A stretch of 63,997 nucleotides of DNA, filler included, from Diploschistes diacapsis (GCA_023645945.1; 5 parts of 5 records of this genome joined end to end with filler, not necessarily neighbours in it); one strand, 5' to 3'; shown: positions 1 to 63,997, numbered from the whole stretch's first letter. A program made the numbers and translations. Notes: a model not told the origin generated them from the sequence alone.

Positions 1-38
1 GGGGGGGGGGGAGTAACTGCGGGCTTTGGATGTAAACA

Positions 39-1043
39 CTAAGTTGGATCTGCGTGTCTGACAGGCCCTGACACGGGTTGCATCCATGGCCAGAAGGCCC
101 AAGCGAGCGTCATTCCGAGCTTGAGCCCCGCGGTAATCCAAAGCACAGGCTCCACCCTTCCCGTCGCCTTCGATATCCACCCGCTGACGATGGAGCTAAC
201 CAAGAAAAGTAGAAACCCTGCGATGCGACGATTGCGCTTGACGTTGGCCTTGACCGGAGCCAGTATCGCTGCATCTGAGAACAGGTCGCAGAGCAGGCTC
301 GTTACCACGACCGTTGGGACTTCGTTGATGTTCATGGCTCTGCTGTTCACAATCTGACCGGCCGACTGGAAACTCAGGAGCGCGATCGGTATCAGTTCAT
401 TCCATACGACTATCTTATCCGCCTGCGCAGCAACGCGGCCGTCCACAACCCCAGTCTGAATGATAACAACAGAGACCACGATCAAGATGGTCTGCAGAAA
501 GAATGAAGTCATTAGGGTGCCGCGACGCTTGGCTGGGGGTAGCAAGGATGTGTTCAACCTCGCAAAGCAAAGAGTGCCAAGCGAATAGCAGCCAATGGAG
601 AGGAGCGAATTCGTCCAGCTGTAGGGCTTTGTACTCTGCCCCGATGCGCCAAGAGCAACGAAGATGGTGTTGCCTTCCAAGACACTCGTCAGCTGTTTTC
701 CTCGACAAGCAATTATGAGGGCAGATATGCTTTTTACCACCTACGTACCTGTTTGCATTGACACGAAAGTGCCGTACGCTTGTCCCAAGCCATCAGTCTA
801 TTACTTCCAGTCTTCTGCGGGGAGTTTACCGTTATATATGACAGTGTCGGTAAGCCCAGTAGCAATACAGGAGGCAAGAACTATCAGGTCGGTGTGGCGT
901 CCATCAACAGTGGCCTCAATATATCGCGAAATACTGGAGGTGGGCTGCGTTGCCAGCATCTTCTCGCTCGCTGGCATGGAAAGGGAAGACGAAGGCAGTT
1001 GTTGTGCTGCAGTCTTGTCCATCGGGAACGTGCTTAAGCGCAT
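39..1043 (-). CDS. DUF1275/YoaK-family multi-pass membrane protein (putative oxalate/organic acid exporter), 3 exons
   Basis: Joining ORFs 801..1079 and 39..740 through a short middle exon (GT..AG introns near 829-780 and 749-676) gives ...GLTDTVIYNAYGTFVSMQTGNTIFVALGAS...LLSFQSAGQIVNSR...VPTVVVTSLLCDLFSD...RNRRIAG, the typical fungal DUF1275 pattern with about six hydrophobic segments. Start uncertain (ATG 1043 or 1022). Confidence 0.85.
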
Positions 1044-1329
1044 GCAGTCCGTTTCAGTGGTTGGGTAAGGAATTCTCAACGTGACTGGGCCTTGTCGGCT
1101 TCCAATTTATAGCCGGGCCCTTCTTCAACTAATACGTGAAAGGGGCAGCAGTTCGTCGGACGACCGGAGACAGCCGGAGACAGCGGGCGAAGGCAAACAT
1201 ACCTACCCAGTCATATCAGAAGCCAGAGGGCTGAAGGCAGTATGGCCGTGGCAGGCAGAGATAACATTCGATATCGCAAATCTGAGAGAGGGAGGAGGGA
1301 GAGAGAGAGGAAAATGCAAGAAACACTAC

Positions 1330-2189
1330 GCCAAGAGGTTTTAAAGTGCTGCAGTCATGCCACGCCAAGACAACACGCCAAGCCAACAAAAACTATGCAG
1401 CATCATTTGATACCCAGCCAGCCCCCCCTGAGTGGTGTCTGGTGTCTGGCCGGAATGGGGAATGCAATGGAATGGATTGGTTAAGCCCGTTCTTTTCTTA
1501 GGATCCATCCTACTAGATCTTTTCGTTAAGAAATCAACCGCGCATTTCGTTGGCGCGCCAAACAGTCCCTCCATCATTCCTCCTGAGTGTGTGTGTATTG
1601 GCGTGGCAAGCTTGTGTAACCTTCCAAGCCTTTGCCCAGGGCTTAGTATATTGTATTGACGATAACGACACTTTAGTGTAGCCGGAGCAATTAATTGGTT
1701 CTCGACTTCTCACAACCCTTCAATGTCCAACTGCTGCAAGCCCAGACCGCTCGGTGATTGATGTATACAATTAGAGTGCTCCTTTGATCTTCTGAACTAA
1801 GCTTACCTTATGCAAATTGACCCACTTATCCGACTTGCCTTCAACATGTGGCAGCAGACAAGGTCGCTTTGCGTTTTGTTGGCCGCAAGTTTAGCTGCAG
1901 GCTTGCTGCTTCTTGTAGTTCTAGTATCGAGCCAAGGAACAGCAAAGCCCTGCCTGTTCGGGAGTGTTCAGGGCGACCGACATTGAATATCATCCTCTCT
2001 TAGTGTGCTTGACGGTACAATTCCGAAAATGGCAGAGCGTTGCTCGAGTAGTCGGTGAAGTCGGCCTAGGCCCTGTCAAGCTACGGTCTTGCCCATCAGC
2101 GTCTGTAAGTCGCGGCGGACAAGACTTGGGGTCTAGAATGAGCGTGCATATGCAGAATGATCTTCCTGCCTAGTTTGCACTCTGCCAAG
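1330..2189 (+). promoter_or_regulatory. Five GCCAAG (PacC/Rim101 consensus GCCARG) sites in the divergent promoter
   Basis: GCCAAG at 1330, 1364, 1377, 1931 and 2184; TATAAA at 2302 upstream of oah; TATA-like element near 1105-1111 on the minus strand upstream of the DUF1275 gene. Confidence 0.55.
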
Positions 2190-2450
2190 TGCTGCATTGC
2201 TGAATGAAGTGTGTGTGTGTGGGCGTGACAAAGGGAGAAAAGGGTGGTGTTGCTGTCTCGATGAATTGAACTAAAAAGCACTGGGCGGGAGGGCCCTCGA
2301 GTATAAAGGGGACGTAGAATCCCTTTGCCATAGGAGGAATAGCAAGGCATGCCTCTTATTGAGTTCTCCAACAACACTTACTTGCCTCTTTCACCGTCTC
2401 TTGAACCAAGAGAAGCATTCATCACACAGACCATTATTGCTCAGAAGCAA

Positions 2451-3690
2451 ATGACTCTGGCCCTTCCTTCCACTCCCACCACGACCATGTCTGTCGCCGA
2501 AACCATGATTCAATCCGAGACTATAACCAAGGCCGATCCTACCAACAAGGTACTTGACAGTATTATAAAGATCAAGGAAATCTTCGCGGACGAAAACCTC
2601 AGCATGGCTCTGTCCAAGCTCGAGTTACCTTCATCTCGAAATCCCACAGCCTACGACCCAATTGCGCTCGTCGACGCTCCCATGTCAGGCGCCGCGAAGC
2701 TGAAACGCATGCTCGAGAACGGCAATGAACTGATCGTCTGCCCCGGGGTCTACGATGGTCTGTCCGCTCGAGCAGCAATGGAAGTGGGATTCGATGCCTT
2801 ATACATGGTTTGTAACCCTCGTTCCCCCCCTACTAGAAAGAAACAAGAACGCTGACAACCTTTTGCAGACTGGAGCTGGCACAACTGCTTCGAGGCTGGG
2901 CATGGCAGACCTGGCCATAGCACAACTTCATGACATGAAGGAACATGCAGAGATGATTGCCAATTTGGATCCATTCGGTCCACCTTTGATCGCCGACATG
3001 GACACTGGCTATGGCGGTAAGGCCTCAGGATCCGAGCTCACAGTACAGAACTGATTTTTGTCTGCAGGCCCCATCATGGTCGCCAACTCCGTCGCCCAAT
3101 ATATCCGTGCCGGGGTCGCCGGCTTCCACATCGAGGACCAGATCCAGAACAAGCGCTGCGGGCATCTGCAGGGCAAGAAAGTGGTACCCGCCGACGAGTT
3201 CTACCAGCGCATCAGGGCCGCAAAGGGCGCCAAAAATCGACTCCGATCGGACATTGTTCTGATCGCTCGGACTGATGCACTCCAGTCGCTCGGCTACGAA
3301 GAATGCATCAAGCGGCTCAAGGTAGCGAGAGAAATCGGCGCCGACGTCGGCCTCCTCGAGGGTTTCACGTCCAAGGAGATGGCAAAGCAGGCCGTCCAAG
3401 ACCTCGCTCCTTGGCCATTGCTGCTGAACATGGTGGAGAACGGAGCATCGCCCATCATCACCACGGCTGAAGCGAAAGAGATGGGCTTTAGGATCATGAT
3501 ATTTTCCTTCGCATCGATTGCTCCCGCGTACGTGGCCATTCGAGATTCACTCCAAAGGTTGAAGAAGGAGGGGATCGTTGGCACCAGCAAGGACTTGACT
3601 CCTCGCAAGCTCTTTGAAGTCTGCGGCTTGAAGGACTCAATGATGATCGATATCGAAGCCGGAGGGATGGCTTTTGCAGACGGGGTGTAG
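2451..3690 (+). CDS. oahA: Oxaloacetate acetylhydrolase (isocitrate lyase/PEP mutase superfamily), 3 exons
   Basis: Introns 2808-2868 and 3017-3067. Spliced motifs CPGVYDGLSAR, YMTGAGTTASRLG, ADMDTGYGG, HIEDQ..KRCGH, ARTDA, NMVENG and MIFSFA (Ser here distinguishes OAH from dimethylmalate lyase, which has Pro). Start could be 2451 or 2487. Confidence 0.9.
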
Positions 3691-4875
3691 GCAGAGCTCA
3701 GGGTTTGATTTGCGGCTGCTCTTGGTGTGACCTGTATCACTTTGCATGGAACATAACGCATTTGCATAGGGGTTCGGGGGTGTTCTAAGATTCTAGACAA
3801 TGATTTTTAGTATATATAGTTCCAAGCATATCGACACAGAAGCTAGAGGATCCTAATGTTATCGCTGCGGCTTCACGCCTTCAAACTCCCTTTTTCTTGC
3901 CCTCTTCGGCGGATTGAGTTCTGTGAGAGATGTGTCCGGCGTAGTGCCTTGGCTGGAAACCGCTTTTGTCAGTCAAAAATTCCTGGTCCGCGATTGGTTG
4001 TAAGGGTGGAATATTCCCTAGCGTGGGACTGGAGCCTTTTCCGATTGCACGAAGCGTTTGAAATCCCGGGCAAAGCGGTAATGCATCAAGTCAATTCATG
4101 AACTCTCTGCTTAGGGGCTGCGCTTAAATCTCGGTAAACCTTCAGGATGAATTGATACGGTTTCCATTTGCCAGCCCCTCATCAGCTAATCGCCCCCAGC
4201 AATGTATGTCGTAGCTTGTTCCATCAATGACAGGGGTAGGAGCCGAAGATTCTCACCATTTGAGGGTCGAGTGATGTAGAGAAGGCTAAAATAGTACTGT
4301 TGAGGGCATCCTGACGATCGGCAAGTATGTGGAGGATCACAAATGAACGAACGGCTATTGCCAGGCTATGAACATTTGGTCGATCAGTAACGTTTAGTGC
4401 TGCTACTTCGCCGCTTTTCACGTCGCAAGTGAAGACGGGAACTTGGTCTGTTGCAACTGAGTGTCCATGAGCAGGATTGTGTGGCGATCGAAGGCTTTAC
4501 ATTAACCCTCGATGGCCTATCTGCAGTGGAATATGTTGCTGTTTAACGCTCTGTTCCTAATTTGTTAACAACACTTCCTCAGGGAAGTAAGTATCATATG
4601 ATGAAATGAGCGGGAGCGACCATGGGTGCTTTGATATCCACATTTCTGTGGTTGCCCAGTATCTGTCTGAGCTGCTCGGATCGCGATAACTGACCAGGGA
4701 TGAAGGCACTTAAGCGGGGGGTTTGAGATGCTCAATCGGAGGAGTATCGATGCTTAAGTACGGTGCGCGGTACACGTGTGGTCAAAAAAAGAATGGACCG
4801 CGCCCGGGTACGGCCGCCGGCAATTATTGACGTTAGTGTTCACTGGAGAAGCAAGCGCGCGACTCCCTATCACTA

Positions 4876-5688
4876 TTACTTATGATAAATGATTTCTCCA
4901 CTAGGGAGCACAATAAGCGCATCCTTCGCAGTCGACCACTCTCGCCACACAAGCGAGATGCGCTCGAGTTCCGAATGCGGCGCCAGCCCATGCTGGCGAA
5001 CCGTGTCCGCGAAGCTAGAATGCAACGCGCGATCAACCCACGACTCAGCAAACTGTGCCGCTCTGCTCCCCACATACCGCCATGAAGTCCAAGATGCCTG
5101 GATACTCCCTGGGTCGAACCCGGCTTTCCGAGCCCATACATGCAGATGGCGGCCTGCGTTCGGCTCGCCCTTGCTGGCTCTAGCAGCCGATTGATACAAG
5201 TCCGCCCATTGCTGGATCCCATCGAACTCGGGATACCAGGCGAAGGATTTGTAGTCGGCTTCGCGAGCGGCTACGATTCCGCCTGGCTTGGCGACGCGGA
5301 GCATCTCCTTGAGTATGCCCACGGGGTCCTGCACGTGCTGGAGGACCTGGTGGCAGAAGACGACGTCGAAGTGGTCGTCTGAGTACTGCAAGTCGTTGGC
5401 GTCCAGAATGATGAACTTGGCGTTTGTGAGGTTTCTCGATTTTGCAAGCGCTCGAGCCTGTGACAGGACGGTCTCGACCACATCGCCTCCTTCGACTCGT
5501 CCATGTGGCACCAGGGCGGCGAGATCGAGGGTGATGGTTCCAGTCCCGCATCCGATGTCTAGGATCGAGAAGTTTGGCTGGATGTGAGGGATGAGGAAGG
5601 CGGCAGAATCCTGAGCCGTGCGCCTAGAGTGGTCTTGAGTGACGGACTTGTGATGGCCATGGAGGTATACGGCGGCTTCTTTACTCAT
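4876..5688 (-). CDS. Class I SAM-dependent methyltransferase (UbiE/COQ5-like)
   Basis: Intronless 270-aa ORF with ILDIGCGTGTIT motif I, FDVVFCHQVLQH and LRVAKPGG. Confidence 0.9.
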   Translation of the reverse strand: MSKEAAVYLHGHHKSVTQDHSRRTAQDSAAFLIPHIQPNFSILDIGCGTGTITLDLAALVPHGRVEGGDVVETVLSQARALAKSRNLTNAKFIILDANDLQYSDDHFDVVFCHQVLQHVQDPVGILKEMLRVAKPGGIVAAREADYKSFAWYPEFDGIQQWADLYQSAARASKGEPNAGRHLHVWARKAGFDPGSIQASWTSWRYVGSRAAQFAESWVDRALHSSFADTVRQHGLAPHSELERISLVWREWSTAKDALIVLPSGEIIYHK

Positions 5689-6099
5689 ACTGCCTAGTTA
5701 TGTGTATCTGTTCCTTGCTGCAAGCCTCGAGTAGTCCAGTGTAACCCCCTTATATACTTAGCAGTCTTTTCCTAGACAGGACAAATTAGAGGATGACTAA
5801 CGCTCCGACATCGGCGCTGCGAGACATTGCTAAGAGGTTGAGCAACTGAGCTATCGAAGAAAATAAAGCCAATAATGAGAAAGTGTTCCCATGCAAATCT
5901 GCAACAATTGGTGACTTCCACGCTCGGAACAGCTTTACCATAGCAGATAGTACGGGCGTTCGGATGTGTGGTAAAGCGCAACATGAGGGCATTGAAGGTC
6001 TTACCATGAGATATCCCGCTGGAACAAACGCACTTAACAGCACTAAAAGATATTCTGTGTATTTTATGATGCGAGAAGAGTTGGATTGCTTCCGACTCG

Positions 6100-8822
6100 G
6101 TAAGAAGTACGGAAAGATCCAGGCCCAGCCTCAATAACGGCAGCAAAGCAAGTTTTCATTTTGCATAGCGTCGACCCCGGCGCAAGAATTATCGGGACGC
6201 ACCGCAGCCCGCCAGCTCCTACTACAAGGCTACTAGTTCTTAATACATATAAATCGGATGGCAAAGGACATCCAATGCTCGCTGGAATGGTACAGCAAGC
6301 AGAATATGAACAAATCGTGAAGGACTGATAGATCAAGCTCATAGTAAGACTATCGCTGGCCTTTACTAACTTAATGAAAGTGTCGAAACTACTTAGCAGC
6401 AAATGTAACAGCCGACCGATGCGCACGGTTCAATGTCGTTGACAGGAACTTGACACCCCCAATACGGGTAACCTTGCAGCTTAATGTGCTTCAGAGCAAC
6501 CTGTGTTTTAGCAGGAGCTTCTTCAAACATCGTTCTCACTGCATCAGCGTTTCCAAGAGCGACTGTACATTCAAGCGCGGTGGTGTGCTCCATATCAGAC
6601 TGCGGCGGCGAGGCTCCAAGACACAAGAGTATTTTGGTTGCACCAAGCGACACTTCTGGCAGCTAAAACTAGAGTCATGATCGCAGCACGCGGGGTTGCG
6701 TCGAAATCATTCATGAGCTTGGTAGGTAAGAGAATCTCGGCTCCAAACTTGCCGGTTAGTATTTTGATCAACTCCAAGTGACCACCTAGGATGCACAAAT
6801 GGAGAGGCGATACTGGCGAATCCCAGGCAAGCACGTTAGATGTCGGGCTTAGTCATCTTTGACTACCTGCTCTGCGTCCACCGTATGGCTTGGTTGCCGC
6901 AAGATTGCTAGGGGACTGGGAGCCTGAGTTTTTGTAGACTCGGCACGTTTCGTGATATCATTCCTTTCGGCTTCCGCTTCTTCGTTAGCCTCAGACTTTT
7001 CGAGCAGTATTTCGACGATCTCTGCGTTTCCACGTACGCAGGCAAGGTGCAACGCTGTCATGCCATCCGTTAGACGAGCGACGATTCGAGCACCCCGCGT
7101 TGACCAGACACTTCACAACACTCAGAGATGCCACCTGGCACGCCAGATGTAACGGAGTCCTTTCCGTATAATCGCGCCTGTTCAGATTTATGTCTGAGAC
7201 AGATGTTGACCATTGCTCAACATAGGCAAGATCACCATTGACGATGGCCTGGCAGAGTGCTTCGGTGTTGCCAATGTAGGCCTGGTCAGTTCAATCCTCG
7301 CTGGTAAGAGTGTTAAAAAAGCCAATAGTTCTGCCTGCCCGGATCATTCACCATGAATTCTAGGTCTCCTTTGGCATAGATCTAGTTCTCTTCTGCGGCA
7401 GCTTCTCGTTCTCCGTCCCCAGAAGGCCCCGGGCAGTTTGTGCGGCAGTCTCTGACTACATACTCAGCCTCTCCGATGAAGGTTGACTGCTCGGTCCGGC
7501 TCAACGTTCCATTCAGCGTTGAGTAGCATATCCTTTGTGAAAAGTAGCTTTTCGATTTTCTGGGCGGTAAAACGCGGCCCGTAGGGAATTGCGAAGGAAT
7601 GGTAGTTGGACATGTCGTCCTCAAAGTCCAATTCCGCGACATCCTCAGGATCCTTGTCTTTGAAGTTACCATGCACCTTGCTGCCCCATTGATTGCGGCC
7701 ATACATGTCTATGGTGAGTTCTGCCACGCTCTTCACGACGCTGATTAAGGTACTCGTCCCTGTTTGATTCCTTGGGTAATCTCTCCAGCACTAATAGCTT
7801 GGCCAAGCCTTGCACACGTGCAAAAGACCGCTCAAATATTGTTGTATGAGTACGATCGCGCTCCGGGTCAGACCAGAGTGCCTCGAAACCCCGTCATCCA
7901 TGCTTGCTGAGTCAACCCTCACAACTCGGAGACCTCCTCGATAAGTCTATAGTGTTGCATTGGCTCATGAATGCGGCAACCCCACGAGGCGTGCCATATA
8001 CTTGGCTTCCATACGCAAAGCAGCTTTAGTCGACACTGTATCCAAATTAGATACCCTCAAAAGGAAATAGTCAGGTAACAGACTCGAAGCCGGTGAGAAT
8101 CTCCGAAACAGAATTGTAGAGACGCAAAACGATCTGCACATGACGCGTCAGGCATTGAGAGGCAATAGTTATGGCTTTCATTGAATTAGCGCATATTGTA
8201 CCTTCAGTGGTTCAAGTCCTACTGTACCTATGAACAATGACCGTTGTCTCTGCCAAAATGGAATCTCATACAAAGCGTTCAATCGGTTCGATGGCCGCAT
8301 TTCATTAAGACCCTAAATGAAGATATTGACGTCGCTCCAGGGTGTCAGCTTCTCGTGGTAGTAGTGTCGCAATGATTTCTTGGACTGACCGTGGGACCGG
8401 CAAGAGCGCTGTGAAAACAGCCGAGCCAGCCACCACGACGTTTTTCCAATCTGAATCGTCCAAGATATGATTCGGATAAGATGTCAAAATTCTTTTTAAA
8501 CGCGGTTAGGCTCAGAACAACAGCCAGACTCCCTTCTGCCTTACGATCATCCTCCAACGGCATAGTGTACTTCTCCTTGAGCGATTCATCCCCTAAGTCG
8601 TGGGCTCGGACTCGGACGTCACACTTGTCTCCATCGAAAACCGGGACAACGTTGACATGGGGGTCCTGAACCATTGGGTGATCTCTGATTTGAGCAAGCA
8701 ACTCACGCAGCCTCATACACATTGAAGTGAGCAACAAGGTCAGTCAAAAATTTGGTTGGGTTCTTCTTGGGGTACGCAATGAATTGATCATGAGAAGCTG
8801 GAAGATCTGGAAGGGGGGCCAT
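6100..8822 (-). pseudogene. Decayed large ankyrin-repeat protein with N-terminal nucleotidyltransferase-like region
   Basis: Colinear fragments in changing frames with stops: MAPLPDLPASHDQFIAY (ATG 8822), DWKNVVVAGSAVFTALLPVP, SDVNIFI*GL, FAIPYGPRFTAQKIEKLLFTKDMLLNAEWN, MTALHLACVRGNAEIVEILL, SPLHLCILGGHLELIKIL. 3' boundary approximate. Confidence 0.75.
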
Positions 8823-9473
8823 AATGACTTCTACAGAGCAATGAGCTCGTATGTCAAGTGCCGTATAAGGTGGCAGGAGTTGTACTCCTGTAGGAGTAGA
8901 AAGAGATTCGAGCTTTGTGAGCTTATTCAAGAGACGGAGAACGACTCTGCTCTTTATACTTCACATTGGGTATATCGAATCAGGCCATTAAGAGAAGATT
9001 TTGATATTGTAACCGGCTATCCAGGCAGCAGTACGTTAGACACGCGTCGTCACGTGATTCTCGCTTGGCAGATCAATCTTATGGACAAGCTAGCAGTGAT
9101 CCTTCATCAAGATCAGCGATGGCTACGTAGGCACGCCGTGCATTATGGGTCTGCGGTGGTCTGAAAAGACTGGAATCGAGCAGGTTGGAGATAATTCAAG
9201 CCAGGCAGCCGAAGGATGAAAACATAGAGCCCTTCAGTTGAAGTCCCTGCCCGAGTCCGAGATCCAGCCGAAAATACTAAGCCATAAGTGGATGGTTTAG
9301 CGAGCCGGAGGGGGGCGATGACGGGCGCGTGCGCTACTGATCTCCTTGTTATCAGCCAAATTCTTTGACAGCATTGGTATCACATCCCCTCAAAATGTGA
9401 CCTACTCCAGTGCACCTCCCTTATCTCATATAACTGCACTGCGCGAGTCGCGACTGATGACTGTGCTGCATTA

Positions 9474-11402
9474 ATGGCCACAGAACCAGAACCATGGCAG
9501 CCGCAAACTGTCACAAACAAAAGCCACGGTGCAATGAACGAACCTGGAAAGCACCACCAGACATTGGAGAGATATACTGACCCCAAGATGCTTACTTTGT
9601 CACCATCGCCTATGCTCCTGGAGCCTTGTAAGGCGGCGAAAGACGACAGCGCTCTCTCGACGCCAACTACCCCCAGACGACCAAATGTTTCGAGAGGGCT
9701 GTCTTTACAATTGCCAAAGCAAGACGTGACGAGTCCGAGCGCAGCGAAGCTCACGCACAATCTCATGATACCAGCTCCACTATCTCCGCAACTCGATCCA
9801 TCGACCTCATTCGGATCAACCATCTCACCTTCGGTCCTGCCCCGACGTTCTCGAGGTTTGGATTTTTCAAGAGCTTGTACTCATCTGCATCACTCGACGC
9901 TTGCAGACCAGTCTTCTCCCGACTCCTCGCCGGTAATAGGTGGCAAGGGCGTCAACATTCCCCGCAGAGGGGGTTCAGGCGCGGACTCGCCCATGTATGC
10001 GGGAAATTTATGGTCAACGATGAGTTCGGAGAAAGTTATGTCGAGCTCCATGGGAAGCGTCAATATGATGGAATCGGGGGAGTCAACTGATTCGGATGAG
10101 GATATGCTCAGGGGCGGTGAAGAGGAAGACACTATCCACATGACACCACAGCCCTACAGGGCAAGCTTTTCAGTGTTCAGTCAAGCAGCGGCTCCCAGTC
10201 CAGGCTTCGACCCGTTGAATAGTTTTTCGCCGACGGCTGTAAACCTCATGAGTTTCAAGCGCAGGTCACGGAGTAGTCGCACACGGGACATGCGCAAAGG
10301 GTCAAGCAGCACCAGTCTTCAGAGCTCCTTGCCTAGTCCTGGGCCTCTTTCACCACCCCTTAGGAGCGTAGAACACTCTGGGAACAACTATTTCGCTAAG
10401 GACATAGAACAGAAGAGCGTAGAGTCGCGAAGGGAGTCTCTCAGCCTGGGCACAAACGAGCTACGCATTTCAGACACAGTCGACGGGGACGGCAGGCTCG
10501 CACGGAATGGCTCTTACGATGCATTGGGCCTTCCAAATCCTCAAGTGGTGAGGCGAGCAGTCACACGAAGGAGCAACATGCTCGTGAGTTTAGACAATAA
10601 TAGACGTGATTGAACGTGACATTAACTTTTCCAGCCTAAGCCAAAGACCTTTGCCCGAATACGTGCCGCTTTGCGGGAAGAGATATCGCCCGTTGACACT
10701 GAATGCCGCCGTGAGGCAGAAGTGATCCGCCAAGTCCGCGAGAGCGAGCCTAGCCCCGCGGAACACAATGCCGGTTCCTTGCAGAGCATGACCGGTGCTT
10801 CATTCCCTGCACCGGCGGAGGCACTCGAAGAGCTCAGCGAAATCATCAACAAAAACACCTCGAGACATCCGTCTTCAACTTTCACACAACAGGCCGTAAA
10901 AAACTCTGGAGGCTCCGAGTTCTGGAACAATTTCGATGAGAGGATCAGAACACCGCCACCTCCGTTTCCACTCAGAACAAACTCTACAATCAGCGACGAT
11001 ATAGCAATGGAGACACCTACATCAACGACGGCGCCAAGCGTCCCGCTGTTTCCGGCTGGCGCTTACAACTCCTCCCCATCCCGTTCCGCAACGCCGCAGC
11101 CGGCCGCCACGGTAGGTGAATATACGCGCAAAACGCTAGGCAAGCGCCGCCGCGACGACGACTTTGACCCAGCATTATTCAAGCGCCGTGCCGTTTCTCC
11201 GGGCCTCAGTCTTCAGAACAGTCCCCTCCTACCCCCTTCTCCAGCACAGCGCGAGGGCGCCTGGTGGCAGACAAAGGCACATAGGGAGAGCTCAGCCAGC
11301 AGTAACAGCAATAGCATCTCTAATGGCACTGTCGGAAAGAGAATAGGGATGCAGGGTATGAATGACACGCATGACAGCTTAATGAACATGAGCATCGAGT
11401 GA
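9474..11402 (+). CDS. Conserved fungal Ser/Pro-rich, probably disordered protein of unknown function, 2 exons
   Basis: ORFs 9474..10613 and 10671..11402 join through intron 10584-10634 (GTGAGT...CCAG) giving RRSNML-PKPKTFARIRAAL; conserved-looking blocks PRRSRGLDFSRACTHLHHSTL, FKRRAVSPG. Confidence 0.8.
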
Positions 11403-11755
11403 ATAGGAATAGTAATGGTTGGTCAGAGTTGGCTTTGGCGTAGGAGGATGATTTTTTGTGATATGTGATACCCTTGGGACACTGTACTGCGTTGTTGTAG
11501 AAATTACATTGTAATTTTGGAGTTCGCCGAAGGGGCTAAGAGTCTCTGCATCATGCTTGGTTTAATAATGAAACTCAACTCCTGTTAACTAACTAAGTTA
11601 ACTTTTGTGTCGAATGTGTATAAGCCGTAACCGAGGCTCATTCCTTCGACGTCATCAACCGACCTTCTTTCCAGTTATTACGATTCACCAAGAACTTCTA
11701 CACATTTACACTCTCCTGACAATTGATCCTATTTCTTTGACGACACTGATCCAAA

Positions 11756-12262
11756 ATGCGAGTCTCGGTTCGTTCGCTAGCGATCCCCTCCGCGCCTCCC
11801 CCCAGCTCTTCTCTGCGATCTGCACCACTTGCTCTCCTTCCGCCCATTCCACTTTACAGGCGGCTACTTCGAGCCCACCGCAAGTACCTGCCAAAGGAGA
11901 TGCGCCTTTTAGGCGACGAGTATATCAAGAGTGAATTCCGATCCCACCGGAACGTTGAGAATCCTATGCATATTGTATGCGTGTTTGATTGTTACCGTTT
12001 GATGCATGTGTCGTAGGTTTTGGCTAACGCTTGTAGATCGGCTTTCTGACAGAGTGGCAAATGTATGCTCAAAAAATAGAAGGCAATGCGTGGAAAGGAG
12101 ATAAGCTGGACAGGGGAAAGATTGATAAGATGAGCGGTTTGTTAGCCCTGTGATTCTAGAAGAGCTACGCTGATGATAGTGATAGATCAGCAACTCGGCC
12201 AACTGTATGAGCTGATGCAGACAATTCAAAGAAGAGAAGACGGAGGCGAAGGAGAAACTTAA
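11756..12262 (+). CDS. SDH7: Succinate dehydrogenase assembly factor 3 (ACN9/Sdh7, LYR-motif protein), 3 exons
   Basis: [33 protein letters not shown]; introns 11975-12036 and 12137-12185 give [12 protein letters not shown] and [12 protein letters not shown]-terminal mitochondrial-type presequence. Confidence 0.9.
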
Positions 12263-12960
12263 AGAAAGCTCGAGACAGAGGTTGTTGGGCCGTGATCGCT
12301 CTTTACAGGCGCCAGCGTTAAACAGCCATCGAATATGACGAGACTCACCCCACAGAGTCAACCATATGGCCGTGGGCATGACTCTATACTCCGACTCTTT
12401 CGTCCCTGAACAAAGCATTATGTATGGCCTGGGCCTCTACTCACCTTGGTTACTCAAGCCCGAATGGCTGTCGATGCGTCAAAGTAGTGGTTGAGAAGAC
12501 CGAGGATTACGGTCACAAACCACAGAGCCTCACCATCGAGGAACGATCGCACGGACTATTGAACTCTCTACACAGCGCAGGAATCCAACTTTCCAGCAAT
12601 CTGCGTTCCAGGAACCGAAATCCTAGGTGTCTCCAAATCCTCGACCCTCTCTCGGCTCTAGATTCTTCAACTTCTTGTTGACAGGGAACAATCTCTAAGA
12701 CCGAGGCCATCTTCTTGTCCTCGGGGTCCCTGAGTCCATTGCTCACGTTAAGCTCCGCACGTCAGCATACCACGAGACGATCTCGATTCCCCACTATCTT
12801 CTTTTTCCACACCAACGCCTTCTAACCATCTGAACATCCCACCTCGCACACTCTCCCCTTTCACCTTTACGCCTTCCGTCTTTCGCCCCACGATCCCCAT
12901 CCTCCGGCCCCTCCCGACTCTTATCCACTCGCCATCAACCCAACATAGCAAAACTACAAA

Positions 12961-13200
12961 ATGTGCCACTACACCCCCCACAAATCAACAACATGCCCAC
13001 ACCTCTGGTTCACCCTCTGCACCCCATGTTCCGCCAGTGCCAACTTCAGCACCTGCCCCTCCCTGCGCGACTCCACGCTCCTGCGCCCCCGCGCCGAGCT
13101 GGGCACACCCGTCGGCGTGGCGCACGAGTGTCCTGAGTGCGATAAAGGAGGGGAGTATGACAGTGACGCGGTAAGGATGGTGGAGCGGTACGAGGGGGGG
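12961..13200 (+). CDS. Small Cys/His-rich hypothetical protein, 3' truncated by contig end
   Basis: MCHYTPHKSTTCPHLW...C..C...TCP...CPECD; good ATG context after a pyrimidine-rich leader; runs into the N spacer. Confidence 0.55.
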
Positions 13201-13300
13201 NNNNNNNNNNNNNNNNNNNNNNNNNNNNNNNNNNNNNNNNNNNNTTAATTAATTAANNNNNNNNNNNNNNNNNNNNNNNNNNNNNNNNNNNNNNNNNNNN
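13201..13300. other. Artificial contig spacer (N44-TTAATTAATTAA-N44)
   Basis: Exactly 100 bp; central 12-mer gives stops in all six frames; identical to three other spacers. Confidence 0.97.
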
Positions 13301-16300
13301 CTCCTCCCCCTCCGTCGCCCCGCCATCCTCCCCCTTGGCCCTCCGAAACACCTCCGCGATCTCCTCGTCGTACACCGTCCACTCCGGCACCTGCCTCCTC
13401 GCGCGCTGCAGCTTCGGCTCCTTCGTTTCTGGATTATTGCACAGATCAATCGTCCTCGCCTGCTTCAGGCTCTCGTCGCTGCACCACGTCTCGCACCACA
13501 GCCACTCCTGCGGCAGGCTGAAAATCGGCAGCATGGCCTGCATGTTGTTCGGCAGGTCCTGGTCGAGATTGCTCAAGCTGTTCGGGTCCGCGGACAGGGC
13601 ATGGTATTGCTGCCTCAGCCTATCCCCGGCCGCGATCTGGCGGAAGAGCTTGAGGTCGACGACGTAGAGGGCGGAGATGTGGTAGGGCAGGCCCTGGAGG
13701 GCGCGCTTCCAGTAGCCCTGTTTCCAGAAGCGGTAGCCTTCCATCTCGGTGCGCGAGTCGCACATGGGCGTGAAGCCGTAGGGCGCGCCGTGCAGGTTGA
13801 GCGTCACGAGGTCGTGCATGTCCGTGCGCACGATCTGGTCGGCGTCGACGAAGATGACTTTGTCGAGCGAGAGCGGGAATAGGACGTCGAGGAAGAGGAT
13901 CTTGTAGCCCCAGATCTCGCGCTGCTTTTCGCGCTGCCCGCGCAGCCAGTGCGGCCACTTGTAGGTTACCATTTCGTAGTCGAACTTGTAGGCCGCTGCA
14001 AGATGGGGCAGTGTTTCCTTGAAGGAGGGAGAGAGGAATTGTTCGATGAACCAGAACTTGACGGTGTGGCGGGTGTGTCGCATCACCGAGACCATCATTA
14101 TGTTCAGCATGCGCTCGTACAGGTGACCAGAGGCGACAGAAAAGATGTTGATGTCGGCGTGCTCCTTTTTCGGTGCGAGACCAATGCTGGAGAGCAGTGA
14201 GGAGACGAGACTCGTGGTTTTAGTAAGGTATTCTTGCGGAGAGCCGGGTTTGGGTGCTTCGTCGAGGACGTCGTCCATTTCTCTTCCGGGTTTTCGAGAG
14301 AGGCGGGGAAAGAGAGTCTTACCTTGGAAACTCATTTGTGCGACCTCTGTGGTTTGGGAGTTGTCTTCTTCGTAGTACCCATTCGCACCAATACTGTCGA
14401 TGGTAAATATCTGCTGGCTTCGCCCTGGTTTGAGGCGGATGTTCCAGTAGCCGGGGTTGGCTTTGAACTGGAAGTAGCCTACATTGGCCATGATCAAGGT
14501 GTCGGCGTAGTGATGCTGGCTTTCGGTACCCAGTAGCAGCTGAGCACCGCGAGGCGGTTGGCCGGTAGTTGTGTCCCTCGAGTGCCCTTCAATTAGAATG
14601 TGCTCTAGGGCGTAGATGGCATCAATATCGGCACCAGATTTGATGGCATCCAGCTTTATGTTGTCCAGGTCATGAATGGAGCTCTTTGGCGCGACTAGCC
14701 AGGCAGGTGGCACATCTAGAGCTAAGTTGAGTAGAGCTTGCTTTGGCAACCCTTCAAAGCGTGCTCTCAAGTCGACCCGCGAGCCTTCTTCATCGAACCT
14801 TAGCTTCGCTTCCAGAACATGGCGATAGAACCGCTTGATTGGAAGTTCTTGCAGCATCTCACGGGGGTTAAGGAACAGCTTCAGATGAACGCCGCTAAGT
14901 TCCGACATCACTCTCAAGATGGGTATCCACCGCTGTGCTATCTCACTTGCAGGGTCAATGGCCGCGATCAGCTGGATCGTAGACTTGTCAACGTCTCCAG
15001 TGGTAATCGCGGTATGGTTTGAGCCCCATGCAGAAAACGCGTTCATCCGTACAGTTGCTGCGGTATCAAAAATCCCTTCAGGAACGTCGGATACGCCCGA
15101 TAATGCCACAAGCGAGGTAACTTTGGCGGACGTCAGCGCAGAGTCAACGCGTTCTTCGAGCCCCAAAGAAGCAAGCGCAGTGTTGACAGGGGTAATCCGT
15201 TTGGTCCGTTCGTAGTTCAGTAGATGCAAGAAATCCTCTGAGCTGAATGTTGCATTCCTGGGAACAGGCCCAACAAGGCGACCATTCAGGATAATAGCGT
15301 TTTCCCCAGCTTTGAGACCGAAGCTGGAGATTAGAGGCTGCATTCGGAGCCAGAAAGACTCTGCCATTTCGTGCTTCTTTTCTGCGTCAATGCCAGCCTT
15401 GGAGCCTAAATTTGTCACAGCTTTAAGCTCTTCAACATCCACTTCTTTCTTCCGCAACGAGAGCTCAAATATTTTCGCAGAGAGTAGGTTAGGTACTTCA
15501 GGCTCGGTAGGATTGTGTACGACAACCAGCTCAACTTCAGACTGCTGTTGCCGGAACTCAAGAGCTTGCAGGAGAAGCTCACGCCCCTCCGTAGAATCTA
15601 GATCGGCAATAATCGTGGCTTGCGCAAGGAATTGCTGCAAAGCATCTTTGCTAGCAGGCACCCGTATGAGATCTGAATACGCCTTTTCGTGCGCCTTGAC
15701 AACTGCCCCAATGTCAAAGACTTTGACGGCACTCTCGTCTTCCGGTACAACCAACGCATTCCTCCGGGTGATGGCTCCCTCGAGAAACTGGCCGGCAAGC
15801 CATGTGTCTTCTGGTATGATGCCTTCGAAAAGTTTTTGTTGGATAATGCTAAGATCCATGCCGACTTTGTTGATCAGCATTTGCATCCAGCCCTCATTCT
15901 TGGGTAATGCAACACCGTTGACAAATAAAGGAGCAGCTTTGGTGTCGGCCCCCAGTCTCTGGAGATATCGCTCATCATCCGCTAGCCTTGGTAGGAAAAC
16001 ATCGAATATTTGTGAGATCTCTAAAGCTCCTCGGCCTGGCCTTGGTTCTCGGTCTTGGATGATCATTCGGAAGCGCCCCTCGTTGAATTCGGACGACTTT
16101 CGGTCGTTCATGGATGCACTAAGATAAGCCATCAGAGCGCTAAGACCATAATGTTCTTGCAAGTAGTGGGCAATTACAGCCTGCTTCTTGGCTTCTTTGG
16201 ACTGCAATAGAGGAACGATCCCGAAGCGGACAGGAATGCTTCTTTTAACAAACATTTGAAGGCCTTCTACCGCTATTTCCAAATCTTTAACATCAGTTAG

Positions 16301-17792
16301 ATCTAAAGGTATAACCACATTGTGTAGGTCTCGCTTGAGGGCCGGCATTTGGCCAGGAAACATTCGTTGCAACAGAGCCGAACTATGAGTGGGCCAATCT
16401 TTGTACCTCTTGTCCTTTTCGATGTCATTGAACCAAATGATAACATTTCCGCCCTCGGCCTTGTCTCGATAATCGTAGCGCTGAAGCTCGTTGCTGGATT
16501 TAGATTGAGCTATGGCATGGTGAGATATCAGAGATATGGCCTCGGAAGCTGCGAAGCCGGCTTCAGCGAAATTACTCATAAGCTTCTTCTCGCTCCGTAC
16601 TCGGTCAAGCAAAGCGTAAGCATCGACCTGACGAGGATCCACTTGCAAGCCGTTCATCCAAATCACGTTATATCCAGCACCAAGGTACGTTTTGCGGTTT
16701 TGGGTGTGCTCCTCTAGGAAACTAGAGGAGATGTTTAATTGGGCGATCGCAGATGAGTGCTTGGGAAAGTTCTGGGAAATTTTCTCCAAGGTTTCCAAAG
16801 GATCCTCATGGCTCATAATGTAACTAGAAGATTTGAGACCCAATTGCAAAAGCTCGGAAGCAGAGAGCGGTTTCAAATCCTCCACGTCTTCCTCCTCGAA
16901 TTTGACTTCTTCGTCGTTCTTGGTAGGCTCCTTCTCTTTTGCTCTGTCATCAATGACAATATAGTCCGTCCTCTTTAGGGAAAGTTCCACACCATATCCA
17001 CTAACCACTAAAGGCTTATTTGAGGGCCTTGGTGGCGGCCGGTATCGTATTCGATAGGCGGTCCGACCAGCCTTGGCAGTTTCGCTTAAGGTCTGATGAA
17101 AATGGCCGAACAAGGGAGAATTGATGTCTGCGTAGAGCGTCGACACGGACAAGCTATCGTCATAGCTTATGACGCGGTCGAAGGGTAGGTCTGCATTGTT
17201 GCTACAATATCTATCAGCAATGCCCTTCCTATCACGAATGAAACCGTACTTAGGGCCCCTGAAATCCTGTTGTGCTCTCTCCAACTCAGGCGAACAATAT
17301 TGCTTGCCTGCGAAGTGTACCCAAATCGGACATGCAGCGTCTTGCGCGACCATTAAAAAAGACTCTATGGAAGTATTATAGTATTGATAATGTGCTTCTA
17401 TTCGGGGCGCTGCTGAATGTATTGACAGAGCGAAGTCGAAGGCTGCTACCGCTTCGGGCGTCGGAAAGTGGCCATCGCTTTGTAGCGTCGCAACGAACGC
17501 TGTGTACAGCTCTTTCTCCGTCGTGAACTCGGTGAAGTAACCGTCCGCAATGCGGTCGAGGAGCGGGAAGTAGGAGGTGGCATTCTCTTGGGCGGCAGTT
17601 TCTCTGCTTATGTTAGCATAATATAGATTCTCAAGAGGCTGGGTTCGCTCACAGAAGTTCTAGGAGAAAAGGCGGAGAATTGAAGGAAGCTTGCAGAGCT
17701 ACGTTCACAGAAGTAGCCCAACAAGATTTGAGGCTCAAGGATGTCGCCAGCAACAGTCCTGCAAGGCCGATGGGCGAACTGAACAGGTGCAT
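13301..17792 (-). CDS. UGGT: UDP-glucose:glycoprotein glucosyltransferase (GT24), extreme C-terminus lost at contig end
   Basis: Signal peptide MHLFSSPIGLAGLLLATSLSL (ATG 17792), short 5' introns, then 1366-aa ORF with SGYGVELSLKRTDY, INIFSVASGHLYER, WGYKILFLDVLFPL, FVDADQ, NLDQDLPN, WLWCETWC, IDLCNNP. Confidence 0.96.
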
Positions 17793-19020
17793 CTTGCGAG
17801 CGCTATCTCACGCCCCAGCCTCCCCGAAAGCATAAAAAAAGTCCATGAGCACCTCGAGAAGATAATGAGAAGTTAGGGACAGGCGGTTTCTTGCGGCAGT
17901 ACGCACCACGTTTTACAAAGAAATGTCATGCCAAGACTCTTCACATGTCGGTCTTGGCAGGGGCAGCTCGAAAAGGGTAAAAACAAACTTCTGTTCCTGT
18001 TATTACGGAGCGTGTATATAAGTACATGCAATATATGATGTCCGAACACAGTAATCACTAGAAGGGTCAGTGCATTCAATGCAGATGCTTCATCTCTCAG
18101 GGCGGAGTGAACACCTCATAAGTATAGTATTACGAATTTAGACTTATTAAGCTAATTGATTGCCAGACATTTCGCTCATGCCGCAGAAGATGAACTATAT
18201 GCCTTTGCTCCCTTTTGTCGAGTCTTGCCATCATACATATGTGATATCTTTTGAGCTACTCTGTAGGAAATACAGCCAAATCTTCGAGAGATGGCTGGCC
18301 TAAATATCGTCATAGAAGGTGTTCCGTTCACGGACCGCGGGTATGTGTAAACAAGCATTCAGTCGCTCTTCGAGCATACCAAAATCCTCGGGGCTTCATT
18401 TTATGTGTGCTTCCATATCCTTGACAACAGGTCTTACCTTATATGCCAAAAGGTTAAGGGTGGCATTTGCCCCAAACACGCTGGCAACAGATCTAGGAAA
18501 GTGCCTCCTCGTAAGGAAAGAGATCGCTTCCGCGAGACACGGCTTTTTTTGGCACAAGCAGTAGCTTCTTCTAAAATCCAATGGCCGAGCTATAGGGGAT
18601 TTTTCGTTCCAGGAGATCAAAAGTATAGATTTTGAATCTGGTGCCGAGGTAATAGAGACGGTGATGCAGTGCGCATTCGGGAACTCCAGGCGCTCCAGAT
18701 GGAAAAAGAAAGGGTTCGGTTGAAGAACAGATCAGGATACTAGATGAGGTGATTGCACGCAAGCGGTAATAAATGGGGGATATTGATCAAGTGATATTAC
18801 CCCAAAAGAATAGATGGGAGGCCATAGGACAACTTCCCAGACGTCGGATATTCGACAATCTCCTCTTGCATAGCAGGTAAGTAGTCTTGGGCCTCTGAAC
18901 GTATGAGTCGGGATAGATGGGATCATAAGAAAACAATAGGAAGATCCTGTACCACCATCTTCTCCTATGGATTCCGTGCTCGTCTGAGCATACCACAACA
19001 TCACATAAACTTTCTTGAGC

Positions 19021-19646
19021 TTAGGATTGGCCTTTCGGCGGAAACCTCGAAGCATGCACCCTCCCATCGCCATCCACCCTAACCCACTGAATCGTACCCA
19101 GCGCCGACCACTCCCCTTTCCATCCCCTCAATTTCTCTAAGTTCTTCGCATCTCTCATATCCGGCACCCAGAATCCCGACGTGTATTCTCCCTTTTCTAC
19201 GGCGTTCCGCTGCTTGAGAAAGTCCTCGCGGTTACTGGCAGGTCGCCCTGGTCTTCGCTCACTCTGGAGTTGCTGAAGCTCGTCACCGTCGCGGGCGATA
19301 TAATTGGTAACTAGACCCTGTATCTCCTCTACATCAAACGGCCCTGTGGAAGAGTGGGCGAAATCCTGGAAGAACGCCACCCTCTGTACTAGTTCCCCAT
19401 CTTGTCAACAACCCACAACCCAAACACAATTTCAATAATGAGATCAAAAGGAATCTGGCACCTACAGTAAGGCTGATTAAGCTTTGCCCTGACTTTCGCC
19501 AACCGCGTTATCTTATCGTCTCTGGCGGATGCCCTTCGGATTTTTTGGGCATCGCGCGAATTCTCGTGCAGTACGCCAGATTTAATGGAGGAGGCACCTT
19601 TCTTCTTCGAAATCTTTTTGGATACTTTGTGCAGAGAGGAGGGCAT
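19021..19646 (-). CDS. TMA16: Translation machinery-associated protein 16, 2 exons
   Basis: MPSSLHKVSKKISKKKG...LHENSRDAQKIRRASARDDK, intron near 19466-19391, then YIARDGDELQQLQSERRPGRP...EYTSGFWVPDM. Confidence 0.85.
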
Positions 19647-20059
19647 TGTAAGTGGTGAATGGACTACCTTCCTGTCCAATGGGGAAGAGGATATTAAAAC
19701 CGAATTTCGGGACGCAAGCTCAAGGTTTGTGGGAGGTTTTATGTGGTTTTGGTGATAAAGTTAATAAGCATTTGCAAGCTGCTTGGTCTGCGATCATGTT
19801 ATGCTTCGAGGGCTCAGCTAAGCTTTGGCGAAACGAAGTAGACGAACTGACTTCCTACTACTTTAGTACTGTGCAGTAGTGCTTTAAAGGACACAAAACA
19901 TAAAACCGATCTGATGCCAAGCCGGATATAACAAATCTTAAATCCGGTGTAGCAGTCTCTGAAATAACTTTTTGGTGATGGATCGTCATTCAAGCTGCAT
20001 TCCCCCATCTCAAGCTTGTTCTTAATCCTTCATCCGAAATTTCCTTTTAACAAGCTAAA

Positions 20060-21259
20060 ATGATGTCTGTTCGGAATATCGCACGAAGCCTGCCTCGATC
20101 AACATCGCGATTGAGCGCATCCGCTTCAAGCAGAACGTTTGCATCACTCCGCAGACCTTCGCAACTACAGAGAGTATGGCGTTCAGCGCCTGCTGCTCGC
20201 CGCGCTGCCTTCTCAACGTGTCTTCCGAGGTTCGAAGATCAGACAGGCTCGGGTGAGTATTCTGACACTACAAAGTGAACTTTCCTGACTGTGGCCTAGT
20301 TGACGGCGAGCTCTCTGCAAAGATTGAGTCTGAACGGCAACTAGAACTGGACGCTAACTCTCCTTCCGAGGACCTTCCGCCGCATCTCAAAGAATACCTT
20401 GACTCGAGTTCATGGCAGGTTGGTACTATAAACACATACTTTCACACCCAGGCTCACAAGCTTTAGCTCCATGATATCCCGGGCGAAGAGGAGGTCACCT
20501 TAACCCGAAGCTTCGGAAAGGAGAAGTACGCCCTCCTCACCATTTGATGTACCGCTCTTTCTAATACTTGTCTGCAGAATTAAAGTGACCTTCACCGTCG
20601 CTGACCTAAACTACGATGCAGATGCCGACTCCTACTCCGAAGACCCAGCTCTCTACGACGAAGGTGACGACAGCGCCAGCATGCAGCAAGGCGGTGCCCA
20701 ATCAAAGGGCACCATCAACCAAGGCCACACCAAGGGTGGCAACATCAACGTCGCACCGGAAGATCGGGTTGCGCCTGCCGACCGCGAGGAGCTCGCAGAC
20801 GACGAGTCGCCCGCGGCGTCAGCAGGCGAAGGCTTCCCCTCGCGCCTGCATATCACGATCACGAAGGAAGGCGTCAAGGGCGCTTTGCAGCTCGAAAGTG
20901 TTGCCAGAGACGGCGATATTATGACGGAGCAGCTGCACTACTTCCCGGACCAGAGCCTCGCGGACGCGAAGACGGCGGAGCAGGACTGGGCGCGGCGAGC
21001 GCATTACACCGGCCCACCGTTCGCGAATCTTGACGAGGAGCTGCAGGTGCTGATCGATCGATATGTGGCGGAGAGGGGAATCGACACGGCGCTGGCACTC
21101 TGGGTGCCGGATTACGTGGATTACAAGGAGCAGAGGGAGTACGTAGAATGGTTGAACGGTATGTCCCCTTCTACCTTGCCTCTCCTCCGCAGCAGACGTA
21201 AAGAGGTAGTGCAATGCTAACTATATCATGCAGATGTCAAAGACTTTGTCGATGCCTAA
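20060..21259 (+). CDS. MAM33: Mitochondrial acidic matrix protein (Mam33/p32/C1QBP family), multi-exon
   Basis: Arg/Ser-rich presequence; ELSAKIESE, HDIPGEEEVTLTRSFGKE, YTGPPFANLDEELQVLIDRYVAERGID, YKEQREYVEWL; final exon DVKDFVDA*. Confidence 0.9.
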
Positions 21260-21628
21260 GTCGGACCTGGTCTTCTTTGGGGAATATTTTAGTCTCTTCA
21301 TCTCGCCAACTCCCCTGACAGACAGACAGACGATGTGGTGGCCAGACTAGCGCAGCCAAGTAGCGAACTATGAACAATTCTGGCCGCGTGTTGGAAATGT
21401 ATAATATAAGGAGGCCAGCAGCACAGAGAGGTGCATGTTCCGCACGCGGGCTTCGATTACCAGCAAATTTTAATCCATCCTCCCTTCTTCACGTCCATTG
21501 CCATCCCTTTGCCCTGTGCCAGCTCACGGTATGCTGCCGCAAGGCCCACCACACGTACTGCCGATGCAGCAGCTGCTGCCAGCCTCGCTAGCGCTGCTTG
21601 CGCCGTGACTACCAGCATTGCCACTGCC

Positions 21629-21630
<2 letters not shown>

Positions 21631-21662
<32 letters not shown>

Positions 21663-21826
21663 GCTGTCGATCACGTCCACGAATACCCCCGTGCCTTGCT
21701 CGGTCGAGAAGCAAGTTTACCCACTGTTACATGCACCGGGTGAACGCTCGTGCATAATGCAACGACAGCTAGACGCCCTTGACGTGTAGCCATGCGATCC
21801 AATATCCAATATCCAATATCCAATAT
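21631..21826. repeat. Microsatellites (GTC)n and (ATATCCA)n
   Basis: About ten GTC units at 21631-21659 and 3-4 CCAATAT units near 21799-21826, between convergent MAM33 and TPS1. Confidence 0.85.
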
Positions 21827-22630
21827 CGCCCTCACCCAAAAAAAAAAACGCACGAAGCATGGGCATCGCTCAATTTCCACGGCACCAAAGCACACGAGGA
21901 AGCTACATCACGATACACTCATTAATTCACTCCCATTTTTTTTTTGGGTTTGCGGTGGTGATCCGGGGACGAATTCTCTGCCATTGCAGCCTATTCTAGC
22001 ATTGCTACCTGCCTGCCTCTGGGCAGTACAGCACACTGCGTGTCCCACCCATTCGAACCTAACATGAGTAGACCCCCGCTGGAGAAGAGAAGCAGGCGCT
22101 CCCATTTGCAAGACAGGAATATCTATCGTAAAGAAAGGGGTGCAAGGGTGTGCCGTGCCGTGCAGTGCCGTGTTATCCCATAATATCCCATGCCATACCA
22201 ATTATGTTGTGTTATGTCCTCTGGAGCCGGGTACGTACTGTATTTAGGTGTTGGTTTGGTTTGCGAGTTGAGGGTAATTCTGGAGAGGATCGGTTTGGGG
22301 GTATGGTAGAGAAGCCACAGTCTGTTTATCTTTTTTTTTTTGGGTGAGATTAGGTAGGTGTCCATTGAGTGCGAAGCGTTTTCTGTTAGCTGTATTTTGT
22401 TGTTGTTAATTACTACCAAATCCTATGAGGATTGGGGGAGTTAGGGTATGAAGGGCTGCTTACAGTGCTCTAAGTGCCGCATCCGCTTTTTCCAACGACG
22501 AGGTAACTCCGTCGAGTTTGTTTTGCAGCTACAGGAGTGTTTCGATACATATAAAGACAATAACGGGCGGACAGACAGGAGCTGGCGGCTGACAAAAGGT
22601 AAAAAAGCCCAGGCACGCAGGCCAAGCCAG

Positions 22631-24492
22631 TCAGTGGCCATCGGCGATGAGAGTAGAGTCTTGGCTAATATTCAGACTCTCCGCGACGTCCGCGGCACCG
22701 TCGATGCTAGGCTCGCCGTCGCGAAGGTGATGATGGCCGTTGGGTCCTTCGCCGTCGCAGCCGATGTTGGAGGCGGTGAGGGCGGACTCACGGCGGTAGC
22801 GAGCCTTCTTTTCGGCTTGGGAGGAGATGCGCTTGAGCTCGGAGACGAAGGATTGGCCCCAGAATGCGCTGACCGAGGTTTAGTATCCAGATTGTAGCCG
22901 GCTTGGTATGGCAGGAGAACTGTATACTTACCTCGTGTATTTCTGCACGTACTTATCCAGTTTTTCAAAGTTGATCGCGCGGTGTTCCGCACTCATGGTG
23001 ACGGCGTCATGGATAGTAGTGGCGAGCTCCTCGGTGTTCCAGGGATTAAAGATGAGGCTGCCGTTGAGACTCTGCGCGGCGCCGGTGAACTCGGATAGGA
23101 CCATGACGCCATGACGCTTCTTCTGGCTGGCAATATACTCGTACGATACCAAGTTCATGCCGTCGCGGGTGGAGGAGACAAGGCAGACCTCCGAGACAGC
23201 GTAGAGGGCAATGAGCTCGTCGAACGGCACCGACTGGTGCATAAAGTGGATGGGCATAAACTCAATCGTGCCTTGGGGGGGGGAGGGGTTAGTCTAGAAT
23301 ATTCGGGTGAGAAAAAGCATGTTTGCCTACCAAACTTTCCATTGATGCGTCCCACAAGCTCGTTAACGACGGCGCGCAAGTTCTGGTACTCCTCGACATC
23401 TTGGCGACTAGGCACGGCGATTTGTACAAGTACAACTTTGCCGACCCATTCAGGATGCTCTGTCAGAAACACCTCTAGAGCATGAAGCTTTTGCGGAACA
23501 CCCTTGATGTAGTCAAGGCGATCGACGCCAACGATGAGCTTGACACCTTGAAACTTACGTTCAAGGGCAGCGATGCGGTCTTGGACTTTAGGCTTCTGCA
23601 GTCCTTCATCGAACTTTTCAGGGTCGATTCCAATAGGGAACGCGCCGACTGTCACAATCTTGCCTTGGAACTCGATTCCATTGGGAGTTGTGACAAGCCC
23701 ACTAATGAAATGTTAGCATACCTCTAAGTGCGATTATACTTGACGCTTACAGAATCCTTGAGCAACTGCTGAGGAAATGACGAGCGTAGTCGTAGGTGTG
23801 GAAACCGATCAGGTCGCAGTGAAGAACACCGAGGAGAATGTCGTTTCTAACGGGGAGAATACGGTAAATCTCGCTGCTGGGGAAAGGCGTGTGCAAGAAA
23901 AAGCCGATCTTGATGTTAGTCTTCCTGTCCCCAATCTCCTCACGAAGCATGGCTGGCAACAGCATCAGGTGGTAGTCGTGAACCCAAATAAGGTCACCAT
24001 CCTGCACATCTTTGGCAACCGCCTTGGCGAACATACGATTCGCCTCGGTGTAGGCATTCCAGGCAGACTCCTCGAAGGTGATCTCACCGGGGTGATAGTG
24101 GAATAGGGGCCAGAGAATAGAATCTACGAAGCGTTAGTAAGATAACAGATTATACAAGGGTCTGCTTGCTTACTGGAAAAGCCGTTGTAATGCCTGTCCG
24201 CAAGCTCATCGTCAATGAAGACAGGAATTGCGTTGTACTCCTCGATGAGGCGTTCCTTAAGATGGCCAGCTTCATTGTTTGGGACCTCGATACCCGGCCA
24301 TCCGTACCACTTGAATGTGGTCGATTTAGACAAACCACTCAGACCACTTACAAGACCTCCGGATGACATGGAAAAGTCATAACCTCCATCCTGAGAGCGT
24401 TTGATGGTAATTGGCAGCCGGTTGGAGACAAGGAGCAGGCGGGACTCGCCCTTCTTCTCCTCGCTCTCTGTGGATTTGATCACCGCAGGCAT
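22631..24492 (-). CDS. TPS1: Alpha,alpha-trehalose-6-phosphate synthase catalytic subunit (GT20), 5 exons
   Basis: VSNRLP, SSGGLVS, YNGFS, IWVHDYHLM, FFLHTPFPSSE, GVDRLDYIKG, RDGMNLVSYEY, LSEFTGAAQSL; last exon SAFWGQSFVSELKR...DGH* (stop 22631-22633). Confidence 0.96.
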
Positions 24493-24817
24493 AATGAGAG
24501 GTAACGGTGGTAACAGTAGCTCTTAGGTAAAGAGCGAAGATGGAGATGCAAAGGTAGACAAGAAAAGAGAGATTAATGAGGTGAACCGAGGGCAGCTGCG
24601 ACTGCGACTGTTCGGAGGTAAAGGTTTGCGGAGTATGATGACCAGCATTCAGGAATTAGGATGATGCAACTGTAAAAACAGCATAGGAGCTACTGTTGAT
24701 GCGAAGAGTGTACTCGTATTTTTTTTGACAAAGGAACGAGCATGTGTTGACAAGCCGAACCCGTCTTATTCTTGTCCGTTCGCGTAGTGACGGAGAGATG
24801 TGTCTATGGCTAATTTA

Positions 24818-25080
24818 GGCCCTGTAACAGACAACGTAGATCTACACGCAGATCCACATGCAGATCGACAATACGTAGTAGGTTTTATTCTAAACTACAT
24901 GCAATATCTACGTTGGCGCAACAGACATCGTAGATGCTTTTTCTAGCGACTTTTTTATGTGAGCTACGCAATCCAGATAAAAAAATTTTATATGTCCATT
25001 ATGGACTTCAATTATCTAACTCGGACATATACGCCTGCTTTGTCAGCAGCAGACATCTACGTAACTTACGTCTAACGTAA
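24818..25080. mobile_element. MITE/DNA-transposon-like relic with repeated GTAGAT/ATCTAC motifs
   Basis: Multiple (C)GTAGAT and ATCTAC(G) motifs; 16-bp CTGCTTTGTCAGCAGC (25035-25050) shared with 46965-46980; left end GGCCCTGTAACAGAC resembles the reverse complement of 47007-47021. Confidence 0.4.
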
Positions 25081-25135
25081 TAGTAGATTAACACACCTCA
25101 CGATTTCTCCCACACAAGTATTTCAACCATTAGCT

Positions 25136-25292
25136 TTTTTGTCTTGTCTGTCTGTCGAGTGTCGTCGATGATCGAAACGGGATGACTAAACATTCTTAGG
25201 ATTAGGCTAGGTTGCCAAGCCTGGAGTATCGGAGTCGAACCAACGACCTTCGAAAAGGTCTGCCATCTTGCCAGCGATCAAGCTATGGCATA
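25136..25292 (-). mobile_element. tRNA-derived SINE-like element, copy A
   Basis: Minus strand reads TAGCTTGATCG (A-box-like)...GCAGACCTTTTCGAAGGTCGTTGGTTCGACTCC (B box)...ACTCCAGGCTTGGCAACCTAGCCTAATCCTAA...ATCGACGACACTCGACAGACAGACAAGACAAAAAA; colinear with 46437-46640. Confidence 0.55.
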
Positions 25293-26037
25293 AGGTCTGT
25301 TATGAGCACCAACAGTGCACGTCAGAGATACAGATATAGCCACGCCGTTACTTATCTACCTACGGAATTCCCTTCATCCCGTTCTCCGAGTACAAGCAAT
25401 TAGCCAGGGTACTTCTGTTGATCGTCATTTACAAAGTCGAATTTCGAGAAGTGAAGGAAGACCTCGTCGACATGAGGCAACGGTGGAGACTGTGGACAAC
25501 AACTTTGGGGATATGACCGGGGAGGCATTAGGAGCCTTTACTGCCATCTCAGTGGCTACTTCTGGCCAGTGTTAAGGGGCATCGTTTGCGTCTGATCTCT
25601 CAACTACACCGAAAGATTTCGATGTCGCAATCATTATGAACTTGCCCCTATTAAGGTCCATGCTACCTTGTTACGAGGGGTATTGTGTCTGGAGCGTGAT
25701 AGTAACGGAGCAAACCTTGGCTGATCCGCCAGTACTGAGGCTGGTCATTGGCAGGCATGTCGATCAAACAGCCTGCTCCACACACCACCAAACCTCTGCT
25801 TTGCCATCTGGCTGGAGAATATCAGATTCTAACAGAGTGACCCACCCTGCGGATCCACCGCTGTATCAGAGTAGCATACTTTAGGATCAGCAGGCAAATG
25901 GCGCTACCTCTGTTCAAGGTGGGTTGATATTCTTCTACAATCTCACGTCTTTCACTCGTACTTCTCTTCTCCTTCTCTTATCCTACTGTCAACCTTGAGG
26001 TATATTCATTACCAAACGCAACCGGCGTACTATCACA

Positions 26038-26499
26038 ATGACAAGCTCAGTGCCCAATTCGAATATACCTGCTTTCATTTATCCTCCGAACAAGATACTC
26101 AAACTTCGACCCCAGATTTCGGTATCTCTCCTACAACTATCTCGATACAGTGAACGCCTCTTGGACAAACACCAATCCTGCTGCGGAAACCGATTACAAG
26201 CTTCTTTTCACCTTCTGGTGGCGGAATAACGGTGAGTCAACCCTCGGCCTCGTGCAGAACACTACTGTCGCCCCTTCCGGATCCCACGAATACCAACTCA
26301 ACTTCGGCAACGCCTATCCCTTCGACGGCGTGCTCGAGCTATACTACCTATGGCCCAACGGCACCAATACCACAGGCCCAAACACGCAATGGTTCAACGT
26401 GACCCAGAACGAAAACCAACCCGCGCAGCTCTGGACCGCCCCACGATCCGCCACCTCCCCATCCTCCTCCACCCACGCCGCCAACTCCTCTTTCTCACC
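26038..26499 (+). CDS. Probable cell-surface/Ser-Thr-rich protein, apparent 5' frameshift, 3' truncated
   Basis: ATG 26038 frame (AFIYPPN) and second frame (SYNYLDTVNASWT...WFNVTQ then Ser/Thr-rich) overlap without a usable intron; many N-glycosylation sequons; coding-like codon bias. Confidence 0.45.
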
Positions 26500-26599
26500 N
26501 NNNNNNNNNNNNNNNNNNNNNNNNNNNNNNNNNNNNNNNNNNNTTAATTAATTAANNNNNNNNNNNNNNNNNNNNNNNNNNNNNNNNNNNNNNNNNNNN
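26500..26599. other. Artificial contig spacer
   Basis: N44-TTAATTAATTAA-N44. Confidence 0.97.
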
Positions 26600-27630
26600 C
26601 CATCACCCTGCCCCCCCAACCGCGCCCCTACTCCGCCCGCCTCCTCGACCTCCGGCTCTTCCACCAGTGGACCTCCTCCACCTCGCACACCTACGCCTCC
26701 TACCTGCAGCATCCCATCTTAGACGCCTGGATGTCCCACATGCCCACCCTCGCCTTCACCTACGAGTTCCTGCTCGACTTCATGCTCGCCTTCGCCGCCC
26801 TGCACCTCTGGCGCCTGGACCCGGTGACCAACGCCGACCTGCGCGCCGCCTACTTCTTCTACATCGCGTCCGCCAGCTCCGCACACCGCGACGCCCTGCT
26901 GCGCGGCGTGTCGCCCGACAACGCGCAGCCGCTGTTCATCGCGTCGATGATGACGAACCTGCAGGCGAAGGTGCTGCCCCTGCTGAGGGGAAGCGAGGAG
27001 AGGTACGAGATGCCGCTGACGATGTTCAGCCTGATCAAGGGCGTTGTGGCCACGTATGATTTGATTGTGCCGTTCATTGACGAGGCGGACATGCGGCAGA
27101 TTGCGGACCTCGGGCCCATGCTGTATCCGGACGGGGTCGATCTCGAGCAGCTCGGTTTCCTGCCGGCGGACCAGCGCGAGGACGTCGAGATGCTGCTGCG
27201 CGCTATTGATGACGTTGCTGCGGCGGAGGAAGCGCAGACGCGGGGCTCGACGCCGGCGCCGGCACCGGGATCAGAGCATCGGGGGAGGCAGGGTAAGAGC
27301 CCGCACACGAGCCTCCGCTCGACGCTCCGCGGCACGCTGTGTCTGTTGGTGAGCATCCAGTTCGGCTGGGCGGCGCACGAGCCGGAGACGTGGACGCTGA
27401 GGCGCATCAACCATTTCACGTGGAAGGTGCCGGATGCGTTTGTGGAGCTGCTGGAGAGGCAACATCCGGTGGCTATGGCCATTTTTGCAAGGTATTTCTT
27501 GCAGCTGAGGGGGCGGAACGAGTGGTTCCTCCAGGGCATCGCGAAGAGGGAGGTTGGGGGGATTGCGGGCCTGATGCCGGAGGAGAAGGAATGGTTGATG
27601 GGCTATCCGCTGGGAGTTGTTGGGGATTGA
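26600..27630 (+). CDS. C-terminal domain of a Zn2Cys6-type (Upc2/sterol-uptake-like) transcription factor, 5' truncated
   Basis: Open from contig start: RLLDLRLFHQWTSSTSHT...AWMSHMPTLAFTYEFLLDFMLAFAALHL...PDAFVELLERQHPVAMAIFARY...WLMGYP. The zinc cluster itself is not in the window. Confidence 0.75.
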
Positions 27631-28572
27631 GGGAGGCCCTAGATTGATGGTTTATTGTGGCAGGTGCAGGTAATGTTGTACTATGTAAGCAAGTTTCTTT
27701 GCCTACCGTTGTATCAAGGGCGGATGCTGATTCAGTTGTGGTTAGGAACATCCGCCATGTCAAAAAAACAAAACTCAAAACATCAAAACCTTTCCCCCCT
27801 CTCCAAGGAGAGGAGGGCAGGAGAACTGTGGGACAAGCACTGTTTTTTTCGGAGGGTGGTTATGCTGGTACCCTGAGGTTTGAATATTTGGTGAGTGTTG
27901 GTTAGATATCGGTCATCTCGTCGGATGAGGTCTTGCCACCTCTGAGGATCGAACCGGGGGTAATTGCTGGTCCGAACCCGCGGTTTTGTTGTTTAAGAAA
28001 GGCCGCCTGAGTTTGACCTGAGCCCTTTCCATTGAGCCGCCCCTCAGTTGAAGACACAGGCAATATTATATGATATATATTGGCAAGTCAATCAGCAATA
28101 AATGCTGACCATAAGAATTGAGATAAGAATTTATGTCAGAGATATTATAACCTCTGACTGACTACTTAGTTGCCAGTGAGGCCGCTCAAAGCTGCGTGTC
28201 CTCTAGCGCCTCCTCTCTGTGAGAGGGAAAACCACGAGGTCACGTGAAGAAGGGGAGGAAGAACCCATTCAGTCAGTCTGTCTTTCATCCATACGATGGT
28301 ACTTATCAAGTTCAACCTCAGAATCTCTTTTCAATCTGCGTATAAGGGATGCTTTTGCCTGATTGGATAAAAAAACTATCCACAACACTCCTATTACATT
28401 TATGCTGCTAAGCAGGGCAACAAAGGACTACGCTACTGAAATATATCTAATACAAGGTCAAAATTTACCACATTCAGAGTGTGCTGATACTGCTCCTACA
28501 TACCTAGGCTTTTTCAACCCTTCACCTACCTTACCTATTTGATCCCCGCTCATCATCCGCTTTTCTTCTACT

Positions 28573-29450
28573 CTAATCTGCACTCCATGTCCGAGCCTCA
28601 TCCTCAGCAACAGCTCCCCTCTTCAAAAGCTCTTTCTGAATCTCTCTATATCTCTCTTCCCATAGCCTGTTACCGTTACCGGTATCCTGGCAAGCCCGAT
28701 ACAGCGGAGTCGCTGCGCCACCTTTCGCGGCATTAACGTCAGTGCCATACACAAGCAGCAGCTTGACTACCTGTACGTCCGAGCCCTTTACGGCGTACCA
28801 GAGAGGACTCTGGAAGGGGAGCTTCTGGCTGCAGCTAAAGGGTAAGGGGTCCGTTTTTATCTCATGCACCACAGTTGGAGATGACGATCGCGCCATCCTC
28901 GTGGTTTTCACGCTTGCTTGGTCTGCCACGTCTCGGCCCCGATGGAAATGAGGCGGATTCGTCCTTCAAACTGTCACGCTGAAACTGATCAGGGTGGCGC
29001 CTTGCAAAGGCGAAGAGCGTGGGTGCATCGCCGCGTGAGTTGGCACGTTTACCGAGGATGAGGGGCTTTTCCTGAAAAGAGCGCAGGGTACCCTCCAATA
29101 GGGCAGACGCTGAGGTGCTCCGGCCAAGCGCTCGTGCCATACTGTAACCGCCGCGCAAGACTCGCCTGCTGATCTACACTACCGTTACGATTATAGCTAT
29201 GTACTCCACCGGCAACGTCTGCAAGGGCTTTCCGCCCACGCACAAAAGCCGATGTGAAGGCTAGTATCCGGCTTTTTCTCAGGCGGCTCGTTTTCGAGCA
29301 CAGCGGCATCTTTTTTGCGTTTGCAGCCGTTCTCCGTGTTCGACTTCGTGGGATCGATTCTAGGAGGATCCACGACGGATAAGCGTGGAGAGGCAAGAGG
29401 TTGGGTGCAGGAGAAAAAAACAAGGTGACCACGGTTCTGCAGCGTGTGAA
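28573..29450 (-). pseudogene. Ankyrin-repeat gene remnant
   Basis: SPLWYAVKGSDVQVVKLLLVYGTDVNAAKGGAATPLYRAC in 28573..28929; upstream fragments (e.g. DTSLHIG) lie in other frames with stops. Confidence 0.55.
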
Positions 29451-30092
29451 CAATGGCGCATGAGGGGCAATGAAGCCAATAAGTCAATGAGTGCTACTGC
29501 ATAATCCGTTTCAGGCTTCCAAGGATCGCAAAGCGCGCATATAGGTCACATAGGTCCCTCCACCCCCGGATGTTTTGCCCGCCCGAGGGGAAGCCAATGC
29601 CTCAATTTGACTGGATTGGAAGCCACGTATGATGCCCAGATCATCGCCCTCGTGGTGGGGATTCTGGGACCTCCAGAGGTTATCTCAAGCGTCAAAACAC
29701 CAGCGCATCTGCTCATGCCATTTCTTTCCCCTCTACTCTGCCCAGAAACCCTCAATGAGGCCGAATTTCGGTATATTCAGCATCTTCATCGGCGAGACGC
29801 CACCGCATGGTTTTAAAATGCTCCAGAGGAAGGGCGTACGTCTTATTCAAGTATGGCTTTTGTTCTTTGGGAGCGAGTGTTAAAATGAGAGGCTAGCACG
29901 ATTATCTTTGGCCCACTCCATCCAATCATTGCTACAATCATTTGCTAGGTGCCGTCGTTCCTGGAAACCTTGGCGCAAATGTGGGGCTACGGGTTGGCGC
30001 CAAAGCGTGGCGTGTCCCAATCCTTCCATTTCAGAACCTCTTTCCCTTTTATTTAGTCCCCTCATCACCCGCCAATAAATTTTTCTTTCAAC

Positions 30093-31640
30093 ATGAGCTG
30101 CGATGTCGTACCGTCCAACCCGATGAAGCCTGGGAAGCGAGCACGCGAAGACCACAACCCAGATGATAACCCACCACTTCGAAAGCGCAAACAACATTGT
30201 TCACAGTTCGAATCGTCGCCGTTCAGTCCTCCACCTGCACAACGGCGAGAACCGTCGCTGCCGACTCCCCCATCCACCGCCTCGCCTAAATACAAAGACC
30301 CACAGACGAGCTCCAAGGCACGCAGGCCGTCCCCTAGAGCGTCACCGGAGTCTGAACCGAGGGCTCCCAAACGACTCTTCGAACCAGACGACGACGCACC
30401 TGCTCCCACCGCCAAGCGTCCTCGTCGGCATTCGTCGTCCGAGCGCCCGAATAACTGGTTCCTCGACACCTGGATAAAGGTCGACTGTCCATTGATATCA
30501 GCGCAGGAGGCGGCCAAGACCCTTGACATCATGCCCACAACCGAGACAGCCGAAGATGATGAGCAAATGTCGCAGCAGCAAGATGCAGATGGCACAGCGG
30601 GCTCGCTGTCGGTGCAAAGCGAGAGGCTCAACACATCCAACCCCATGTTTCGCGGGCTTCTAAGGGCATACAGCATCATCATAGACAACTCCGGCAGGAG
30701 GATACCACGGGCCGTGCAAGAGCTGGTCACCAAGCACATCCGGAAGCAGCGTGACTCACCACGGCTGGGCGAGGAGCAGGTGGACGCGGTCATCGACCTC
30801 GTCGGGAAGGTTTGGGACAGTGCCGAGCCCAAGGTGTCGGATATCGTCAAGGGCCCTCTCTTCCCTTTGGAGCATGATGAACTCGAGGAGGGGCGGGACC
30901 TTCTCTGGTCCACCCTGCCTATACGTGGAGGCGGCAAATCCAAATACCCGTACGCGCTCCCTGCGCCCAAGACAGACCGCCACTACGGATTCCCCACTAC
31001 CAGGACGTCGACCTGGTCCTGGGACGAGCTCGGAGCCGCGGACCACACGGTCGTACGGCCCTACTCACAACCGACGCGCGAGAACATCTTCCCTTCGTTC
31101 CTCTTCGAGATCAAGTCCGAGTCGAGCCGGGGCACCTTGTACGGGGCGGAGGGCCAACTAGCGCTGGCGGGCTACCACTGCGTGCGCTCGTGGCTGTGGG
31201 TGCTAGACCACGTTGCTTCGAAGCGGGAGCGCAAAGCCACCGACGCTATGGTGTTCTCGTGCGCCGTCAGCCAGCGCGAGGCCGTTGCGCACGTCCACTA
31301 CTACAACCCCGAGGACAACATGCACTACATGTCGTACATCGACAGCTTCTACTATATGCGCGACTCACAGAATTGCGTGGATCATGTCAAGAATGTGGTG
31401 GAGTGGCTCGTCAAAATACAGCAGCCGATTATACGGGATGCTTTGGCCAAGCTGCACCCCATGACGGTGCTTTGGAAGAAGAGGAAGTCGGAGAGGTCAG
31501 AGTCGTTTAGGAGTGAGGGGGGGAGGTCGAGCAAGAGTCAGAAGACTAATCAATCGAGCAAGAGTCAGAAGACTAGTCAGTCGAGCAAGAGTCAGAAGAC
31601 TAATCAGTCGAGCAAGAGCCAGAGGACGGATCCGCTTTAG
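30093..31640 (+). CDS. Intronless PD-(D/E)XK-like nuclease-fold protein (DUF7924-like)
   Basis: 515 aa; basic Pro-rich N-terminus with NLS-like RKRK/KRPRR; core LPAPKTDRHYGF...FPSFLFEIKS...AEGQLALAG...FSCAVS...HVHY. Confidence 0.7.
   Translation: MSCDVVPSNPMKPGKRAREDHNPDDNPPLRKRKQHCSQFESSPFSPPPAQRREPSLPTPPSTASPKYKDPQTSSKARRPSPRASPESEPRAPKRLFEPDDDAPAPTAKRPRRHSSSERPNNWFLDTWIKVDCPLISAQEAAKTLDIMPTTETAEDDEQMSQQQDADGTAGSLSVQSERLNTSNPMFRGLLRAYSIIIDNSGRRIPRAVQELVTKHIRKQRDSPRLGEEQVDAVIDLVGKVWDSAEPKVSDIVKGPLFPLEHDELEEGRDLLWSTLPIRGGGKSKYPYALPAPKTDRHYGFPTTRTSTWSWDELGAADHTVVRPYSQPTRENIFPSFLFEIKSESSRGTLYGAEGQLALAGYHCVRSWLWVLDHVASKRERKATDAMVFSCAVSQREAVAHVHYYNPEDNMHYMSYIDSFYYMRDSQNCVDHVKNVVEWLVKIQQPIIRDALAKLHPMTVLWKKRKSERSESFRSEGGRSSKSQKTNQSSKSQKTSQSSKSQKTNQSSKSQRTDPL
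31527..31628 (+). repeat. 27-bp coding tandem repeat (SSKSQKTNQ) x4
   Basis: TCGAGCAAGAGTCAGAAGACTAATCAA units start at 31527, 31554, 31581, 31608. Confidence 0.92.
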
Positions 31641-32174
31641 CTATGGATGTTCAACGACATTGCTTAGCATCATGTTCCAAGGGTTCGAGGTCAGTCATAC
31701 GAGCAGTGGGCAAGAGGCTGGCTAGGATTGCGCGAAGTAGCCCATCGAGCCATGCGATCACCAAGCTCGTGGCCGGTAGTGACTGGGAGTGAGCATCTGC
31801 CGAGCCATCCTGCTCTTGTTCCCTTCAAGGGGCTAAATCCTTCGCTCGTCTCATGCAGAGCTACCAGCCTCTCACAGCTCATGCGCCCTCGCAGTCGGGT
31901 TAACCACTGATTGGTGTCAGCTGCTGCTGATGATGTCTACCATGTCATGCCTCGAGCTGCCAAAACTGAGAAAATCGTGCACCCAACAGACTCCTTTGGG
32001 TCAGACAGAGGGCCGTGTTACGCGCCGTCCCTCCCTCGCGCTGATGCATCGAGCCTGAAGACTCTTTGCCTGCTCTTTCGCTCAAACTCCGCCACCCACA
32101 CATTGACAATTCCCAAGTTTTGGGCTTCGATAACCATTGCTGACATTTGGGCGTACGCATAAGGAATGACCACA

Positions 32175-32975
32175 TTACATAGACACATAAACCTTTTCAT
32201 CACTCTCAGAGTGACGCATGTTAAGCCTCTGCCTCAGCCTTAGGGAGGACATAACCAAGGCCGCAGGAGCGAAGCCGCCAACAATCGACCCCGCGATAGC
32301 ACCGATCTGCAGAGTGCTCAACGACGACCCACTTCCTGCGGCCGAAGCCGTGCCTGGGGCGGAAGCAGGCGCAGAAGTTGGCACAAAACTCGCTGTAGGC
32401 GACGGAAGTACAACGGTCGGAAAAGCTTCCGACACAAGCTGCGACAGGTTGATAGTCTGCAGAAGCTCGGAACAGACCGTGCTGCTCGTACTACTATCGC
32501 GGCCGGCTGAGATGCTGGTGTTGCCTGTGCTGCTCTGTTGCAGAAGCGCTTGGCAGAGAGACAGCAGTGCGACTTGGTTAGCTAGGAACGAAGCGGAGAT
32601 GGCTTGCTGAGACAAGTCGTTCGCCGTATTGGCCTGGCCAATGGCATATTGGGTGGAGTAGTATGCCAGAATTGAATAGACGCCAAAGAGCACAGCGGCG
32701 AAGATGGCGAGCAGTTGGCAGGCCCAGTTGAAGAAGATTTCGAGTCGAGTCGGGTTGACAGACAACCTGACGATGGGGTTGTTGTCTTTGACGGGTAAAC
32801 CTAAGGCGGGGGCTGCATTCTCATTCCTGACGCCATAACTGACATCCGTTTTCCTCTCTTTATCCGTCCTCGATACTGCAGCGATGCGCCGACCGTCTAA
32901 AACTTCCCTAGCAGAAAACGAAGTGGTATTGGAACTCCGAGCGTCATGGCCAGCATTAGGTTTTTCTTCGTTCAT
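32175..32975 (-). CDS. Hypothetical two-TM membrane protein
   Basis: Hydrophobic LLAIFAAVLFGVYSILAYY, ANQVALLSLCQ, Ser/Thr/Pro/Ala linker, second TM IGAIAGSIVGGFAPAALVM followed by basic residues. Confidence 0.65.
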   Translation of the reverse strand: MNEEKPNAGHDARSSNTTSFSAREVLDGRRIAAVSRTDKERKTDVSYGVRNENAAPALGLPVKDNNPIVRLSVNPTRLEIFFNWACQLLAIFAAVLFGVYSILAYYSTQYAIGQANTANDLSQQAISASFLANQVALLSLCQALLQQSSTGNTSISAGRDSSTSSTVCSELLQTINLSQLVSEAFPTVVLPSPTASFVPTSAPASAPGTASAAGSGSSLSTLQIGAIAGSIVGGFAPAALVMSSLRLRQRLNMRHSESDEKVYVSM

Positions 32976-33756
32976 TATTGATCTAAAACTGCAGCATGAG
33001 GCTCTGCTAAACACTGCTAAAATAAAACTGACGTTATAACATAGATCTGGCTGCGTGCATGTTTTTCTGGGTCCTACGAATCGCGCTTGTTGTCACTGTA
33101 GAATAGATGAAAGAAATCAATTTCGATACTAGGGTCAGGAAAGTAGGAGATTTTGTGGCTCAGGGAATACGTATTCATCGAGTAACAGTGAACGCCGACA
33201 TCAAGGAACGCAAGGCTGAAAACCAAAGGTGATTTCAGCTGGGTGAGTATGCTAATACCAATATCGTTGAAACTTCTCGCCGCAAGCATAATAGCGTCTT
33301 GATGCATTTTTGGACCTTTTCGGCCTGGAAAAGCGCATCTCAGTGTATCTGGGAGTCGCGATCATGCTTAAACCAAGGACGATATCCTGGTTGTGGGTAG
33401 TAGTGCTTAAACGTCGTGATACACTGTTATTGGTAGAAGGTACAGCTTGACTTTCAAAAACCATATCCCGGAGTGGTAGCTTGACAGAAGCGCTATAAGC
33501 TGGCTTACTAGCATACTAATTCATCACATATGGATTTTTTTGCCATTAGTAGCGTGGGGTCCCTAAGGTAAGTCTTTGACAGCCAATCACAGATATCATA
33601 GCTGGGTGCAAGGATCGCTTAGCAAGACAAAGTTTCTTGTATGGGCAGCTTCAGCTAAGTTTTCACTTGAGGTAAGTTAATAATAGATCATTCTATAAGC
33701 GTTTTTGTCTTGAAATCTGGAAACTTCTTCTTATTCATCTGGCTCGTTGACTCCAA

Positions 33757-34590
33757 ATGGCTTCTCAGCGCCTTGAAGAGAAGGTAGCCCCCGTCACCGG
33801 CTCTTCTTCAGGACTAAGGCGTGCTATCGCATTTATAGATGCACGGGAGGGCGCTGTGCTTGCATGTGCTGATTTGCAAGCCTCGAATCCGTATGTCCCA
33901 AACGACACAGAGAATGACACCCATGACGTGATCAACCGCAACGGTGGAAAAGCCATCTTTATTAAGACTGAGGTTACCGATTCGGAGCAGATAAGCGGAC
34001 TTGTGGCTCAGACGGTCAAGCAATTTGGCCGCTTTGAAGCCACAAATCATACCCGTCAATAGCCGATATTTGTTTCTCGGCTGCCAGTACGCCATAGCGC
34101 AGATGCTCCAGCAAAAGCCGCACCCATCTGGTAACCGAGGATGGGTTGTCAATACGTCGTCTCTATAACTCGAGTGTTGCATTTCTCGGCGTTCCCGGTA
34201 GCTTATTTGACCTCGAGTCTTGACTGAGATTATTAACGTCCTTCTTCAGCCTCAAATACAGCTTCAAAAGGAGCCGTGAGCGCCCTCACTAGGTAGGTTG
34301 CCATAGAATACGCTGCAGACCGCATCCACTGCAATGCCATTTGTATGTACGTCAAGTATACAGTACGTTAAATCTCACTGACTATTCGAATAGTCACAAA
34401 TACGGCGATGATAGCGAATACTGTAAGTAGGAGTGAGGGCGCAGTGGATGCTTTCAGCAAACTTCATCCTGTGGGCGGCATCGGCAATCCTTGTATCGTT
34501 GCTAATGCGGCTGTCTTTTTTGCGAGCGACGACGTTAAATGGATCGCTAGTGCCGATTTTCCAGTTGATGGAGGCATCACGGCTCTGTAG
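33757..34590 (+). pseudogene. Short-chain dehydrogenase/reductase pseudogene
   Basis: KVAPVTGSSSGLRRAIA (degraded TGxxxGxG), missing NNAG segment, frameshift to CQYAIAQMLQQKPHPSGNRGWVVNTSS, YTASKGAVSALTR*VAIEYA with in-frame TAG, end FPVDGG. Confidence 0.8.
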
Positions 34591-34789
34591 TCGGAATCTA
34601 AGTGTTGGGGTCCGCTTATGCTGTGTCCTTATGTGTCGATATGCGTACATGTCACTCTCAGTTCCATAAGTTTGGGCAGTCGAGCAAAGGTGTATGCATT
34701 GTGCCCTCAAACGCCAAATTCCCGCTATCCCTGCATTGCTGCCTCTTGAGTATGGAAGCCTCATTCCCGATTTCGGTGTTATCCTCAAA

Positions 34790-35743
34790 TCATACTCTCC
34801 TCATTCCATATCCATTGGCTGCGGATCGCCCTTGTCTTTGCCTAGACCCCGAAGCGGTTAGGTTTTGAGGAGGATGCCGCGTCATGACGCCTGCAATCGA
34901 TAGCGAGATGATGATCACAAACTCCGGCAGCGCAGCCAAGAGGACCTGCTCTGCGATTGTTCCTCCAGTCAAGAAGCCCCAGGTGCTGTTGTCGATGGCG
35001 GCGCCGAGCAGCGAATACAATACACGTATACCGAGCAGAGGGGTGCAGAAGGTGAGGACAAGCAGAAGCTAGTATAATTAGCATTTGCTCGACCCCCGTA
35101 AGGCCAAGAGCTCCTGCGTCACTTACCTTTTTCTCCAGGTTCAGCATGCCCGCGGTCTTGTTCAAGGTGGTCACGAGAACGCAAAGAACCATCCATGTGA
35201 TAACGAAGATGGACAATCCCGCAACGACGATGTTGTCGCCAGGCTTTGGATTCTTAGCCGTGGGCTGGTCGTCGACGGCACCGAGAGCACCGGCGATGAC
35301 CAAGCCGATCGCCGTCCCCACCGCCAAGTGCAGAACGATCTGCATCGTCCAACCAAACAAGAAGGGGCGTTTGTGTCGAGTCGACGCCGTGCTGGGAAAA
35401 AGGCCGGCAGCTGTCAGCTCTCTTTCTTCCCCGTCCCCTGCTGCTAGAGGGCCCCAACATACCACTCATGCCACACCCCGAAGAACCCAAAGAACAGCGT
35501 CGACAGCGCGACCTGCGACAATATGCTCCCCACCTTCACCAGCGACGCCGACGTGGCGACCTTGATCATGATGTAGCCGATCGCGCGCAGCAGGCAGAAG
35601 TTCTGCAGGAAGAACCAGCCCAGCGCGCCGTTGGCGTTGTGCGTCAACAGGTTCAGAGTCATAACGGGCGCCTCGACGGCGAAGACGATGAGCTGCGCCC
35701 ACTGCAGACCGCTTACGGCGCCGGAGACGGGGACGAGGGACAT
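34790..35743 (-). CDS. Multi-pass fungal membrane protein (DUF7702-like), 3 exons
   Basis: AQLIVFAVEAP..GWFFLQNFCLLRAIG..; introns near 35462 and 35125; last exon RVLYSLLG...LAALPEFVIII; about seven hydrophobic segments. Confidence 0.7.
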
Positions 35744-36618
35744 CTTGGGGGCCGGAGGGGAAGCGAAGGGATAGAACGGAGGAGCAAGGCGGGAAAAGGG
35801 ATAGATGGTTACGAGATATGGGGATGTTGAAGGCAGTAAGTAAAGATGATGGAATGGGGTGCAAAGCCAATAAGCAACGAAATTCGTGGATTCGAGAGAG
35901 ATAAAAGGTCCAGCCTCAACTTCACCTTTAGCGGAACGAGCATCTATATACACTACATGAGGTGCACGGTTTCTATGACTCCGCCTTGACGGCGCGCAAA
36001 CGCATCGAAGGTTCAATGCCCCCTTTCCCCTTCCTTCCCGTAAGTGAGCCCACGCGGCCTTCCTTCTCGCATTCGCTCGCATGGCTCGTTTTCGGAACGA
36101 GAAAGCGAGGAGCGAGATAAGATTAGATCTTCTGGCGTGATTGGCTGATTATGTGATACTTGCCCGACGTAGCGCGGAATTGGCTTCCTACAACCCGCAG
36201 CGCGGGTTGGAACGCTAAGATCTCGGTTAGGATGATGGTTCAAAGCCGGTGACTGGGCATTTCAGTAACGCTAACGTTTTCCGGATGGTTGTGGTAGTTC
36301 AAGGAGCTAATATCAATATCGGTCACAGCTGCTTTTGGATACCAAGTGGCGCCGACTGTGCCTGGCTTCAATTATAATCTAGAGACGTTAGATATCAGAA
36401 GCACGAAGGTGGAGGAATCAATGGATTGGTCACCGTCTGGTGTCTACTAACAATGTAGGAGCTGTTGCTGAGGTGCCTGTGTGCACACACACAATATGCT
36501 TTTGGGGGTGCGCTATATAGGCATTAGCAAATATGGTGAGGAATGGGATACTATGAATTCGAGGAGTGCGCTGACTATATATAGTAGATAGCCTAGTAAT
36601 AGCATTTACTAAAAATTA

Positions 36619-38046
36619 TCAGGTAATCTCAGCCTCATTGGCCCTCCGCCTCGTGCAAACATCAGAGATATTTTTCATTTTGGTGCCGCCCGCCTTGCCT
36701 TTGGTCACTCTTTTCGCTGACTTTCTCTGGGACCCAGCCTTTCCCCTCGAGCGCGCAGGCGGCGGCCCTGATTCCGCGCTCTTTTTCTGCGCAACCATCT
36801 TCTTCGCGTACTCATCCAATGCGTCGGCGAGAACTTTCAGCCGTTTGTCGGATGCATGGTCGAATATATTTTTGATCGCGCGCCGAATCGCTCTGATGCC
36901 CTCCGCATCCTTCAAGATATGCATCGACAGATTCTCCAAATGAAACGTATGCTGCCCAGATTCCGCTTTGCTGCCAATCCAATGCACGTTGACACATCCC
37001 ACATTCTGGTCTATCGTCACCGAAAAGAATTGTGGCTCGTCGGAGTCGAAGTCGACGTCGTCTGCGCTTTTTCCGCGAGATAGGAGTTCCAGAGCCCCGT
37101 TCATGGCGATGGCGCCAGCGCCAGCCGCTTGGTTGAACGCAGTATAGTGCGACCCGTCCTTTGCTTGCGACTTGAACTCGACGGCCAGGAATGGAAATCG
37201 CAAATCTCGGTCTGGACAGGCGAAGCTTGAGCCCAGCGGATCCTGCACGAGCAGGTTGAAGATGGGACGTTGGTTCGGATTGAAAGCACCCTCGGAGTAC
37301 CCAAATGCGAGATCTGGTTTCGGCTTTGGCAGCGGGAGCCGCGGTGGCGCTATCAAATAACCCGTGTTCAGCGGCACAGGGACAGCATTCGCCCATAATT
37401 GATTTGAACTCCGTTCCAGCTTATCGTTAGGGAGTCCATTGAAACCCGGTATTAGAGCTGGTCCCATTTGGTTCTTCACTTCTTCCTCTCCCTTATTCTG
37501 AATTTTGCGAATCGTTTTTTTGAGCGCGGCGACCGCTTCGTCATCGAGCTCAGGTGTCTGGCGCGCGCGCAATACGATGTTCCGCGCTTTGTCCATCAAG
37601 CCCGACGGCGGGTCTTGGTTCTCAATATAGATGTTGCGGCATTCCAATGACTGCCTGTCGTCCGGATCATGCACACTTGCGGTTGCTTTGGAGGATTTTG
37701 TGGAAAAGGATGCCGTGGGAGTTTCATTAGGTGAGGGAAGAGGGTGAGGTCCAGGGCGACGAGGCATGTTGTTTTGCCGCTTTCGCTTCCGTTCGCGAGA
37801 CCAGGAGCACTCGCTTAACCAGTCCTCGAGAAAGTCTTTTTTCGGTATTTGCCTGTGTCTATCTGATGTGTCAACGTCTCCGAAACGGCGCTGCCGTTTG
37901 ACTGCTCTCGAGTCAGCAACAGGTTCGGCATGATTGGGGCAAGCAAGGCGAACAGCATTGGGAGACTTCGGTGTCAGCGGACACACGTCTTTTTTCCGCG
38001 GCTGGTCTTCCGCGCCTGTAATTGACTGCCGGACCTCGGCTAGCAT
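36619..38046 (-). CDS. Intronless PD-(D/E)XK-like nuclease-fold protein (DUF7924-like), second paralog
   Basis: ATG 38046; NLS-like RERKRKR; core LPKPKPDLAFGY...FPFLAVEFKSQ...AFNQAAGAGA...FFSVTID...NVHW. Confidence 0.78.
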   Translation of the reverse strand: MLAEVRQSITGAEDQPRKKDVCPLTPKSPNAVRLACPNHAEPVADSRAVKRQRRFGDVDTSDRHRQIPKKDFLEDWLSECSWSRERKRKRQNNMPRRPGPHPLPSPNETPTASFSTKSSKATASVHDPDDRQSLECRNIYIENQDPPSGLMDKARNIVLRARQTPELDDEAVAALKKTIRKIQNKGEEEVKNQMGPALIPGFNGLPNDKLERSSNQLWANAVPVPLNTGYLIAPPRLPLPKPKPDLAFGYSEGAFNPNQRPIFNLLVQDPLGSSFACPDRDLRFPFLAVEFKSQAKDGSHYTAFNQAAGAGAIAMNGALELLSRGKSADDVDFDSDEPQFFSVTIDQNVGCVNVHWIGSKAESGQHTFHLENLSMHILKDAEGIRAIRRAIKNIFDHASDKRLKVLADALDEYAKKMVAQKKSAESGPPPARSRGKAGSQRKSAKRVTKGKAGGTKMKNISDVCTRRRANEAEIT

Positions 38047-39526
38047 GTCGAGCAGTGGTAGAGGGGGAATTAGGAGTATTAATGTAATGAGGTTGAGTCG
38101 TCGCAACGGTTGATGGTTTAATGCTTCATCGGCTTAGCGGCTTCACGGCTTGGCGCGGGGGGATCATGATCGTTTTGCGGCAGTCTGTGCGACACAAGAG
38201 GTGTCCTCTCAAGATAAAATGGCTAAACAACAGGTCAAGGCCACCCATGGGAGTATTGTGTATCCATGCACTTTCTCGCGCGAGTACTGTAATGTTCTTC
38301 TATGATGGCCGTCGTTGCCAGCCAATGAGTACGCAAATGCACAGCCTTCCTTGCCGCCGAAGCACAATTAACGGTGAATATATACGACTCCGGTTTGGTC
38401 CAGCGGCTCGGCGTCTAGCCCTTAAGACGAAATTCCCTACCAATGCTCAGAAAGATCCCGGATGCGCCTAATCAGACTGAAATCAACGGCTTCCTCCTTT
38501 CGCCACCCGCGTTGAATAAGCCGATAGGAGGGGCAAGTGGCACCGGAGCAGGCTTCAGAGGCAGAAACTAGTCGTCTGTTATTGCGATATTGCACTGTCG
38601 ATTATTTTCTTCGGCTCTGATATTTTGGCTAGAGCTACCGGGCGTAAACATTTTCACGACGGCACCTAAAAAGGTCAATTATAACAAATCTCGGAAATGC
38701 TTGGCATTTACGGAACTCGGAGCAGCACAGCCCTCGCGATATTAACTCCATTTGGCAAGCTGTTTTCGAGGTTATTGGAGTCTAGAGTCTAGGTAAAACA
38801 CTGGTGGTTCATGAGGCTCCGGATGAGGCAATTTGTTTACATTTGCTACGTACGCCGCATTGCTATTCTGCTAATCTCTCTGTCCTATTGGTCAGAGAAG
38901 ATGAGTGCAATATTTGGCTGGATTGAAGATTGAGTATCCGCCTTTGCACGTTGTTAGCTAGTTAAGTATGGAGTGAGGCTGAAGTCTTGATTCCGACTTG
39001 CATTGGCTTTAAATTCATATCTGTAGCAGTTTTGGGGTCCACGTTGTTTGGGTTGATGGTAGTGGATAGAGCTGGAGCTTTGGTGCAAACGCTTGTTCAT
39101 GTGCGGTAAGTGCTGCGAGGCCGGTGGGTGGGATATTGGAGATTTGCAATGATACCGTCCGGTCCGGACGTTGGCGTAAAGGCTTTATAAGTGTAGGTGT
39201 GAGTCGCGCGAGTTCTTTACTTGCTTGTTTGCATTGCGATATTGCCTTCTCTCATCTCAGCATCTTCTTCCGCGAGCCTCACCTTTCGAAGATCTAATCT
39301 AATATATCGTTGTCTCGACTCACGTCCCAGTCTCTCGAAGCTCTCCAGCACCGTTTAACCACCTCTGCGACATCCCCTTCTATCATCCCGCAAATACAAC
39401 AAGCGCATCCTCATACCTCCCGTCAAAACAGCCAATCTCAGCCGTAGCAGCTCCACTACACCAGCTTTGCCACCCCCGGATTCTCCTCACCGCCCTACGC
39501 ACCACCGCTTTCCGCCCCCAACCAAG

Positions 39527-39786
39527 ATGTGCCTCCTCTTCATCCCATACCTCGCCCGCAAATTCCGTGGCAAAGGCAAAGACGACGACGAGCAGCAACA
39601 AAACAACAGCATGCAAGCCGCGCAGCCCGTGTACTACAACGAAAACAAGCCCGCTGCCTCCGCGCCGTACGGATCGCATCCCGCGCCGCCGTACAGCGGC
39701 CAGCAGCAGCAGCAGCAGCAGTATCAGATGCAGCCTCCACCGCAGCATCAGCAGCAGCAGGGGCATGGGGGGCAGCAGTACGGGGT
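39527..39786 (+). CDS. Small Gln/Pro/Tyr-rich protein, 3' truncated
   Basis: MCLLFIPYLARKFRGKGKDDDEQQQ...APPYSGQQQQQQQYQMQPPPQHQQQQGHGGQQYG; CAG repeats; good start context CCAAGATG. Confidence 0.55.
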
Positions 39787-39886
39787 NNNNNNNNNNNNNN
39801 NNNNNNNNNNNNNNNNNNNNNNNNNNNNNNTTAATTAATTAANNNNNNNNNNNNNNNNNNNNNNNNNNNNNNNNNNNNNNNNNNNN
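39787..39886. other. Artificial contig spacer
   Basis: N44-TTAATTAATTAA-N44. Confidence 0.97.
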
Positions 39887-39938
39887 CCTGAAACCTTGAA
39901 CCTGTCTATAATGTATCACTCTGACCCTCTTCTTGAAG

Positions 39939-41223
39939 GTTACAATTTCAATTCTCTCGAAGCAATAGGACCTTACCTAGAACCGACATGTGCTGGCCCG
40001 ACAGCGCTGTGGGCTTATCAGACAGCCTCACGGTATCGATGCCTGGTTAGTATCGGCTATCCTGAGATGGCCGAAAGTGGCAGCTCGACATCACCCGCCA
40101 ACGTTCCCTTTGCGCTCTCAACATCTCTGCCGGAGATCTGTGGTAAGCTCGCTACGGAATCCCGAAAACGTCTCGTATCAGGCACTCCAGCACAGTATTG
40201 GAACTACAATGCGTCACTCACGGTCGACCCCAGTGGGAGGGTTGTCGCTCACTACAGAAAGAGTTTCCTCTACTACACAGATGCAACATGGGCACTGCCT
40301 TCACCCTCCGGCTTCACGACGGTGCCCTTGTCTCTCTCAAATTCAGATGGCCAGATATCCGGTCAGATAAGCGGTTCGAGATCATCCAATAAAGAGGCCC
40401 AGGAGCACCTCGACCAGCTTCAGTTCCCACAGCCAGATGTGTGCACGACTCCAACAGCCTTTGCCATTTGTATGGATCTGAACCCGCAATATTTCACTGC
40501 CGGCTGGGACAAACGTGAGCTTGCTACACACGCCCTCCACAGCAAAGCCTCGATGCTGGTCGTGAGCACAGCATGGATGACCCGTCTCCCCCGGCTGATG
40601 AAGAGGCAGACGATTTAAACCCTATAGCTCAATCAAGCGAGCCTCCGTCGGTCCCATTTTCAGACCCGGAACGGTCATCGCCATGTTGTCCTGTGACCAC
40701 TTTTCGGGACCCGGATATCGGTTCATTCACATACTGGCTAGACAGACTCTTGCCGCTGATTGAAGCCGACAAGGAAACTCTAGTTGTAATGGCAAACAGA
40801 GTTGGTGTTGAAGCTGGGGAAGTGAGAGCATGCAACCTTGAGAAGGTTCAGAGCCCTACACATTTTGGCTCTGCTGGATCGAGAGCAGCTGCGGATATTC
40901 ACGAGTCTCCCAATGGCAAGGATGATGATGAGGAGGAGGAGGAGGAGCAGAAGAAGAGACAGATTGAGCTGGGTCATGTCGGAGCCGAGCCCACTGCGCA
41001 ATTCACAAAGCTCGTTGACATAGACAAAGTAGGTGGTGTCGTTTCCAAATCGGCACATTACGCCGGGACCAGCGTTGTAATGGCGCTCGGCAACGGCAAG
41101 GTCAGTGTATTTGGCATGCTCGGAAGGGGCGAGGAGAAGGTCCTTGTTGCAGACACGGACTCGAAGGTAAAGTCTACCTGGGTTCTGCGCGGCAAGGGAG
41201 CGGACGATGCACTCTCTGAATAA
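39939..41223 (+). CDS. NTA1: Protein N-terminal amidase (carbon-nitrogen hydrolase family), 5' exon missing, one frameshift near 40590
   Basis: GYNFNSLEAIGPYLEPT, IGYPE, YRKSFLYYTD, ICMDLNP, STAW in frame 1; YWLDRLLPL, MANRVGVE, YAGTSVV, GMLGRGEE in the next frame. Confidence 0.85.
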
Positions 41224-42312
41224 TTTTCCAGATTTGCTCGCGGCTTCTTCAAAGTGTACAGACACTGTTGCTTGAGCCTTCCATGAAACGATTCCTTGCG
41301 TCTAACACAAACTATGGTTTTGGGCCGTGGTTGCCACGCCGAATGCTCTACACAATGGCCTTCGTGCATCGCTTCCGTCACCACCAACCATTCAAAATCG
41401 TCGATAATAGGGTGATTGAAGCTGTTCAGCATCCACAACAATGTAACGCTAGAAAATAGAAGCTTTCGCCCTGGCCGCGTGTAGGTAGCATTTTGTGGGC
41501 CTACGACGACAAGTGGCTTTGAGGATATAGTGAGGATTCCTAGCGTAGTACTGAGCAGAAGGAGGATTGGAACGGAGGTGGGGACAATGTTTGGGGCTTG
41601 AGGGCTGGTGTGTTGGTGAACGGCAACGGCTTTGATGGCTAGGGCGTTAATGACGGAGGAGGGAGAGATGGAAGGTTGGAGGGGAGTAAAGTGCGGAAGG
41701 CACTTGGAGGGGTTTTGAAGACGTGGTGGGTTTCTTGAGACTTGTTCGTTTCTACGACAGGTCTCGGTTCAAAATTCTAGCTTCATAAGGATCGGCTGGC
41801 TGCAGGCTCTGGCCTCCGTCTGTCTGCCATCAAAGGTTGCAGAAGGAAAGTAGAAAGTAGTTTCGAGCAAGGGGAAGTGTAGGCTTGGAATCCTATGGGT
41901 AATGTTGTTTCACTTCCGCGGTGCATATTTGGAAATAGTAACGTTCATAGTCAAGGCATCTTGATCATTGTACGCTACCTCAACAAGCTAGCGATTTCTG
42001 GTAAAATAAACACACAATGCTTTCCTCGCGAAGTGAACCTCGATAACATGACTCATGGTAGTCGTGGTTGTCGCCCTTGTCTTCAATCCCAATCCCATGC
42101 ACACGCACAGCAGCGTAGACAGCACGCATAGATTGTGATAGCAAATGCATCCCATTTCGCAACCCGATGGTGAATGGGAACGGTGATGGCTCGCTCATTA
42201 GAGGCGGCCGTGCACGGCAAAAGCTTTGGACGCCTCCGACAGGATAGATTGCTTCACATCCGAGTGACCGAGTAAGGAACGGCAGAATCGAGGGGCGAGG
42301 TAAAGATGGCGT

Positions 42313-42466
42313 TTACTTGCTATGGAGCACAGGAGCATTAGATGGGTTGTAGATGAAATGTGGTCTCATGGCAGGGAGCTCAGCAGTTGACTTACCTTCT
42401 CGCTCTAGTCTTTCTCCTCTTACGCTTCAAACGCCTGACGCGCTTCTTCCTCCATTTAGCTCTCAT
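42313..42466 (-). CDS. RPL41: Ribosomal protein L41 (eL41/eS32), 25 aa, 2 coding exons
   Basis: Exon 42466-42396 plus exon 42319-42313 (intron GTAAGT...CATAG) translate to MRAKWRKKRVRRLKRKRRKTRARSK*. Probable additional 5'-UTR intron about 42692-42476. Too short for the ORF track. Confidence 0.97.
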
Positions 42467-44576
42467 CTTCGGTAACTAGTTTGCACTATACTCGCAAGCC
42501 ATTAGCATGGGACAACAGTAGTTGCTGTTACTATTGAGGGTCAAAGGCAAGTGCTGCAGGCTCTCTATTGGCGGAGAGCCAGATGGCCATGCTTGTCGAG
42601 ATAAACCTCAATCAAGCAGACATTGTAGGTATGGCTCTTGGAAGAGATAGTCATGATTGTTGACAGGAAGGGGGCCTTTGAAAGGAGCATACCTGGTTAT
42701 TAAGATGAGTTCGCTGGTGGGTGATAGGAAGCAGAAGGAGAGCTTCAAGGCGGGAGATGTGGGATTTCAATGGTGGGCGATTATGTCAGCGAGACGCTAA
42801 GCATGAAGCTAAGGGCTCGTTTAAGCTACTAAGCTCTAATGGCTACTAAGACCGCAGTATGAATCGTGAGATACGGGGGTATACAGGTATACAGATATAA
42901 GGTCGCCGTGTATCACTATGTTGAATGACTGACAGATCTTTGTGAGATCACTACCCAATGTGCTTGAATGTCCCAGGCCTCGTTCCACTGAGGCCGAAAC
43001 GCACCCAGGAGATGGTGCCGCCTGGTCTTTACGTTTCAGTAGAGGATGAAAAGCATAGGGGAAAGATAGTATGCTATTAGAATGCTCGTCATGGTTGTGT
43101 TTGCTTTTTGACAATATTTTTCACTGACCCTCTCACCTCCATGGGCTTTGCATTTTTTTCTGATACTGCAGCTAAACTCAGTGGAAGTCGAAGGGGCTGC
43201 AGATGAGCTCACCTTGGAAATTGCTCCAATGTTGGTATGTCCCGTTGCTTACAGCTCCACCATTGAAGAAGCGCCAATGGCTATTACTACAATTGACTAC
43301 ATGACGCTTTCATAAATGAGACTATAGAGCGATGCTCAATCTGTTGGGCAAGCTAGTGAAAGATTTTTCAGTGCTTGGTATGTGCTCAAGACTTGAAGTG
43401 AATGCTCCGAGTACCTTCGTATCAGCATAGCTTTTTTCCTCAATGACTGCGCCGGGTCCCTTCAATCCCCGTCTCCCGTCTCCAGCCCGAAGCAACTAGA
43501 CCGCCCACCTACCTCATAGTGCTGCCTCACAGTGCTACCTCATAAGTTTAACCAATCATTTCAAATATTTCAAGAAGGTGGTCGAATACATCTTTTGAAA
43601 GATACTTCAGTGATAAAAATTAGAAAAAATATCAATATAAAAAGGGTTTGCAATAAAAGTATTTATTAATTGGCGATTAAGTTAACATCTGGGTCCTGAG
43701 GTAACCATAGTTTATCAAAGAAGGGTTTAATCAACTAATTCAACTTTAATCAGCTTTTACTGCTACTTAACTTTGAAGCCAATAATAATACCAGACGCTA
43801 CAGGAGAAATCACTAGATAGCACTCGAACACACACAGCTGGGGGTTTGTCTCGTACAGAGGTACAGAGTACAATCATAGAAAGACCTTTGTGAGTACCTA
43901 GGATTACCTAGACACAACTGTGCCTCCGGGCTTTGCCTTGCCACCAACAGAATGCGACTTCCCTTTGCAACTCAATATGTACATGTAGAGGCACTTGGCC
44001 AACTACTAGCACTTGCATCTCTAGTTATCGTCATACTATCCGCTTTTACTGGTGGTTCTCTTCACATACTTAAACCTGGTGAAGGAAGATTTATTGCTGT
44101 GCATATATATGCTAACGTTCGGGCTTAGGAGAGAGCTACGGTATTTCATCTCTCTGGTATATATGACTGGAAACCCCTTGCCATGCCGAGCTTACTCATT
44201 TACGTAGAAATAGTCTTGATTATATCTCGAGCTGAATGGAACCTTCTCCAACCAACACCAGTCAGGCTTTTGCTACGTTGACACTATCACCATTGCGGAA
44301 ACATACAAACTATGTTTTGAGACAGGGTTCTGTGATTCCGTGACGATGCAACGCCGCAGGTTCCCTCAGGGGTACGTTATGGACGAAGAGCCTCAGGCTG
44401 TTGGATTTGGTTTGATTTGGCCTCAGCATTGAGTATATAAGGGAGATGTGTCGCCTCATTCTACAGCAGCATCAGACCAGAAGTATTCAAAGCATTTCCT
44501 ACACATTCACATTTCTTTTCCTACAACAACTACATTCTTGCCAACCTGTTATTACCAACCTTTATCAATAATCACC

Positions 44577-45095
44577 ATGCGTTTCTCCACTATCGCCGCT
44601 GCCACCGGGCTGGCCCTTGGCGCTACAGTCGGAGCCTCCTACGCCGACGAATACCTCAGCTCCCTCTACGCTCGTGACTTCGACGACTCCTTGTACGCCC
44701 GCGACTATGACGACGATTTCCTATACGCCCGCGACTTGGACGAGCCCCTCTACGCCCGTGACGCGGAGATTCAGAGCATCTTGTATGCTCGCGACCTAGT
44801 CAATGAGGCAGTCGACGTGCTCATGCGCCGAGCTGGACCGCATGAAGTCGCCAATAAGCTGCAGTCGGGCAAGGTCTCACTTCCCGGTGACGCCAGGGCT
44901 GCTGCCGATGTTGCTATTACCACGCCCCATGACAAGCACGCGATCGGCAAGTCCGAGGCCCAGCGGGTGGGCACGACCATCAAATCTCAAGCCAAGGGCC
45001 TCGACAAGAACGACCGCGGCACAGACAGGGAGGCAACGGACAAGATCTTGGGCTCTGCCAGCCGCAACACGAAGCGCAGTCGGTACGGCTGGTAG
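44577..45095 (+). CDS. Secreted precursor with five LYARD repeats and dibasic processing sites
   Basis: Signal peptide MRFSTIAAATGLALGATVGA, then SSLYARD-FDDSLYARD-YDDDFLYARD-LDEPLYARD-AEIQSILYARD, MRR, a Cys-free basic domain, KR-SRYGW*. TATATAA at about 44434. Confidence 0.85.
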   Translation: MRFSTIAAATGLALGATVGASYADEYLSSLYARDFDDSLYARDYDDDFLYARDLDEPLYARDAEIQSILYARDLVNEAVDVLMRRAGPHEVANKLQSGKVSLPGDARAAADVAITTPHDKHAIGKSEAQRVGTTIKSQAKGLDKNDRGTDREATDKILGSASRNTKRSRYGW

Positions 45096-46178
45096 ACGGT
45101 CGGCGCATTCACGTCGTGCAAAGATGGTGGCGCCGAATCGGAAGTTCGGGCGCCGAGGATGCTCTCTGTGATGGTTGTATATTATAACATCGTTGATGGA
45201 TCTGGATGTATTTTAGGGTGATGTCCCTTTGGGCAGCTTTCCTGCTTCGTCAAGATCAGTGTATATATACTGGGAATCAAGTGTATTGATCTAAAAGCTT
45301 TGCCGAATTCCATGTCCGCAATCATGGCCTCGTCTTAGATTTCTGCTGAACCTACTATGATTTGGTTTGCGGCAGGAAGGTATCCAAAGACCTTGAAGTT
45401 CGATATGCATTTTCCATTACGGAAGCCGTCTTCCCAACGTTCTATATCCCACAGGACTCTTTTCACCTCTTTCAAAGAAGACATTAGTTCTCTAGCAATA
45501 GATGCCATGCACATCCAGTGCTGACCATCAAAGCTGATGTGGCCAATGGTTTTACTTACCGCTTTACGCTCTCCGGTTCAAAACGGTGCGAGGAGGGGCT
45601 CCGTGGATTCACCTACCATGTTCACAGAAGCGAAACCAACAGGACATTTCTCTCTTAAAGATTTATTTCCAATGGCTCATTGACGGATCCGGATCCGGAT
45701 CCAGAGTTTGTCTTAGTGCTTATGTAAGCCCTTTTTTTTCCCTCATCTTCTTTGGATGAATAAGTGCGGGGGCGCACAGCGGGATCCTACAAACTCGAGT
45801 TCCCTCTGGGCGGATTCAAGTATCCGATTAGGTACATGCTGGAGTAAATACTCGGATTACAATTAAGCAAGCCGGGAAGAATGGCGACTTGAGTGGCGTT
45901 CTGCCTAATTAAACAGAAGCGAGAAAAAAATAAAGAATCGAAATCGGAAGTAGTAAGTGATTGATTTTCTAGCTAGGTGGTTGAGCAAACTTCTGTGTAA
46001 TGGGGCAGCATCGTTATGGGCGCATGGGCGTCCAGCGATCTCGGGGAACTAAGCAATCTCCAAATTGTCGCAGTAGCTGACCTACTAGCTCCGACTGTGC
46101 AAGCAACACAAGCTAAACAAAAAAATCACAGCATAAATCTCTGTACAAAATGGGCAAGAAAATAGAATATTTTTAAAG

Positions 46179-46416
46179 TGTCACGAACTCACTGTCCCCC
46201 GGCTTGGGGGCCAGGCGCTGACAAGCTTTGGCACAGTAGTTAGGGCTATGGGGAAGGCACCTTCCAGGTATATAACTGAAGAAGCACACTCACGTGCAAC
46301 CGAAGTCCTTGTGCGATCTGATCTATCTCATATCTTCTGTCACCTCTCAGTGAACCTTCCCTGATCACGCCTTTGGTGTGTGCCTTGTTTGATGCTTTCT
46401 TTCCTTGGACCTGACA
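46179..46416 (+). mobile_element. Putative LTR (TGTCA...TGACA), 238 bp
   Basis: Starts TGTCACG, internal TATATAA near 46270, pyrimidine-rich 3' part, ends TGACA; no matching target-site duplication seen. Confidence 0.4.
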
Positions 46417-46436
46417 CCGGCTGTACTTTTTTCCTT

Positions 46437-46640
46437 GGCGGCACGGGTCGAATGGTGAAGACGACTGCTAGCAGACCTTTTCGGGAGGTCGTGGGCTCGA
46501 TTCCCACTGCTGCCACAACCCCGAATATTCTTCACTCCCCGGCTTGGCATCCTGGCCTCTTAATCCTAAAAAAGCTGCTGGCTGCTTTCGGCTGCAACGG
46601 GGTCGGCACTCAGTATCGACAACGCCATCGACAATATTAT
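46437..46640 (+). mobile_element. tRNA-derived SINE-like element/pseudo-tRNA, copy B (tRNA-like head 46437-46515)
   Basis: Acceptor stem GGCGGCA/TGCTGCC+A, D-arm-like GTC-GAATGGTGAA-GAC, hairpin GACCT-TTTCGGG-AGGTC, T arm GTGGG-CTCGATT-CCCAC; no canonical anticodon arm; downstream body matches 25136-25292. Confidence 0.6.
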
Positions 46641-46879
46641 TGACTTGGGTTAACATAGGGTAACAACAATGACCACACCTTGGTTACCGCCAAATATTGT
46701 GTTAGTGGTGGATGGTACTAGGACATTGGCGTGGCAAGTATTTGGAATGTCATTACGGGATCAATGCTTTATGTCGCTGGTTTCTTCCTAAGTAGGAGTT
46801 TCACGGCAAATACTGGGTTACAAACTGTCAGGGCAATTCTGCTTCAGCTGACAAATGCAATCACTTTTTCCTTAGTTAA

Positions 46880-47021
46880 CTATCGGGACTTTAGCTATTT
46901 AATCCGACTTTATTCGGACTTTATTCGGACTTTATTCGGAGACTTTACCGACGTGTATGTATGTCTGCTTTGTCAGCAGCGAAGACCTACGTAAATATCC
47001 ATCGACGTTTGTTGCGGGGCC
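46880..47021. repeat. 11-bp tandem repeat (GGACTTTATTC x3) and MITE-like terminus
   Basis: Tandem units near 46904-46940; CTGCTTTGTCAGCAGC...CTACGTAA shared with 25035-25063. Confidence 0.5.
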
Positions 47022-48379
47022 CAAGTACCTAAGTAAATACTCAAATAATTTACTTCTTGGTTGGCCTTCAAAGCGCGCGCAGCAGACGTGGGAATACAGG
47101 AACCTGGTGCAAAGTCTCTGTTGTTGTGTTTAAGATGGGAATCAAGGTATTTACGAAGGTACTGTATGTAAATGGGCGCACCTGAAATTAAGGTGCGCGA
47201 GGTTTCGTCAATTGCGATAGGCACGTTATCCGTAGGCGCAAAAGGATGGGCGGCTCCGTCGGCCTTTCCTCGGCGGCCTCAAATAAGCGTGGGATGAAAA
47301 TGTTGGGCTTGGCGTGGGGACCAACGGCCCCAAAGATGCGGTCTTTAAAGTATATCGGATTTCCTAGATCCCTAGGAGCACCCACGCCTTGCCTTCATAC
47401 TCGTCGTCTAGTTTATCGCTCTTCGACGTCTGATAAGTCCTCACTTTCAAGTTGCCAGTTCAGCATGTACTAGATAGCTCCCGAGGACCTGTGATCTGCT
47501 CAAACGCCCCGCGTTGTGCAGAGGCAAGGAAAAAACCGCATGGTCTAGCAGAAGCCTGCTGCTCATTCTTTATCCACCACGAATGAGACTGGGCGCAGGG
47601 AATCCCTTAAGTATATTTATGACACTCTTACTGGCTGGGCTGGACGTCAGCATGTCTTTCTGTCAGATCCGCCCATGTTTCAGATTGTGTTTCCCGAAAC
47701 GCCCACCCCGCCGATTAGCTTAATATTAACATGAGCTCTCCTATCGCCGTCTAAATGTTTAAATTACTTCTTTACAGTTCTCACCATCACCATCAACATT
47801 GTGGAATTGTGATCTTTAGAAAACTGATTATAAGTCATTGGAATGCACTTGTAGTCTGAGCCACATGTTGTTTATTGTCTACCATCTTCATGATGACTGA
47901 CCCTGCGGGTTTGTATATAACTCCTTTCGACTTCCCCTTTGGACCATCTTTGACTCACTTTTGGGACCATCTTTGCGTTTGTTTGTTTGTTTGTACAATT
48001 TATTTTTGGGCTTGCCCTTCATTTCACTCCACTTCGAGTCATTGTCATTCCTTTCCTCAAGGTTGCCCGACATTCACTCATTTCACCAAAGTTGTTGGCT
48101 TGTTTCTCTTCTCGCTAAGATCACAGCTTCTTCAGCAACTCTATCCAGTGCCGCTTGAATCTTGAAAGCCCTAGATCGGGTGTCTTGAACGCGAAAATCG
48201 GTGTCTCTTTCCTTAAGACTTGGATAACCCAGCTTGCGAAGGTTATCGTCCGCTCCTTACCTTGAAGGTCCGAATACTTTTCAAAGTCACTCTTTCGCCT
48301 CTACTGCCGAGCAGGAGGCTTCTCGATTCAACTCCCTTCGTTGTCTTGACTTGTGACTTCGTCCCGGAGTTGAGTCACC

Positions 48380-50133
48380 ATGAAGATCTTTTTTCAAATC
48401 GCCTTGGCTATTACTGCCGCCGGGCCGGCTGTCGCGCTCCCTCTTCGTGCTATGGTGGAAAGAAGCGTGGGAACTGTTGACCCTGTGCTCAGTCTTCCAC
48501 CTGCGTTTTCTATACTGCCGCCGCCTACCGCTGGCGAGGAGCATCGTCAGGGTCACCCCACCCATACCCATACGTTTTCTTCCAACGACGTTGTGCCAAC
48601 CTCTACCTTCACGCCAACTGTGATTGAGCCTAAGTCGACTTCTTTCCCCCTCTCTGTCTCCACTACCACCGACGGCTCCTTGCCAACTGACACAGCCTCC
48701 GGTACCGGCGTGGTTTCCAGCAGTGGCTCCACCAGTCTTCCTACTAGCGCTCTGTCAAGTGGCCTTCCTACCAGCCTACTTTCAACTGGTTTCTCTACAA
48801 ACGCCGCTCCCACGGCTATCCCCGGCACCGCCTCTACTGGCACATCTACTCTTCTGGCGTCCACCGTCATTCCCGCCCAATCCTCTGCCAGCGCGGCAAC
48901 CTTTGCGCAGCCTGGCTCCGCTACATCGAATGGCATGCTTCGGGGTGTCAACGTTGGACATTGGTTGATCCTCGAGAAGTACATGGATGATGGGACCGTT
49001 TTCACAGGCCAGTACTCTGATGCAGTCGACCAGTGGACCTATGACTCCATTGATAAGGACGGAAGTGACATTCGGAGCCACGTAAGTATTCATAAAGATG
49101 CCATGTGAAGAATTAAGCTGACCGGGCTTTACAGTGGGAGAATTGGTTCACCGAGTCTGATGCTCAAAAACTGGCTTCTTACGGCTTCAACGCCCTTCGT
49201 ATTCCCATCGGATATTGGGCATTCGACAATTCCGGTACCCCGTATACCCAAGGCGCAGCTGATTACCTCGACAAGGCAATCGTTTGGGCAAGAAACTCGG
49301 GCATGAAGGTCCTGATCGACTGCCACGGCTCGCCGGGAAGTCAAAACGGACAAGAGCATTCCGGTCGTCGAGGCTCGGTGGAATGGCAGCAGCGCAACAA
49401 CCTTGATAGTGCCACACAAATTCTGCAGCAGATGATCCAGAGATACGGCGGCATGAACAACAGCGACGTCGTTTTCGGACTAGAGATCGTAAACGAGCCA
49501 ACGGCGGACCTCCCCAACAGCTTTTCGACCTCCAAGTCTTGGGCGACTCAAGCATACAGCGCTCTGCAGAGCACCATCTCCCAGGACAACCTGAACAAGG
49601 ACATCCAAATTATCACCCACGATTCGTTCATGGGCCCCACCCAGTTCATCCCACTGCTGGGAGACATAAAGTCCCCAAAAAACGCCCCAACGTTCGGCGT
49701 CGACCAGCACAACTACCAGCTCTACACGGCCAGCGACAACGCCCTCGACCAGCCCGGCCACATACAGGAAGCGTGCGGCTGGTCCTCCGCCCTCGCCACC
49801 ACCAAGCAGTCCATGCCCGTCATCGTCGGTGAGTGGTCGGCCATCACGAACATCTGCGTCAACTCCGACGGGTCCAGCTACGCCAGCGAGCCCTGCGACG
49901 GATCCGGCAACTGCGCCACCTGCCCGACCGATACCTGGACCCCGGCCCTGGTGGAGCAGGTGCGCAAGTACGTCGAGGCCCAGCTCGATACCTTCGAGGA
50001 CAGCTCCGACGGCCACTTCATCTGGAGCTTCAAGTCCGGGAGCAACTCGGGCTGGTCGGTGTACGATTTGATCGAGGCCAAGGCGTTCCCGAACCCGGTT
50101 ACTGACAGGCAGTATCCGTCGCAGTGCTCGTAG
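48380..50133 (+). CDS. Secreted GH5 glucan 1,3-beta-glucosidase (exo-1,3-beta-glucanase) with Ser/Thr-rich N-terminal linker, 2 exons
   Basis: Signal peptide; RGVNVGHWLILEKYM; intron 49082-49134; RIPIGYW, IDCHGSPGSQNGQEHSG, catalytic VNEP and VGEWS, EAQLDTFE, FIWSFK. Confidence 0.92.
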
Positions 50134-50719
50134 CAGTCGTTTCCTCTGACCTTCTTCTCGTCTACGGACGGGCTTCGTCTACGGGGTGGATGGGTTCCAC
50201 TTCGTTGGACAGCATGTGTGCGAGCGCTTTCGCTTCTCTCGGTGTTCTTACCTACGATGGTGGTTTGATGATGGTGCATGGAGCGTTCAAGGGGGGGGAC
50301 TCTCGCCTCTCTGCGCCGGTCAAAGAGGAGGCTTGTTTTGACTTTCAAGGCCGTCTTTGACGCAGCGATGAGTAGCCGATGGCTCTTTAGTATGATTAAC
50401 GAATGACGAGGAAATCTAAAACCACTCATTGAAACGGTCTATTAGACTCCGTAGAAGCTACTGTGTGCTGGTTAGAGGGATCAAGCTGTAGCATAAGTCA
50501 TACTAGTCCCAGAATAGACTAACGTGGTATTTGGGGTCTTTTTCAGTTGAAAAGTTGGGCTGAGGCCATCACGTGCCAGAGTAGTAGACTAGTAGTCAGT
50601 CTAGAAGAGACAGACCATGTGACCTACATACACCCTCCGCGTCTTGTTTCCCCAGTGAGAGGGGGTTTTGAGAGCCCATACACACACCATACACACTTCT
50701 ATTGTGAAGAAGACGACCT

Positions 50720-50740
50720 CTCTCCCTCCTCTCTCTTACT

Positions 50741-50772
<32 letters not shown>

Positions 50773-50830
50773 GCTCTCTCTATCTATCATCATTATCATC
50801 ATCTCTTCTTCTTCTTCTTCTTCTTCTCGA
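50720..50830. repeat. (CT)n, (ATC)n and (CTT)n microsatellites in the bHLH gene leader
   Basis: Directly visible simple repeats. Confidence 0.85.
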
Positions 50831-51511
50831 TCCAATCTTGTTGACGGTCTCGCACCTCGAGCGACAAAGCTGGTGCCAGCTAGATCTGTGTGGTGGATTT
50901 AAATTTAATTTAATTATAGCGACCGTTTGGACGCGTGCCTCGAATCTCGCAGTCAGGTGAGTCGCTTGTTGCTTTCCTCGTGACCTGAAGCTTCCAAGCA
51001 CTTTTTGCCAACCCCGCTCTCTCACCTCACAACACCCTTGCTCGACGCACCTCCTCCCACAACTTCTTTGCCTGGCTTACTCGATCTGCATCTATGGCGC
51101 ATCTGTTTTCATCGGACATGTCCCTATCGCGGCGAAGCATGATCAAGCCTCCTGATCCTCCCACTCCTTGCGCTACTGGACCTACACTGCCACCAGGAAT
51201 GTAGCTAGATAACTAACTGCACGACTTCTACCCTGTTCATCCCCCCCTACAATTCTGATCCGTCTGTTCCTGCTCGCTCGATTCCCTGGCTTGATACTGT
51301 ACGCTGTCGCGCTCGTGAACACGCGCTTATCTACATCTCGGCTCACGTGAACTCTAAATGGGTATCGGCTGACGGAATTGCTTCTCAGAGTACTCGGGGC
51401 TTGCGATAACAAAATCGAACGGAAGCTCCTGTTGCACGGTTTCGATACAAGCCATTGTTCTCCGCCATCCCGAACAGAAGTTCCAAGGGGTAAAGGAGCG
51501 ACATACGACAC

Positions 51512-52405
51512 ATGGCGCAACCGATCACGGCGAGCTCAAAAAAGCGTAAGCGGGCCACAGCGGATCAGAACGCGGACGGTTCAAATGCCAAACGCGCTTC
51601 GCTTGCCCGCAACGGCGACCAGCTCAATGGTGTCCCGCAGACTTTCAACCCCGACGACTTTGTCGTGCAGCAGCTACAGAACGCCACTCACGAGATGAGC
51701 AACACTGCCGCCGCAGCCCTGGGCGCAAACCCCCTCAGTCCGGACACACAGGGCCTATCGTTTGGCAGTAATGGAACCAGCACGGACCAGGCCCAGCCGA
51801 TCAGCTCTTTCGACATGGCCGATCCCTCGACACAACCCACGCATTCCTCGCCGTACGTCCTGCCACCCGGTTACAAGGCGCAGGACGATCCTCCGCCGGG
51901 CAGCTCCGGCCAGGACTCGGCCAATGGCACGTCCAATAAGCCCGTTGCCGGAACGCCGGAATGGGCCAAGCTCCGCCGAGACAACCACAAAGAAGGCAAG
52001 TCCTCGTTCCCTCTGCCGGACATGCTCCAAAAACACGCGCTAACATGCCCAGTCGAGCGTCGGCGTCGCGAAGCCATCAACGAAGGCATCAACGCCCTGG
52101 GGGCCCTGGTGCCCAACTGCGAGAAGAACAAGGGATCGATCCTGCAGAAAGCGGTGTCCTACATCAACGAGCTGCGCGCGCAGGCCGCCGAAAGCGGACA
52201 GAGAAAGGTCATGGAGAAGACCGTCCTCGACCAGGCCGTCCACGAGCTCACCGCCATCAACTCGAATCTCCAGGACCAGATGAGAATCACGATGGAGAAG
52301 AACGAGCGGCTGGAGATGGAGAGGGAGCGATTGGAGAGGGAGAACGAGCGCTTCAGGATGAAGATCAAGGAACTCGGCATCAGCAGTGGCAAACAGATCC
52401 CCTAG
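51512..52405 (+). CDS. CBF1: bHLH-leucine zipper transcription factor, Cbf1-like, with GC-AG intron 51996-52052
   Basis: KPVAGTPEWAKLRRDNHKE/VERRRREAINEGINALGALVPNCEKNKGSILQKAVSYINEL followed by a heptad coiled coil. Confidence 0.85.
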   Translation: MAQPITASSKKRKRATADQNADGSNAKRASLARNGDQLNGVPQTFNPDDFVVQQLQNATHEMSNTAAAALGANPLSPDTQGLSFGSNGTSTDQAQPISSFDMADPSTQPTHSSPYVLPPGYKAQDDPPPGSSGQDSANGTSNKPVAGTPEWAKLRRDNHKEGKSSFPLPDMLQKHALTCPVERRRREAINEGINALGALVPNCEKNKGSILQKAVSYINELRAQAAESGQRKVMEKTVLDQAVHELTAINSNLQDQMRITMEKNERLEMERERLERENERFRMKIKELGISSGKQIP

Positions 52406-52596
52406 GAAAGCGGGAGCCGGGGGAATGGGGTGCTTACAGCTCCGAAGGACCCAAATTCAACTCGCTCGGGCCGAATTTTTTTCACGACCCCACACCGGAG
52501 GAAGGAAGTTTCTGTCGCCAGCTTTCTGCATGTCATACCGGGGGGAGGCTCTATTCTAGCGTGCCCCACCTTTCGTCTTCCTTTCTCGCTGGCGTC

Positions 52597-52653
52597 GGCA
52601 TTGGCACTGGCATTGGCATTGGCATTGGCATTGGCATTGGCATTGGCATTGGC
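52597..52653. repeat. (GGCATT)n hexanucleotide microsatellite in 3' region
   Basis: About nine tandem units, one variant GGCACT. Confidence 0.9.
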
Positions 52654-53035
52654 CGGTTCGCGCATCTTTCGACGGCGACGGCGGGCGCTTTGGATCGGAC
52701 CAACGAGCCAGCTCGGCTGGCGGCGGCCTTGGTGCCAGGCAAATGGGACGTTTTGATCCGGATCCGGATCCGTGCAGGGAAAAGGGGTGGGGAGGGGAAT
52801 GGGGATACCAAGTAGCTTCTTTACGGGCTGTACATTCTATTTTACCTTACCTTATCGAGCCATCCCCTTTGCGAGAGAGCAACACGAGAGCGATAGTAAT
52901 GCTTAATGGATGCCACATCCAACACGCTCCGCTCTCCTGCCCCGTGATCGAGATTGGCCTTGGCATCGTGCGAGGAAAGTGCGTGCGTGTTTGCCGTGCA
53001 GTGCTGTTCCGTATCCTAAGAGTAAAGAAGTAGTC

Positions 53036-53135
53036 NNNNNNNNNNNNNNNNNNNNNNNNNNNNNNNNNNNNNNNNNNNNTTAATTAATTAANNNNNNNNN
53101 NNNNNNNNNNNNNNNNNNNNNNNNNNNNNNNNNNN
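53036..53135. other. Artificial contig spacer
   Basis: N44-TTAATTAATTAA-N44. Confidence 0.97.
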
Positions 53136-53171
53136 TCCCCTTCCCCCTCCTCGAGCGCCCTTGAAGCCCAT

Positions 53172-53630
53172 TCAAATTTCGTAGTGCTCATACAGCAGAG
53201 CAGTGATGCCTTTGTACTCCTCTCGGGCTTTGGACATCACCATGGGAAAAGGATCTGGCCAGTTCCAAATGCCGCCATTAGGCCCCTTCATCATGAGCTC
53301 GAACCAGAGAAAAAGCAGGGCATCAGGGGCACCATGCACATATAACCACTGGCAGCAACCAGCATCCACAATGTTTTGCTTTATCCAGAGTACCTCACAA
53401 GACTTCCAAGCCGCGTACTGGGACGTTACCTTTCCCCAGCGCCGTGCCTCGTTGATGATATATAGCCGGTTTTGAAGATGCCTGGTTGCACGCTCCTCGA
53501 TCCTTTGGGGATGCTCCAGCGTCGCGTTCGCGGCGAAACAGCTCTCCAAGTCGGCATCTAGCCGATCCTTGGCCTCTTCGAGTGAAAGGTTACCCATACT
53601 CGTCGTGAGAGGAGTGGTTGAGGTTGCCAT
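53172..53630 (-). CDS. Hypothetical 152-aa protein
   Basis: Intronless ORF with good start context (CACAATGG); no family recognised. Confidence 0.5.
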   Translation of the reverse strand: MATSTTPLTTSMGNLSLEEAKDRLDADLESCFAANATLEHPQRIEERATRHLQNRLYIINEARRWGKVTSQYAAWKSCEVLWIKQNIVDAGCCQWLYVHGAPDALLFLWFELMMKGPNGGIWNWPDPFPMVMSKAREEYKGITALLYEHYEI

Positions 53631-53879
53631 TGTGGTCTTCTAATGCTCATTAGCTCTTTTCCAATATCTCATAGAAGAACCTAGTGCAGAAAGACGGGGC
53701 AGACGTTTAATAGCGAATTTGGAAATCGTGAGCTTGATTTAGAGATCAGAGATCGGTTCGATAATAGCACTCATGATAGCAATTGAAGATAGCAGAAGCA
53801 GTAGAAGCTGAATAAGCAAGTAAAGGAGATGGAGTCTTATGAGAGTTTCGGAGCGGTCAAACAAGCATAACTGACATTC

Positions 53880-54720
53880 ACTAGAATCTGAGAGGACCAC
53901 CTACCCATGTGAGTGCCACTGAAGAGCGCTTCAAGACCTCTTATAGCCATACATAATCACCTTGAAGCATACCTCGAGTCCCTACGGGCCTAAATGAGTA
54001 TGTTTTGCGTCCAATGTGGGTTGAGGAGAACCTTCCGCATATGAGTGCTTCTATCTTACCGTGGAGTGCTTCAATGCCTTTGTAATCGTGTATGATCACC
54101 TTGAAGCATGTTTCAAGCCTCTATGAAGCTAGATGGCTATACCCTGTTGAGGAGGATCTTCCGCATGTGAGCGCCTCTATCTTACTGAATAGCGCCTCAG
54201 TACCTTTTATAATATTATATAATCATTCTGAAGGATGTCCCGAGCTCCTGTTAACCTGAAAAACTGCTCTTCCATCTATTGTGGTCTGATCAGAACCTCA
54301 CATATTTGAATGTCCTTAGATCCTCGAACAGTGTTTCGACGCCTTTTGTGATCTTGAATAATTACCCGAAGCATGCTTCAAGCCTCTACGAAACTTGATA
54401 AGTACAATCTGCTTTCAATATTCATTAAGTAGGATATTATATATTTGAGGGGCAAGATCCTTGAAGAGTGGTTCGATGCCTTTTGAGAACGTATATAATC
54501 AATCACCTTGAGGCATACTCCAAGCCCTTAAGGCGTAGACCAGTAAAGGGTTGCATTGACTACAAACCTGTCAGAAATCTGTGCAAATAAGCGGATTGAT
54601 GTTATCACAGAGCGGTTCGATGCCTCCTCGAGATATGCTTCAAGAGCGTGTAGAGTTTAAAAGACATACAAAATGCACGGACCTGTCTGGCTCCACAAAG
54701 GGTTAGGGTATGCTTCAAGG
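53880..54720. repeat. Degenerate non-coding tandem array, about six units of 126-144 bp
   Basis: Unit anchors GAGYGSTTCRA..CCT...TAATCACCTTGAAGCATRYTTCAAGC at 53924, 54064, 54190, 54329, 54466, 54610. Confidence 0.85.
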
Positions 54721-55259
54721 TGATTTTCTGCAATCGCAGAAGGCGCCGAAACGGTGTCTAATGATATTAGGTTACTGAAATATATAGGGTCCTAGTCCGT
54801 CTAGAGTGAATACTTGCTTAAGATAATGTATTCAACTAACGTATATGTTAAAGTAAGCATGCTTCAAGTTCATGTGGAACTGGAACGTGCGCGTATTAGG
54901 TGCACCATCTTAAGCAAATTCAGCCTGTATTCTTTATACGTTGGATGGAAATCCATACGTGTGGCGGCTCAGAATCCCCAGAAAATGCTTCAGCGTATCA
55001 TTCCATCTAGAATTATAGCCTTGAGGAATACTGCAGGAGCTTGTTGAGCAGGAGAAACGCGTTCATTGGGCATGCTGTCTTAAAACAGCCACGCTTTGGA
55101 TCCATCGTTAGCTTAACGCCTTACGCGGAAGTGGGAGGATCCGTGCATTCCTCTGACATCTTCGAATAACCATCAAATGGTACCATGGAGCTGTAAGCCC
55201 AAATGCGTACCGGTGTGGACCCTGCATCAATATCCCCATCTCGGCCTCCACCGTCTAAA

Positions 55260-56452
55260 ATCAAAGGATCTCCTCTCCCTCGCCTTCCTTGCGACACCCT
55301 TTATCCTCCACCTCTTCCTCCACTTCTTCACCCCTTTCCCCTGGCCAAAGCGTCCAACCCACTCTCCAACCACGTCCTCATCGCCTCCACTCCCTTGGCC
55401 CCATTTCCCCCATCAAGCCAACCTACGCGCTTGTTCTCCCTCAGCCTCCCATCGACGAGGACCTGCCACCCTCTGACCAATCTATCCAGCCTCTTCTGCG
55501 CGCCTTCCTGCGGATATATACCTTCCGCAAACCCTCTGCGGACGACGAGCGCTTCATGCGCTAGGTAAGAGCGTGCGCGGAGGGGTAGGAACCAGGAGTA
55601 TAGGAGGGCGTGGGTGGTGGTGCGTAGGTGGAGGGCCATGAAGTCCGCCTGGAGGTGGTGAAGGAGAGGTTAGTAGATGATACAGGGAGGAGGACTGGGG
55701 TGAAATGGAAGGGGCAGAGAGCTTACGGAGAAGCCTTCGAGGTCGGTGGTTAGGATATCTGCCTGGATTGCGAGATCTCCATTAGCCGCGGTGGGTATGG
55801 AAGGTATTGGGTGAGTGTGCAAACCTCAGTGGGAAACTTGTTCTTAATAAGCGGCATCTCGAACTTCGCTTTCTTAGCCGGCCAATGTGGATATTCTTCT
55901 TGTTGCCTCTTCGTCAAAACCTCAACTGGTGTCCGAGTGAACGCTACATGGCGGTCAAGTGATTCCCTGGAGGGGCGCAACGGGTAGGATTGTTCGCGGA
56001 AGTCGCTTCCTAGAGTAGTTGCCCGGGGTTGGCCTGTGGATCCGGAAAAGGGCCTTTCCGGGTCAGGGACTGTAAGAGTTTGAGTAGGTATGCGAGCTTG
56101 GGTTTGATCACGTAAGAAATATACCTGTTGATGCTTCACTATCGGCAGCATCCTCTTCGGGGGTTGATGATTGGTTCTGAATGATCTTTAGCTGCTAATT
56201 CACCTGCGTTACGATTGCTGGATTGACCTTTTCGATAATTGCTCCTGGGGTTTTGGCTTCAATGCGGTCTGGGACATGGCTGACCACAGGAAGGACACAT
56301 GATGGCTGCTCCGAGTGCGTGGTTTCCTCATTTTTATGCAAATTAGGGGACCGCGGTTGCTCTCTTTGGTCGCTTAATGTTGAATTCAGTTCATTATTAT
56401 TAATTTGTACGTTAGCTGGCATTGCGATGTCCGCTTGTTGAGAGTTGCTCAT
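55260..56452 (-). CDS. Hypothetical multi-exon protein
   Basis: ORFs 56195..56452, 55750..56151 and 55328..55639 can be linked by plausible GT..AG introns (donors near 56202, 55823, 55727); 3' end uncertain. Confidence 0.4.
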
Positions 56453-57039
56453 GTTTTCAATGTTCCGGGCAGAAGAGCGCTTATCAAGATCTTTTTATGG
56501 GCTTGAAGAAACGTTTGGAGGAGTTGAAACATTTCTGAGCACAATCTGCAGTTCTAATGGCTTAGATGTCGTGCGGGAAAAATGAAACAACAATAGTGTT
56601 TAGTAGCTCAAGGCTGAGGGGCGTTGAAGCTTGGGAGTGCTCCACGCACTTAGGAGACCAATGCTGAGGCTATTTTACTGGTAGGAATAAAAGAGTCAAG
56701 ACGAGTCTGCAAACCATGAGTATAAATCAATTAACTTCGACAAGTATACATACATCCAAGGAGCACCTACAGGTCTTTAAGAGAAGGGTAAAGGAGACGG
56801 ACAACATCACACATGCATAGGAGCAATTGATAAGATAATATAAATCCTTCCCATTGATATCGTACAGTATGCCGCCGTATCATATCGTATCCTTACGCTC
56901 GCTCGCTCACTGCTCTGAACGCTGAGTAAAGGAGAACAAGAATATAGTGGTATCAAGCAAATAACGTATCAATCGATCGAGAAGCCTTCAATACACTGAA
57001 GCATAAATAACGGTGGTCGAGGTTCAAATAGCATATCGT

Positions 57040-57562
57040 TTAATGGGCAACACCATGGCCTGAGAAAACGTTAATTGGTGAGACATCCATCAGGGATTGC
57101 TTGGAAGCACATACGACCAAGAGGGTTCGCCCTCTTTCCCAAGCTCTTAGCATCCTGTTGCTTGGCCTTCGCTAGGCGAGCGCTGAACATATTATTAGTC
57201 TCAAACGATCTACTGTAAAGGAATTAGAAATCTTACTCTTCAGCAGCCTCAGCCTCGACTCTCTTAACATGGTCCTTGGCATCCCTCACCGCTCGGCTGG
57301 CCTGCAATCTGGCCTGGTCTGCATCGCGCTCGGCAGCCTCGGCCGAAGCAACACGCTGGCGAGCCGCGGCTACAGAGGGGTCTTCCTTGTTGCGGCTAAA
57401 GAACCCGCTGCGATGAGTACCTGCAGAAGTTGTGCTTGTAGCGTCGGTCTCGGTTGAGTTGCGGTGGCCAGAGAAGAGGGAGCGTCGTTGGGAAGAGGAT
57501 GTTGAGGTGTTGGTGGAAGTGACAGGAGGTGGGGCGGGCTCGGACTTCTTGAAGAGAGGCAT
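57040..57562 (-). CDS. Small conserved fungal coiled-coil protein, 3 exons
   Basis: MPLFKKSEP...EDPSVAAARQRVASAEAAERDAD...AEE/ARLAKAKQQDAKSLGKRANPLG/RHGVAH*. Confidence 0.8.
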
Positions 57563-57990
57563 GTTTGCTATTTGATTCTATAGTCCTTGTGGGTTGTGGC
57601 TAATATCTAAAGTGCAAATATATTTGCAACTCGAGGAAGTAGCAAGTTATATTAGTAGGTCCCAGGGCAAGCAGAGTCACTTGCTGATGGTATGGGTTGT
57701 CAGGGGAGCAATCAAGATTCTGAAGTCCTTCAAAAGCCACATGCGCAATGACGTCGCCAGCTGTCGCTCGATCCAACGGTATAACGGTATAACGACAACA
57801 TCTCTTGCCCTGCTTCGACATGTCAATCATGTTGACGGGAAAGAGTTCAAAATAAGTTTAGACAGTGGTGATAAGAGCCTCGATAACTGACGGCGCACGT
57901 CTTTGCTGCTTATCAGCGCCCGTTGCAAGAGTCTATTAGGCTCTTCAATACCGTACTTTACTCTAATCTAATCTATCCACTTGGCTGTTT

Positions 57991-59199
57991 TTATCCGTTT
58001 GCGTGCCTATTCACCTGCTCGCTCTGCCTGGCCTGCCACTCATGCGGATCTTGCACGAAATCAAGCCACCCGAAAGGATCTTTCACCTTAGCTTGCTGAA
58101 TGGCTTTGTATCGCTCAATCAACTTCGTGAAAGCTGGCCCTGGCGTCTCGTAGGTAAACTTTTGCTTCTTCGACTTCATCTCGAGAGACTTCAATGGCAC
58201 CAGAGCCGCCGCCGTGCCTGCAGCCATGACTTCTGAAAAGGACGAAAGCTCCTCGTACAATATCCGTCGCTTCTCCACTTTCCAACCAAAAGACTCCGCG
58301 ATCTGGCACGCGCTCGTCACCGTGACGCTCTTGATCACGTTCTTACTGTCCGGGACTGCCAGGACAAACCCGTCGCCATCCTTCTTGACACCCACGAACC
58401 CGGAAGTGGAGAACTCGTCTATCTCCGTGCTGGTCCGGCTGTCGAGATGCAGGGTAATCCCGTACCCTTCTCCTTTAGCCTTCCGAGACCACGGCAGCAC
58501 CGGCGCGTAGTTCCCTCCAATCTTAGCAGCACCCGTGCCTTTTGGCGCAGCGCGGTCGAAATCCTCTAGAATGAGACCATCAATGGGATGTACACCGTGG
58601 TAGACGCCCGTGGCCATAACATAGACGCAGAACATGTACTCCTCCGGCGGGTCGAGACCCAGCTGCGCCGAGCTCCCGAACAGCATCGGCCTTATGTACA
58701 TTGCAGAGCCGATCTGGTGCGGCGGCACGTACTCAGCATTGAGTCCCACGGCTAGCCGAACGCACTGGAGAAAGTGTTCGGACGGCACCGGGGGGATGGC
58801 AACGTAGGACGCAGAGACCTGCATGCGCTCGGCGTTCTGGTCCGGCCGAAAGACGGCTATTCGGTTGTCTGGCGTTCGGAAAGCCTTCATGCCCTCGTAG
58901 CACTCCTGTCCGTAGTTCAAGGCTGGTGCCATGCCATGGATCCGCAAATAGGGATCTCTAACGAAGCTTGGCTCGCTCCATTTGCCGGTCTTGACTGAGT
59001 AACGGGATTCGATATGGCCATTGACTTTTGAACTTGTTAAACTAAACAGCGTAGTGCGAACCAGGAATCATCGCACCTTCTCGGACCTTGAAGCCCACAT
59101 TAGCCCAATCTATAGCGGATGTTAGCGATGTGATGTCACGTGCTATTGCCGTGACAGGTTGGTACCTATTGTATTGATCGGTGGAGGTGGGAAAGGCAT
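57991..59199 (-). CDS. Branched-chain amino acid aminotransferase (class IV PLP enzyme), 3 exons
   Basis: MPFPPPPINTI/DWANVGFKVRE/VNGHIES...ALNYGQECYEGMKAFR, YIRP, AAKIGGNYAP (PLP lysine), AAGTAA. Confidence 0.93.
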
Positions 59200-59557
59200 G
59201 ATGGGTGAAGGTTTCGACCTTTTTCTCGATCATAGATGGCAATCAAACCATATACCGCTATTTCACCCTTGGTGACTCAATGCTCACCATAAGCAATGGC
59301 TTATTGTTTTGATTGCACCGATATCGCGAAGCTGCTCGCTTAACTTCCTGTATTTGGCCAAAAGTCGGGATTGCGCGGTTTCTTTGCTCATAACCTCGTC
59401 ATTTTGGGGCCTTTTCCTGGAGCAAATATGAAGGTCCATATTCAGCTCCAGTTACACCGGAACAAGGCAATATATGACAGAGTAGCCTTTCGCATATTCC
59501 AGGAAGGACTTTATATAAAAAAGCTGATGCATCCACTCCTGTCACCTTCACTGAAAA

Positions 59558-61271
59558 ATGGCCTTAGGATACGCTATGACTGTGATCAGACCTTCTTGCT
59601 TGCGGACCCTCTGTGGTCAAAGCATTCTTGTTAAGTGTGTGCGCTTTGCGTCTGTTGCCAGGAGCAATCAAAAGGATGAGAGGGAAAAGGTCGTCATTCT
59701 GGGATCGGGGTGGGCAGGTTTGTTTATTACTTAATATGTTCTATGCAGGATTGAAGTTACCAGGCTTTACTCTATCACGAAGGCTTTCACCCAAGAAATA
59801 TAAGGTCACCGTTATTTCTCCCCGCAGCTACTTTGCTTTTACACCGCTTCTGAATAGTACCGCTTCCGGGACATTGGAATTCCGTGCGGCCATTGAGCCT
59901 GTCAGACACAAGCGGTTACCTCATATCGAGTTCCTTCAAGGTTGGGCGGACGGGCTTGACTTATGGAGAAAGACCGTAATGGTCGAGGAGAATGTAGCTG
60001 GCACAGGCCGTGAGATGACCGCCGTCGGAGATGGGCGTGTTGATGGTAGTGGCAAGATCCAGGAGCAGCGTCGAGAGAAGCAAATCGAGAAGAAAGGAGA
60101 GATACTGGAGGTACAGTACGATAAGCTGGTCATTGCTGTCGGTTGTTATAGCAATACATTTGGCACCAAAGGTGTGAAAGAGAATGCCTTTTTTTTAAAG
60201 GATGTTGGTGGAGCGCGAGCGATTCGAAAGCGTATCTTGGAATGCTTCGAGGTGGCTTCTCTTCCCAATACTCTTCCCGAGTTCAGGAAACAACTTCTCC
60301 ACTTTGCTGTTGTTGGAGGAGGTCCGACTGGAATGGAATTTGCTGCAGAGCTCAGCGATTTTATAAGTCAGGATTTGATCCACTTCTATCCTGATGTAGA
60401 GGACTTTGTCAAAATCACAGTGTATGATGTTGCCGAGCGGGTCCTAAGCATGTTTGACAAGCAATTGGTGGACTTTGCTATGAAAACGTATTCTAGGGAA
60501 GGCATCGAGATCAGGACGAGCCATCATGTCGAGGAACTACGCCGTGGTTTACCTAAAGCTGTGGTAGACCAGCATCCGGAAATAGGCGATTTTCAAGGCT
60601 GTTTCACGCTGAAGACAAAGGAAGACGGAGAGACAGGTGTCGGCATGTGTCTTTGGAGCACGGGGAACATGATGAACCCGTTCATTCAGCGAGTCGATAA
60701 CGTCTCATCTCTCCCCAACGACGCAATCCTTAAAAGCAAGAATCGAGACATTGAAGATGGATGGCATATTAAAAAGAGTCCCAAGTCCGGAGCACTTTTA
60801 GTGGACTCTCATCTTCGACTACAACTAACAGCGGGCCCCAACCAAGAGTCGCAAGCAATACTACCCTCGGTGTTTGCTTTCGGGGATAATGCGCAGCTGG
60901 AGCATGCAAGTCTTCCTGTGACGGCTCAAACGGCAAATCAACAAGCTATATGGCTTGGAAAGCGGCTCAACATGAATGATTTCGACAAGGTGTCTGGCTT
61001 TACGTTTAAGAATATGGGAATCATGACGTATCTTGGCTCTGCAGAGGGACTCCTGCAAAGAGATGCTGGTCCCGGTAAGAGCATTCGGGGTCGGACAGCA
61101 TGGTTGATATGGCGCGGAGCATATCTCACGATGTCCGTGAGCTGGAGAAATAAGATCTTGATCCCAATTTATTGGTGAGTATTTTCGAAGCACTGGTAAT
61201 CTTCTATTATCCGACTGACCTTCTTAAGGTTCTTGACTTGGGCGTTTGGACGGGATGTTTCCCGCTTTTGA
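59558..61271 (+). CDS. Type II (alternative) NADH:ubiquinone oxidoreductase, 3 exons
   Basis: Presequence from ATG 59558, VVILGSGWAG across intron 59718-59763, FTPLLNS, YDKLVIAVG, VVGGGPTGMEFAAEL, FAFGDNA, TAQTANQQ, WLIWRGAYL; last exon WFLTWAFGRDVSRF*. Confidence 0.93.
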
Positions 61272-63412
61272 TGTTTACCATGTACTTTGGATGTGCGAAA
61301 AGGCTACGGGTTGTATATCAACTCATAAGTAGCAGGATTGTATCTACACCATTATGTTTCGTTGAATCCTCACCAACTATCTATAATATCTTCGCCAGTC
61401 AGATTTGGCTTGACTTGTTTACCGTCTGGCCATCCTATCAGCTTTCGGTACAGGATGCCCCTTTCTGGACGTCGAAGTCCAAGTCCATCGTTGGTGGTGT
61501 CTCAAGCTTGTTCTCCGCCTACGCAAGATAGCGATAGCCTTGCAAAGAATCAGTCCTGACTGCATTACGGAGAAGAGCAGTCTTGTTGAGTTCACCTTGG
61601 ATACTTCATGACTTCATTTTCAGGAATATTGAAAGACTTGCCAGGATAGACAAGGTCCATCCTATCTTTGTCAAAGAGCAAGCATATACCCCATCTGCCC
61701 TGTCGCTTCTCTAGGAAGAAGTAGAAACGGCAATCTGCTTCGTTATCTACCCAATCCCGTCAAAGGTGAAGCGGCAAGTAATTGTCGTTTCATCATATTC
61801 ACTTGCGACGCCATTAGTCTGGTCGTGCTGATCAAACGATCAAACGAATGAGGACCATAGCGTACAGTGCGGTCACCCTGGGCATCTACGGTATGACCTA
61901 GCAAGCTATCATTGCGCGGCAAAGTCCACCTACTGCACAATCCTACCGGTTACTCGATGCAATATGTACATATAAGTGGTCTCCTTGGCGAACGCCTGGA
62001 AGGAGCGAATCAGTCCAATCACTGACAAGGAAACAGACATACTATACCGCCTTCGACGCCTCAACGAACTCATCAATGCCACCCTGTTTCCAACTCGTTG
62101 CTATGTATGCATCATCAAAGAACTATTCGCTAGAATCAGCACATTCTTCAGCACAGAAAAGTCAGCGATTCAAACTAGAGATCGAAAGTTGATCCACTCC
62201 GATCCATCCCGACACAACGGCCATCCCTCACACAGCTCCCAGATCTTCATTCGATCCAGTAGCTGAGCGTCACTCTGCGAGTCAGCATCGTTTCTATGGG
62301 CGTGCTCTGGCCATATATCGAGTGGGGGCTGGGCAACGGGGTAGAGGTCTGGAGTTCCTGGGCCGGCGCAGGGTTAGATTTTTCGTGCTGCTACATTGTG
62401 TAAAGTATAGCTTGGTCGGAAGGAAGCTTGAGTTAACTGATGGATCTCAGGGTTAGGCAAAGGGAACGGGGTGGAGGGAGGGCGGCACCGCGGGAGAGGA
62501 TGAAGAGACGGGGTTTTGTTACGACTCGTCTTAAATTCAGGAACACGGCTGTACGCTGAGTCGCACAATATAAACTATTTCTGGAACCATAACAATGTTT
62601 CACATTCAATCAAATAGAAAGTATGTCTCGAGCTATCACTCTTGCGTGGAACTCGATATTGTCGTTTCATCATATTGATGCGCGTTCTGATTAAACGGTG
62701 CGAATACAATGATAGCCATCCGCATAGAGCCGAGTGGAGCATACACGTGATTATCTTCATGGCGATCTCACTCACAGTAACTGCGACAATTTCGCCAATT
62801 AGAAGGAGTCAGACAACGCTAATAGAAGCGCATACAGACCACCATTGGAATAGTTATAGATCAATGCGCCCTTTGTAAGGGTTACGCGATATTCATTCTC
62901 TAGTTATGCGAGGGGAGGAGAGCAGCGGGATCGATAATCTCAAAAAGGAAGGGTATCGGAAATCAAGGCGATATCTTTCAACCTTGCTCTGAAAGACAAG
63001 ATATCTCTTTAGAACAAGGATATAAAGTAACTGCAGGAGCCGCGCAGTAAGCGAACAACTACCTTCACAATCACCTGAAAACAGATATATCCAAACGCCT
63101 TGTGTGCCGGCTATCTTCCAAGAGCTTGAGCAGAATCAAGTCCGGCCTCTATGTCTCCAGGACCAAATGAGGACTGAAGATTCTTAGATCATATGCACAA
63201 GATCAACCACCAAGCTGCTCCCTGCTTCGGGTTAGCATCTTACTCGACCCGTGACAAAAGTGTGACCCACGATTCTTTCACGATACTCAGATGCGATGTC
63301 CCTGAAGGTACCTAGACGAGTCCGGTTATCAGCACGCCCGTCCCATCTCGAAGAACCTTTCCAGCTCTTTCTCCCAACCCACATCATCCCAATCAAGTAC
63401 CCCACAGAGGGC

Positions 63413-63997
63413 CTAACTCACCTTCTTCTCCTCCTCCTCCTTCTCCTGTTCCTTCTCCCCCTGCTCCTCCTCCACCCCGTCCTTCTCCTTCTTCCCTTTC
63501 CCCTCCCTCTCCCCTTCCTCATCCTTCGCACACCCACAATCATAAAAGTCCCCAATCTTACTGCAATCAAACTCTTTCTTCCCCAAGCTCCTATTAACCT
63601 CATTATGCACATGGCACGCCCACACCGCCGCCACGCTCCGCGTCGCCACCTGCGGCGGAAACTTCTCCAGGATGCGCCTGAAATGCCCCGCGCACTCGCC
63701 GCACGGATACAGGCGCGCAAACAGGTGCACGTAGCTGAACAGCGCCGTGCGCTCGTCCGTGGTCGGCGCGTCCGGGAAGCGCGCCATCGTCGTGTGCAGC
63801 AGCTTCCACGCCGCGCGGCCCAGCTCGGCTTTGAGCGTCTCGTTGCCGAGTTTCGGCATGATGGCGCTGCCGGAGAGGGTGGATTCGGAGACGGAGACGT
63901 GGTGGATCGGGGTTTGGGCGTAGGCGAGCGGCGGGTCGTCGGGGTTGTTGTTATTGTTGTTGTTGTTGTTGTTAGGGGTGGGCGCGGTGTTTTGGGG
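63413..63997 (-). CDS. ERV2: FAD-linked sulfhydryl oxidase Erv2, 5' truncated at window end
   Basis: KAELGRAAWKLLHT, YPCGECAGHF, WACHVHNEVNRSLGK, C-terminal DCGC; poly-Asn (AAC)n upstream and acidic tail. Confidence 0.92.
   Translation of the reverse strand, partial: PQNTAPTPNNNNNNNNNNPDDPPLAYAQTPIHHVSVSESTLSGSAIMPKLGNETLKAELGRAAWKLLHTTMARFPDAPTTDERTALFSYVHLFARLYPCGECAGHFRRILEKFPPQVATRSVAAVWACHVHNEVNRSLGKKEFDCSKIGDFYDCGCAKDEEGEREGKGKKEKDGVEEEQGEKEQEKEEEEKKVS

What the first reader, a model, noticed from the sequence alone, without database searches (positions are those of the whole stretch)
39..3690. Divergent oxaloacetate acetylhydrolase + DUF1275 pair: candidate two-gene oxalate synthesis-and-export module
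Seen: an OAH gene (with the Ser of MIFSFA) and a six-TM DUF1275 gene are head-to-head on the same contig and share a ~1.4-kb promoter. Known: OAH is the main oxalate-forming enzyme of fungi, and the basidiomycete oxalate-resistance/export protein FpOAR is, to my recollection, a DUF1275-family member; the ascomycete oxalate exporter is poorly defined. Inference: this DUF1275 protein is the dedicated, co-regulated exporter.
Basis: partly seen in the sequence, partly recalled or inferred. Interest (0 to 1): 0.8.

Follow-up and report, generated by a model that had tools for sequence, protein, structure and literature searches.

The report
Oxalate enzyme paired with candidate exporter
In many moulds, lichen fungi and plant pathogens, the gene for the enzyme that makes oxalic acid sits head-to-head with a small membrane protein of unknown function, which is a strong but untested candidate for the transporter that secretes the acid.

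Summary
A 375-aa oxaloacetate acetylhydrolase (OAH; Ser marker present) and a 292-aa DUF1275 membrane protein diverge from a 1,407-bp region with five PacC-type GCCAAG sites. The conclusion survives on other evidence. 15 of 80 metagenomic DUF1275 loci (11 sequence groups) carry an OAH gene, always head-to-head, and only within one DUF1275 clade. Locus tags are adjacent in 14 of 27 annotated genomes, including A. niger and Sclerotinia. GCCAAG is enriched in the shared regions (84 vs about 19), and both genes seem to have moved together between fungal classes. Published RNA-seq shows same-direction but weaker regulation, with one dataset against. The fold model matches half an MFS carrier. A paralogue faces an oxalate decarboxylase gene, but bacterial members mostly have non-oxalate neighbours. 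Best reading: a PacC-controlled oxalate synthesis-and-export pair, 60%. Transport, substrate and location are untested.

The parts
39..673 (-). DUF1275 gene, exon 3 (GNTIF... to stop)
674..748 (-). DUF1275 intron 2, 75 nt, GT...AAG (rare AAG acceptor)
   Evidence: the upstream CAG would shift the frame
749..778 (-). DUF1275 exon 2, 30 nt, encodes the conserved TFVSMQTG segment
779..829 (-). DUF1275 intron 1, 51 nt, GT...AAG
830..1043 (-). DUF1275 exon 1 (ATG at 1043; a second in-frame ATG lies 21 nt downstream)
1106..1111 (-). TATAAA box facing the DUF1275 gene
1044..2450 (.). shared divergent intergenic region, 1,407 bp
1330..1382 (+). three GCCAAG sites (1330, 1364, 1377), about 290-340 bp from the DUF1275 start; matches the PacC consensus GCCARG (recalled)
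1931..2189 (+). two GCCAAG sites (1931, 2184) on the OAH side
2302..2307 (+). TATAAA box facing the OAH gene
2451..2807 (+). OAH exon 1
2869..3016 (+). OAH exon 2 (ADMDTGYG)
3068..3690 (+). OAH exon 3 (HIEDQ, KRCGH, IARTD, MIFSFA; Ser315 codon at 3505-3507)

Best explanation
A two-gene oxalate module. At neutral or alkaline pH a PacC-type factor binds the shared region and switches on both genes (sites shown; binding inferred). OAH splits cytosolic oxaloacetate into oxalate and acetate (known family chemistry; family membership tested by sequence only). The DUF1275 protein is a six-helix half of an MFS-fold carrier (model). It probably works as a dimer (inferred) and moves the oxalate anion across the plasma membrane (substrate, direction and location inferred). 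It may be the main exporter or one of several.
For: (1) Linkage: 15 of 80 metagenomic DUF1275 loci hold an OAH-type gene; all 15 are head-to-head with gaps of 1.4-5.2 kb, and 14 of 14 with the motif in view have Ser. That is 15 of 37 loci with at least 5.5 kb upstream, and 11 of 53 groups at 90% identity. (2) Tags or accessions are adjacent in 14 of 27 genomes where both genes were listed (19 tabulated). (3) All OAH-linked copies fall in one clade (99/95): 10 of 14 long-flank representatives inside it have OAH, 0 of 13 outside. (4) Flanking genes differ from locus to locus while the pair persists. (5) GCCAAG occurs 84 times in 12 shared regions against 15.3 or 18.7 expected, and 29 times against 4.8 within 700 bp of the DUF1275 end, in 12 of 12 regions. 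(6) In Paraphaeosphaeria both genes nest beside Apiospora, support 99 and 90. (7) Expression: A. niger oah log2 +1.07/+2.02/+1.93 with the neighbour at +0.52/+0.91/+1.26; Sclerotinia 5.6- and 3.6-fold up, both only at the last of six time points. (8) The model matches one MFS half, Z 13.7, rmsd 4.0, 167 aligned. (9) A paralogue faces an oxalate decarboxylase gene (L079), and Acetobacter has uctB-oxc-uctC-duf1275 (PMC3720670). (10) PMC8224569 states that acetate normally does not accumulate in the medium, which favours oxalate as the exported product.
Against: No transport, localisation or deletion data exist. Co-regulation is loose. In a PkaC titration r = 0.66 over 10 samples (p 0.22 on five condition means), with a range of 1.0 against 4.2 log2. 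In itaconate strains oahA fell about 180-fold, but An10g00830 is absent from the at-least-fourfold-repressed list, while the NUP gene An10g00800 is on it. In Sclerotinia an unlinked DUF1275 gene rose 2.7-fold at the same time point. 13 of 27 genomes show the listed copies 2-487 tags apart or on different contigs. 4 in-clade loci show no OAH within 5.8 kb. GCCAAG is also mildly raised outside the clade (11 vs 5.0). In bacteria DUF1275 lay within 10 kb of oxc in 0 of 12 genomes and of oxalate decarboxylase in 1 of 7. The model is no closer to OxlT (Z 12.5) than to other MFS carriers. The genome also holds a VTT/SNARE_assoc-domain gene, the FpOAR kind.
Confidence: 0.6

Rival explanations
1. It is a transport partner of OAH but with another cargo or place: it releases the co-product acetate or formate, supplies oxaloacetate or malate, or sequesters oxalate in the vacuole.
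For: All linkage and promoter evidence fits equally. Other family members sit beside formate-related genes: PurU (L094), oxalate decarboxylase (L079), FdhD with a FdhF/YdeP-type oxidoreductase (L182), and amidohydrolase/YcaC clusters. This suggests a family of small-carboxylate carriers.
Against: Acetate is reported to be re-used rather than secreted (PMC8224569). Oxalate is the product that leaves the cell in bulk.
Confidence: 0.2
2. The two genes share a PacC-driven promoter because both serve the alkaline-pH response. The membrane protein handles protons or ions, or some unrelated solute, and does not carry oxalate.
For: GCCAAG sites lie close to the DUF1275 start in 12 of 12 linked loci and in 10 of 13 out-of-clade loci. 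Expression amplitude is much lower than for oah. The own-genome paralogue on C4016 has 11 sites in 2.2 kb with no OAH in view.
Against: PacC targets do not need to be neighbours (recalled). Apparent joint transfer between classes and the paralogue facing oxalate decarboxylase point to a shared metabolite. L031 lacks both OAH and all sites upstream.
Confidence: 0.13
3. Inherited neighbourhood without functional coupling, like the EF3-linked DUF1275 clade; oxalate leaves by FpOAR-type or other carriers.
For: Six non-OAH loci sit beside elongation factor 3, an unrelated gene, so conserved adjacency alone can be neutral. The pair is split in Botryosphaeriaceae. A VTT-domain gene exists in the genome.
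Against: The pair persists across loci of five classes while the flanks turn over; orientation is constant in 15 of 15; site enrichment is fourfold or more; expression moves in the same direction in three datasets.
Confidence: 0.07

Closest known systems
Fungal oxaloacetate acetylhydrolase (A. niger OahA, Sclerotinia Oah1 SS1G_08218, Botrytis Bcoah, PDB 3lye)
   Same: 73-78% identical over 285-298 aa; Ser at the marker column
   Different: N-terminal extension of about 35-50 aa compared with the Aspergillus enzymes; activity untested
DUF1275/YoaK family, TC 9.B.143
   Same: PF06912 hit; listed as a 6-TMS family in the MFS superfamily (PMC8154325, PMC7778945); model matches one MFS half
   Different: TCDB calls the family uncharacterised; no substrate or link to OAH appeared in my searches
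FpOAR oxalate efflux protein of Fomitopsis palustris, and plant HbOT/AtOT
   Same: proposed role: small membrane protein exporting oxalate
   Different: different family (SNARE_assoc/VTT); no Pfam match to it here
OxlT oxalate:formate antiporter (PDB 8hpj)
   Same: MFS fold; Z 12.5, rmsd 3.9, 176 aligned
   Different: 12-helix protein that imports oxalate; 7% identity; not closer than other MFS rows
Organic-acid enzyme plus exporter pairs such as the A. niger citrate exporter CitT/CexA and the itaconate cadA-mfsA cluster (recalled)
   Same: logic of an acid-forming enzyme with a dedicated exporter
   Different: those exporters are full-size MFS proteins (recalled); this one is half-size and of an uncharacterised family

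Membership tests
OAH (ICL/PEP mutase superfamily) | PEP_mutase/ICL domain with KRCGH loop, ED and ARTD motifs | tested here: met
OAH (ICL/PEP mutase superfamily) | Ser, not Pro, at the marker column (marker role recalled; contrast seen in 3lye versus 3fa3) | tested here: met
OAH (ICL/PEP mutase superfamily) | closer to characterised OAHs than to dimethylmalate lyase | tested here: met
   301.9 vs 277.4 bits; 73-78% identity
OAH (ICL/PEP mutase superfamily) | hydrolyses oxaloacetate to oxalate and acetate | not testable with these tools
   needs an enzyme assay
DUF1275 (PF06912, TC 9.B.143) | Pfam score over the cut-off | tested here: met
   85.2 bits vs 25.4 on exon 3 alone
DUF1275 (PF06912, TC 9.B.143) | six-helix MFS repeat unit | tested here: met
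   model of the 51%-identical A. clavatus orthologue, pLDDT 87.6; Z 13.7, rmsd 4.0, 167 aligned to one MFS half. A Z near 13 is borderline for helical bundles on its own.
FpOAR / SNARE_assoc (VTT, DedA) | SNARE_assoc/VTT domain | tested here: not met
   only PF06912 is hit; the genome's PF09335 match is on another contig; FpOAR itself was not fetched, its family is taken from PMC9738940
OxlT-type oxalate:formate antiporter | 12-helix MFS chain | tested here: not met
   292 aa, six long helices
OxlT-type oxalate:formate antiporter | structural closeness beyond the general MFS fold | tested here: inconclusive
   Z 12.5, close to many other MFS rows
PacC regulon | GCCARG sites in the promoter (consensus recalled) | tested here: met
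PacC regulon | expression depends on pacC | not tested
   no pacC dataset with this gene was reached
Oxalate exporter | transports oxalate at the plasma membrane | not testable with these tools
   needs bench work

The most novel reading that the evidence does not exclude
The OAH-linked DUF1275 clade is the main oxalate exporter of filamentous ascomycetes: a half-size MFS-fold protein that works as a dimer, forms a PacC-controlled and horizontally mobile two-gene module with OAH, and gives DUF1275 its first function as a family of oxalate/formate carriers.
Probability: 0.35. Interest if true: 0.9.

Novelty: new variant of a known kind. Interest (0 to 1): 0.78.

Why it matters
Oxalate secretion underlies Sclerotinia disease, mineral weathering by lichens and soil fungi, and by-product formation in A. 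niger fermentations (general knowledge). My searches found no identified ascomycete exporter: a 2025 Magnaporthe paper uses predicted transporters, and a 2026 yeast engineering paper borrowed FpOAR and plant proteins. The finding names one gene per model organism (A. niger An10g00830 = ATCC64974_63790 by gene order; Sclerotinia SS1G_08219), so a single deletion tests the idea. A positive result would also give the first substrate for TC 9.B.143 and a working example of a half-size MFS protein, and would point to a disease-control target.

Tried and rejected
FpOAR homology: rejected. An OAH-DUF1275 fusion: none among the 120 listed of 193 longer OAH hits, nor among 15 scanned DUF1275 proteins, most of them long. 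Family-wide oxalate linkage in bacteria: not supported in a sample of 301 genomes of one phylum. The 80 GTDB loci were biased to my query's subfamily; of 38 neighbouring frames scanned from 27 of them, none was an oxalate enzyme. NUP (An10g00800) as the partner: it tracks oahA in one dataset but is opposite in two (log2 -5.1; r -0.96), and appeared in 1 of 11 linked groups among the frames scanned. An internal two-fold repeat in DUF1275: not detected (hhalign probability 0.1). Solved relatives by sequence: none; Foldseek best E 0.039. The ESM Atlas gave only DUF1275 clusters. No RNA holder was listed for the window. CreA-type sites were not enriched (121 vs 118). One paper search was swamped by unrelated word matches. 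Supplements of PMC4704718 could not be read, and those of PMC5539119 held none of the gene ids.

Full report
Observation. Window bases 1-13200 are one contig of a fragmented 29-Mb fungal assembly. On the + strand, exons 2451-2807, 2869-3016 and 3068-3690 splice to a 375-aa protein with one terminal stop and the motifs ADMDTGYG, HIEDQ, KRCGH, IARTD and MIFSFA. Exon 3 matches the solved OAH 3lye best (301.9 bits; Ser at the marker column), ahead of dimethylmalate lyase 3fa3 (277.4 bits; Pro). The spliced model is 73-78% identical to the A. niger, A. clavatus, Botrytis and Sclerotinia enzymes. On the - strand, exons 1043-830, 778-749 and 673-39 give a 292-aa protein with PF06912 at E 6.6e-24. The starts are 1,407 bp apart, each with a TATAAA box.

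The FpOAR premise. PMC9738940 (passages seen) found SNARE_assoc proteins by BLAST with FpOAR and marks that domain in an alignment that includes it. The window protein and the A. clavatus orthologue hit only PF06912. The genome's one VTT/SNARE_assoc match lies on another contig. So the candidate is not an FpOAR homologue, and the case has to rest on other evidence.

Linkage in raw DNA. A scan of metagenome contigs with a DUF1275 alignment, chosen without regard to OAH, gave 106 loci, of which the best 80 were kept. 15 of 80 contain an OAH-type gene, all on the opposite strand upstream, 1.4-5.2 kb away; 14 of 14 with the motif in view have Ser. The script labelled L028 and L055 'convergent' because a second DUF1275 gene lies beyond OAH; one search shows that the main pair is divergent. 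Many loci are too short to test. Among those with at least 5.5 kb upstream the count is 15 of 37 (13 of 35 as printed, plus those two). Collapsed at 90% identity, 11 of 53 groups carry the pair. Flanking genes differ between linked loci: caspase, aldehyde dehydrogenase, cyclin, Nup120, ETF, shugoshin (69 of 103 frames from these loci scanned).

Linkage in annotated genomes. Where both genes were listed with tags or accessions, they are adjacent in 14 of 27 genomes: A. niger, S. sclerotiorum, A. fumigatiaffinis, A. clavatus, P. alfredii, Lachnellula cervina, L. arida, Hymenoscyphus fraxineus, Parahypoxylon, Xylaria grammica, Xylariales sp. No.14919, two Apiospora species and Paraphaeosphaeria minitans (tabulates 19 of the 27). 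In 8 the listed copies are 2-487 numbers apart: Ustulina, P. rolfsii, Monilinia, two Lasiodiplodia theobromae, one P. atrosanguineum and two Botryosphaeria. In 5 they are on different contigs: three Penicillium, L. hormozganensis and Neofusicoccum. Apiospora arundinis has too many copies to resolve. Tags show neither orientation nor unlisted paralogues, and only top hits were visible.

Clade structure. In a 71-row tree every OAH-linked copy, the window's included, lies in one clade (99/95). Of long-flank representatives, 10 of 14 inside the clade have OAH in view and 0 of 13 outside (Fisher p 1.5e-4; rows are related, so this overstates significance). L067 was dropped for a short match, and two rows were labelled linked only from equal contig lengths. 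Outside the clade, 6 of 17 representative loci sit beside elongation factor 3, one faces a bicupin that scores 243 and 236 bits on the two halves of the oxalate decarboxylase model (L079), and one follows PurU (72 of 111 frames scanned). A quick OAH tree groups four linked loci with lichen-forming Lecanoromycetes. With the named genomes, the pair therefore spans five classes (class names recalled). In Paraphaeosphaeria and Kalmusia the DUF1275 gene is sister to Apiospora (99; Dothideomycete monophyly rejected, p-AU 1.5e-5, though I chose the group after seeing the first tree). The P. minitans OAH is also sister to Apiospora (90). Joint horizontal transfer is the simplest reading; hidden paralogy is not excluded.

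Promoter. GCCAAG, which fits the PacC consensus (recalled), occurs 84 times in the 12 shared regions against 15.3 (shuffle) or 18.7 (dinucleotide model) expected, and the ten most widely shared 7-mers (11 of 12 regions) all overlap it. Within 700 bp of the DUF1275 end there are 29 sites against 4.8, in 12 of 12 regions; at the OAH end 18 against 4.7, in 9 of 12. Out-of-clade loci show 11 against 5.0. L031 is 93% identical to linked L023 around the gene, but its upstream DNA differs and has neither OAH nor any site. L042 and L057 have 11 and 13 sites and may have OAH beyond the fetched flank.

Expression, from published supplements (table rows seen by search). PMC8224569: oah log2 +1.07, +2.02, +1.93 and the adjacent DUF1275 gene +0.52, +0.91, +1.26 in three contrasts; two paralogues did not change, and a third rose in one contrast (file cut when stored). 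PMC5372324: SS1G_08218 and SS1G_08219 (annotated DUF1275) are up 5.6- and 3.6-fold, only at the last of six time points, as is an unlinked DUF1275 gene. PMC9151341: same co-expression module, r 0.66, but a range of 1.0 against 4.2 log2. PMC6320622: oahA falls about 180-fold, but An10g00830 is not in the at-least-fourfold-repressed list. That An10g00830 is the DUF1275 gene is inferred from gene order. Overall: same direction, lower amplitude, with a constitutive component.

Structure. The A. clavatus orthologue (51% identical to the window model) folded with pLDDT 87.6 into six long helices and two broken segments carrying SMQTGNT and EIPTVVITS. It aligns to one half of MFS carriers: YajR Z 13.7, rmsd 4.0, 167 aligned; OxlT Z 12.5; 78 chains at Z 8 or more. 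A Z near 13 is borderline for helical bundles, but TCDB already places the family in the MFS superfamily as uncharacterised (PMC8154325 and PMC7778945, passages). Polar residues conserved in 78 fungal sequences include D42, N59, T60, Q159, Q163, R168, T177, T181 and K239. They suit a small anion site (inference). Dimer formation could not be modelled.

Bacteria. Acetobacter has uctB-oxc-uctC-duf1275 (PMC3720670, passage). One sampled genome has DUF1275 after FdhD and 6.2 kb from an oxalate decarboxylase. Overall, though, DUF1275 was within 10 kb of oxc in 0 of 12 genomes and of oxalate decarboxylase in 1 of 7, and 3 of 6 plasmid loci lay in hydrolase/amidohydrolase clusters. The family is therefore not oxalate-specific; a small-carboxylate theme is plausible.

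Mechanism and odds. Shown: gene models, linkage, clade restriction, site enrichment, fold class. Known from the family: OAH chemistry. Inferred: PacC binding, dimer, plasma-membrane location, oxalate as cargo. Oxalate export 60%; another cargo or compartment in the same pathway 20%; pH-response partner without oxalate transport 13%; neutral synteny 7%.

Novelty. Searches of the held library (one search was uninformative) found no paper that notes the linkage or assigns oxalate transport to DUF1275. The 12 papers that name DUF1275 were seen as a listing, and five were read in passages, where the name appears only in lists, tables or a methods line. PMC12960930, PMC11776485 and PMC10576180 were seen as passages. 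Subscription journals are missing from the library, including the original FpOAR paper and the OAH marker paper (reference entries only), and bioRxiv supplements were closed, so prior mention cannot be excluded. An enzyme-plus-exporter pair is a known kind of system; the half-size, uncharacterised carrier is the new element.

Noticed in passing
window 674-676 and 779-781 (- strand): Both DUF1275 introns end in the rare AAG acceptor; six related loci where the second acceptor could be read have CAG (6 of 9).
   Followed up: partly
L028:12-415 and L055:3-409: A second DUF1275 gene lies just downstream of OAH, so OAH is flanked by two copies; a heterodimer is possible.
   Followed up: no
L079:3983-6600: A DUF1275 paralogue is head-to-head with an oxalate decarboxylase-family bicupin; the own-genome paralogue on C3896 is its sister in the tree but has no cupin beside it.
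   Followed up: partly
P0067, P0049, P0062, P0540: Both genes of Paraphaeosphaeria nest beside Apiospora, which suggests horizontal transfer of the pair between classes.
   Followed up: partly
L008:5018-8106 (G000 C4016): An own-genome DUF1275 paralogue of the OAH clade has 11 GCCAAG sites in the 2.2 kb before the contig ends; its partner gene, if any, is off the contig.
   Followed up: partly
L010:2983-3525 (G000 C536): A second, divergent OAH-like gene (49%) has Pro at the marker column and a long branch; no DUF1275 gene is on its 5.8-kb contig.
   Followed up: partly
L043, L047, L052, L058, L062, L074: Another DUF1275 group is kept head-to-head with elongation factor 3.
   Followed up: no
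L016, L018 and A. niger tags 63760-63810: In Eurotiales the pair lies in a larger shuffled block with NUP, DUF4440, a 2OG-Fe(II) oxygenase and an aldehyde dehydrogenase.
   Followed up: partly
window 4876-5697 (-): Intronless class I methyltransferase convergent with OAH; no methyltransferase appeared among frames scanned at other linked loci.
   Followed up: partly
window about 6100-8100 (-): Ankyrin-repeat sequence broken into several short frames, probably a decayed gene.
   Followed up: no
L182:1364-15116: Bacterial cluster of catalase-like, cytochrome b561, FdhD, DUF1275, Mqo, cytochrome bd, a split oxalate decarboxylase and a FdhF/YdeP oxidoreductase; it looks like an acid-resistance island.
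   Followed up: partly
window 13201-13300, 26500-26599, 39787-39886, 53036-53135: The window is several contigs joined by N spacers; only 1-13200 is relevant here.
   Followed up: yes
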